Shown here: positions 1-38,997 of the stretch, in pieces
Position numbering within the stretch: the first letter of the stretch is position 1
Layout of the letters: each line of letters opens with the position of its first letter
Origin: a virus
DNA: 38,997 bases
Strand: one strand, 5' to 3'
IMG/VR virus record: IMGVR_UViG_3300019471_000044
Program-made: the position numbers and the translations under genes
The notes under the pieces: generated by a model
The model's input: only the letters and a program-made list of their open reading frames with translations
Database searches by the model: none
What the model was told of the DNA's origin: nothing

Positions 1-127
1 CATCTCCGCTGACTGGTATTCCTCCGCTGACTGGACCACGTCAACTCTGACGCTCTGGTCGCTGGGAAATACGTAGCCGGCGCACTCAACCTCGACAAGA
101 TAGCTCTCAACCGGTAGCACCTTGGGA
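1..127. repeat. Terminal overlap copy 1 (identical to 38871-38997)
   Basis: Base-by-base identity by eye: catctccgctgactggtattcc...ccggtagcaccttggga is at both ends. This is either a circular-assembly overlap or terminal redundancy. Confidence 0.95.
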
Positions 128-342
128 ATCTTAAACGATACTTTTGAGCCTTGGACAGTCGCATTAAACGTCGTTTTGCCCTTTTTGCTGACAAAGTGGA
201 TTGTTGCTTCCTGCCCGTCGAGATCAATCGGGACCCAGTTCTCATCATATAATGCAAAACCAAAAAGGGAAGCCGAGTCGCCTTGTTTAACGACCCGGCC
301 ACCCTCAAACTGCTTTAAATTCGTACAGTTTGAGCGATTCAT
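1..342 (-). CDS. 5' part (first 114 codons) of the wrap-around last late gene; BppU_N-like Ig-fold N-terminal domain
   Basis: ATG at 342-340 is preceded by AGGGGTGATTGA. It reads MNRSNCTNLKQFEGGRVVKQGDSASLFGFALYDENWVPIDLDGQEATIHFVSKKGKTTFNATVQGSKVSFKIPK with no stop, in frame with ORF 38322-38990 through the 127-bp overlap. The full protein is 296 aa. Confidence 0.8.
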   Translation of the reverse strand, partial: MNRSNCTNLKQFEGGRVVKQGDSASLFGFALYDENWVPIDLDGQEATIHFVSKKGKTTFNATVQGSKVSFKIPKVLPVESYLVEVECAGYVFPSDQSVRVDVVQSAEEYQSAEM

Positions 343-355
343 TCAATCACCCCTT

Positions 356-1201
356 TTACTCATAATAGTTCACTAGATCGTCCTTATCCCAGCACGATAA
401 CCAAATAGGGCCGAATTGCCCGAACTCAAACAAGCGCCAGTAATACCCGCCATAATATCCGCCTTTGCCTGTATCTGTGATATGGGCTTCATCGAGTTCG
501 AACGAGAAGAACATTCCTGCCTTGAAGTCTTTATCCGCACCGTCTGGCAAGTTGTTTCCATTCTCATCAACCCAGTTTACCATTGATACCGGGATCCCGT
601 TCTCGAGCCAATCAAAACCAACCGGCGCGAGATAGTCGCACTTGATCTGCCAGATACCATGGATATACTTAACCTCGTTCGCTTGGTAATAGGCCTTGTC
701 CTTTGGCTGTACGGCCGTGCTTGCTTGGTTGTTGGTCTGTGGTGCTGTGTCAGCATATCGCCAAACCTCGATATAGTTCGGTTTATTCCAGCCGTAATAG
801 TCGTTCCAAGGATAGGTATTAATAGCCTGACCTGTCGCGCCCTGTGTTGAGTAGTCGCAAGAAATGAAGTATGTATCGTCAATCATCGCTCCGACGTGGC
901 CTCCAGCACCGCCAGAACTTGACATATCAGCACCCCAGCTCATAAGAATAATATCGGCTGGTTGTGCGTCCCAGTCTTGATTGATACTCACACGGTAAAA
1001 TCCGTTGTTTGCGAGTTGCTGGCCAAGAGTTACCGTTGATGGTAAGCCGATGATATTGATTCCGGCTTCTTTTAAAACTTGCGACATGATACCGGAGCAG
1101 TCACCCGTGCCATCTGCCCCATTACGGCTTCCAAACATTGAATAAGTAATTAGTCCGCGACGACTAGTAAAACCGTTAACGATAGATTGTTGTACACTCA
1201 T
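356..1201 (-). CDS. Endolysin (Cys-peptidase/amidase-type N-domain plus SH3b-like wall-binding C-domain)
   Basis: 281-aa ORF directly after two holin-like genes. It has a GDCSG...HVG catalytic-like motif pattern recalled from phage peptidoglycan hydrolases (Amidase_5/CHAP type). The C-terminus is aromatic and Gly-rich (GGYYGGYYW). Confidence 0.8.
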   Translation of the reverse strand: MSVQQSIVNGFTSRRGLITYSMFGSRNGADGTGDCSGIMSQVLKEAGINIIGLPSTVTLGQQLANNGFYRVSINQDWDAQPADIILMSWGADMSSSGGAGGHVGAMIDDTYFISCDYSTQGATGQAINTYPWNDYYGWNKPNYIEVWRYADTAPQTNNQASTAVQPKDKAYYQANEVKYIHGIWQIKCDYLAPVGFDWLENGIPVSMVNWVDENGNNLPDGADKDFKAGMFFSFELDEAHITDTGKGGYYGGYYWRLFEFGQFGPIWLSCWDKDDLVNYYE

Positions 1202-1211
1202 TTTCTATCTC

Positions 1212-1541
1212 CTATTTTTTCCACTCTTCGTTAGCTTTTTTGACTGCCGCTTCAATAAAGGTATTGAGTTCTTGGCTTGTCAAGTGGATATTTTGAGATT
1301 CAAGGCCCTCGATCAAGCTAGTTTTAGCGTGCTCGAGTTTATCCTTGCCGTGGATATCCAGCTTATCCGCAACTTGCTCTGTAGCGTTGACCGCGTTCTT
1401 TGCCAAGATCTCGACGATCTCGATTGCTTTCTTACCACCGCGCATTAGTAAGTATTTCTTGATCGCTTGTACCACGATCCCTGTTAATACCACTAAAATG
1501 CTCATTGCTGATGATGTGATAATGCTTGTGATTTGATTCAT
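1212..1541 (-). CDS. Holin-like protein (LL-H type: one N-terminal TM segment plus hydrophilic tail)
   Basis: 109 aa, with N-terminal hydrophobic segment ITSIITSSAMSILVVLTGIVVQAI followed by a charged helical tail. It lies immediately upstream of the endolysin. Confidence 0.65.
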   Translation of the reverse strand: MNQITSIITSSAMSILVVLTGIVVQAIKKYLLMRGGKKAIEIVEILAKNAVNATEQVADKLDIHGKDKLEHAKTSLIEGLESQNIHLTSQELNTFIEAAVKKANEEWKK

Positions 1542-1542
1542 G

Positions 1543-1992
1543 CTATTTGTCCTCTTTCTTCTTTATCAATTTTTTAGGCTCTTTCAAGCCGTCCTTGAGT
1601 TGAAATTTTTCATGATCGATATTTTGCTTAATAAAGTGATCGAGGCCGGGAATTTCTACCCCCAGCGCCGAAAGACTGGCCAAAATACTTGAGCCGTATG
1701 CTGCCATCATCGCAACGATAAAGGTATCAATCACGGGTCCAAGATTCATGTATAACGCGAACGGATAGCCAACTGCAACAATTAAAATCATAGCTGTATG
1801 ACTGACTAGCCCTTTCCGCCATTTTCGGCTTGAAAACTCATGATAAGCCCACGCTCTGGATACCCCTAAAACGATATCCAAAGCAACAACAACCATCAAG
1901 GCAAACACGATCATGTGTTCATCAATCCCGTGATCGTAGAAATCACGGACTATTTCAATAATCCCAAAAATTCCGTCTGGTTTTGGATCCAT
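1543..1992 (-). CDS. Holin / lysis membrane protein (multi-TM)
   Basis: 149 aa with 3-4 hydrophobic segments (MIVFALMVVVALDIVLGV, AMILIVAVGYPFALY, FIVAMMAAYGSSILASLSALGV) and a Lys-rich C-terminus. Located in the lysis cassette. Confidence 0.7.
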   Translation of the reverse strand: MDPKPDGIFGIIEIVRDFYDHGIDEHMIVFALMVVVALDIVLGVSRAWAYHEFSSRKWRKGLVSHTAMILIVAVGYPFALYMNLGPVIDTFIVAMMAAYGSSILASLSALGVEIPGLDHFIKQNIDHEKFQLKDGLKEPKKLIKKKEDK

Positions 1993-2023
1993 TAATCACC
2001 CTCCCTCCTGTCAAGCTACTCGC

Positions 2024-2647
2024 TTACTGGACGGGTTGAGTTTCAAGCTCTCCCGCTGGTTTTGGATCGTTCTCTGGTTTCGGCTCTGTCCATTTCCAAA
2101 TGCCAATCTTCCCGTTTTGGTGCAATGATTCGAGCTGGTCAAGCGTTTCTCCATTATATGTAAATGGTTCTGTCACTTGGACCATCACGCGCTTGCCTTC
2201 GCTAAATTTCTCAACGTGGTTAGGGTCCTCAAGTGCAAAGATCGCTTGTGCTGGATATGTTGTGCCAACTTTCCCAAGATCCACTAACTCAAGGCCACGC
2301 TTGAATACTGTAGGATCGAGCGGGTTGTCCACGTCAGTTACTCGAGCAAGTACGCTCCACTCAGCGACGTCTTTGACTTTCTGAATTTCTTCGTCTTTTT
2401 TGGCGAGTTTAGCTTCGTACTCTTGCGCTTGAGTGTGCAAGTCCTCTTGCAATTTCTTCACACCCTCAGCCGGGTTTAGCTCGGTCACGACTTGACCAAG
2501 TACGGCTTGGATCAGCACTTCATCTGATTCGCTGGTACGGTCACCGATCAAAACGCGTTCAAAAGCTGTGTAAGGGTTAGCTGACCGGATTGATACAAAT
2601 GTACGTCCTTCCTCTTGTAGATACTTGTTAATGATTTTAAATTCCAT
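2024..2647 (-). CDS. Hypothetical protein between the tail tip genes and the lysis cassette
   Basis: 207-aa ORF, co-oriented and tightly packed, with a central coiled-coil stretch. No motif recognised. Confidence 0.65.
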   Translation of the reverse strand: MEFKIINKYLQEEGRTFVSIRSANPYTAFERVLIGDRTSESDEVLIQAVLGQVVTELNPAEGVKKLQEDLHTQAQEYEAKLAKKDEEIQKVKDVAEWSVLARVTDVDNPLDPTVFKRGLELVDLGKVGTTYPAQAIFALEDPNHVEKFSEGKRVMVQVTEPFTYNGETLDQLESLHQNGKIGIWKWTEPKPENDPKPAGELETQPVQ

Positions 2648-2651
2648 GTGT

Positions 2652-2870
2652 TTAGTCCTTTTGTTCTTCTAATTTTTGAGCTGTTTCATCGAACAACTCT
2701 TTGAGTGCTTGATCGCTATCTAAAACGTCGTTAAACTTAGCTAGTAGCTCGTTTACGCGCTTGTTTTCTTCGTTTGCTTCCTTGTATAAGACCGTATATT
2801 TTGTAGCCTCAACGATAGCATTTGCGAGATTCTGCGAGATCTCATTTATAATTTTATTTACTGTGTCCAT
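2652..2870 (-). CDS. Small coiled-coil protein (72 aa)
   Basis: The internal ATG at 2870 is preceded by GGGGGTGGAGTTAAC and follows the Tal stop at 2872. The longer track ORF (to 3035) would overlap Tal. Confidence 0.55.
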   Translation of the reverse strand: MDTVNKIINEISQNLANAIVEATKYTVLYKEANEENKRVNELLAKFNDVLDSDQALKELFDETAQKLEEQKD

Positions 2871-2871
2871 G

Positions 2872-5800
2872 TTAACTCCACCCCCATTTGTTGGTGTCAT
2901 TCCAGCCGGGAGTCCCTTCATTATTTTGTGCGCGGAACCTGTATAACTGAGCAATATTATCCCCGATTTGCCAAAGAATCTGGCGTAAACTTGCGTTTCC
3001 TCCGCCAGCTTTTTCAAACAAAAAATCTCCGGCATAAATTCGCGAATTTCTCTTGTTTGTTATTGAGAATAACGACGTGTCCGAATAAGTCGTTTTCATA
3101 AGCCACCCATTGCGGTTTTGAAAAGGAGAATCACACAAAACAATTTCATCTCCAACAACGTCGACCGAGTCTGCGTAGCCTTCAGCATTTGATCCATTCC
3201 AGATTCGAATACCAGTGAAGCCACCAGAATTTCCATCTTCAGACCGGCCGTTTCCGTATCGGTTCGATCCCAGAATCGTCATTCCGACTGGTTGTGAGCG
3301 GCCTTGTACCCAACCTTTGCTAAATTTCAAAAATTGAGTTGGAAAATTAGCTCCCGAACCTATTCTTTTTATTACTGATTCGTCAGACGTCGATTCTAAC
3401 GCGCTATTGTCAAGGTCAAATTTCAACTTTCCATTCTTTGAGGCTAAAACACCACCGTGAATAATATTAGCTGTAAGCCCATCTGATACAATGTTCTTTG
3501 ACGATACGTTGATAAGTCTTGCTATGTTTGCGTCAATCTCTCCAATATGGGCAGTTCCGATCTGACCATCTCCAATCATCGCCTTTTTTATAACCCCGTC
3601 TTTGACGTAGGTTTTCTCACCAATCGCGATGAGTGCTTCATTCAGCTTGATTGATCCGTCTTTGTTGAGGTTGAGCTGGCCCAATATATCGCCCGCACTA
3701 TTGATATTCTTGATCGAATACGTTCCCGCAAGTTGCGTGACTTGGGTCCGTATAGCTTCTGCCATCTGTTGGGCTTGTCTGGCCTGCTCGGCAACTTGTG
3801 CAGCTCTTGCTTGCGCATTTTCCGCTTTAGTTTGTGCGCTTTCCGCTTTGGCTTGAGCACTATCGGCTTTCATTCGTGCATTAGCGGCGCCTGTTACTGC
3901 TGTATTAGCTCTACTTTCAGCGCCTTCCGCTATCGCTTGCGCACTGTCTGCCTTAGCTTGAGCACTTCCAGCGCGGGCTTGGGCTGTAAGCGCGATCTGC
4001 TTCGCTTCATCAGTTTTGCCAGACACTTCACCGATTTTCGAGGTCATTTTTGAACCGAGGGCCTTTGTTTCAGCAAAAGCGTCGTCAAACTGGCTCGGTT
4101 TGTATGGACCAGTACGCGATCCACGGACAAGCATAATTTCTTTAATTTCTACCCAGCCGTTTTTGATAACATACACATAAAATGGTAAGTTCCTGTGATT
4201 GCCGAACTCAAAATCTGAGGACATATAAAACGTCCCTTGAAATTCTTTCCATTCGTCCGATACAGGGGTACTAGCGCGTGCGGCTGTAGCTACGAACGCT
4301 GCGCGATTCAAAATGTGGTTTTTGATAATAACGTTAAAATCACTATCAAGCGCCCCACGAACACGGTATTTAAAACCAACGGAATACGTTTCACCACGAT
4401 AAATCTTGCGAACGTAAATTGGGAGTGTGAACCCCGACCAGTTATAAGACGTTGCGCCCTGTGCTTTGATCGTAAAAACTCCATCGCTGACAGATACATT
4501 GACACCGGGCCGATTTTCGTTTACTAAAACGTGCTGATCCATCGTCTCTGAGTTAACAATCAAATTATTGTCACTAGTGACGTACTTCCCGACTTCCGTC
4601 TGAAAGATATCACTGGACATAACCAATCGAGATAGCTTGTCCGGAGCTTCGCTCTCGCTCTTACCAAGGATACGCTCGTACATCTTATTAGATTCCGTGA
4701 TCTTGTTATATTCTAGGGTCTGAGCCGTGATCTGTTTGGACAGATTAAGAAGATCGCGCCCTTGATCGTTTTGGACCCGATCCAAAGCGTCAAACTGGCC
4801 CACGGTTGCGAATTGTTGAGTCACTTTGGACACAATCTTACTATAGATCGTGTCACCGTCAACGCTTTTTACCCCTTCCGTGACTTTGTTCTGCAAGTCC
4901 GGGCTGTTCAAGATCTGTTGTTTGATCTGATCAGATAGCTTGCTAGTGTCTGGTAGCGTTCCGGCTTTCTTTAGGGCTTCTTCTGCCTTTGCGTCGGCTT
5001 GCGCGATTGCTTGGGTTGTTGAGGCTTGAGCGTCCGAGATCTGTTTATCAACCTCTTTCTTGACCTTGTCAATATCCTCTGTGTCGATCCGTTTCTCCCA
5101 CTGAGAGCCGTTCCAGACATACATGCGGTCATATAGACCGTTCTTTTCAAACCAGATATCACCGACTTTATGCTCGCTGTTATCCGGACGGTTGTACCAA
5201 ACCTTGTTACCTTGAGCATTTAAGAGATAATCTGGCAAGGTATTTACCAGCCGTTGTTGATTGCTTGCTAAATCGTCAATCTTACCGGATAGGTTGCTGG
5301 TCATTGAGGACTTAAAGCCATCACCGATAACTCCGACCTCGACACTGTCATTCTGCTCTAGCAATACATCATAGACAATAGTTGTCAGTTTGGCATCTTC
5401 ACTAGTAAGCCCGATCTGAGGATAATAGACGGGGACGATGTCGCAAAGTTCAGCTTCTTCTAAAATCTGAGTTAGTTTATAATCAAGTGTTTTTGATAAG
5501 TCTACATACTCGATTTTAGTATTGATTTTGGGGAGTCCTAGACGGTTATTAATTGCGTATTCTTTGGCAAGTCTGCGTAACTTGTCAATCGTTGGGACTT
5601 CCTTGTCTTTAAAGTTAGACGAGAAGTCAACGATCAAAACCCGTCGCTCATTGTATAAGCCGATATAAGGACCGTCTACATATTTCTCAGGTAGCTCAAC
5701 TGTGATTTGTTGGCTAGTTGATCCACCGTCCCCATTTCCTTGATTTTCCGGGGTGTAGGTAGCGTAAGGATAGACGCTGGTATAAGCACCCTCAATATCT

Positions 5801-6405
5801 TGGTCATCTTCTGCTCGCAGGATATTGCGACCATATTCCAGGACAGTAGGGCTTTTACGTCCTAGCTGTTTATGCAGTCTGATAACGGTATTATCAAACT
5901 CGTATTCACCGCCCCAAACATCAAGGATTGAGCCTTTGACACCGCCCAGGGCATCACGCGCCGTCTTGAAGTCTGCGATATTCCAGCTTGTCTTTGAGGT
6001 TAAATCAATATCGGACCATGTATCAAAGCGAATACCACCCAGGGCATTTAAAGCCCAGATAGCCAAAGCCGACTGAGCTGTCCCTGTAGCGTTGGTATTA
6101 TTCCTAATAGCCATCTTTTCGGTCAAGTGGCTGATATGTTTGGCATAGACTTTTAAAATGCCTGAGCTGTCCTTAAGGATACGGGAAATGAAGAAAGTCT
6201 GATTTTTGGTCCGTAAACCAGCATCAGACTTGATCCGCATATCATTTTTAAACGTACCTGCAAGCGGGCCGCTAGCTGGGTACTCGATGTATAGAGTATA
6301 ATTCCCGTTACGTTCCCGTGTGACTTGCGCTTTTGTTGCGTCAATTTCTCCCAGACCGTAGGTTTCAAACGCTGTTTCGTTTGCATTATAAAGAATAGGT
6401 CTCAT
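2872..6405 (-). CDS. Tail-associated lysin / tail tip protein (Tal) with extended receptor-binding C-terminus
   Basis: Start is MRPILYNANETAFETYGLGEI, the prophage tail endopeptidase-type N-terminus, overlapping the Dit stop (ATGA at 6402-6405). It has a CBM-like block, an Ala/Gln-rich coiled coil and a C-terminal head domain. Length 1177 aa. Confidence 0.85.
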   Translation of the reverse strand: MRPILYNANETAFETYGLGEIDATKAQVTRERNGNYTLYIEYPASGPLAGTFKNDMRIKSDAGLRTKNQTFFISRILKDSSGILKVYAKHISHLTEKMAIRNNTNATGTAQSALAIWALNALGGIRFDTWSDIDLTSKTSWNIADFKTARDALGGVKGSILDVWGGEYEFDNTVIRLHKQLGRKSPTVLEYGRNILRAEDDQDIEGAYTSVYPYATYTPENQGNGDGGSTSQQITVELPEKYVDGPYIGLYNERRVLIVDFSSNFKDKEVPTIDKLRRLAKEYAINNRLGLPKINTKIEYVDLSKTLDYKLTQILEEAELCDIVPVYYPQIGLTSEDAKLTTIVYDVLLEQNDSVEVGVIGDGFKSSMTSNLSGKIDDLASNQQRLVNTLPDYLLNAQGNKVWYNRPDNSEHKVGDIWFEKNGLYDRMYVWNGSQWEKRIDTEDIDKVKKEVDKQISDAQASTTQAIAQADAKAEEALKKAGTLPDTSKLSDQIKQQILNSPDLQNKVTEGVKSVDGDTIYSKIVSKVTQQFATVGQFDALDRVQNDQGRDLLNLSKQITAQTLEYNKITESNKMYERILGKSESEAPDKLSRLVMSSDIFQTEVGKYVTSDNNLIVNSETMDQHVLVNENRPGVNVSVSDGVFTIKAQGATSYNWSGFTLPIYVRKIYRGETYSVGFKYRVRGALDSDFNVIIKNHILNRAAFVATAARASTPVSDEWKEFQGTFYMSSDFEFGNHRNLPFYVYVIKNGWVEIKEIMLVRGSRTGPYKPSQFDDAFAETKALGSKMTSKIGEVSGKTDEAKQIALTAQARAGSAQAKADSAQAIAEGAESRANTAVTGAANARMKADSAQAKAESAQTKAENAQARAAQVAEQARQAQQMAEAIRTQVTQLAGTYSIKNINSAGDILGQLNLNKDGSIKLNEALIAIGEKTYVKDGVIKKAMIGDGQIGTAHIGEIDANIARLINVSSKNIVSDGLTANIIHGGVLASKNGKLKFDLDNSALESTSDESVIKRIGSGANFPTQFLKFSKGWVQGRSQPVGMTILGSNRYGNGRSEDGNSGGFTGIRIWNGSNAEGYADSVDVVGDEIVLCDSPFQNRNGWLMKTTYSDTSLFSITNKRNSRIYAGDFLFEKAGGGNASLRQILWQIGDNIAQLYRFRAQNNEGTPGWNDTNKWGWS
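3760..4020 (-). repeat. Ala/Gln-rich short tandem repeats inside Tal (SAQAKA/ESAQTKA/ENAQARA units)
   Basis: The protein stretch AQARAGSAQAKADSAQAIAEGAESRANTAVTGAANARMKADSAQAKAESAQTKAENAQARAAQVAEQARQAQQ matches visibly reiterated gcttgagcac/gctttggc DNA units. Confidence 0.7.
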
Positions 6406-7115
6406 AATTTGACCCCCCAGTTTGGAATCATGGTAACAGTAAAATTCCCGTCCCAGCTTATCAAGTTCCTGCCATAATCTAAGTACGGCATCTGGAATTG
6501 AGGGGAACGAACCACCTTGTCCCACGCTTGCAAGTTGCCAGAAAATACCTGGTTAGCTTGCATATCCAGCGTGATCCTATTCTGTACTGCCTTTAACTTA
6601 GTCTTGCGCCCGTTGATAGTAAGCGTGCAATCTCCAGACCCCACTAGTGTGATGATCGGTTTTGCGTTGACATTTCCGAGTCCATTGATCGCAACTCCAT
6701 TTGTCAGTGTTTGAGTAGTACGCCCTTGCTTGTAAAATTTGACTGGATAGGTCAAGAAGTTCAGCTTGACTTTCCCAAACTGTCGCATAAGGCTAGACAC
6801 TTCAAAAGTCTCAATAAAAGCTGACCGGTAGATAAAATCTGGGTCCCATGATAGAGTAAGATCTTTATAACCATCTACATTTAGCCAGTTACTGATGTCA
6901 CTTTCTGCATCTGTGAGTTTGCGATTTGAAAGGACGGTACAAGGCAGTTCGATAGTCACCGATTTAAGACGGTTCTTTGAGATCAATAGATCACCATCAC
7001 GACCAGGGACCGCTACTGTTTCCACGTCGCTACCAGTCGAACTAATAATATAGTCGCTGGTCACTCGTAGCCCGTGAGTGGTGCTTGATACACCGTTAAA
7101 TGTAAAACTTCCCAC
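6402..7115 (-). CDS. Distal tail protein (Dit)
   Basis: 237 aa between the tape measure and Tal. GTG start overlaps the TMP stop (TAGTG), with GGAGG upstream. The N-terminus FTFNGVSS...GLRV is typical of siphovirus tail component proteins. Confidence 0.8.
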   Translation of the reverse strand: MGSFTFNGVSSTTHGLRVTSDYIISSTGSDVETVAVPGRDGDLLISKNRLKSVTIELPCTVLSNRKLTDAESDISNWLNVDGYKDLTLSWDPDFIYRSAFIETFEVSSLMRQFGKVKLNFLTYPVKFYKQGRTTQTLTNGVAINGLGNVNAKPIITLVGSGDCTLTINGRKTKLKAVQNRITLDMQANQVFSGNLQAWDKVVRSPQFQMPYLDYGRNLISWDGNFTVTMIPNWGVKL

Positions 7116-10100
7116 TATGCCATTCTACCTCCTTCCAAATTCGTATAGTATGCAAGCTCACGCAAGAGCCTGCGCATATTTTCGGGGCTGAAAAAATTAT
7201 CATTAGCTGTGCCGTTTGCGTTAAGTGTGTAGTTGTTGGTTACGTTTGAGTTTGAGCTTCCACCGCCTGCGTAGCCAAAGCGCGTAGCTAGTGTATCAGT
7301 TAGGCCACTTACAAGATCACCGCGCCCTGGCAAGTTAAAGCCAAAGCCGTCAGTATATTTCTTGCCGGATTCGACTGTCTTGTTCGCAAGGTCAGTCATT
7401 GAGTCGTCTACATAGTAGCCGTATTTTTCAATACCTACTGCCATACCTTCTGGGATAGCGCGACCTACTTGATCTCTAAACACCTTGGACGGCGAGTTAA
7501 TAGCCAAAGTAGACCGGGCTGCTGCAACTGCGCTACTTGCTATGCTGGCTGCTGCAGATGCAACCGCTCCGGCCATAGCGTAGATACCACTCATCATACC
7601 TTCGCCAATGGACATACCGGCATTATACCCACCGTTATATCCACCAGACATACCGTTATGCGCCGAGGCTTTAAGGTTGCTAGACGCGTTAAATACTGCT
7701 CCGTTATGGCTTGCCACCCCACTAGTGACACCCGTACCGAATTGTGAGCCGGCATTTCTACCATCATGCCCTAGTGATCTAACAGATGTATTAATCATCA
7801 TCTTCATTGCATTAGACGCACCAGTAGCAATACCTTGTGATGAGTTAATACCACCACCGATACCAGTTCCGAATTGTGATCCGTACTGTTGCCCGTTTAT
7901 CGACATCGCCAAAAACTGAGCCGAAATAGCAAGGTTCATCGCAGACGCTGCACCAACTGCTACCTGCTGACCTACACCGATACCGATTGCGATACCAGAG
8001 CCAAATTCAGAACCTTTATTTTGTCCGTCCGTGGCCATACCGTCCATTGTAGCGGTTGCATTTGATTTGAGGGTACTCGCTGCACCTTGCACGACATCGG
8101 ACCGGCTCAGTACACCATCTCCGACACCCGCACCAAGCTCAGCACCTTTTACTTGGCCCTCGCCAAAGAGGCTGGCCAGCGCTCCAAGCGCTGCACCCTT
8201 AAGGCCTTCACTCGCACCTTGTACAGCGCCTTGGTTATCGGTCATACCTTGAGCATATCCACCGCTTACTTGTGATCCGCTATACTTGGCTTCTGTTGGC
8301 AAGTTGTTAAAGGCTTGCTTAGATGCCTCTGTGACTTCTGAGGCTGCCTGTTGGACATCGCCTTTACCAGACCGCATACCCTCACTAATTTTCTGAGGCA
8401 CTTCACGACCTTTGACTTCAAAACCGGCATCAGCGAGTGCGCTTCTAAACTCATCGCCGATAGCAGTTACCATGCTCTCGATTTCGGGCGGTAACTCTTG
8501 GCCTGTAGCACGAATCCCACGGAGGAAGCCTTCCTTGGCTTTATCTCCCGCCTCGGTCCATTTACCGTTGAGTCGTCCAAGCTGTTCATCGGACGCATCT
8601 ACAAGGGCCTGCGTTTGGTTGGCCATTTTAGGGCCAGCCTGGCGCATTTGCTCGATAAGCCCTTGGTCTAGTCCGCGTTTCGCTAGTGTTTCAAGGTTCT
8701 GAGACCACTTATCAACCGCGTCGATGTTCTTTTGCAAGTTGGCAGTCATTTGATCTGCAGATAAGGCTGTCTGCTGTTCGATAGCTTGGAAAGCGTTCTG
8801 AACTTCACCTTTGAGATTAGCAAATTCTTGTTGCATCATCTCTACAGCTTTTCGCTGGGCTTCGTTCATGTTCTCCATCGTATAGATCATACGACCAGAC
8901 GCATCTTCTGTAGATTTAGCCTTGACTTCGTTATTCTTAACGATTGTATTTGTTAACTCGTTATCAGACTCCTCGGTTTTCTTGATGTCGTCCTGTAACT
9001 TCTTGACTTCTTCGTTGTATCTCTTCTTGGCTTCTGTCTTGATACCATCTCGGACTTTCCCGCCAACAAAAGCAACGTCTTCTATTTTTTCAGTCTTATC
9101 AAGGACACCTTGGTACTCTTTCTCGAGTTCCTTCATCTTATCCTTGATTTCAAGGCGCTTCTTGGCATTTTCGATCATTCTCTCGTTGGCAGCTTCAATC
9201 TCAGCCGATGCCTTGGCAATCTCAATCTGCTTACGGATCGCGTCCGTGGTCATGTTGATTGTGCCTGTGGCTTTATCGTACTGGATATTCAAGCCCTCAA
9301 TACGTGAGTTAAGGGTTTCTGCTGCAGACGCAAGCTCTTTCTTCTGAGCGGCAGTCTTGTTTTCGACCGCGTTTAATTCGTCGATTTTCTTGACTAATCG
9401 CTCGTTATCCTCGGCTGTAGCTTGGATCTCGTTTCTGCGATCTTTATAGGCTTCATTGCCTTTGTTGATGCTTTCGTGTAGATCATCGAGGGATTGCTGG
9501 AACTCTTTTGCTTTCTCTTTCGCCTTTTTGGTTTCTTCACTTTCTTGCGTCAACCATGACACCAGACCAGCGATAGCACCGACAACGATAAAGACTCCAC
9601 CAGACGATAGAGAAGCCAAAGCTCCAGCGAGTCCGGTAGTAGCTCCTGTTGCTACAAGCGAGGTACTGGTTAGAGATACCAGGGAAGTTATAAGCGTGCC
9701 AATTAGACTACCGATACCCTTGATAATGGATAGACCCAGCATAGCTCCTTTAAAGAGCAATACCGCACCTACGACACCAGCGAATATCGAGATAAGCGGG
9801 TCTAATACAGGCTTGAGGAAGCCTAATACACTTACTAGTGATTTAACAACTGGAGTGGCACCACGAATGACACTAATAATCACATTAAATGTGCTATTTA
9901 CCGCGCCTTTAATACTATCAAGGTTTTGGGCAATGCTCTTACCAGTTACGGCCTTACTCATCTTGTCGAACTCAGCAATGACATTCGCGATACCTTTTGC
10001 TACCGCGTTCACGATGTTGCCAAATGAAGTCTTGATACCTTCTGAGTTTTTCTTCGCCATCTCGGCAAAGCCGTTTGTACCCTTGTTAAGTTCAATCAGT

Positions 10101-11332
10101 CGCTTACTGAAATCTGTAAACGTGATCTTTCCGTCTTGTAAGGCTGAATAGAAGTCCTTTTGAGCCGATGCGCCAGCAAAACCAAAACTTTCAGCGGTCT
10201 TCTGCAAAGCATAAGGCATGGTTTCTTGCAAGGTTTTCCAACTTTGCATATCGACCTTACCGGCTGATAACATCTGGGTGTACTGTTGCAATCCACGGCT
10301 TGCATCTTCTGTAGATGCACCAGACGCTAGAAACGCATTATTTAATGCGATTGTTAGCTTAGTAGACTGCTTGAGGTTACCAGTCATTGAGGTTAGTTTT
10401 TGAGTGGTACTTACAACTGTATCAAGTGTCGTTGGTAAGCCCTCGATACCCTCAGAAAGTAGCTTAGTAGATGCTGCCACATCTTTTGAAGAGTGGCCCA
10501 AAGACTTCATTACTTTAGGGAAGCGTTGCAAGGTATCGAAGCGGTCAATAGCCTTATCCATTGACTGACTTACAAGATTCATCGCAGAGCTAACAGCTTT
10601 AAAGGCTACCGCCCCGACCGAGAAGTTCTTGATCGCGTCTTTGATCTTGTCAAATTTTGACGCGCTCTTTTCTGCTTGCTCGCCCGTGGTTTTGATGATG
10701 TCTTTCAGTTTGACAAAACCGCCACCACTCTGTGAGGCAACCTGTCCAGCTCTATGGGCTAGATCAGCACTTACTTTAAAACCATTCCCACCGGTTTTAC
10801 TGATTGTACCGGCTTCCCTAACTTTCTCGGCCGCCTGCTTGAAAGCATCACCGCCAGACTTAGAGAGCACGCCGGCTTCTTTGATTTTAAAACTTGCTGA
10901 CTTAAAGCCTTCTCCGCCTGTCTTGGCTTCGTTGCCAGATGCTTTTACTTTTTCTGCCGCTTGTTTAAAGCCATCACCCGACCGTTGAGCTAGATCTGAG
11001 CTTTCTTTTACTTTCTCCCCGGCTTGTTTAAAACCAGAGCCAGAGCGTCCAGCTAAATCAGAACTTTCCTTGATTTTTTCACCAGCACGGCGAAAGCCGT
11101 TACTTGACGTTTCGGATAGCTTCGCACCCTCGGCCATACGGTCACCGGCACGCTTGAAACCTTGCCCAGCTCTTAGAGCCTTATCACCAGTAGCCTGGAT
11201 ACCGTCTCCAGCGCTTTTGACACCTTGGCCCGATCTACGGGCTTCGGATTCTAAACGCTTTAAGGCGCTTGACAACTCTGACAGTTTCTTACCATTGACC
11301 TGGACGTCAATTACTATTTTTCCATCTGCCAT
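7115..11332 (-). CDS. Tape measure protein
   Basis: 1405 aa and the largest ORF. It has a central hydrophobic/TM block and coiled coils, with tandem repeats at both ends. It sits downstream of the chaperone genes. Confidence 0.9.
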   Translation of the reverse strand: MADGKIVIDVQVNGKKLSELSSALKRLESEARRSGQGVKSAGDGIQATGDKALRAGQGFKRAGDRMAEGAKLSETSSNGFRRAGEKIKESSDLAGRSGSGFKQAGEKVKESSDLAQRSGDGFKQAAEKVKASGNEAKTGGEGFKSASFKIKEAGVLSKSGGDAFKQAAEKVREAGTISKTGGNGFKVSADLAHRAGQVASQSGGGFVKLKDIIKTTGEQAEKSASKFDKIKDAIKNFSVGAVAFKAVSSAMNLVSQSMDKAIDRFDTLQRFPKVMKSLGHSSKDVAASTKLLSEGIEGLPTTLDTVVSTTQKLTSMTGNLKQSTKLTIALNNAFLASGASTEDASRGLQQYTQMLSAGKVDMQSWKTLQETMPYALQKTAESFGFAGASAQKDFYSALQDGKITFTDFSKRLIELNKGTNGFAEMAKKNSEGIKTSFGNIVNAVAKGIANVIAEFDKMSKAVTGKSIAQNLDSIKGAVNSTFNVIISVIRGATPVVKSLVSVLGFLKPVLDPLISIFAGVVGAVLLFKGAMLGLSIIKGIGSLIGTLITSLVSLTSTSLVATGATTGLAGALASLSSGGVFIVVGAIAGLVSWLTQESEETKKAKEKAKEFQQSLDDLHESINKGNEAYKDRRNEIQATAEDNERLVKKIDELNAVENKTAAQKKELASAAETLNSRIEGLNIQYDKATGTINMTTDAIRKQIEIAKASAEIEAANERMIENAKKRLEIKDKMKELEKEYQGVLDKTEKIEDVAFVGGKVRDGIKTEAKKRYNEEVKKLQDDIKKTEESDNELTNTIVKNNEVKAKSTEDASGRMIYTMENMNEAQRKAVEMMQQEFANLKGEVQNAFQAIEQQTALSADQMTANLQKNIDAVDKWSQNLETLAKRGLDQGLIEQMRQAGPKMANQTQALVDASDEQLGRLNGKWTEAGDKAKEGFLRGIRATGQELPPEIESMVTAIGDEFRSALADAGFEVKGREVPQKISEGMRSGKGDVQQAASEVTEASKQAFNNLPTEAKYSGSQVSGGYAQGMTDNQGAVQGASEGLKGAALGALASLFGEGQVKGAELGAGVGDGVLSRSDVVQGAASTLKSNATATMDGMATDGQNKGSEFGSGIAIGIGVGQQVAVGAASAMNLAISAQFLAMSINGQQYGSQFGTGIGGGINSSQGIATGASNAMKMMINTSVRSLGHDGRNAGSQFGTGVTSGVASHNGAVFNASSNLKASAHNGMSGGYNGGYNAGMSIGEGMMSGIYAMAGAVASAAASIASSAVAAARSTLAINSPSKVFRDQVGRAIPEGMAVGIEKYGYYVDDSMTDLANKTVESGKKYTDGFGFNLPGRGDLVSGLTDTLATRFGYAGGGSSNSNVTNNYTLNANGTANDNFFSPENMRRLLRELAYYTNLEGGRMA
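7657..8302 (-). repeat. Tandem approximately 40-aa Gly-rich repeats in the TMP C-terminal part (G-S-[QE]-F-G-[ST]-G units)
   Basis: Reiterated NKGSEFGSGIAIGIG... / YGSQFGTGIGGGINSSQGIATGASNAM... / AGSQFGTGVTSGVASHNGAVFNASSNL. Coordinates are approximate. Confidence 0.65.
10687..11242 (-). repeat. About nine tandem 21-aa (63-bp) repeats in the TMP N-terminal part
   Basis: Units are of the form RSGSGFKQAGEKVKESSDLAQ, RSGDGFKQAAEKVKASGNEAK, TGGEGFKSASFKIKEAGVLSK, SGGDAFKQAAEKVREAGTISK and similar. Coordinates are approximate. Confidence 0.75.
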
Positions 11333-11901
11333 TATTCATCTCCCTCCTTTCCACCTAATCTGTATTTATTTTGTAACCGGCGCATTTTTGCCTTATACTC
11401 GCTACTATCGTTCTTTGAGGGTTTCCAAGACCGTATCTCTACCAATTGAGATACAGCCGTTCCTTCTGGCAAACCGTTGAGTAGCGCGATAAATTCGGGC
11501 CATGTTAGCCGGCCTTGTGCTTCAAAGAGGTTGATATTATACGCTTGCACAAAGCTCGCGTATATTTCCTGCGCGTCTACTTCAAAATCAATCAAACGAA
11601 TATCATCTTCTTCGTCCTTGGCTACCGGCATAGGGTTCCCGTGCCGGTCATAAACCACGCGCTCTTTTTTTGTCCTCAAAAAATGCTCGTCGATATATTC
11701 CCACACGGCCACTATATCCTCTGAATTATCCAAGGCTTCGTCCGTCATCATTAAAACCGCTGTACGCATCTTCTCAAGATTATTCATGACTTCGTTGTCA
11801 AACATCTCAAAGACATCAAGCACCAGATCAAAGGAGCAGTCCACCTCGTAAGTGCGCCCATTTAATTCAAAGGAGTTCTGTATAGGCTCATTTAATTTCA
11901 T
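11332..11901 (-). CDS. Tail assembly chaperone-like protein (Gp15-type)
   Basis: 189 aa immediately upstream of the TMP (TAATG overlap). The N-terminus NGRTYEVDCSFDLVLDVFEMF resembles the lactococcal/streptococcal phage Gp15 family, from memory. It has its own RBS (GGGGGA). Confidence 0.7.
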   Translation of the reverse strand: MKLNEPIQNSFELNGRTYEVDCSFDLVLDVFEMFDNEVMNNLEKMRTAVLMMTDEALDNSEDIVAVWEYIDEHFLRTKKERVVYDRHGNPMPVAKDEEDDIRLIDFEVDAQEIYASFVQAYNINLFEAQGRLTWPEFIALLNGLPEGTAVSQLVEIRSWKPSKNDSSEYKAKMRRLQNKYRLGGKEGDE

Positions 11902-11916
11902 GAGCAGTCCCCCTTT

Positions 11917-12393
11917 TTACTTTTTGCTGGTTTTCTTTGTTTTCTTTGCTTTTGCTTTTTTTACAAACGATTCAGCAACCGCACCCGATGCTTTAGCTCG
12001 CTCTTGGCCTAGACGGTCGAGTTCAGCTCCTAGCATGGTATCTACCTCATCAAATGCATGATCCAAAGCGTCAAGGTCTGGATAATGTTCATAGAGTTTA
12101 GCAAAGGTACCATCACCGAATAAGACATCATACTTGATCTCCGTCATTTTCTTCTGCATCTTAAAGGCTTCGTCAATAACTTCTTTGTTAACAATTCCCT
12201 CTTTAAGATCGTCAAATTCTCCGTTATTAGAGCGTTCAACCAGCTCTAACTGATACTTGTTAAAGCGTTCTGCGATCTCCTCTTGGAGCGACGAAAGACG
12301 TGAGATATTCTCTAGTGATGTATCGAATTGGAGTTCGATTTCTCCGATTTTAATGGGAATGTGATTGCGTTTTAGTTCGATTGAAATAGACAT
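11917..12393 (-). CDS. Tail assembly chaperone (position-based)
   Basis: 158-aa acidic protein with a Lys-rich tail, between the major tail protein and the Gp15-like gene. Confidence 0.65.
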   Translation of the reverse strand: MSISIELKRNHIPIKIGEIELQFDTSLENISRLSSLQEEIAERFNKYQLELVERSNNGEFDDLKEGIVNKEVIDEAFKMQKKMTEIKYDVLFGDGTFAKLYEHYPDLDALDHAFDEVDTMLGAELDRLGQERAKASGAVAESFVKKAKAKKTKKTSKK

Positions 12394-12412
12394 GTTTTTC
12401 CTCCTTTAATGC

Positions 12413-12442
12413 ACAAAAAAGAGCGTCCCAAAATGGAACGCT
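12413..12442 (-). terminator. Intrinsic terminator/attenuator after the major tail protein gene
   Basis: Minus strand AGCGUUCC-AUUUU-GGGACGCU (8 bp, one G-U) followed by CUUUUUUG. Confidence 0.7.
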
Positions 12443-12456
12443 TTTACTTTTACTTA

Positions 12457-12909
12457 TTAGCCTACGACTGCAGTGGTTTTAGGAAGTGAGTTGTAAGAAA
12501 TCTTACAAGAGAATTCCTCGTAGTTTGCAGCAGCCCCAGAGCCTGCCTTGATTGCTGACACGGTAGCAATTCCGACGTGTTGGTTTTTGCCGTCTGAATC
12601 TACCACTTTATGCCAAACAAGGCGATCGTTACCGAGTTTGTACTTCAACCCAGCGATAAGAGCCATTGCTTCATCTTCTTTGTCGTAGGTACCTTTAAAT
12701 GTGTATGATCCTTTTACAGATGTTACAGTAGTTTCTTCTGTACCGTCTCCGTCGTAGTAAGCGACTGATGTAGTAGCTTCATCTGTATCGTCGTCCACAT
12801 CTTCGATCCATTTTGCAAGCTCTTTATAAGCTGCTTTGTCTGGTTCAGTCTTTGGATCAGTGACTGGTGCGATAAAATGCCCGCGTAGGGCGTTCTTTTG
12901 ACGTGCCAT
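12457..12909 (-). CDS. Major tail protein
   Basis: 150 aa, last gene before the terminator and chaperones. The position and size are typical of a siphovirus tail tube protein. Confidence 0.75.
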   Translation of the reverse strand: MARQKNALRGHFIAPVTDPKTEPDKAAYKELAKWIEDVDDDTDEATTSVAYYDGDGTEETTVTSVKGSYTFKGTYDKEDEAMALIAGLKYKLGNDRLVWHKVVDSDGKNQHVGIATVSAIKAGSGAAANYEEFSCKISYNSLPKTTAVVG

Positions 12910-12912
12910 ATA

Positions 12913-13323
12913 TTACACTCCTTTGTTATTCAAGATTGTTAGGTTTGCAGTGATGTCCTGCAGATAAATATAAAAACCCTGCTCGTCCCGTTCGTTCAAA
13001 GACGGCTGGGTAGTAGTTAAATTGTTAAAAATATATGAGTTGTTTTGACTCGGTAAGACCAGATCAAATTCGGAGAGTGCCTTGTTGATTTCCCAAAGGC
13101 AATCACTCGCAACTTGCGGATCTTTTACCTTGACTGCGATTTCAAAGATTAGAGTCACATCTCGCGAACCATCCATATATACACGCTCGACCTTACCGCC
13201 TGGAAGCGGGTATAGGACCAAAGAGTCCAGCTCGCTCAGAAAGTTCAGCTCACAAGCAAGCGGTAGACCGAGGGTGTTGATAAAATCGCGCAAAACAACA
13301 TTAAAGTCATTGTTACTTTTCAT
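12913..13323 (-). CDS. Head-tail joining / tail terminator-like protein
   Basis: 136 aa, fourth of four small connector genes between the capsid and the major tail protein. Position-based call. Confidence 0.6.
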   Translation of the reverse strand: MKSNNDFNVVLRDFINTLGLPLACELNFLSELDSLVLYPLPGGKVERVYMDGSRDVTLIFEIAVKVKDPQVASDCLWEINKALSEFDLVLPSQNNSYIFNNLTTTQPSLNERDEQGFYIYLQDITANLTILNNKGV

Positions 13324-13685
13324 TTATTAAACCCCATTGCTTTCAGTCCGACCTCTGCCCACTTGTTCCCGTGGTTAGCCGAGGCCTTTAAGTCCCAGCG
13401 CTTACCAGTTCCGGGGGTAGTGTACTTGCCAAAGCTAAAACTGCGATACTTGTTATAAGCACCACCATAGAATTGGGCGCGTGCGTATGGTGTATTGTAG
13501 ATAATCTGTGAGCCATTGCCAGCTACATGACCGCTAGATCGTAACGGTCCATGCAGTAACGGTACATACGGCTCCATATCTAGTAGGGCTTGGTTTGCGA
13601 TCTCTAACTGGGCTTTACGCTCCGATGCCTGCGAGGTTTTCCGTGTCGCTCCGCTCAAATCTATCGTGACATTGATACCCATCAC
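13320..13685 (-). CDS. Head-tail joining protein (minor capsid protein family)
   Basis: 121 aa, overlaps both neighbours by 4 nt, in the connector cluster. Confidence 0.6.
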   Translation of the reverse strand: MMGINVTIDLSGATRKTSQASERKAQLEIANQALLDMEPYVPLLHGPLRSSGHVAGNGSQIIYNTPYARAQFYGGAYNKYRSFSFGKYTTPGTGKRWDLKASANHGNKWAEVGLKAMGFNK

Positions 13686-14041
13686 ATCACCTCGATTTCA
13701 TAGCAAAAGACTTTGCGACTGAAAGGTTCATAAACAGGAACGATCTTGTTTACGATGTATTCATCGTCGCCATCTTTTACAATCGAGTTACGATATGAGG
13801 AATCAATCTCTACATCACAATACTGAGGGTACACAAAGATGACACCAGGCGCACGAAATGACGGGTTCTTCTGTCCGGACGGGTTATTGACTGACCCTGG
13901 ACCGTCAAAGTTACGGTCAAAGCGAACCGGACTCAATAAAATCGGGTAGGAGAATTCTTCTTTCCCCCACCCGTCTTTCTTTCCAGTTGGTTTTGAGATC
14001 GTCACTGAGTCAACTAGTGTCCGTTTATCAATAACGACCAT
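13682..14041 (-). CDS. Head closure / head-tail adaptor protein
   Basis: 119 aa, in the connector cluster with overlapping stop/start. Confidence 0.6.
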   Translation of the reverse strand: MVVIDKRTLVDSVTISKPTGKKDGWGKEEFSYPILLSPVRFDRNFDGPGSVNNPSGQKNPSFRAPGVIFVYPQYCDVEIDSSYRNSIVKDGDDEYIVNKIVPVYEPFSRKVFCYEIEVM

Positions 14042-14426
14042 AATCCACCCCGCTATACAGAAAACCAGCCGATTTAAGAGCGTTGAAAGCGTCGAGGGAT
14101 AGATTATACCCCGATGCCGTTTCAGACGCTCTAGAGCTGTTATTTGAGCTGTATGACACCGTTGTACGTCCTAGTGTGGTACTTGCGATTGTCTGTTTAT
14201 CCTCGGCCGTTAAAATGCCCGTGCTGTCCAAGTACTGGATCTGGTAAGCCGTAGCAAGTTTAACTGCTTTCTTGCGTGTCTTATGGTCTGTGTCAAAATC
14301 ATGGAAGTCATAATAATGACGGATAAAGAGATCAATAGCAAGCTCTGCACGTTTCTCCAACGCTTCAAACTCGCTTGTACTGTCAAAACCTAACTCACGA
14401 TATTCTTCATGCGTTAAGTATGCCAT
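14028..14426 (-). CDS. Head-tail connector protein (gp6-like)
   Basis: 132 aa. The N-terminus MAYLTHEEYRELGFDS... is typical of phage head-tail connector proteins, from memory. Confidence 0.65.
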   Translation of the reverse strand: MAYLTHEEYRELGFDSTSEFEALEKRAELAIDLFIRHYYDFHDFDTDHKTRKKAVKLATAYQIQYLDSTGILTAEDKQTIASTTLGRTTVSYSSNNSSRASETASGYNLSLDAFNALKSAGFLYSGVDYGRY

Positions 14427-14434
14427 GATACCTC

Positions 14435-14629
14435 CTATTCAGAGATAACCTTTTGGGCCACGGGTTCGCTGTCAGAAACAAGTTCCAACCATTCCTCACC
14501 AAAGGCAAGACTTGTCTTTTGGTTGATTTCTTCTGCTTCTGCAGTCGTTAACTCGTAGACCGTGCCCTCGTCAAAGTTTTGGTCTGTTGACTCGATCAAA
14601 AAGTTACAAGTAGCTTTATATTTCGCCAT
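14435..14629 (-). CDS. Small hypothetical head-module protein (64 aa)
   Basis: Co-oriented ORF with RBS GGAGG upstream. Acidic. Confidence 0.55.
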   Translation of the reverse strand: MAKYKATCNFLIESTDQNFDEGTVYELTTAEAEEINQKTSLAFGEEWLELVSDSEPVAQKVISE

Positions 14630-14632
14630 TCG

Positions 14633-14779
14633 TTACTCCTTGATCTCGTAACCGCTAGTTAAAAAAGCAGATACTAGATTGGGATCAGTGATGGTAAAGG
14701 TTACATCTCCTTTTACCAAAACCGTCTCAACCTGTTCAGCTACTTCTTCTGTTTTAGTTGTTTTTGTTTCTTCTGCCAT
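14633..14779 (-). CDS. Small ORF (48 aa), missed by the 60-aa ORF cutoff
   Basis: ATG at 14779 preceded by AGAGGTGAAGA. Reads MAEETKTTKTEEVAEQVETVLVKGDVTFTITDPNLVSAFLTSGYEIKE and fills the gap after the capsid gene. Confidence 0.45.
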   Translation of the reverse strand: MAEETKTTKTEEVAEQVETVLVKGDVTFTITDPNLVSAFLTSGYEIKE

Positions 14780-14789
14780 TCTTCACCTC

Positions 14790-15614
14790 TTACGCAGTTT
14801 TGTGTACGTAGATAGCTTTCTTCTTGTTATCAAGGACAAAGGCATCGTAACGAATACGACCTTCTACAAGGTAGCCGTTGATTCCTGGTGGGTTATCGTG
14901 GATCTTGTAGTCTTCAAGTTTAACAGGGGAAGTGGTTGCGATAGGGTGCGCGATAATAAACGCTACGTTTTCTGGTAAGCGAGAAGTTGGAGTCAAGATA
15001 ACAGGTAAGCCGTCGATCACACCAACTTGTCCTTTAAATGCAACTTCTTGGCCAAGATCTGAGTTCTTAACAAATGATGTATCGAGTTTGATTAGTTTGT
15101 AAAACTCTGGAGATACGTGGAGTTTGCGTCCTTCTTCCGGTACAAGCGCGTCAGTCAATTTCACTTGACCGTCAAGCACTGCTTCATACGCGTTATTTTT
15201 AGTAACTGCGCCAGTTTTAACGTGATCTGTATCGGCACCAGCAACGACTTTACCAAAACGGTACTTATCAACTTCTGGGATAACAACTTCTGACAATTGG
15301 CGAGCAAGAGCCTTACCTGCTTCCAAAGTTCCGTTGGTATCTTGCACTGAGCGTTTGTCGATCGTGAACGTGAATGAACGGTCTTTAGTGAGCGTCAATG
15401 TTTGTACATTGTTTTCCAATTCAGCAGCCGTACCGTAGCGAGTGTTACCAGTCAAAGAGTAGTCATTCATTCCAGCGGTTGGGATTGAGTACACTTTAAC
15501 GGTATCTACACCAGTAAAGTCAAAATCCTGGTTAATAATACCAGTAGAGAGGGCCTCTTTCGCAAAGCGCTCATCTACTTTTGTGTCAAATTTAGAGGCA
15601 TAGTTAATAGTCAT
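14790..15614 (-). CDS. Major capsid protein
   Basis: 274 aa immediately after the scaffold gene. The size and position are typical. Confidence 0.8.
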   Translation of the reverse strand: MTINYASKFDTKVDERFAKEALSTGIINQDFDFTGVDTVKVYSIPTAGMNDYSLTGNTRYGTAAELENNVQTLTLTKDRSFTFTIDKRSVQDTNGTLEAGKALARQLSEVVIPEVDKYRFGKVVAGADTDHVKTGAVTKNNAYEAVLDGQVKLTDALVPEEGRKLHVSPEFYKLIKLDTSFVKNSDLGQEVAFKGQVGVIDGLPVILTPTSRLPENVAFIIAHPIATTSPVKLEDYKIHDNPPGINGYLVEGRIRYDAFVLDNKKKAIYVHKTA

Positions 15615-15640
15615 ATAGGTCTATCCTACTTTCTTTTATT

Positions 15641-16210
15641 TTAAATGCTGTCAAAGCCAGCAAATAGAGCTTGTTCTTCCGGGCTGAGGTTGTTGTCACC
15701 ACCAGCGGACGGATTGCCACCAAGCGCGAACTTTGGCTGTGGTTCCTGTGGTTCTTCCTTTTGGACAAAAAGGTAAGGGCTTGATTCTTTTAGACCGTTG
15801 ATAGTTTCTTCTAGTTTTGGCTTGCCATCTTCAGCAAGTTCGATCTTGTCAAGATCAATAAACTTCATGAGGTCCTCAGAGTTATGCGCTCCTACATCTT
15901 TCAAAGCCAATGCAACCGCGTTTGTTTTCTTAACTTGCGCAAGGTTAGCTTCATTCTCAGTCTTGTAGCTTTCGAATTGGGCTTGTAAGTCTTCCAGTTG
16001 TTTCTTGGCTTCCTCACTAGCTCCCTCTTTAGCTTGTAAGTCTTTGATAGCTTGGTCCCGTTGTTCAAGTTGTGTCTTTAAGCTGTCGTTTTCTGCTTGT
16101 ACTTCTGACTTGGCTTCTTTGATTGCTGACCCGTACGCTGCCATAATGCGCTCAATAGTTTCCTTGTCTTCGATACCTGCATCAACTAACATCTCACGTT
16201 TTAAACTCAT
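15641..16210 (-). CDS. Scaffolding protein (DUF4355-like)
   Basis: Start MSLKREMLVDAGIEDKETIERI has RBS AAAGGAG. It is a highly charged coiled-coil protein upstream of the capsid gene. The upstream extension to 16327 lacks an RBS. Confidence 0.75.
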   Translation of the reverse strand: MSLKREMLVDAGIEDKETIERIMAAYGSAIKEAKSEVQAENDSLKTQLEQRDQAIKDLQAKEGASEEAKKQLEDLQAQFESYKTENEANLAQVKKTNAVALALKDVGAHNSEDLMKFIDLDKIELAEDGKPKLEETINGLKESSPYLFVQKEEPQEPQPKFALGGNPSAGGDNNLSPEEQALFAGFDSI

Positions 16211-16344
16211 GTTTAAAACTCCTTTCTGTTTTACGTCCAGAAGACGAATTCGCCGGTTTACGTCCAGCAACGAAAGCTCCCAGCGGGTAACGATCCCGCA
16301 AGAGGTAAGAAAAAAGGAGGAAATCACCTCTTATCCAGAAAGGG

Positions 16345-16373
16345 AGCAAAATAAAAAGGCTATAAAAGCCTTT
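16345..16373 (-). terminator. Intrinsic terminator inside the head-module intergenic region
   Basis: Minus strand AAAGGCU-UUUAU-AGCCUUU followed by UUAUUUUG. Confidence 0.55.
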
Positions 16374-16494
16374 ACTTTTCCATTCCGCTTAAAAAACCTT
16401 CAAAAGCGGATTTTGATAGTTCTTTCTGATAATCCAAAAAGGTCTTTTTCTTTCTAAACAAAACCTTTTCTAATAATCGAATAACCTTATTCAT
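16372..16494 (-). CDS. Possible 40-aa ORF coupled to the end of the head morphogenesis gene
   Basis: The ATG overlaps the upstream stop (GATGAATAA), with AAGGAAG 8 nt upstream. Reads MNKVIRLLEKVLFRKKKTFLDYQKELSKSAFEGFLSGMEK. Weak support. Confidence 0.3.
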   Translation of the reverse strand: MNKVIRLLEKVLFRKKKTFLDYQKELSKSAFEGFLSGMEK

Positions 16495-17659
16495 CAATAG
16501 CGCTTCCTTTCGGTTTAAAATATCTTTCCCTCGCATAGTCACGATGTAAGAAAGGCTTATCCGCGATATAATCTCGCAAGGTTGCTTGCTGGTCTCTGAT
16601 TTTAGTTTTAAACTTGCTGATAAGTTCCTGGTCGCCCAGTTTCTCGGCAACATGTAACTTCTCCTTGGACTTGCGAATAGCTCGCTCGTATGCCCTTTGT
16701 TTAGATTGTGCGTTAGCATTTCTAATTGCTTCTTCCTGCGTGACATTCTTAACGTCCGGGCCTAGTTCTGGAAGTTCGTTTATACCTGGTACAAACGGGG
16801 TCAGCATGTGTCCGCAGTTAATACCAAGGCAACCTCCCGGTGTACCGTAGCCATGATCCGCAAGCGATAGAATACTAATACCGTGTTCTTCCCTCGCTGG
16901 GCCATAGGTAACTATATGGTGCTGTAGTGGAGCGCAGGCTTCGCGGGCCGTAGCCTTTTTGGAATAATAAAAGGTATCAATACCCAGCTCGTCCGCTGGC
17001 ATTGTCCGCATTTCTCGGTAGCTACGCATGACAGTTGTTTTTATAACCGTCCTAGCGTAATTGTCTACTTTCCAGTAGTGGCCACCTCGGTCAATAAAAC
17101 CCTTAAAGCCTATCTCTTGCCATTTCATGACGGTTTGAGATACAGCCTTGTCATGTGTAACTAGACCGACCACTTGACGGGCTACCACTTCCTGGACCAT
17201 TTGACGGTATACATCTGTCACGATTCCTGGGAGCGTGGTATTAATCAAGTTACTAATATCACCGTGCGACTGTTCAAAATATCCAGCTAGCAACTCCTGC
17301 ACGTGCTTAGAATTGCCAAAATCACCGCCTCCAAGATCGTCTAAGAGCTGTTCTTTAGTAGTCTGATAGATTTTAAAGCCCTCGTCCTCAATGACCTTTC
17401 TGAGCTGTTCTCGGCCTATTTTAGAGTAGCGTGCAATTGTGTCCAGATTTTGCTCATTTAGCATGTGCATCTGGCTCATTCGCTCTAACTGCCAGATATA
17501 AGGGTTATCTGCCAGCGATTCAGCACCACGCTCTAACAACCTATCAATTACCTCATCGAATAGGTCACGCGCCATTTGATGATAGATATCACCGACCTGT
17601 GAAGCGCGCAATTCTAGCTGTTCCTCGTTAAATAATACCGGGTACTTGTTACGCGCCAT
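16487..17659 (-). CDS. Head morphogenesis / minor capsid protein (SPP1 gp7 / Mu F-like)
   Basis: 390 aa directly downstream of the portal gene, the typical position and size. Confidence 0.75.
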   Translation of the reverse strand: MARNKYPVLFNEEQLELRASQVGDIYHQMARDLFDEVIDRLLERGAESLADNPYIWQLERMSQMHMLNEQNLDTIARYSKIGREQLRKVIEDEGFKIYQTTKEQLLDDLGGGDFGNSKHVQELLAGYFEQSHGDISNLINTTLPGIVTDVYRQMVQEVVARQVVGLVTHDKAVSQTVMKWQEIGFKGFIDRGGHYWKVDNYARTVIKTTVMRSYREMRTMPADELGIDTFYYSKKATAREACAPLQHHIVTYGPAREEHGISILSLADHGYGTPGGCLGINCGHMLTPFVPGINELPELGPDVKNVTQEEAIRNANAQSKQRAYERAIRKSKEKLHVAEKLGDQELISKFKTKIRDQQATLRDYIADKPFLHRDYARERYFKPKGSAIDE

Positions 17660-17663
17660 TTAT

Positions 17664-19172
17664 CTACTCTCCATAAATATCAACTTCACTTGTGCTACGC
17701 TCTAGCTCCATGCTCTCAGCAGTTTCTTTCTTGATGTCCGCAAGCATTTGTGCAGCTTCCTTATCTGACAAGCCAAGCGCCTTAGATATAGCGTATTGCT
17801 TGCTGACAAGGCCACTTAACAAAGCCTTAGCGTAGTAGTCAAGCTCGTTATTCTTGTCAACAAAGACACCATCATCAAGGTTTACTGTGATATCGTCCAT
17901 CTCTGGAATAGGACCGCTATACAAGCCGTATAGCTTACCAATCTCACAAATAGAGATCACAAGCTCTTTGATAGATTGATCTACAAGGCTCACGATGCTG
18001 TTTCTCAATTGGTATGTATCAGAGTTTTCGGATACAACCTCAGTCGCAGTCTTCATGCTCTTACCGTCAAACGTAAACATTCCAGGCGATACTCCAACCT
18101 GCATCTCAAACAAGGCAAGGCCCTCGTTGATAGCTTTGATATAGTCGTCTGATCTGATAGGAGTAGTGAGGTCTGTGATGTTGATAGGTGTATCTTTGCC
18201 ACCGTCAATTTGCTCGTATACGTTTTGCTCTGGATCGAATTCGCGCGTGACAAGATCAGTTTCTCCGTGATGGTCAAAACCAATCCGGACAGTTTGGTCT
18301 GGTACTAACACGCGCCGTTGGCCCATTCGTACTTCCCACTTAAACTCGTCATAAGTAGTATTGATAAAGTCAATAGTACTCTTGGCATTATCAAAGATAG
18401 ACAACCCCAGCGGGCTGTTAATATCTTTATTATTCATGCCTGGCGGTTTTAAGTAAGTAAATAACGGCCGTGAAAGCCCGTCAAGTGTTACTTCTTCCTC
18501 AAGGTCCTCATACACCTCAGATAGTGGTACACGGTCACCGACACGCTCTTTTTCATTTGAACGATACAGCTCGTTAGTGATTGTATACTTGCCGTCCTTG
18601 GTCCACTCATGCAACTCGATTAGAGTATAGTAAATCGTTTCCTTGCCTACTGTCTTTTGACTCTTATTGATAATCGCTGCAGACGATACGTCCTGTGTGT
18701 TTGACTGCAACGGATAAAATACTGGGGCTTGGACAAATGAAATCTTGATCTTGTCGTCGTCTACGTAAGGACGCATAGCAAGGCCACCCAGGGCCAAACA
18801 GCTCTCAAGGTATCGCTCAAAGTTCTTGTTAAAGCGATCATTCAGTAAAACCATTTGAATGAACTCGTTTGTTGTTCCGTTCGCAACGCTTATCTCTGCC
18901 TGCTCGTTGAATACCAGGCTGGCAATCTTTTTACAAGCCGTGCGGGCAATAGGCAAGTGATTTCTAGTCCGTTGCTTATCAACTCGATTTGAATTGCGGT
19001 AGCGGATAGGGTCCCACTTGCTTTGATAGTATTTCAAGTTCTTCTGAATACGATCGTATTCGTCCTTGTTAATTGCAATTTTAGGATGTTCTGTGATATT
19101 GCCTAATGATTGGCTTGTCATTACATATTTACCCCTCTTAAAAATATTTCTTATTGATTGTAAGATACTCAT
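17664..19172 (-). CDS. Portal protein
   Basis: 502 aa immediately after the large terminase, with an SPP1 Gp6-like size and position. Confidence 0.85.
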   Translation of the reverse strand: MSILQSIRNIFKRGKYVMTSQSLGNITEHPKIAINKDEYDRIQKNLKYYQSKWDPIRYRNSNRVDKQRTRNHLPIARTACKKIASLVFNEQAEISVANGTTNEFIQMVLLNDRFNKNFERYLESCLALGGLAMRPYVDDDKIKISFVQAPVFYPLQSNTQDVSSAAIINKSQKTVGKETIYYTLIELHEWTKDGKYTITNELYRSNEKERVGDRVPLSEVYEDLEEEVTLDGLSRPLFTYLKPPGMNNKDINSPLGLSIFDNAKSTIDFINTTYDEFKWEVRMGQRRVLVPDQTVRIGFDHHGETDLVTREFDPEQNVYEQIDGGKDTPINITDLTTPIRSDDYIKAINEGLALFEMQVGVSPGMFTFDGKSMKTATEVVSENSDTYQLRNSIVSLVDQSIKELVISICEIGKLYGLYSGPIPEMDDITVNLDDGVFVDKNNELDYYAKALLSGLVSKQYAISKALGLSDKEAAQMLADIKKETAESMELERSTSEVDIYGE

Positions 19173-19184
19173 TTCAAACCTTTC

Positions 19185-20543
19185 TTAGGCTTTTAATCTT
19201 AATAGTTGTGCATTGTCAACGACCATATACTGAAACGCGTCGCAAGTGTGATCGTCCTCTTTAATAACTTTAGGGTCGTCGTCCTTGACCGTTTTCTCGT
19301 CCCATTGATAACGCTTGTGCTCCTCAATAAAATACTTGAGGTTGTTTTCCGTTGGAAAATAATAAAAACGGCCATTCGCAAGTAGCGACTGGACGTATTC
19401 TGTCATTATTATTTTCTTCTTCTTCGCTACTGGGTGCCAGCGAATACCAAAGTCCTCTAAATACTGGTTTCTCAACGCTCCCTCCGCGCTATCTATCGTC
19501 ATTTCAATGACTGGTACATTCGGATATTTCTGCGTCTGCTTGATAACAAAGTCATGAAGCTCTTTGGACAATACGCTCGGAGCTTTCTTTTTGACCTTGC
19601 CTGCTGGACTGTAGTAGTAGTTATCCACAAGGTAGAGATTAGACCTATTAGTAACAACCGCGTGTAAGCAAGTAGTGGCTGATTGCTGGTGTCCCGTATC
19701 TGCTGCAAACAACTGACCGATAACGCGTTCACCGTCCGGTATCTTATCCGCACGTTTAAACAGGTCCATGTTGTACACGTTCGTACCAAGGCCCACAGGT
19801 TCACCAAGATATAAATACCTGTAATAGTCGTAGTCGTTGGTCTTGATACGCTCTATCTCGTCCAGCATTTGCTCAGTCACAAATCCCAGCTCATCGTCCA
19901 GATAGCTAGATTCATGTATTAAATACTTCTCAGCCGTCCGCAATGAACCAACCCACTCATTGATCCAGTTATAAGGATTGCGCGGTGGGTTGTACGACCA
20001 GAAGAATTGCACAAACGGATAGTCCGGGTGTTTTTGACGCATGAAAGTACTGTTTGATTGGTCAAACTCTTCGGAGTCAGCGAACTCGGCTGCTTCCTCG
20101 TACCATACCGCGATAACCTTTCCGACCTCGTTTGATTTCAGTTTTTGGAAATCGTCCTGGCCGTAGAAGTGGAACGTTGAACCCGTCCGTCTATGTACGA
20201 TCTTATAAGGGCTTTTAGTACGTTTGAACTGATTAGCAATTCCGAACTTATCAAGCGCCCAAATTATCTTTTTATAGACACTATCAAAGATAGTATTTCC
20301 AACTTTCCGGACAATGATGATCTCTACGCATTGCCCCTTGGTTATCGCTTTAATCATCATAAAAACAAGCAAGAGAGCAATGACCGATGACTTAAACGAG
20401 TTACGACCACCCTTTAAAATATTATAAGGTTTTGCTGACCGCCAGACTTTATAAAACTTAGGATTGATCTCTTTACTTAGTTTTATAGTCGGCTTAGTCG
20501 TTCGGGATATCGTCGATGATGAGGATTGACTCATCAGCACCAC
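19185..20543 (-). CDS. terL: Terminase large subunit (PBSX-type)
   Basis: 452 aa with the Walker A-like motif ILKGGRNSFKSS near the N-terminus and a nuclease-like acidic C-terminal part. The start could instead be the MSQ codon at 20534. Confidence 0.9.
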   Translation of the reverse strand: MVLMSQSSSSTISRTTKPTIKLSKEINPKFYKVWRSAKPYNILKGGRNSFKSSVIALLLVFMMIKAITKGQCVEIIIVRKVGNTIFDSVYKKIIWALDKFGIANQFKRTKSPYKIVHRRTGSTFHFYGQDDFQKLKSNEVGKVIAVWYEEAAEFADSEEFDQSNSTFMRQKHPDYPFVQFFWSYNPPRNPYNWINEWVGSLRTAEKYLIHESSYLDDELGFVTEQMLDEIERIKTNDYDYYRYLYLGEPVGLGTNVYNMDLFKRADKIPDGERVIGQLFAADTGHQQSATTCLHAVVTNRSNLYLVDNYYYSPAGKVKKKAPSVLSKELHDFVIKQTQKYPNVPVIEMTIDSAEGALRNQYLEDFGIRWHPVAKKKKIIMTEYVQSLLANGRFYYFPTENNLKYFIEEHKRYQWDEKTVKDDDPKVIKEDDHTCDAFQYMVVDNAQLLRLKA

Positions 20544-20940
20544 CTCCCGCCTCGTCTAATGCTTGGGCCTTACGTTTGTTTTCAAGTTCCAGAGATTTGA
20601 TACGTGCTTTCTGTTCTTTCTTATCAAGTGTGTCTTTGGTTCCCTCGCTGTTTACTATCTTAGATATTAACTCCATGTGACGCGAGCTGCCTTTTAAGGC
20701 TTTTTGCATTGCTACCAAAAGGAGAGCTGACTCGTAATCGTCCTCAAAACCCATATCCTGTAGCACTCTGGAGAGCTGAGGATTTGAAACCTTGGAAACA
20801 AGCAGAGCTTCAAGCGTCTTTTTCATGTTCGCTTTTTTTCGTCTTGTTTTCCCCGAAGCGATACCGCCTTTTTTTCCTAGCTCTCTCGTTTCGCTCACGC
20901 TTCGTTCATTAAACGGGATTAGGTTTTCTTCATTAGCCAT
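20494..20940 (-). CDS. terS: Terminase small subunit
   Basis: 148 aa. The N-terminus NLIPFNERSVSETRELGKKGGIASGKTRRKK is typical of Firmicutes phage small terminases. It overlaps the terL start. Confidence 0.8.
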   Translation of the reverse strand: MANEENLIPFNERSVSETRELGKKGGIASGKTRRKKANMKKTLEALLVSKVSNPQLSRVLQDMGFEDDYESALLLVAMQKALKGSSRHMELISKIVNSEGTKDTLDKKEQKARIKSLELENKRKAQALDEAGGGADESILIIDDIPND

Positions 20941-20968
20941 CGCCTCACTTCCTTTTCAAATAATGTCA

Positions 20969-22214
20969 TTAGTTCAATTTAACAGCCGTCTGGCCTGTGT
21001 GTTCTTCCCATCGTTGAATTGTAGCGTCCACATATCGTGGATCTAACTCCATGCCAAAATAAGTCCGGCCTAAATCTTCACAAACAATCATAGTCGATCC
21101 AGAGCCGTTAAAGCTATCTAACACGTTCCAGCCTTTCTTACTCGAATTCCGTACCAGTCGTTCAATCAATTTCAACGGCTTCATGGTAGGGTGCAAGCCA
21201 TTTCTTGTCGGTTTATTCTCGTTGATGATAGTGGTCGGTGAGTTAGCCTGCATACGCTCGATATACTCAATTAGCTCGGCCTTCGTCATTTTGTTTAAAT
21301 CTTCCACATCCTCAATAATAGTTGTTAAGGACCGGTCGTTCACAAAGTAGTGTGCTGCCCCTTCTTTCCAACCATACAAGCAAGGTTCATGCTTCCACTG
21401 ATAATCTTGACGGCCCAGGACTAACGTGTTCTTATTCCAGATTAAACATTGTCGTACTGTCCAACCAATGTCAGAGCAGGCACCTCTAAAATTGTAACCC
21501 TCTGAATCTGCGTGCCAGATGTAAAATGCCCCCCCCTTCACGTAGAACGGTATCTGCAGCAAAGAACGCGTCTCTCAAAAACTTTCTGAACGATTCATTA
21601 TCCATGCTGTCATTCATGATTGTGAGAGCTTCCTCGGTTCCACCTTCATAGGCTACGTTATACGGCGGGTCAGTAACAATCAAGTCAATCTGTTGTCCGT
21701 CTACCAATTTTGCAAGCTGGTCTGGGTCAGTAGAATCGCCACACATAAGACGATGCCGTCCGAGTTGGTAGATGTCGCCCAGCTTCGCGATTGGCTCCTT
21801 GGTTTCTTCAACTTCGAAATCATCCTCTTCAACTTCGGATTCTGGTTCATAGTAGTCAAACCCGAAATCTTCCATGTCGATATTCACGATACTTTCAAGT
21901 TCCGAGTTCAAAATCTCAATGTCAAACCCAGAGTTCATAGTCAATTTATTGTGAGCTAGGATGTAAGCACGTTTCTGCTCATCATCCATGTGGGATAGAC
22001 GAATGACTTCAACCTCGTCAAAACCTAACTCTTGCAAGGCCTTATAGCGTCCGTGGCCCTCAATAATAACATTGTTCTCGTCAATCGCGATCGGGTCATT
22101 ATTCCCAAACTCCTGGATTGACTTTTTTATCTGTTCAATCTGTTCGCGAGGGTGTAACTTCGCGTTGTTCTCATATTCAGTTATTTCTGAAATATTGATT
22201 TTTTCTATTTTCAT
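20969..22214 (-). pseudogene. ParB-like nuclease domain / DNA methyltransferase fusion gene interrupted by a +1 G in a G8 tract
   Basis: ORF 21486-22214 carries the ParB N-domain and motif IV (TDPPY). ORF 20969-21562 carries FYIWHADSEGY... and motif I (SFNGSGST). The frames join as ...LREGGAFYIWH... if the C8 run at 21529-21536 (G8 on the coding strand) were 7 nt. Confidence 0.85.
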
Positions 22215-22228
22215 TTTTTACTCCAAAC

Positions 22229-22262
22229 ACCAAAAAGAGCGCACCTTAGCGATGCGCGCTTC
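22229..22262 (-). terminator. Probable intrinsic terminator downstream of the tRNA-like gene
   Basis: Minus strand has a GC-rich stem (AGCGC.../...GCGCU) followed by CUUUUUGGUGUUUGG. The stem is short. Confidence 0.45.
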
Positions 22263-22379
22263 TCGGGTTATATGGTCTACTTTGTCCTCGTTGACAAAAT
22301 AATTCAAGGGGCCTAGTAAGTAGCACCAAACTTACATCATCGGTCACTTTCGTTTTTTGTTTTTGTGTGGTGCTTTTTA

Positions 22380-22453
22380 TAGCCGGGGCAGGAATCGAAC
22401 CTACATTATACGGGTGAAAAGTCCGTTACTCTAACCGTTGAGTTACCCAGCAA
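22380..22453 (-). tRNA. tRNA-like gene, anticodon UUU (Lys) if a standard 7-nt loop is assumed; non-canonical features
   Basis: Hand-folded cloverleaf: D stem ACUC/GAGU with a GG loop; anticodon arm ACGGA-CUUUUCA-CCCGU; 5-nt variable loop; T arm GUAGG-UUCGAUU-CCUGC; acceptor stem 6 bp plus a U1-U72 mismatch. Position 37 is C, the 31-39 pair is A-C, and no CCA is encoded. Confidence 0.6.
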
Positions 22454-22552
22454 CCTATCATAAGGAGACAACCAAATGGCGCAGGTCCTTCCTACTTCAT
22501 TGGATAATACTATAATACCACTCAATACAGCGCTTTTACTGTCAAGTTTCTT

Positions 22553-22987
22553 TCAATTATCTCCCAGAAATCTATACTCTAGCAATTCCCCAGCCTTATA
22601 AGCCTCCGCGAACTCTAATAATGCCCGATCAAGCAATCTATAGTATTCACTTTCCGAATATCCTAGACTTGGATAAATAGCCTTGTCTTGTCTAAATCTC
22701 ACTCGGCAATATCGCTCAATCAAAATCTGCGATAGATTGAGATCAGACAGCCTGTTAATAGCTGATGCCATAAGTTCCAGCTCTTGCTGTGCGCTTACCC
22801 GTCTAATCACCATCTGCTCAGTTTGCCGGCTTGGAGAGCTTGGTGCGCTCTTTGGCTCTAGCGAGTAAGTAGATGTGACTTTTGGGCTATACTCCTCCCC
22901 TGCTATCCGTAACAGTACGCGGTAGTTTTTTAGGGTGTTATCTGCGTTCTCCTTTGTTTTGTTCTTTAGCACTTCTCCGAAAAGCAT
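22553..22987 (-). CDS. ArpU-family late transcriptional regulator
   Basis: 144 aa just upstream of the packaging genes. The C-terminus ...SESEYYRLLDRALLEFAEAY is sigma-like/ArpU-like, from memory. Confidence 0.65.
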   Translation of the reverse strand: MLFGEVLKNKTKENADNTLKNYRVLLRIAGEEYSPKVTSTYSLEPKSAPSSPSRQTEQMVIRRVSAQQELELMASAINRLSDLNLSQILIERYCRVRFRQDKAIYPSLGYSESEYYRLLDRALLEFAEAYKAGELLEYRFLGDN

Positions 22988-23380
22988 TCAATCCCACCCT
23001 TCCATTTTAGATATTAAGTTCAGCGCTTCTAATTTCCGTCTTAAACGGCGCTCTCGCTTGCGTTCTTCGTTTCGCTTGTAGTTATGATTATCTCTGTAGA
23101 ATCGTTCGACCAGGTCCTCGCTAGACCGACCTGGGCCTACTTTATCAAGTGCCTCTTTCATACATTCGTAGAGCAGATCGGTTTCTACAAAACCTACAAA
23201 CTTCGCAATGATTGCAGATGATGGCATTCTGTTTTGCTTCTTGTATTTCTCATATCGCGCTCCGTCCTGATAAGCATTATGACTTTTCGCTTTTTTGAAA
23301 AACTCATAAACAGAATCATACTCAGCTATCGCCTTGTCCGCTTCCTGGAAAAATTCTTTTTTCAATTCCATCTTCTTCAT
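22988..23380 (-). CDS. Hypothetical protein (130 aa, basic C-terminus)
   Basis: Co-oriented ORF. No motif recognised. Confidence 0.6.
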   Translation of the reverse strand: MKKMELKKEFFQEADKAIAEYDSVYEFFKKAKSHNAYQDGARYEKYKKQNRMPSSAIIAKFVGFVETDLLYECMKEALDKVGPGRSSEDLVERFYRDNHNYKRNEERKRERRLRRKLEALNLISKMEGWD

Positions 23381-23459
23381 CCGTTTTCATCGTGATTAGT
23401 TTAGCGTTTGCCATGACGGTTTCCATCATCTTCTTGTATAAAAGTTCTGCTGGTGTCAT
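23322..23459 (-). CDS. Possible small ORF (45 aa)
   Basis: ATG at 23459 with GGGGGGA upstream, overlapping the upstream stop (TAATATG). It overlaps the next gene by about 59 nt, so one of the two starts is uncertain. Confidence 0.3.
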   Translation of the reverse strand: MTPAELLYKKMMETVMANAKLITMKTDEEDGIEKRIFPGSGQGDS

Positions 23460-23460
23460 A

Positions 23461-23736
23461 TTATCCCCCCACGCCGTTAATATCGGCGATCTCTTGCAAT
23501 TCCTGCGCCATACGTGAGTTATAATCATTGTTCAATTTGTTAATTATCACGTCTTGCATTGTATTTTTTTCTTTCGCTTTTTCCAACTCGTCATTTTGTG
23601 TTTGGATCGTTTGTTGTAGCTCGCTGTTGCTTCCCTCAAGCACCCGGACCCGTGAGTTAAGGTTAACACATACAGCGATTAGGACAAAAAGGATAAACGC
23701 AAAATTCGCACGTATCATCTTATCATTATTCGTCAT
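23461..23736 (-). CDS. Small membrane-anchored coiled-coil protein (91 aa)
   Basis: N-terminal TM segment (FAFILFVLIAVCV) followed by a coiled coil. Confidence 0.6.
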   Translation of the reverse strand: MTNNDKMIRANFAFILFVLIAVCVNLNSRVRVLEGSNSELQQTIQTQNDELEKAKEKNTMQDVIINKLNNDYNSRMAQELQEIADINGVGG

Positions 23737-23933
23737 TCTTTATCCTTTCTAATATCCGTAGTTGTCAGTTTACTCGCGTTCATCTTGCTGACATTTATAT
23801 TTAGGTTTTCGTTAATTTTTAACGTTGTTTTATCGTTGGTTTTTCTACTTCTAAAAGCTATCACACCAGCCCAGATCAAACCAGAGAGCCAGACCAGTGC
23901 GAGTAGTAAATAGATAAAGTTTTGTAAGTCCAT
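23733..23933 (-). CDS. Small membrane protein (66 aa)
   Basis: N-terminal TM segment (IYLLLALVWLSGLIWAGVIAF), with 4-nt overlaps to its neighbours. Confidence 0.55.
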   Translation of the reverse strand: MDLQNFIYLLLALVWLSGLIWAGVIAFRSRKTNDKTTLKINENLNINVSKMNASKLTTTDIRKDKE

Positions 23934-24394
23934 TAGTTGTCCTCCAACAATTCGGGATTCTCGTAAATGTTTCCGACAATCTCAAATTCAAAATCTTTAT
24001 CTGTTATAAGATCTTCAAATGAGAGGTACTCATCTTTCATAAAGTAAAGCAGTGATGAATCAGATGTTTGGAATTTTCCAAAAGTAAAACAGGTTGTCTC
24101 TCTTTCGATCTCGACAAAATTGATGCCTTCGGTAGATCCATCTACATATCCTTCGTAACAATAATCATCCCATTCATCATTGAATTTTAAAATATCCCCC
24201 TCAAAGATCTCCTTGTTGTTTTTATCACGCAAACCTGTTGATTGCATGAGATGAATGTCATTATTCACTATCCATTCGTTATCACAAGAGTCCTCATCAA
24301 TTATCCAAATATCACCATTTCCGACCATCACTTCATCTGGTTGATACATACGTTTGTACGAACTGCTATCATACGCTCTAAATTTTGGAATCAT
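23933..24394 (-). CDS. YopX-family protein
   Basis: Start MIPKFRAYD with RBS AAGGAGG, and C-terminus EIVGNIYENPELLE. Both are typical YopX signatures. Confidence 0.8.
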   Translation of the reverse strand: MIPKFRAYDSSSYKRMYQPDEVMVGNGDIWIIDEDSCDNEWIVNNDIHLMQSTGLRDKNNKEIFEGDILKFNDEWDDYCYEGYVDGSTEGINFVEIERETTCFTFGKFQTSDSSLLYFMKDEYLSFEDLITDKDFEFEIVGNIYENPELLEDN

Positions 24395-25070
24395 CTTGCA
24401 CCTCCTTGACTTCAAACAACGAAATAAGCTTCAGGCTTTCTCTTTTGTACTCTTCAAGCCTGTTTTTTGCTTTTTCAAACATTATCGGATCTTTCTCAAA
24501 TCCTACGTATTCAAACCCCGCTTCTTCAAATGCTATCAGACTACTAGCAGACCCTACGTGAGTATCTAGGATTTTGTCCCCTTTTTTAGCATACTTCTGG
24601 ACCAACCAACGATAGAGGTTTGTTGGTTTCTGTGTAGGGTGGATTCTGATTTCATTTAATTTTTTATTTCCTTGCTGAATATGCCCTTCAGAGATTGATT
24701 TACCTTGCATCATACCATTCCACATGTACCGAAATAGTCTCACGCTATCGTGGAAGCTACAATAAGCTAATTCACAATCAGAAAAACTGGAACATCCATT
24801 TACTTTATCCCAAATTATACGTCCCGGACCAAAATGGTAATCGAAATAATTAACGCCAAAAATAATTTGGTTTTTGGAAATTCTAAGAAGTTCATCAAAA
24901 TATTCTTTGGCTGGCACTTCCCACTCTGATAATTCTTCATACAGTCTTTTAACACCTATTGGGCTATTTTTTCGTCCATAATACTTTCTTTTTTCTGGAC
25001 CTGAAAAATAAGGCGGATCTACTATTGCTATATCGAAATGATTGTCTTCGAATTCGCTCAAATAATCCAT
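24378..25070 (-). CDS. DNA methyltransferase (beta-class N6-A/N4-C)
   Basis: Motif IV IVDPPYF lies near the N-terminus and motif I ILDTHVGSASS near the C-terminus. There is no adjacent endonuclease, so it is an orphan. Confidence 0.85.
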   Translation of the reverse strand: MDYLSEFEDNHFDIAIVDPPYFSGPEKRKYYGRKNSPIGVKRLYEELSEWEVPAKEYFDELLRISKNQIIFGVNYFDYHFGPGRIIWDKVNGCSSFSDCELAYCSFHDSVRLFRYMWNGMMQGKSISEGHIQQGNKKLNEIRIHPTQKPTNLYRWLVQKYAKKGDKILDTHVGSASSLIAFEEAGFEYVGFEKDPIMFEKAKNRLEEYKRESLKLISLFEVKEVQDDSKI

Positions 25071-25549
25071 GCAACCCGAGTGTGTTTTACGCGAAAATCT
25101 AACGGTTCACTTTCTCCACTAAAAAAATATTCATTCAAACTTATACGACAATTTAGGTAGTTGTAGCCTTCTTCTACCCCTTTTACTTTAACAATATACC
25201 GCTTCTCTTTCGCGACCTCGTATCCATCAAGCCAAGCACAGGCAAAAGCTTCTTGATTGTCTTTGACCTTTAAAAACTCTTTTAGCTTTTTATAGTCTTT
25301 TTGGTTTGCATAATTGTAAAGATCGATTTCTTCAACTAGTAAAGCTCGGACCAAGGTTACACCCGTATTTTTGCAATACTTGATCCAGTCAGCAACAAAC
25401 TGTGGAATTGTGACTTTCTGCGGTTCGTCGAATTGATCGATCAGTTTTATCAATCCAGCTCGATTGATCTTGAGCGTATCCGTGACCACGCCTGCTTCGT
25501 AAGGCAAATCTATAATTTTTCCAATTAATTCCTGTTTATTCATTTTCAT
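25058..25549 (-). CDS. Hypothetical early protein (DUF1642-like)
   Basis: 163 aa, with a layout typical of lactic-acid-bacteria phage early regions. The family name is from memory only. Confidence 0.55.
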   Translation of the reverse strand: MKMNKQELIGKIIDLPYEAGVVTDTLKINRAGLIKLIDQFDEPQKVTIPQFVADWIKYCKNTGVTLVRALLVEEIDLYNYANQKDYKKLKEFLKVKDNQEAFACAWLDGYEVAKEKRYIVKVKGVEEGYNYLNCRISLNEYFFSGESEPLDFRVKHTRVAWII

Positions 25550-25941
25550 TTTCCTTCTCTTACTTCGGCTTCAAATTGCATCCATACAAGGTCCTCATAC
25601 ACCACTCTGGCCACTCTCTTGATGTCGCTCAAATCTTGCGAACTCATAAATTCTGAATTGAGTAGTAAGGATATGTTGATGTTAGTTAATTTCTGTATGT
25701 ATTGTTGACGTTCTGAAAGTTGTAGTTCTTCTTTCTCTGGAATGTCTGGCTTTTGTGAATATCCCAAAAGATACCCCACACTAACTCCAAAGAAATTGGC
25801 TACACCCTCTGCCGTTGGAGGTTTCATTGCACCTTCTCCACGTTCCCAACGTTGTACAGTTCTAATATTTACACCAATCTGTTCAGATAAGGCCCTCTGG
25901 CTCAACTTCCGTTGTTTTCTTAATTCCTTAATCCGGTTCAT
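25546..25941 (-). CDS. XRE-family HTH protein
   Basis: N-terminus MNRIKELRKQRKLSQRALSEQIGVNIRTVQRWERGE is a canonical Cro/C1-type HTH. Confidence 0.8.
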   Translation of the reverse strand: MNRIKELRKQRKLSQRALSEQIGVNIRTVQRWERGEGAMKPPTAEGVANFFGVSVGYLLGYSQKPDIPEKEELQLSERQQYIQKLTNINISLLLNSEFMSSQDLSDIKRVARVVYEDLVWMQFEAEVREGK

Positions 25942-26446
25942 TTTCCAGGTCCTCCTCTTTTACAAAGCTACCCTCAACCCAGCGACCCTTGCGGTCTTTA
26001 ATCTCGTTGTAAGCTAGTTCGAAGCAATCCACGAAGTCATATCCTAATTTGTGCGCGATAGCTTTTAAATAGCTCACGATTCTCAAAAGGTTAAACTTAG
26101 CATTTATTTTAACTTCTAACTTACGCGAAAACTGAAATTCGCTGGCATTGTCAATCATCAACTCAAAGCAGTCTTTGATATCGCCCTTTTTCGCTTCTAC
26201 TGATCTAGTCATGATCTCGACTGGTTCAAGTTTAATCATCATTGCCAAGCCGACGACAACCACCGCACAATCACCGATGCTGTCCTTTGTGAGTTGCTCT
26301 TTTTGTTTGGCATAACCTGCGACCAGCTCGCCCATTTCTTCAAAAAGTTTGAGCGTCTGTTTAAAGACATCTCCCTGTGTGATGTCACGGTCCAAAAACC
26401 ACTGTCTAGTTAGCTCGGTTAGTTCCTCGATTTTGTCAATATCCAT
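25928..26446 (-). CDS. MazG-like nucleotide pyrophosphohydrolase
   Basis: The EExxE-type motif LFEEMGELV plus the downstream DSIGD are typical of all-alpha NTP pyrophosphatases. Confidence 0.6.
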   Translation of the reverse strand: MDIDKIEELTELTRQWFLDRDITQGDVFKQTLKLFEEMGELVAGYAKQKEQLTKDSIGDCAVVVVGLAMMIKLEPVEIMTRSVEAKKGDIKDCFELMIDNASEFQFSRKLEVKINAKFNLLRIVSYLKAIAHKLGYDFVDCFELAYNEIKDRKGRWVEGSFVKEEDLENEPD

Positions 26447-26630
26447 CTATCATGTCCCCCTCAATTTCTTTTATTTTTTTGTCAATGGCTTTAATTTCCT
26501 TGTGTAGCCATTCGCGATAATTCGCGCTGTAGTGGTGTCCTCGCGTATTGCTGATTGTTTTAAGCTGTAGTTCCTCGCTCAGCCGTTTCTCATAGATACG
26601 CTTGGATCGTAGTAAGTTTTCCTTTTCCAT
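26436..26630 (-). CDS. Hypothetical protein (64 aa, basic)
   Basis: Co-oriented ORF that overlaps its neighbour. Confidence 0.5.
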   Translation of the reverse strand: MEKENLLRSKRIYEKRLSEELQLKTISNTRGHHYSANYREWLHKEIKAIDKKIKEIEGDMIDGY

Positions 26631-26631
26631 C

Positions 26632-27141
26632 TCAAATACCTAAACGATGATTTTCTAGGCCGTCCCTGAAGCTGTACATTTCTTCAAAATATAGCCCGAT
26701 CAAGATTGCGTCCGCTTCATCGTCCTTAACATCTTTATTAAATTTATCTGCCACGATGTCGATTGCTTGCTGTTTCAAAACCTGCCGGCCTTTGCCTTTA
26801 ATAGCAAAGTGCTTTCTCCAGGTCCGCACGTTAACAAAGTAAACGCGGTCCGCGATAAGATGGGAAAGGATAATGCCCGTTGCTATTCCGATTTTAACCA
26901 TCGTTTGCTGGTTGCCACCTCCGACGTTGTTCTGCTCGATCACGATCTCTTTAAAAGGCTTGTTATACTTTAAAATTAGCCGTGACTGAATAGCTTTCAG
27001 TTTGTTTGCCATTTGCAAGGCTCGCTCTAGAAATGTACCTTTAGGGTTGACCACTCCACTTTCTAACAGGTCTGGGCCGTCATATACAGCCCAGCCTGTC
27101 GCACTAGTGGAAGCGTCAAGTGATAACGTCAATTCTTTCAT
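26632..27141 (-). CDS. RuvC-like Holliday junction resolvase
   Basis: N-terminus LTLSLDASTSATGWAVY has the catalytic Asp in a beta1 context. The later acidic DDEADAI motif is typical of phage RuvC-type resolvases. Confidence 0.7.
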   Translation of the reverse strand: MKELTLSLDASTSATGWAVYDGPDLLESGVVNPKGTFLERALQMANKLKAIQSRLILKYNKPFKEIVIEQNNVGGGNQQTMVKIGIATGIILSHLIADRVYFVNVRTWRKHFAIKGKGRQVLKQQAIDIVADKFNKDVKDDEADAILIGLYFEEMYSFRDGLENHRLGI

Positions 27142-27144
27142 TCG

Positions 27145-27474
27145 TTACTCCAAGCCACGTTTTAATAAACGACTCAAGAAATCTTTGAATTCATCTTCTT
27201 CATCGTTCACTTCCGGCTCTTTTAAAACTGAGCCATCTTTCTCAGTGATCTCGTATTCTGCTTTGATTTTGACTAGGCGACCACCTACAGCCTTAGCCAG
27301 ATTTTCCATGGATTCTTCGGTTTCTTCATCTTTTTTTTCAAAAATCAATGCACAGCGAACTTCATTAGTGAATCCAGCACTAAACGTTAATGAGTGTTCT
27401 TGATTTTTATATTCTGTTAAAAATTTGTTTGTTCCATTTTGTGCGATTGTGTAAAATTCTTTTTGTTGTTTCAT
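27145..27474 (-). CDS. Hypothetical protein (109 aa)
   Basis: Co-oriented ORF with RBS. Confidence 0.55.
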   Translation of the reverse strand: MKQQKEFYTIAQNGTNKFLTEYKNQEHSLTFSAGFTNEVRCALIFEKKDEETEESMENLAKAVGGRLVKIKAEYEITEKDGSVLKEPEVNDEEDEFKDFLSRLLKRGLE

Positions 27475-27489
27475 GTTATTTCTCCTTTT

Positions 27490-27708
27490 TTAAAATAAAG
27501 TTAGTTGCTGTTTAAAATCTGCCAAAGTAAGACCGATTAATTTTAGGTCGTTACTGATCGCGGTTAGATCGTTAGTGATAATTATTTTGTTTAATTCCCT
27601 TGAATACCGCTGTGTCTGATATCCTCCAAGATCATCTTTATCCCAGATATCTTGTATAGTTTTAATTTCTGGATATTCTCTGGCAAAATGTTCTTCAATC
27701 CAAGTCAT
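27490..27708 (-). CDS. Hypothetical protein (72 aa)
   Basis: Co-oriented ORF. Confidence 0.5.
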   Translation of the reverse strand: MTWIEEHFAREYPEIKTIQDIWDKDDLGGYQTQRYSRELNKIIITNDLTAISNDLKLIGLTLADFKQQLTLF

Positions 27709-27738
27709 AGCAATGTTGATTTGACTCCTTCTGTCATT

Positions 27739-28188
27739 TTATCCTCCCAAATTGCTAAAAGGGACTTCCCATTGATAATCATCGTATTCCCGACAAACAT
27801 CTTTGACAATTTTACCTTTGGAAATTTCAATTTCCTGTGTGAATTCCATTCCACATTCAAATGTAAAGATTTTAATATCAACATCAAACTTACTTGAAAT
27901 TTCTTGATAATTTTCTGGTTCTACTGCCCATGCCTGATTAAAGTCATTTATCTCAATAACCAAATAATCATCATCAAGCCAAAAACTCAATTTATTATTT
28001 TGAATAAAGGCTCTTCTTGTACCATTGATATAAAAATAGGGTGCTGTGGTTGTTAATTCGAACAATCCAATTTCAAGATCCTCTTCAATTTCAACATTAC
28101 CAGCAGCGCAAAACATATATTTCAATGCTTGTGCGATATTCTCTTTTTTTCCTCTTAATTTAAGAGATCCTTCGGCCCAATTTGGCAT
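27739..28188 (-). CDS. Hypothetical protein (149 aa)
   Basis: The N-terminus MPNWAEGSLKLRGKKENI recalls DUF1281-type proteins, from memory. AT-rich gene. Confidence 0.55.
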   Translation of the reverse strand: MPNWAEGSLKLRGKKENIAQALKYMFCAAGNVEIEEDLEIGLFELTTTAPYFYINGTRRAFIQNNKLSFWLDDDYLVIEINDFNQAWAVEPENYQEISSKFDVDIKIFTFECGMEFTQEIEISKGKIVKDVCREYDDYQWEVPFSNLGG

Positions 28189-28208
28189 TATTTTTCTCCT
28201 TTGATTTT

Positions 28209-28637
28209 TTAGAACGGGAGATCATCATCTGAGATGTCCATAGGGTTTGCGTTCATTTGTGTCTGCCGTGAAAAGTCTGGATGACTATATCCCTGTGACT
28301 GCCCACCCTCGCGGTCTTTGCGACTTTCCAATAACTGGAAGCTATCTGCGACTACTTCCGTAACATATACCCGCTGACCTTGCTGGTTTTCGTAGCTTCT
28401 TGTTTGAATGCGACCGGTAATCCCAATCAAAGCCCCTTTCTTGGCCCAGTTTGCGAGATTTTCTGCTTGTTGTCGCCAGATCACACAATTGATGAAATCT
28501 GCTTCACGCTCGCCATTTTGGCTCTTGAAATTGCGGTTAACAGCCAAGCTAAAAGTAGCTACTGCTTGATTGTTTGGGGTGTATCGTAGTTCTAGATCTT
28601 TGGTAAGCCTTCCAACTAAACATACTGAATTTAACAT
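28209..28637 (-). CDS. ssb: Single-stranded DNA-binding protein
   Basis: OB-fold N-terminus [33 protein letters not shown] and the acidic tail DISDDDLPF. Confidence 0.95.
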
Positions 28638-28640
28638 TGC

Positions 28641-29258
28641 TTATCCTTTCAATTTACCTAATAGCATTTCTGCTTGTTCTACTTGCGATTGTTTAATTTG
28701 CTTGTAGTTTGCAACGTTTAGATGTTGCAAGAACCATTTGGCGATTGAGCCATCTTCTTTCCCTTTCGCTTCTGCGATAGTAGCTATCTCTTTCAAATAG
28801 CGATTGGCTTCCTCTACTGAGATAACTGGATCATTTGCTTTCTTCGCTGATTGCTTCTTCGCTTGTGTGGCTTCGTTGCCGTCGTCGTCCTGGTCGCTAG
28901 TGATCCCAAAGATAGCAGATAGTGCGTACCGTTTCGCATACGTGATAGCTGACCCGATTGATTGCGGGTCGTTCTTGACCGGTTTCATCTTGATCGGATC
29001 GTATTCAATCCATTCTCCAGACTCATGCATAACCAGCGTTCCTACTGTCACGTTTCCAGCTTCGTCGCTGGACGGGTACTGCGTGAATGACAGCCCGTTT
29101 TTGCTTGCTGATTCCGTGATCGCTTCTACCACATTTTCAAGTGGTACATACTTACTTTTAAAAAATGGATTGTTTGCATCTTTCAAAGGCTGTTTCATTT
29201 CTTTTTGAGTCTTTGCAAAAGCCTTGCTCAACTCTGTTATTGTTTCTGATTTATTCAT
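28641..29258 (-). CDS. ERF-family single-strand annealing protein
   Basis: ELSKAFAKTQKEMKQPLKDANNPFFKSKYVPLENV... and AITYAKRYALSAIFGI are typical ERF motifs. It is adjacent to ssb. Confidence 0.85.
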   Translation of the reverse strand: MNKSETITELSKAFAKTQKEMKQPLKDANNPFFKSKYVPLENVVEAITESASKNGLSFTQYPSSDEAGNVTVGTLVMHESGEWIEYDPIKMKPVKNDPQSIGSAITYAKRYALSAIFGITSDQDDDGNEATQAKKQSAKKANDPVISVEEANRYLKEIATIAEAKGKEDGSIAKWFLQHLNVANYKQIKQSQVEQAEMLLGKLKG

Positions 29259-29264
29259 CTTTCC

Positions 29265-29738
29265 TTACCTAATACTCAAATTCTTGTTTTCTACCAAGGT
29301 AGCTCCTGCGATTTCTTGCCCATCTGTTAAAAGTCGTTTTAAAGCCGTCTTATCGGCCTTGTATTCAACTTTCTTGTACTCGTCTGGCAGTAAGACCATG
29401 TCAACCTCAACGGCCTTAGATCGTCTAAATGATACCTTAAACAAGGGGGTATCTACTCGGTCGTGTCCTGTGAGTTCCATGCTTTCCTCAAGCGTGGTTT
29501 TCATGCGCTCTTTCTTGGCCTTGTCCGCATCGTTCAACTTCTTCAAGCGGTCCATTTCATTCTTGCGGGCTTCAATATCTGCATCAAGGTTCTTAATAAC
29601 TTTGACATAGCCCTCGACTTTGTTCTCGTAGTCCTCGTTCCAATCGATGCTGTCCAACGTGTCCTGTTTCGTTTCATCGTCCAGGTCCATGTTATAGATG
29701 TCAAGAAATTGTCCTGTTAGTTCGTAAAGTGTCGCCAT
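29265..29738 (-). CDS. Siphovirus Gp157-family protein
   Basis: N-terminus MATLYELTGQFLDIYNM, with a coiled coil and an ERF/SSB neighbourhood. Confidence 0.75.
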   Translation of the reverse strand: MATLYELTGQFLDIYNMDLDDETKQDTLDSIDWNEDYENKVEGYVKVIKNLDADIEARKNEMDRLKKLNDADKAKKERMKTTLEESMELTGHDRVDTPLFKVSFRRSKAVEVDMVLLPDEYKKVEYKADKTALKRLLTDGQEIAGATLVENKNLSIR

Positions 29739-30060
29739 GTTTTATCTCCTTTTTGATTTTTTTATAGTGATCCCATTTAGTAGATTTTAAGCTGTTCAGT
29801 AGTTTCTGCTCAGTCTTGATCTGCTTCTTGTACTGTAGCACCCAGGCCGTGTACTCATCGTCATTTTCTGCAAAATAGTAACCGCGAGGCAATGAACGGC
29901 TGGCCACGATAGGCACTGAGTAGTTAAGCCGTAGTTCTGCGATACCACCTCGCACCTTTCGGACTGATAAGTTCGTCATTTTGGCAATGTCGCGAGTTGT
30001 CAGTACATTCGCACGACCTACACGAATACAAGCTAGTATTAGCTGTAAGCGTTCGTTCAT
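29701..30060 (-). CDS. Winged-helix/HTH DNA-binding protein
   Basis: LTTRDIAKMTNLSVRKVRGGIAELR is an HTH-like segment. 119 aa. Confidence 0.55.
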   Translation of the reverse strand: MNERLQLILACIRVGRANVLTTRDIAKMTNLSVRKVRGGIAELRLNYSVPIVASRSLPRGYYFAENDDEYTAWVLQYKKQIKTEQKLLNSLKSTKWDHYKKIKKEIKHGDTLRTNRTIS

Positions 30061-30063
30061 AGC

Positions 30064-30219
30064 TTACTCTCCTTTTTTTAGTTGTTTAATTTCTTCTCTC
30101 AACCGTTGATTAGTATTGAGATGTACCCTAATCAAATTCGTCTGGATCTTGTTTCTTTCGTAGAAGATCGAAAGTAAAGACTTTAATTCTTTGATTTGTT
30201 TTGACTTTCTAAAAAACAT
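30064..30219 (-). CDS. Small ORF (51 aa), missed by the 60-aa cutoff
   Basis: ATG at 30219 with AAGGAG 6 nt upstream. Reads MFFRKSKQIKELKSLLSIFYERNKIQTNLIRVHLNTNQRLREEIKQLKKGE and fills the gap exactly. Confidence 0.5.
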   Translation of the reverse strand: MFFRKSKQIKELKSLLSIFYERNKIQTNLIRVHLNTNQRLREEIKQLKKGE

Positions 30220-30228
30220 AGTTGCTCC

Positions 30229-30459
30229 TTAAAAGTCGTTGTCAGAAATCGAATATTTCCGACGTTCAGCAAGATCGGCCCAGACGCTTGTCTTAATTTC
30301 GTTCTGGTAGTCTTGCTCCATATCGAGCATTTCTTGCAGGTTGTCTTGTTTACGTTGTTTTTTCTTAATATCAAGGTAGCAAGTGATGTACCCGATTAGA
30401 TAAAAGCTAGATGCGATTAGTGTAGCTCCTAAAATTTGGCTGATTGTCATTTCAAACAT
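30229..30459 (-). CDS. Small membrane protein (76 aa)
   Basis: N-terminal TM segment ILGATLIASSFYLIGYITCYL followed by a charged tail. Confidence 0.6.
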   Translation of the reverse strand: MFEMTISQILGATLIASSFYLIGYITCYLDIKKKQRKQDNLQEMLDMEQDYQNEIKTSVWADLAERRKYSISDNDF

Positions 30460-30463
30460 TTTT

Positions 30464-30604
30464 TCATTTCTCCTTGTTGATTCGTCTGATTGCGTTGTAA
30501 TATCCGCTATTTTTTGGTATCGTGTATCCCGTCAAGTCTTCTACCTGGCTACCGTCCGCCATAATATTGATTATGCGCGGTCGCCATTGATTTTTATTTC
30601 TCAT
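30464..30604 (-). CDS. Small ORF (46 aa)
   Basis: ATG at 30604 with AAAGGAA upstream. Reads MRNKNQWRPRIINIMADGSQVEDLTGYTIPKNSGYYNAIRRINKEK. Confidence 0.45.
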   Translation of the reverse strand: MRNKNQWRPRIINIMADGSQVEDLTGYTIPKNSGYYNAIRRINKEK

Positions 30605-30615
30605 CGTGTTATAAT
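30587..30615 (+). promoter_or_regulatory. Plus-strand sigma70-type promoter inside the minus-strand early operon
   Basis: TTGATT (30587-30592), a 17-nt spacer ending in TGT (extended -10), then TATAAT (30610-30615). Confidence 0.5.
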
Positions 30616-30621
30616 TCCTTT

Positions 30622-30676
30622 AGAAAAGTTTTATCTCTGGTCTTTTGGGGTCCCGTTCCCAAAGGGCCTTTTTTTT
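30622..30676 (+). ncRNA. Candidate cis-antisense sRNA of about 55 nt
   Basis: Defined by the promoter at 30587-30615 and the strong plus-strand terminator at 30639-30676. It is antisense to the early-mRNA intergenic region next to the RBS of ORF 30464-30604. Confidence 0.45.
30639..30676 (+). terminator. Strong plus-strand-specific intrinsic terminator
   Basis: GGUCUUUUGGG-GUCCCGUU-CCCAAAGGGCC (11 bp, two G-U) followed by U8. On the minus strand the G-U pairs become A-C mismatches and no U-tract follows. Confidence 0.7.
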
Positions 30677-30809
30677 ATGCTCTGCCAGCTAGACGGCAAG
30701 CGTACAGGTCCATGATCTTACCTCTAGCACTATCTGTATCGCTGGCTAGTAGCTTTGCTTTAAATTCATCTGAAAGCTCGTAGCAAGTAGCTTCGAAGCC
30801 CTCAATCAT
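30675..30809 (-). CDS. Possible small ORF (44 aa)
   Basis: MIEGFEATCYELSDEFKAKLLASDTDSARGKIMDLYACRLAGRA. There is no good RBS at proper spacing. Confidence 0.25.
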   Translation of the reverse strand: MIEGFEATCYELSDEFKAKLLASDTDSARGKIMDLYACRLAGRA

Positions 30810-30817
30810 TTTGTCAA

Positions 30818-31612
30818 TCAAAACGGCAATTTCCTCCTGTCTTCTGCGTTGTCCGGATATTTAAAGTAAAGGTCCCGTCCGCCTTTTGTGATGCGACTTC
30901 TTAGACCGTCGTCATACGCTTCTTTCATCGCCTTACCTCCCATGTTGGTAGTTATGATCGTTTTATCGCGATGATCTAAAAGCGTATAGAGGAAGTCTTG
31001 CTTCCACTGCCCGCGGTCGCCCTTGCCTAAATCGTCAAGGATAAGGAAGTCAACCTTAGTCAGTAGATCCAGCCAGTCATTAGTTGACATAGACCCTTTC
31101 TTATCAAACCCGCCTTGTATCTTCTGAAATAGAGTGGGTACATTGACAAACAAGATGCTTTTAGGAATTTTATTTGCTTTGAAGTCTGCGTTTAGCTTCT
31201 CCGCGATTGCTAGTGCGAGGTGCGTTTTACCTCGTCCAGCTTCACCCATTATCAAAGCGTTTCCTCGTCCGTCATGTAAATAATGATGTACCAGCCGTAA
31301 AGCGTAGTTCCTGGCTTTTTCGTCAATCTCGTTTGATACCGTAAAGGTTTTAAAGGTTGCGTCTTTCATTTCTGGCGGTATGATGCTGTTTTTATCAAAA
31401 ACATCGTAAGTCTTGCGCAAGATAGTAGCTGTTTGAGCTTGACCTATCTTTTGCTCTTCTTCACGCGCCATCTTTTCTCTTTGACACTCTGGGCAAAAGG
31501 TTCTGTTCCGTTCGTCCTGCAGTGGTACATCATCGTTTAACGACCACTTAAAGCACGAATGTATTGAGCAAGTCTCTTGCTCGTTTATGTGGTAGACAAG
31601 CGGTAAATCCAT
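30818..31612 (-). CDS. DnaC/IstB-like AAA+ helicase loader
   Basis: Walker A GEAGRGKTHLA, Walker B FLILDDLG, and an N-terminal Cys-rich segment (CPECQ). It is downstream of the DnaD-like gene. Confidence 0.85.
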   Translation of the reverse strand: MDLPLVYHINEQETCSIHSCFKWSLNDDVPLQDERNRTFCPECQREKMAREEEQKIGQAQTATILRKTYDVFDKNSIIPPEMKDATFKTFTVSNEIDEKARNYALRLVHHYLHDGRGNALIMGEAGRGKTHLALAIAEKLNADFKANKIPKSILFVNVPTLFQKIQGGFDKKGSMSTNDWLDLLTKVDFLILDDLGKGDRGQWKQDFLYTLLDHRDKTIITTNMGGKAMKEAYDDGLRSRITKGGRDLYFKYPDNAEDRRKLPF

Positions 31613-31623
31613 GCTGTCACCCC

Positions 31624-32421
31624 CTAAAACCCTAATTCCGGATCTATTTCGTGAACGCTTATGTCAGTTCCGAGAAGTGCGTACTTGCCACTCTTGAAAT
31701 CTTTCTGGCCGTTGTATGTTTTAGGCTTCTTAGATGATTTATATTTCTCATCTGCCTGCTCCGCTTCCTCAACCGTTGTTACACCGTTCTTTTTCCAGTT
31801 ATCCAAGATACTCTTTAAATATCTGAAATTTCTAGCTTCGTTGTCTGCTGACTTGCTGATAGCAAGCTGGACAAGTTCTATATTCATACCGTCTAAAGCG
31901 ATATAATCGAATAACTGTTGAAATTGAATTTGATCTAATTTAAAACCTCTACTTCTGAGTGTCTGTGCGATAGATCCAGATTGAATATTTTCTAATTTTT
32001 GAGGCCTATCATCATCATCATTAATATTGGTTATATTAGTATTGATATTATTAGTCTTGATTGGCTGTAATTTTTCCAGTTCTTGACCTGTAATTTTTAC
32101 AGTTCCGTTGATATACAAGCGGTTTGGCCTGTTTACCCCCTGTCTAACTTCTTTTATCAAGCCATATTTCTCCAATTCTTTCTTAGAAGAAATAATAGTT
32201 TTTTCTGAGCAGTTAAGTTTGTCCATCATCTGCTGGTTTGTGAAGTACATATACACGTCGCCGTTTTTGTCGTACCAGTTATTTTCTAGTGACAAGGAAC
32301 GTCTATCAAAGATTAGCGCATATACCACCTTAGCTCTTAGGCTCATGTCTTTGTATTCTGGATCAAACAACCATTGCGGTAGTTGATAGAATGCGTTGTT
32401 CTTCACTTCATTTATCTTCAC
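31624..32421 (-). CDS. Replisome organizer / DnaD-domain replication initiation protein
   Basis: N-terminal replisome-organizer-like region (YQLPQWLF...SLRAKVVYALI) and a C-terminal DnaD-like segment (FRYLKSILDNWKKNGVTTVEEA). Confidence 0.8.
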   Translation of the reverse strand: MKINEVKNNAFYQLPQWLFDPEYKDMSLRAKVVYALIFDRRSLSLENNWYDKNGDVYMYFTNQQMMDKLNCSEKTIISSKKELEKYGLIKEVRQGVNRPNRLYINGTVKITGQELEKLQPIKTNNINTNITNINDDDDRPQKLENIQSGSIAQTLRSRGFKLDQIQFQQLFDYIALDGMNIELVQLAISKSADNEARNFRYLKSILDNWKKNGVTTVEEAEQADEKYKSSKKPKTYNGQKDFKSGKYALLGTDISVHEIDPELGF

Positions 32422-32446
32422 CTTTTCTCCTTTCTATTTACTTACA

Positions 32447-32469
32447 AAAGTTCACGCTTCGTGAACTTT
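32447..32469. promoter_or_regulatory. Operator-like 23-bp palindrome (O3) between the cro-like and replication genes
   Basis: AAAGTTCACG-CTT-CGTGAACTTT has perfect 10-bp arms and shares the CGTGAACTTTG half-site with the two sites in the switch region. Confidence 0.6.
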
Positions 32470-32676
32470 GTATTTAAAAAAATAAGCTGGGATATCTTTC
32501 GGATCAAGGCCAAGCACTTCAACCGCTTTTGAAATTTCGCTATCTTTCCAAGATACCTTGTTATTCAATTTAAGCGAGATACTGCGCTCCGATACCCCCA
32601 TAGCCTGGGCGAATGCCAGTTGCGTTCCCATCTTCTCTGTGATCGCGCCTAGCAACTTTGAGTAGTCATTGCTCAT
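32452..32676 (-). CDS. Cro-like HTH regulator (74 aa)
   Basis: Start MSNDYSKLLGAITEKMGTQLAFAQAMGVSERSISLKL with RBS AAAGGAG. It is divergent from the cI-like gene. The longer track ORF is an RBS-less extension. Confidence 0.8.
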   Translation of the reverse strand: MSNDYSKLLGAITEKMGTQLAFAQAMGVSERSISLKLNNKVSWKDSEISKAVEVLGLDPKDIPAYFFKYKVHEA

Positions 32677-32695
32677 ATTGTAGCTCCTTTCTTTG

Positions 32696-32715
32696 TTCAC
32701 GTTTCGTGAACTTTG
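32696..32715. promoter_or_regulatory. Operator site (O1) in the cro leader
   Basis: TTCACG-TTT-CGTGAA palindrome followed by CTTTG, between the PR -10 box and the cro RBS. Confidence 0.6.
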
Positions 32716-32726
32716 ATTATGGTTAA

Positions 32727-32755
32727 AGTATACCACGCACCGTGAACTTTGTCAA
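32727..32755 (-). promoter_or_regulatory. Early lytic promoter (PR-like) with an embedded operator (O2)
   Basis: Minus strand: TTGACA (32755-32750), a 17-nt spacer, then TATACT (32732-32727). The spacer contains the imperfect palindrome TTCACG-GTG-CGTGGT (32732-32746). Confidence 0.75.
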
Positions 32756-32806
32756 CAGTTTTTTTCATAATTCTTGAACTTTTTTATTTTTATTTTTCAA
32801 ATATTG

Positions 32807-32815
32807 TGATATACT
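32807..32815 (+). promoter_or_regulatory. Possible extended -10 promoter for the cI-like operon
   Basis: TGATATACT (TGn plus TATACT) lies 27 nt upstream of the cI-like ATG. No good -35 box. Confidence 0.3.
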
Positions 32816-32841
32816 ATAGTAGAAATAAGGAGTTGATCAAA

Positions 32842-33234
32842 ATGAGAAAGTACGAAACAGCGGATAGAATACGACAGCTAATGGAAGAAAAGAACTGGAA
32901 ACAAGTAGACATCTTCAATAATTCAAAACCATATCAAGAAAAATTAGGTGTCAAACTTGGCAAAAGTGCAATCTCACAATATGTAAATGGTGTACAAGCA
33001 CCAGACCAAAGACGGCTGGCCTTGCTTGCCTTAACTTTTAACGTGTCAGAGGCTTGGCTCATGGGATATGACGTCCCACGGGAGCGGGAAGCAACCGCTG
33101 AAACGGGCTATTCAGAAACAGACTTGCGCAAGCTGGCCGAAAGCGCAAAGACTTTCGACGGCAAGCCGTTGACTGAAAACGATATACAAGCGATTAAAAA
33201 CATAATAGAAATATACCTACAAGGCAGATTATGA
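32842..33234 (+). CDS. cI-like repressor (XRE HTH)
   Basis: Start MRKYETADRIRQLMEEKNWKQVDI with RBS AAGGAG. HTH is SAISQYVNGVQAPDQRRLALLALTFNVSEAWLMG. An ImmA-like protease gene follows. Confidence 0.85.
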   Translation: MRKYETADRIRQLMEEKNWKQVDIFNNSKPYQEKLGVKLGKSAISQYVNGVQAPDQRRLALLALTFNVSEAWLMGYDVPREREATAETGYSETDLRKLAESAKTFDGKPLTENDIQAIKNIIEIYLQGRL

Positions 33235-33608
33235 CGATAGAAGAAATTTGTGACAGCGAGGGAGTGACACTCGCTTACTTTGATAACGACCTATGGCAAC
33301 GGCCTGGAATGATAATCTCAGATATGAGGATTATCTTTGTTAATAAATCACTAACTAGAGAGGCCCAGAAAAGGGTTGTATTGCACGAATTAGGCCACCT
33401 AGACCATACCGAGGCCAATTATACTATCAACCCGATAAAGTGCGAAAATGAAGCCAACCGGGCCATGATTCACGCGCTACTGAGAGAGGAGCTGGAAAGA
33501 GTAGACAAGGAAGAATTTAACTACTTAAATTTTATGGAAAGACACAAACTAAAGTCAGTGACCGATGAACTAATGGTTATTGATGAATTTTATAGGCTAG
33601 TTGGGTAG
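33231..33608 (+). CDS. ImmA/IrrE-family metallopeptidase (anti-repressor protease)
   Basis: HEXXH motif in VLHELGHLDH. 125 aa, and it overlaps the repressor stop by 4 nt. Confidence 0.8.
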   Translation: MTIEEICDSEGVTLAYFDNDLWQRPGMIISDMRIIFVNKSLTREAQKRVVLHELGHLDHTEANYTINPIKCENEANRAMIHALLREELERVDKEEFNYLNFMERHKLKSVTDELMVIDEFYRLVG

Positions 33609-33621
33609 CCGGGAGGGAAAT

Positions 33622-34158
33622 ATGAAAAAGGTAACATTTGCAGCAGTAGCCATACTAACTCTATTTATTGCCGGGTGCAGTCAAAACGAAGAATCTGAAC
33701 CAAGCCAAGAAGAAGCAACCGAGCAAGTGACAACCGAGTCCAGCTCAGAAAAAACGCAAAAAGAAAAGGCTTGGGAGCTGGTAGACAAGGCTAAAGCCAA
33801 AAGCAAAGAAGAAAACCAAGGCGAAGAGAAATATAGAATGGCTACTGGACGGGTAAGTAAGGCTAGACCGCTACTGGATCAATTTGCAAACTCTTATAAA
33901 CAGTGGCTTGACTCAAGTCAAATGGACGTATACTATCGTAGCGATGGTATGGCTGTAGTGTTGCCTGTAGCATCGTCTGAATTGACAAATGACCAGCTAC
34001 ACCAAACTGTGGACGGCTTGCTGAAAATTAAAAATGACGTGGAAAAGACTTACAAAATAACCGACAAAGATTTTACAGCACCGCCCGTATATGTATTTGA
34101 TAAAGATGAAAACCGCCTGGCATACGAAGAAAACGGCACGATGATTTACGATAAATAA
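33622..34158 (+). CDS. Lipoprotein (possible superinfection-exclusion/lysogenic conversion factor)
   Basis: Signal peptide plus lipobox MKKVTFAAVAILTLFIAGCS, with RBS GGGAGGGAAA. It lies in the lysogeny operon. Confidence 0.75.
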   Translation: MKKVTFAAVAILTLFIAGCSQNEESEPSQEEATEQVTTESSSEKTQKEKAWELVDKAKAKSKEENQGEEKYRMATGRVSKARPLLDQFANSYKQWLDSSQMDVYYRSDGMAVVLPVASSELTNDQLHQTVDGLLKIKNDVEKTYKITDKDFTAPPVYVFDKDENRLAYEENGTMIYDK

Positions 34159-34289
34159 AAAAAGCCCCACGCTCTAAAACTTTGGCGAGTCTGAGCGTGA
34201 GACAGTCAAGATAAAGAAAGGTTTCAAAATGAATATTTTGAAAGGTGTCTTTCTATACTCTATTTTAGCAGAAAAGGAGTATAGAAACA

Positions 34290-35735
34290 ATGGATAAGAT
34301 CAATAAAGTCGCTCTATATGTGCGCGTGTCTACCACTTCCCAACTAGAAGAGGGCTACTCAATCGAAGAACAAAAGGCAAAGCTGGAGAGCTACTGCGAT
34401 ATTAAGGACTGGCACATTTACAAGGTATATACAGACGGGGGTTTCTCTGGCTCTACAACCGAGCGCCCAGCCCTCGAACAACTGATAAAAGACGCTCAAA
34501 GCAAGTTATTCGACACGGTACTAGTATATAAGCTTGATCGCTTGAGTCGTAGCCAAAAGGACACGCTCTACTTGATCGAGGATATCTTCTTAAAAAATAA
34601 TATCGAGTTCGTGAGCCTACTCGAAAATTTTGACACGTCTACACCTTTCGGGCGGGCCGTTATAGGTTTATTGTCCGTGTTTGCTCAACTAGAGCGCGAG
34701 CAGATAAAAGAGCGTATGCAGTTAGGCAAGCTGGGCCGTGCCAAAGCTGGAAAGTCTATGATGTGGGCTAAAACCTCATATGGCTACAACTACGACAAAG
34801 AAACAGGGTCAATGACCGTCAACGAATATGAGGCCCTGGCAGTTAAAGAAATATTTACTTCTTACTTGGCCGGTATGTCTATCACTAAATTAAGAGACAA
34901 GATAAACGAAGAATATCCCAAACAACCAGCTTGGAGTTATCGCACAATCAGAGGAATACTAGCCAATCCTGTATATTGTGGATTGAACCAATATAAGGGG
35001 CAGACGTTCCAGGGGACACATAAGGCCATAATATCGCTAGATGATTTTGAGCAAACACAAAGAGAGCTGGCTAAACGGCAGCAGACAGCTAAAGAACTAT
35101 CGAACCCTCGACCATTCCAAGCTAAATATATGCTGTCCGGACTGGCTCAATGCGGGTACTGCCACGCGCCTCTAAAAGTCATTTTAGGTCAAAAGAGGAA
35201 AGACGGTACACGCTTCAAAAGATACGAGTGCTACCAACGACACCCAAGGAAGACAAAGGGTGTCACGGTATACAATGACAATCAAAAGTGCGACTCTGGA
35301 TACTATGACATGGATCTATTAGAGCATTATGTGTTAACACGCATCGCCCAGCTACAGAATGACCCAGACAAGATAAAAGAACTATTTTCGGACGATACAA
35401 GCCCAGCGGTTGACAAGCAAGCAATCCAGAAGCAGATAGACAGCTTAACTCTAAAACTTAGCAAGCTGAACGATCTATACTTGGACGATAGGATCACGCT
35501 GGACGAATTAAGAGCTAAGTCTTCAGATTTCATCAAGCAAAGGGCTACCCTGGAAGAAGAAATAAAAAAAGCCTCGAACGATAAGCAAGCGGGCAAAAGA
35601 GAGAGGATTGAAAAACTGTTAGATGCCAGTAGTGTACTTGATATGTCCTACGATAATCAAAAAGTTATTGTCAGAGAGCTGATCGACAAGGTGCAAGTCA
35701 CATCTGACAAGATAGTGATCCGTTGGAAAATTTGA
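34290..35735 (+). CDS. int: Large serine recombinase (integrase)
   Basis: N-terminal resolvase catalytic domain (ALYVRVSTTSQLEEGYSIEEQ, VYKLDRLSRS). It also has a recombinase domain, a Cys-rich zinc ribbon (CGYCHAP...YECYQ) and a coiled coil. 481 aa. Confidence 0.95.
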   Translation: MDKINKVALYVRVSTTSQLEEGYSIEEQKAKLESYCDIKDWHIYKVYTDGGFSGSTTERPALEQLIKDAQSKLFDTVLVYKLDRLSRSQKDTLYLIEDIFLKNNIEFVSLLENFDTSTPFGRAVIGLLSVFAQLEREQIKERMQLGKLGRAKAGKSMMWAKTSYGYNYDKETGSMTVNEYEALAVKEIFTSYLAGMSITKLRDKINEEYPKQPAWSYRTIRGILANPVYCGLNQYKGQTFQGTHKAIISLDDFEQTQRELAKRQQTAKELSNPRPFQAKYMLSGLAQCGYCHAPLKVILGQKRKDGTRFKRYECYQRHPRKTKGVTVYNDNQKCDSGYYDMDLLEHYVLTRIAQLQNDPDKIKELFSDDTSPAVDKQAIQKQIDSLTLKLSKLNDLYLDDRITLDELRAKSSDFIKQRATLEEEIKKASNDKQAGKRERIEKLLDASSVLDMSYDNQKVIVRELIDKVQVTSDKIVIRWKI

Positions 35736-35787
35736 TAAATTTGGTTACGCTATTTTCAATCAAAGAAAGTAAATTTGTCACTCGGAC

Positions 35788-35816
35788 AAAAATAAAAAAC
35801 CTTGCTAAATGCAAGG
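35788..35816 (-). terminator. Intrinsic terminator ending the candidate ncRNA
   Basis: Minus strand CCUUGC-AUUUA-GCAAGG followed by UUUUUUAUUUUUG. There is no U-tract on the plus strand. Confidence 0.75.
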
Positions 35817-36398
35817 ACACGAACTTTAAACAATCAACTAAATGAGCCTTCGCTCTACTTCAATTGTACGCAATTTATTGACCGATAGCCTACCACGGTC
35901 TGAGCCATAAGGAGCGACCCTATAACTTCCGTAGCGATTAAATGACTAGGCACGACTGGTTACGTCCAACTTTCACCCAACATTCAGAAATATATTTTAA
36001 GCACTAATACATTCTAATGTATCGTCTGCACATTTTGGGCTACTTGTACTTATCTTTGGTGTTATTGGCCAATCCCTCGACCTCAAGTGCAAAACGGTTT
36101 AATTTAGCATTTCTAGTTCGGTTCTTACTGCTACGCAAGGCCTACCCAGATTATTCTTTCACCGAAAGCGTCTATTGTCACCGCCACCGTCTGATAATGG
36201 TCTAATTACGCACAACCTCTATACTGCATACACCCTCAATCTTCTTACACTTCATGATCTCTTTCAATTACTCAAAAGAGAATTACTTATCCCTCCGCAA
36301 TATCTCACGGAGAGCGTAACGGGAATTATGTATACAATCCAAGCAAGGTGTCACCCTATCTACACTTGGTTATTCAGTAGATTGTTTAAAATCCGTGT
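35790..36398 (-). ncRNA. Candidate large noncoding RNA of about 610 nt (family undetermined)
   Basis: Bounded by a near-consensus promoter and an intrinsic terminator. The minus strand has no ORF >=60 aa, and only ATG ORFs under 20 codons were found by eye. The transcript is G-rich and C-poor and has multiple local helices, some needing G-U pairs valid only on this strand. Confidence 0.55.
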
Positions 36399-36404
36399 AC
36401 AATT

Positions 36405-36433
36405 ATTATAGCACTGTTAGTCGTTTTTTTCAA
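36405..36433 (-). promoter_or_regulatory. Near-consensus sigma70 promoter of the candidate ncRNA
   Basis: Minus strand: TTGAAA (36433-36428), a 17-nt spacer ending in TGC (extended -10), then TATAAT (36410-36405). Confidence 0.7.
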
Positions 36434-36447
36434 GTAAATAACAGCAT

Positions 36448-36513
36448 AATTGCCGTTGTAATAGACATTTTTAAAAATTGCCGTTATAAACACAAAAACC
36501 ACCAATTGCCGTT
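36448..36513 (+). repeat. Three direct copies of AATTGCCGTT at exact 28-bp spacing
   Basis: Copies are at 36448-36457, 36476-36485 and 36504-36513. The third forms the loop and inner stem of the bidirectional terminator. Confidence 0.85.
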
Positions 36514-36522
36514 GGTGGTTTT
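36495..36522. terminator. Bidirectional intrinsic terminator after the moron cassette
   Basis: AAAACCACCAA-TTGCCG-TTGGTGGTTTT has an 11-bp stem with an A-tract upstream and a T-tract downstream, so it works on both strands. Confidence 0.8.
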
Positions 36523-36567
36523 AAGCAAGGTGATAGTATTCGATTATCACTTATATTATATCACATT

Positions 36568-36990
36568 TTAAAATATACTGCTATCCCTTTCCATTTCTTC
36601 CACGACTGCAGCGGTCAGCATCTTCTCAGCAAGATCTCCCTCTTCAATTTCATCTGGACTATAATAATAATCAATGATCATGCGCTTTTCCATGACCTCA
36701 TTGTATTCGCCTCGCACAACATAGAGGTATTCATCAGTTAGGCCTTCTTCGATGTCAGCGGTAAGTTCATCAAGTAGATCGCTATAATCGTAACTAAATG
36801 TATAATGCCCATCATTGATCCATCTTTGAATCTTTTCAAGGGTCTCTACGGTCAAATCTTCAAACCGTTTTTTTCCGGACCGTAGTCGAGAAATCCCGGA
36901 CTGTGGTACTCCAGTAGATTGCCAAAGTGCATAGCCAGAAATAGCCTTATTCATCAAGACCATTTTGACCCTCTCAGTGTTAATAATCAT
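36568..36990 (-). CDS. HTH protein with unknown C-terminal domain (Aca / AcrIIA1-like architecture), moron gene D
   Basis: 140 aa with RBS AAGGAG. The N-terminal HTH-like segment is ISGYALWQSTGVPQSGISRLRSGKKRFEDLTVETLEKI and the C-terminal half is acidic. It is the last gene of the cassette. Confidence 0.7.
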   Translation of the reverse strand: MIINTERVKMVLMNKAISGYALWQSTGVPQSGISRLRSGKKRFEDLTVETLEKIQRWINDGHYTFSYDYSDLLDELTADIEEGLTDEYLYVVRGEYNEVMEKRMIIDYYYSPDEIEEGDLAEKMLTAAVVEEMERDSSIF

Positions 36991-37001
36991 TTTAAATCTC
37001 C

Positions 37002-37424
37002 TTAAATAACATCTTTTTTAGTTTTAAAACCTTTGTAGTAACATTTCATTTCATAGTCTAGACTTGTAGCGTTGATAAATCTGTATTTATCAAGATCAAG
37101 ACTCTCAACTTTTTCAATTATTTTGTCTAAATGATTTTTTATAATATCTACAAAATTAAGTTTACTCGCTTTCACGTTAACAATCAAGTGGCCATTTTCT
37201 AAATCATGATATTGATTATCTGCAGAATGGTTAGATAATCGGATTTCATACTTGCCGAAATCTTTATATGCGCTGTCTTTCATACTTGATAAAGACCAGC
37301 CGTCTAGTTCGTCAAATGCTTGTTCCAATTCGTCCATTGCTTGAGCGTACTCTCTGCGTTGTTTGTCGCTACGATTAAAACTGCGTTTTCTGTACGCGTT
37401 ATATTTACTTTTTCCGTATGCCAT
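37002..37424 (-). CDS. Hypothetical protein, moron gene C (140 aa)
   Basis: RBS AAGAGGT. The N-terminus is basic (KSKYNAYRKRSFNRSDKQRR). No motif recognised. Very AT-rich. Confidence 0.65.
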   Translation of the reverse strand: MAYGKSKYNAYRKRSFNRSDKQRREYAQAMDELEQAFDELDGWSLSSMKDSAYKDFGKYEIRLSNHSADNQYHDLENGHLIVNVKASKLNFVDIIKNHLDKIIEKVESLDLDKYRFINATSLDYEMKCYYKGFKTKKDVI

Positions 37425-37455
37425 TTTTGTCTACCTCTTTCTTTATCTTGGTTAC

Positions 37456-37484
37456 AGTATACTATATTGCTTGCTTTACAGCAA
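37456..37484 (-). promoter_or_regulatory. Internal promoter P2 of the moron cassette
   Basis: Minus strand: TTGCTG (37484-37479), a 17-nt spacer, then TATACT (37461-37456). The spacer and -35 box are covered by the 32-bp palindrome. Confidence 0.5.
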
Positions 37485-37493
37485 GCAATATAG
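37462..37493. promoter_or_regulatory. Perfect 32-bp palindrome (13-bp arms, 6-bp spacer): operator and/or hairpin
   Basis: CTATATTGCTTGC-TTTACA-GCAAGCAATATAG. There is no U-tract after it on the minus strand. Confidence 0.8.
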
Positions 37494-37511
37494 CTAAAAA
37501 AATAAAAGTTT

Positions 37512-37781
37512 TTATTCTGCCATGTCTAAGTATCCGCATTCTTCAAGGGTTTTTATTCTTTTTTCGACTTCCTCGAATTGATAAGCGTAGTTACCGCGAA
37601 AGACTTCGTAAACAATATCTCCCTCGTTGGTTTCGTATTTTACAAACCCGTCAAAGATTGTGCTGAAAATAATAGGTTCTAGCTCAAGGCCGTTAAATAC
37701 AATCTCATCGAGTGCTTGTTCTGCAGATAGGATCTCGAATGTTTCGCTGATGTGATCTACTTTCATTATAACGTTTTTCAT
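37512..37781 (-). CDS. Small acidic protein, moron gene B (89 aa)
   Basis: RBS AAGAGGA. My hand count gives about 20 Asp/Glu against 7 Lys/Arg. Confidence 0.65.
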   Translation of the reverse strand: MKNVIMKVDHISETFEILSAEQALDEIVFNGLELEPIIFSTIFDGFVKYETNEGDIVYEVFRGNYAYQFEEVEKRIKTLEECGYLDMAE

Positions 37782-37804
37782 TTTATTTTCCTCTTTTATT
37801 TATT

Positions 37805-38152
37805 TTAATCTTCGTTCCATTCAAGCTCTTCGCCGTTGTGGCGATTTGCAGCGTAACTTAATTCAGTTTCGATTAGGTATTCGGCAAAATCGTTAACGTC
37901 GGCGTCGCACCAGTTCGAGCTATTATCAATATCAAGTGGAAATTCAAATTCTGCATTTTCTAAACCATCACGCCAATAACTTTTTTCGAGTGAAATGACG
38001 TAAACTATATTTTCTTCATCGTTACCAAAGCTCCCAATTTCTCTTGTATCTACGCTACCGTCTTTATACACGATCGCTTCCATACCGTCCCAGCCAACTT
38101 GACAAGCAATTTTGTTTGCTACTTTTTTAATGCTTGCGTTTACTTTTGTCAT
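37805..38152 (-). CDS. Small acidic protein, moron gene A (115 aa)
   Basis: First gene after P1. My hand count gives about 26 Asp/Glu against 9 Lys/Arg. Confidence 0.65.
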   Translation of the reverse strand: MTKVNASIKKVANKIACQVGWDGMEAIVYKDGSVDTREIGSFGNDEENIVYVISLEKSYWRDGLENAEFEFPLDIDNSSNWCDADVNDFAEYLIETELSYAANRHNGEELEWNED

Positions 38153-38201
38153 TTTCTTTTACCTGAGATCTTCTTGATCTCCCTTTCTTTATCTTGATTG
38201 A

Positions 38202-38230
38202 ATTATATCACTATACTTGCTGTACGTCAA
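38202..38230 (-). promoter_or_regulatory. Strong sigma70 promoter P1 of the moron cassette
   Basis: Minus strand: TTGACG (38230-38225), a 17-nt spacer, then TATAAT (38207-38202). The inverted repeat TACTTG-N8-CAAGTA overlaps the -35 box and spacer. Confidence 0.75.
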
Positions 38231-38285
38231 GTACTTCTACAAAAATAATTAAAGATTTTTTTAATTTGTAACTAGTTTCAGCGCA

Positions 38286-38313
38286 CAAAAAAAGCCCTCC
38301 CGAAATGGGAGGG
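38286..38313 (-). terminator. Intrinsic terminator ending the late operon
   Basis: Minus strand CCCUCCC-AUUUC-GGGAGGG followed by CUUUUUUUG, 9 nt after the stop of the wrap-around gene. Confidence 0.85.
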
Positions 38314-38321
38314 GAAGTACA

Positions 38322-38997
38322 TTATATAGGAACTGCTTCGAGCACTTCTACTCGTTTTAGTAAGTTTTGAAACGCTTCTTTTGATACGTAAGCCGTGCTG
38401 GCCTGGTGGCTAGTAAGGAAGTTGTCTCCACCATTCCTGAGCTTTTCGTCGATCAGCGCGTCAAGGCCCAACTCTAAGTGTTTATTTTTAATGTTGCTTG
38501 TCATTTGAGCTTGTAACGTGGTATATGTTGCAAAAGTCTGATAAGCCATTTCCGAGGTCATATACGCGCTCAAGTCAACCGCTGGTGCTGTTGATGCCGG
38601 CTTGTTTTCCAAAGCCTCCACGCGCTTTTCTAGTGGCCCTAAATCGAGCGTTTGAACCGTTGGAGCTGGTTTATTCTCTAGCGCTTGGACCGATAGGGCC
38701 AATGATTGTACTCGGCTTTCTAATGGTCCAAGATCAACCGTTGTAGCTTGTGGCCGTGCTTCGAGTGCTTCGATCCGTGCGACTAGTGGCCCGTCATTGT
38801 ACGCTTGTACAGTGTGGCCAGCGAGATAGTTTGCGATCTCGTCGCGTAAGCTGACCTTACCAAGCTCAACCATCTCCGCTGACTGGTATTCCTCCGCTGA
38901 CTGGACCACGTCAACTCTGACGCTCTGGTCGCTGGGAAATACGTAGCCGGCGCACTCAACCTCGACAAGATAGCTCTCAACCGGTAGCACCTTGGGA
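38322..38997 (-). CDS. 3' part of the wrap-around last late gene (coiled-coil repeat C-terminus)
   Basis: Continuous with 1-342 through the overlap, since 38871-38997 equals 1-127. The C-terminus has reiterated units: IEALEARPQATTVDLGPLESRVQSL, VQALENKPAPTVQTLDLGPLEKRVEALENKPAS. Confidence 0.8.
   Translation of the reverse strand, partial: PKVLPVESYLVEVECAGYVFPSDQSVRVDVVQSAEEYQSAEMVELGKVSLRDEIANYLAGHTVQAYNDGPLVARIEALEARPQATTVDLGPLESRVQSLALSVQALENKPAPTVQTLDLGPLEKRVEALENKPASTAPAVDLSAYMTSEMAYQTFATYTTLQAQMTSNIKNKHLELGLDALIDEKLRNGGDNFLTSHQASTAYVSKEAFQNLLKRVEVLEAVPI
38871..38997. repeat. Terminal overlap copy 2 (identical to 1-127)
   Basis: See copy 1. Confidence 0.95.

Follow-up and report, generated by a model that had tools for sequence, protein, structure and literature searches.

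The question that this locus raises is what a small AT-rich cassette, set close to the lysin and integrase genes of a phage, encodes, and whether its proteins can be assigned to known anti-CRISPR (Acr) families. The window, i.e., the whole stretch of DNA analysed (38,997 nt; IMG/VR record IMGVR_UViG_3300019471_000044), is a circular contig whose ends share a 127-nt repeat, and all features of the cassette lie on its minus strand. The original prediction had proposed an operon of the acr-aca type, in which small proteins are followed by a terminal helix-turn-helix (HTH) regulator, and had stated that none of the four proteins matched a recognisable family. The architecture was borne out, with an Aca12-type inverted repeat in the first promoter (P1), and the statement on families was wrong for genes C and D, which are identified by sequence as AcrIIA5 and Aca12, both already described and named. 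The cassette, from an oral Streptococcus phage, is an anti-CRISPR operon of a type already known from phages and combines AcrIIA5 with the repressor Aca12. More specifically, it is very probably an acr-aca12 locus of a temperate phage of oral (mitis/sanguinis-group) streptococci, built as two tandem units with homologous promoters.

Layout of the cassette and assignment of genes C and D

The four open reading frames were present as predicted: gene A (37805..38152, 115 aa, pI 4.1), gene B (37512..37781, 89 aa, pI 4.2), gene C (37002..37424, 140 aa) and gene D (36568..36990, 140 aa). The strong acidity claimed for A and B was found, gene C is basic and not acidic (pI 8.5), and gene D is divided into a basic portion (residues 1-62, pI 10.0) and an acidic one (residues 63-140, pI 4.05). 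The AT-richness of the cassette was also evident, its GC content of 36.2% being below that of the genome (42.8%) and of the late genes (44.8%) and within the lowest 2% of segments of equal size. Upstream, the predicted late-operon terminator was located at 38313..38295 (7-bp stem with 6 GC pairs, then CTTTTTTTGT), and the same element, which closes the late (lysis/post-lysis) operon, also lies 5' of the cassette in loci L003, L019 and L028. The terminator that closes the cassette after gene D (36495..36522; 11-bp stem AAAACCACCAACGGCAATTGGTGGTTTT, then TGTGTTTATA) had been described as bidirectional; it has an A-run on one side and a T-run on the other, the T-run in the plus direction counting only 4 T, and bidirectionality is therefore partial. 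Likewise, the proposed position between lysin and integrase was right as to proximity and wrong as to direct adjacency, since a gene of about 296 aa (342..1, continuing 38870..38322 across the circle junction) separates the cassette from the lysin gene (356..1201), and a ROOL RNA gene separates gene D from the serine integrase gene. Among the phages D4276, Sfi21, TP-778L and phiKSM96, the temperate ones have their acrIIA5-aca12 locus near the lysis module and the integrase, as here.

Gene C is identified as AcrIIA5, a broad-spectrum Cas9 inhibitor. It aligned with the AcrIIA5 structure PDB 6LKF from residues 1-140 on 1-140 (E = 4e-76), shared 83.6% identity with the D4276 phage AcrIIA5 across all 140 aa, and matched phrog_14794 (E = 6e-82); one member of its protein cluster carries the NCBI label "anti-CRISPR protein AcrIIA5". 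Residues 1-30 are nearly identical to those of the type protein (MAYGKSKYNAYRKRSFNRSDKQRREYAQ here, MAYGKSRYNSYRKRSFNRSNKQRREYAQ in the type), and the basic, intrinsically disordered N-terminus that is reported to be essential for Cas9 inhibition by AcrIIA5 (PMC7367191) is kept. Inhibition of Cas9 by AcrIIA5 is a result of the literature, where the protein has been characterised structurally and functionally, and it ranks among the broadest of the Cas9 inhibitors used in genome-editing control.

Gene D, on the strand of gene C, begins 12 nt past the stop codon of that gene and precedes the terminator; it is assigned to Aca12, as the last gene of the operon that contains acrIIA5. It was 60.7% identical to Aca12 WP_033585136.1 over 140/140 aa (E = 7e-56; PMC8934645, Table S1), and AcrIIA5 is among the Acrs tied to Aca12 homologues in the same table. 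Moreover, it was 59% identical to orf140b of phage Sfi21, the gene directly 3' of acrIIA5 in that phage, and matched phrog_1529 (E = 4e-11). The predicted combination of an N-terminal HTH and an acidic C-terminal domain, an AcrIIA1-like design, proved correct. The HTH repressor domain (about residues 1-60) matched HTH_26 at E = 0.0075, below the Pfam cut-off, and residues 3-60 resemble Aca11 (PDB 9LX2, E = 4e-4) and the N-terminal domain of AcrIIA15 (E = 2e-4). The acidic C-terminal domain covers about residues 63-140. Each half also occurs as a protein of its own, HTH-only Aca12 versions of 61 and 65 aa being found in L003 and L015, and a stand-alone 107-aa protein that resembles the C-terminal domain (E = 9e-6) in L013, which demonstrates the two-module build.

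A basic N-terminal HTH domain joined to an acidic C-terminal domain is the design of the bifunctional AcrIIA1 of Listeria and AcrIIA13-15 of Staphylococcus. The similarity of gene D to AcrIIA15 is confined to the N-terminal domain, whereas its C-terminal domain is unrelated to those of AcrIIA13-15, and no AcrIIA1 chain was among the PDB matches to gene D at E <= 1. Since Aca12 is reported in a 2026 preprint (10.64898/2026.07.27.740549) to have been described elsewhere as AcrIIA36, the C-terminal domain may act as a Cas9 inhibitor, a suggestion that follows from that remark.

The same terminal gene pair, in the same order, was found in phages D4276, Sfi21 (orf140a/orf140b), TP-778L and phiKSM96, with AcrIIA5 69-84% and the downstream gene 47-59% identical to those described here; the succession of acrIIA5 and then aca12 is common to Sfi21, TP-778L, phiKSM96 and this cassette. 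D4276 differs by another conserved gene upstream and a shorter gene downstream, and phiKSM96 by transcription of the pair from the side of the integrase. Unlike this cassette, the four phage loci lack genes A and B, as well as the CAAGATAAAG leader motif.

Genes A and B as candidate anti-defence proteins

Searches of Pfam, NCBIfam, PADLOC and PHROGs gave no usable family for A or B, and gene A had no match in the PDB or among GTDB representative genomes. The AF2 model of gene A is confident (pLDDT 93) and shows a compact alpha/beta fold. The fold search that had been suggested as a check matched it to no solved PDB structure, DNA mimics included (best Foldseek E = 0.4, TM < 0.3), and in BFVD it returned one match, to an uncharacterised phage protein. 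Both proteins are rare and carry no annotation. For gene B, a set of 5.8 billion proteins held no more than 9 clusters, and no cluster has a name; because its alignment is shallow, the AF2 model was unusable (pLDDT 50) and was not put to fold search. Apparent matches of gene B to designer pentatricopeptide proteins in the PDB were discarded, as no single stretch passes and the scores came from the summation of repeats, and the profile search of the PDB then left one insignificant match. Neither protein was similar to AcrIIA4, AcrIIA5, AcrIIA24-32 or the 17 tested orf families, a comparison that stops short of AcrIIA33-35, and peptide fragments of A, B and D were not found in the full-text literature. 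DNA mimicry had also been suggested in the original prediction; of the features of elongated, acidic mimics of the Ocr/ArdA type, A and B share only the acidity, and the model of A is compact and has no Foldseek match to such mimics.

Among 63 Aca12-type loci from IMG/VR, A was present in 6 and B in 8, in reshuffled combinations with AcrIIA5 or AcrIIA30. In every contig recovered with gene B, an Aca12-type HTH gene ends the operon, and six architectures were distinguished: A-B-AcrIIA5-Aca12, as here; B-A-orf8-AcrIIA30-Aca12 (short); B-orf5-AcrIIA30-Aca12; B, a 93-aa gene and Aca12, with or without AcrIIA30 between the last two; and B-AcrIIA5-Aca12. Relatives of gene A also occur without B, directly followed by a short Aca12, and on ICE-like and plasmid-like contigs. 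A supposed conserved 222-aa partner of A outside phages was set aside, the two 222-aa neighbours being mutually unrelated. Furthermore, two fusion proteins contain the domain of gene A: P0043 joins it to an Aca12-type HTH, and P0041 to an RHH-like domain.

In the guilt-by-association work with Aca11/12/13 in Streptococcus that gave AcrIIA24-35 (Song et al., 2022, PMC8934645, and follow-ups), candidates are small genes of low pI, on the same strand in an Aca-terminated operon of a mobile element. Genes A and B have these properties, recurring on mobile elements in Aca-terminated operons, on the same strand and together with validated acr genes. Gene A also has Aca-fusion variants, a further criterion of the same study, and Acr-Aca fusions are regarded as a strong Acr marker (PMC8934645). 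We consider A and B strong, although unproven, candidates for new anti-defence proteins. The most far-reaching reading, to which we give somewhat less than an even chance, is that gene A represents an anti-defence family with a new fold, spread over streptococcal phages, ICEs and plasmids and fused independently to Aca12-type HTH and RHH-like regulators, that gene B represents a second new family, and that one or both inhibit Cas9 in a new way or block a non-CRISPR defence.

The alternative with most weight is that A and B are unrelated moron genes, with a role, for example, in excluding superinfecting phages, taking over the host or improving lysogen fitness, which merely share early Aca12-controlled promoters with AcrIIA5. 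We regard it as rather improbable, and several observations speak for it: A and B have neither homology nor a fold match to any known Acr, and relatives of A lie on ICE-like contigs without any Aca within 3 kb or, on plasmid-like contigs, beside ParA. In addition, the orf5, orf8, orf10 and orf13 families found in Aca12 operons still bear only "orf" designations after Cas9 plasmid-interference assays (PMC8934645), and location in an Aca12 operon is thus no guarantee of Cas9 inhibition. What such a coincidental association would leave unexplained is that B stands in an Aca12-terminated operon in all contigs recovered, that the A domain was twice, independently, joined to DNA-binding domains of the Aca type, and that the ICE-borne relative of A retains a promoter and leader of the Aca12 type. 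The spread over phages, ICEs and plasmids, together with acidity, is also typical of anti-defence genes. As new proteins in the regulated operon of AcrIIA5, A and B would be ready candidates for further inhibitors of Cas9 or of other defences; gene A is the better lead, with a confident model that has no structural relative and with naturally occurring fusions to Acr-regulator domains.

Promoters, operators and the proposed regulation

The strong promoter predicted upstream of gene A was recovered as P1 (38202..38233), with a -35 box TTGACG (38230..38225), a 17-nt spacer and a TG-extended -10 box TATAAT (38207..38202), i.e., 11 of 12 consensus matches. An Aca12-type repeat, TACTTG-N8-CAAGTA (38233..38214), overlaps the -35 box and is a predicted operator; its right half-site is one base off perfect symmetry, and the element is present in all related operons. 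The leader (38196..38153) comprises CAAGATAAAGAAAG (38196..38183), a hairpin with arms GAGATC/GATCTC (38181..38165) and then GGTAAAAGAAAATG. This hairpin has a folding energy of -7.6 kcal/mol (z = -3.3), and its arms covary between loci in a compensatory manner (GAGTTC/GAACTC, AAGACT/AGTCTT).

The internal promoter and palindrome proposed between genes B and C were likewise found. P2 (37437..37493) has a -35 box TTGCTG (37484..37479), a -10 box TATACT (37461..37456) and the leader CAAGATAAAGAAAG (37450..37437); its -35 box is weak, hence its absence from the consensus scan list, and in related phages TTGACG occupies this position. The palindrome, CTATATTGCTTGCT-gtaa-AGCAAGCAATATAG (37493..37462), has perfect 14-nt arms (37462-37475 and 37480-37493) separated by 4 nt, and contains GCTTG-N8-CAAGC, which is related to the P1 repeat. 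The 80-nt module in which it sits shares 70% identity with the module of P1. The two promoter modules are homologous, and each has a candidate Aca12 operator.

Purified Aca12 shifts inverted-repeat DNA in EMSA, with the published probe AAAAATACTTGACGAACATCAAGTAATATG, in which ATACTTGACGAACATCAAGTAA is the stretch compared here (10.64898/2026.07.27.740549). P1 reads GTACTTGACGTACAGCAAGTAT and P2 reads TGCTTGCTGTAAAGCAAGCA, both with the same CTTG-N8-CAAG spacing as the probe, and the homologous P2 of loci L008 and L028 (TTGCTTGACGAACGTCAAGCAA) is nearly the probe sequence itself. The window contains three copies of CTTG-N8-CAAG, two of which are those of P1 and P2, with 0.76 expected and a count of three also reached in 6 of 100 shuffles. 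Both promoters are trailed by the published aca12 5'UTR motif (probe PF9679, AAGAUAAAGGAAGGGCCGAAAAGUUCGGCGGGGUAAAUGAAAAUG), a predicted RNA motif that purified Aca12 did not bind in the preprint assays (10.64898/2026.07.27.740549). The loci of Feussner et al. (2026; 10.64898/2026.07.27.740549), e.g., AcrIIA26/AcrIIA30/Aca12, resemble this cassette in the promoter-overlapping inverted repeat, in the 5'UTR hairpin motif that starts from the transcription start site, and in the prediction that one Aca12 regulates more than one promoter or operon. This cassette differs from them in its cargo (A, B and AcrIIA5) and in P2, whose palindrome is perfect and extended (14 bp) and whose leader lacks a hairpin.

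An intergenic hairpin with a perfect stem of 14 bp and a 4-nt loop could also be a transcription terminator or attenuator that splits two operons, with no operator in the second promoter. This is very unlikely, as the T-run lies upstream and not downstream of the stem, the terminator scan did not call the palindrome on either strand, and only 5 of its 14 pairs are G-C. Moreover, the entire 80-nt module is in register with P1, including the -10 box and the leader, and related loci have TTGACG-17-TATACT at the position of the palindrome, with the published Aca12 site within.

Under the reading of P1 and P2 as two Aca12-controlled promoters, we infer the following course. On DNA entry, P1, which is strong, and P2 would fire, and A, B, AcrIIA5 and Aca12 would be made; P1 transcripts probably run on into C and D, because there is no terminator between gene B and P2. 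AcrIIA5 would bind and inactivate the type II-A Cas9 of the host. As Aca12 accumulates, it would bind through its N-terminal HTH to the inverted repeats that overlap the -35 boxes of P1 and P2 and shut both promoters, which would limit the cost of over-expression and leave low-level expression in the lysogen. The acidic C-terminal domain of Aca12 is a module that can be separated and may itself inhibit Cas9, and A and B would be co-regulated cargo, most likely anti-defence proteins that inhibit Cas9 or another host defence. The locus would offer a clean natural case of one Aca12 over two tandem promoters, suited to testing multi-operon and 5'UTR regulation.

A prophage defence or exclusion system, as the original prediction had offered in the alternative, or a toxin-antitoxin-like module under the HTH protein, would suit the moron slot beside the integrase, the HTH regulator as last gene and the AT-rich composition, but such a reading is extremely improbable, being contradicted by the identification of C as a characterised Cas9 inhibitor and of D as a named anti-CRISPR-associated regulator, with only two insignificant sub-threshold matches in PADLOC (ZorC1 to gene B, E 0.011; RmrA to gene D, E 0.017) and no enzymatic or membrane domain in proteins A-D in a Pfam domain search.

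The neighbouring ROOL RNA gene

The ROOL RNA gene downstream of gene D (36393..35824, minus strand; RF03087, 353 bits, full length) forms a unit (35800..36433) with its own promoter, TTGAAA-17-TATAAT (36433..36405), and its own terminator (35816..35800). It is an independent neighbouring unit, for which a part in the acr system is not shown. An acr-type leader motif was also observed 5' of the integrase gene. More speculatively, the adjacency of ROOL, a nanocage RNA, and this leader motif would together mark a larger co-ordinated island of anti-defence and lysogeny functions. The position immediately 3' of aca12 is also taken by ROOL in L019 and in 7 of the 44 assessable Aca12 loci, an adjacency that provides a small contextual clue to the role of this RNA.

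Gene content and setting of the cassette

The best-supported reading of the region is a two-promoter acr-aca12 locus, in which an early burst of expression from P1 and P2 would be followed by neutralization of Cas9 by AcrIIA5, Aca12 would then shut down both promoters via an inverted repeat overlapping the -35 element, and genes A and B would be co-regulated cargo. All four predicted genes were found on the minus strand: A (37805-38152; 115 aa, pI 4.1), B (37512-37781; 89 aa, pI 4.2), C (37002-37424; 140 aa, pI 8.5), and D (36568-36990; 140 aa). Likewise, a consensus scan recovered the late-operon terminator (38313-38295, minus strand), P1 (38230-38202, minus strand; TTGACG-17-TATAAT with a TG extension), and the terminator after gene D (36522-36495, minus strand). 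The strongly acidic character predicted for A and B was confirmed; C is basic, not acidic. Gene D is basic in its N-terminal third (pI 10.0) and acidic in the rest (pI 4.05), in line with the anticipated HTH N-terminus and acidic C-domain. The cassette was also AT-rich, as proposed (36.2% GC vs. 44.8% in the late genes), which places it among the 2% of equally long windows with the lowest GC content.

Regarding gene C, 84% identity over the full length was found to AcrIIA5 of S. thermophilus phage D4276 and to Sfi21 orf140a, with a match to the solved AcrIIA5 chain (PDB 6LKF; E = 4e-76), and its 90% identity cluster includes a Streptococcus sp. KHUD_012 member named by NCBI "anti-CRISPR protein AcrIIA5." By homology, gene C is thus the already known AcrIIA5. 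This inhibitor is active against a broad range of Cas9 orthologues, and its mode of action is debated (cleavage block or DNA-binding block); the disordered N-terminus required for its function (PMC7367191) is retained in gene C.

Gene D displayed 60.7% identity, across all 140 residues, to the type Aca12 sequence of Table S1 in Song et al. (2022; PMC8934645), where AcrIIA5 is listed as an Acr associated with homologues of Aca12. Moreover, it shared 59% identity with Sfi21 orf140b and TP-778L orf52, and in both phages the homologue lies directly 3' of acrIIA5, as in the cassette. Its N-terminal domain was similar to Aca11 (PDB 9LX2) and to the HTH N-terminal domain of AcrIIA15. On this similarity, gene D is Aca12, also a known protein, which has "previously been described as AcrIIA36" (preprint 10.64898/2026.07.27.740549). 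The protein is modular, and since relatives with only the HTH and relatives with only the C-terminal domain both exist, it may be bifunctional, by analogy with AcrIIA1.

The proposed lysin-to-attP/int slot needed correction at both borders. An exact direct repeat of 127 nt (1-127 = 38871-38997) shows that the window represents a contig that was assembled as a circle and is really 38870 bp long; the cassette is therefore preceded not by the lysin (356-1201) but by a wrapped post-lysis gene of roughly 296 aa (minus strand, start at 342) spanning the contig ends. The ORF at 38322-38990 is its C-terminal part, and the product matches a 296-aa protein of the related locus L019. On the other side, a full-length ROOL RNA gene (35824-36393, minus strand; Rfam RF03087, 353 bits), with a sigma-70-type promoter (36433-36405) and a terminator (35816-35800), separates gene D from the serine integrase.

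Genes A and B as candidate anti-defence cargo

Architecture, AcrIIA5, Aca12, its operator, the leader motif, and multi-operon control are already published, and the locus will not surprise a specialist. The novelty lies in the cargo: A and B each represent an unannotated family, and A combines a confidently modeled fold that has no match with fusions to Aca-type domains. The locus offers a pair of concrete candidates and is also a natural system for testing. The predicted lack of a recognized family stood for A and B only: family and PDB searches gave no informative sequence match, and neither resembled AcrIIA4, AcrIIA5, AcrIIA24-32, or any of the 17 "orf" families that Song et al. tested, AcrIIA33-35 lying outside the comparison. 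Both are rare, with 17 (A) and 9 (B) clusters in a collection of 5.8 billion proteins, none informatively named (two A relatives are labeled only "hypothetical protein"), and when the A profile was run as a full HMM search, 62 representative clusters among 1.84 billion were retrieved. The AF2 model of A was confident (pLDDT 93, pTM 0.86) and matched no PDB fold (best E = 0.4, TM < 0.3), its one BFVD match being an uncharacterized phage protein; the B model was unusable (pLDDT 50).

The main evidence on A and B is their genomic context. The order A-B-P2-AcrIIA5-Aca12 occurs in the window and three IMG/VR contigs. Further arrangements were B-P2-A-orf8like-AcrIIA30-Aca12 (HTH-only Aca12, 65 aa), B-P2-orf5like-AcrIIA30-Aca12-ROOL-integrase, B-P2-93aa-Aca12 with or without AcrIIA30, B-AcrIIA5-Aca12, and an A relative beside an HTH-only Aca12 of 61 aa. 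Other A relatives lie on ICE-like contigs without an Aca, under a promoter and leader of the same type, and one (177 aa) on the plasmid-like contig L013 adjoins a 107-aa protein resembling the acidic Aca12 C-terminal domain (E = 9e-6; L013 1-334 and 1780-2663). This contig encodes a resolvase and ParA, and carries GEBRO RNA too (Rfam RF02988, 314 bits). Among 63 Aca12-type loci surveyed in IMG/VR, A was present in 6, B in 8, AcrIIA5 in 9, AcrIIA30 in 6, AcrIIA31 in 11, and AcrIIA25.1 in 2, a modular shuffling typical of acr loci generally.

Furthermore, the A domain occurs in fusions. In protein P0043 an Aca12-type HTH (residues 1-60; E = 3e-6 to the short Aca12 of locus L003) precedes the A domain (E = 2e-12), and in P0041 the N-terminus is RHH-like (Pfam HicB E = 0.003, below cut-off). 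P0043 follows an orf4-like 99-aa protein in L029 (100-1074), whose promoter has a different palindrome (GTATACTTTAAAGTAT / GTATACTTTATAGTATA), yet a similar leader (AAGATAAAGAGAGGGAG).

In this context, A and B are probably anti-defence proteins. That they are unrelated morons retains appreciable weight: the orf5, orf8, orf10, and orf13 families occupy the same operons and, unlike AcrIIA24-32, kept their "orf" names after Cas9 plasmid-interference assays (PMC8934645), so operon location alone does not prove Cas9 inhibition. A defence system, as a reading of this AcrIIA5- and Aca12-encoding cassette, carries no appreciable weight.

Operators and leaders

Purified Aca12 shifts the predicted inverted repeat in its own promoter, Aca12 operons contain a 5'UTR RNA motif, and more than one operon is predicted to be under Aca12 control (July 2026 preprint, 10.64898/2026.07.27.740549). 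Both probes from its supplement, DNA (AAAAATACTTGACGAACATCAAGTAATATG) and RNA (AAGAUAAAGGAAGGG-CCGAA-aagu-UUCGG-CGGGGUAAAUGAAAAUG), were matched in the window. In agreement with the anticipated acr-aca layout with an autorepressor site, an Aca12-type inverted repeat overlies P1 (GTACTTGACGTACAGCAAGTAT), its left half-site containing the -35 TTGACG. At P2 (TGCTTGCTGTAAAGCAAGCA) the CTTG-N8-CAAG spacing is unchanged, and the homologous P2 of loci L008 and L028 (TTGCTTGACGAACGTCAAGCAA) is almost identical to the EMSA probe. The internal promoter/palindrome expected between B and C was confirmed by repeat comparison within the window, with perfect arms of 14 nt inside an 80-nt module 70% identical, in register, to that of P1; that this palindrome is a terminator has no appreciable weight. 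The consensus scan found no terminator-like site between B and P2, and P1 transcription is consequently likely to read into C and D.

The P1 leader (AAGATAAAGAAAGGG-GAGATC-aagaa-GATCTC-AGGTAAAAGAAAATG) is the RNA-probe motif with a different yet complementary hairpin (-7.6 kcal/mol, z = -3.3), whose arms covary among related loci (GAGTTC/GAACTC, AAGACT/AGTCTT). The P2 leader retains CAAGATAAAGAAAG without a hairpin, and here the ribosome-binding region is provided by this purine-rich motif itself. A third exact CAAGATAAAGAAAG copy was noted at 34207-34220 (plus strand), with the start codon of the serine integrase 70 nt further downstream. Two stable hairpins (-22 kcal/mol, z = -4.3) come after this copy (19 nt, 95% identity to the P1 leader; region 34203-34290, plus strand), and ahead of it there is neither an Aca12 inverted repeat nor an obvious promoter. 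The presence of the motif may point to post-transcriptional control shared by int and the acr operons.

Neighboring elements

ROOL lies 130-180 nt 3' of aca12, on the same strand, in the window, in L019, and in 7 of the 44 IMG/VR Aca12 loci with enough downstream sequence. The acr cargo beside it differs from locus to locus. L037 carries the same four-gene cassette without ROOL, which is hence an independent module; no function has been assigned to it in the literature (PMC12286853). In several related loci, the position of ROOL is held by a convergent 63-aa Aca11-like HTH gene just 3' of aca12 (38% identity to Aca11; L003 4662-4853; L008 5167-5358, minus strand; also L039, L040, L064, and L086).

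The 93-aa family, unannotated and absent from the window, immediately precedes aca12, or the AcrIIA30-aca12 pair, in about 14 of the 63 loci (L008 4380-4661; L039, L048, L053-L058, L068, L069, and L073) and is another Acr candidate. Additionally, between its early and its late block of genes the phage carries a tRNA gene (22380-22452, minus strand; Rfam tRNA, 53 bits).
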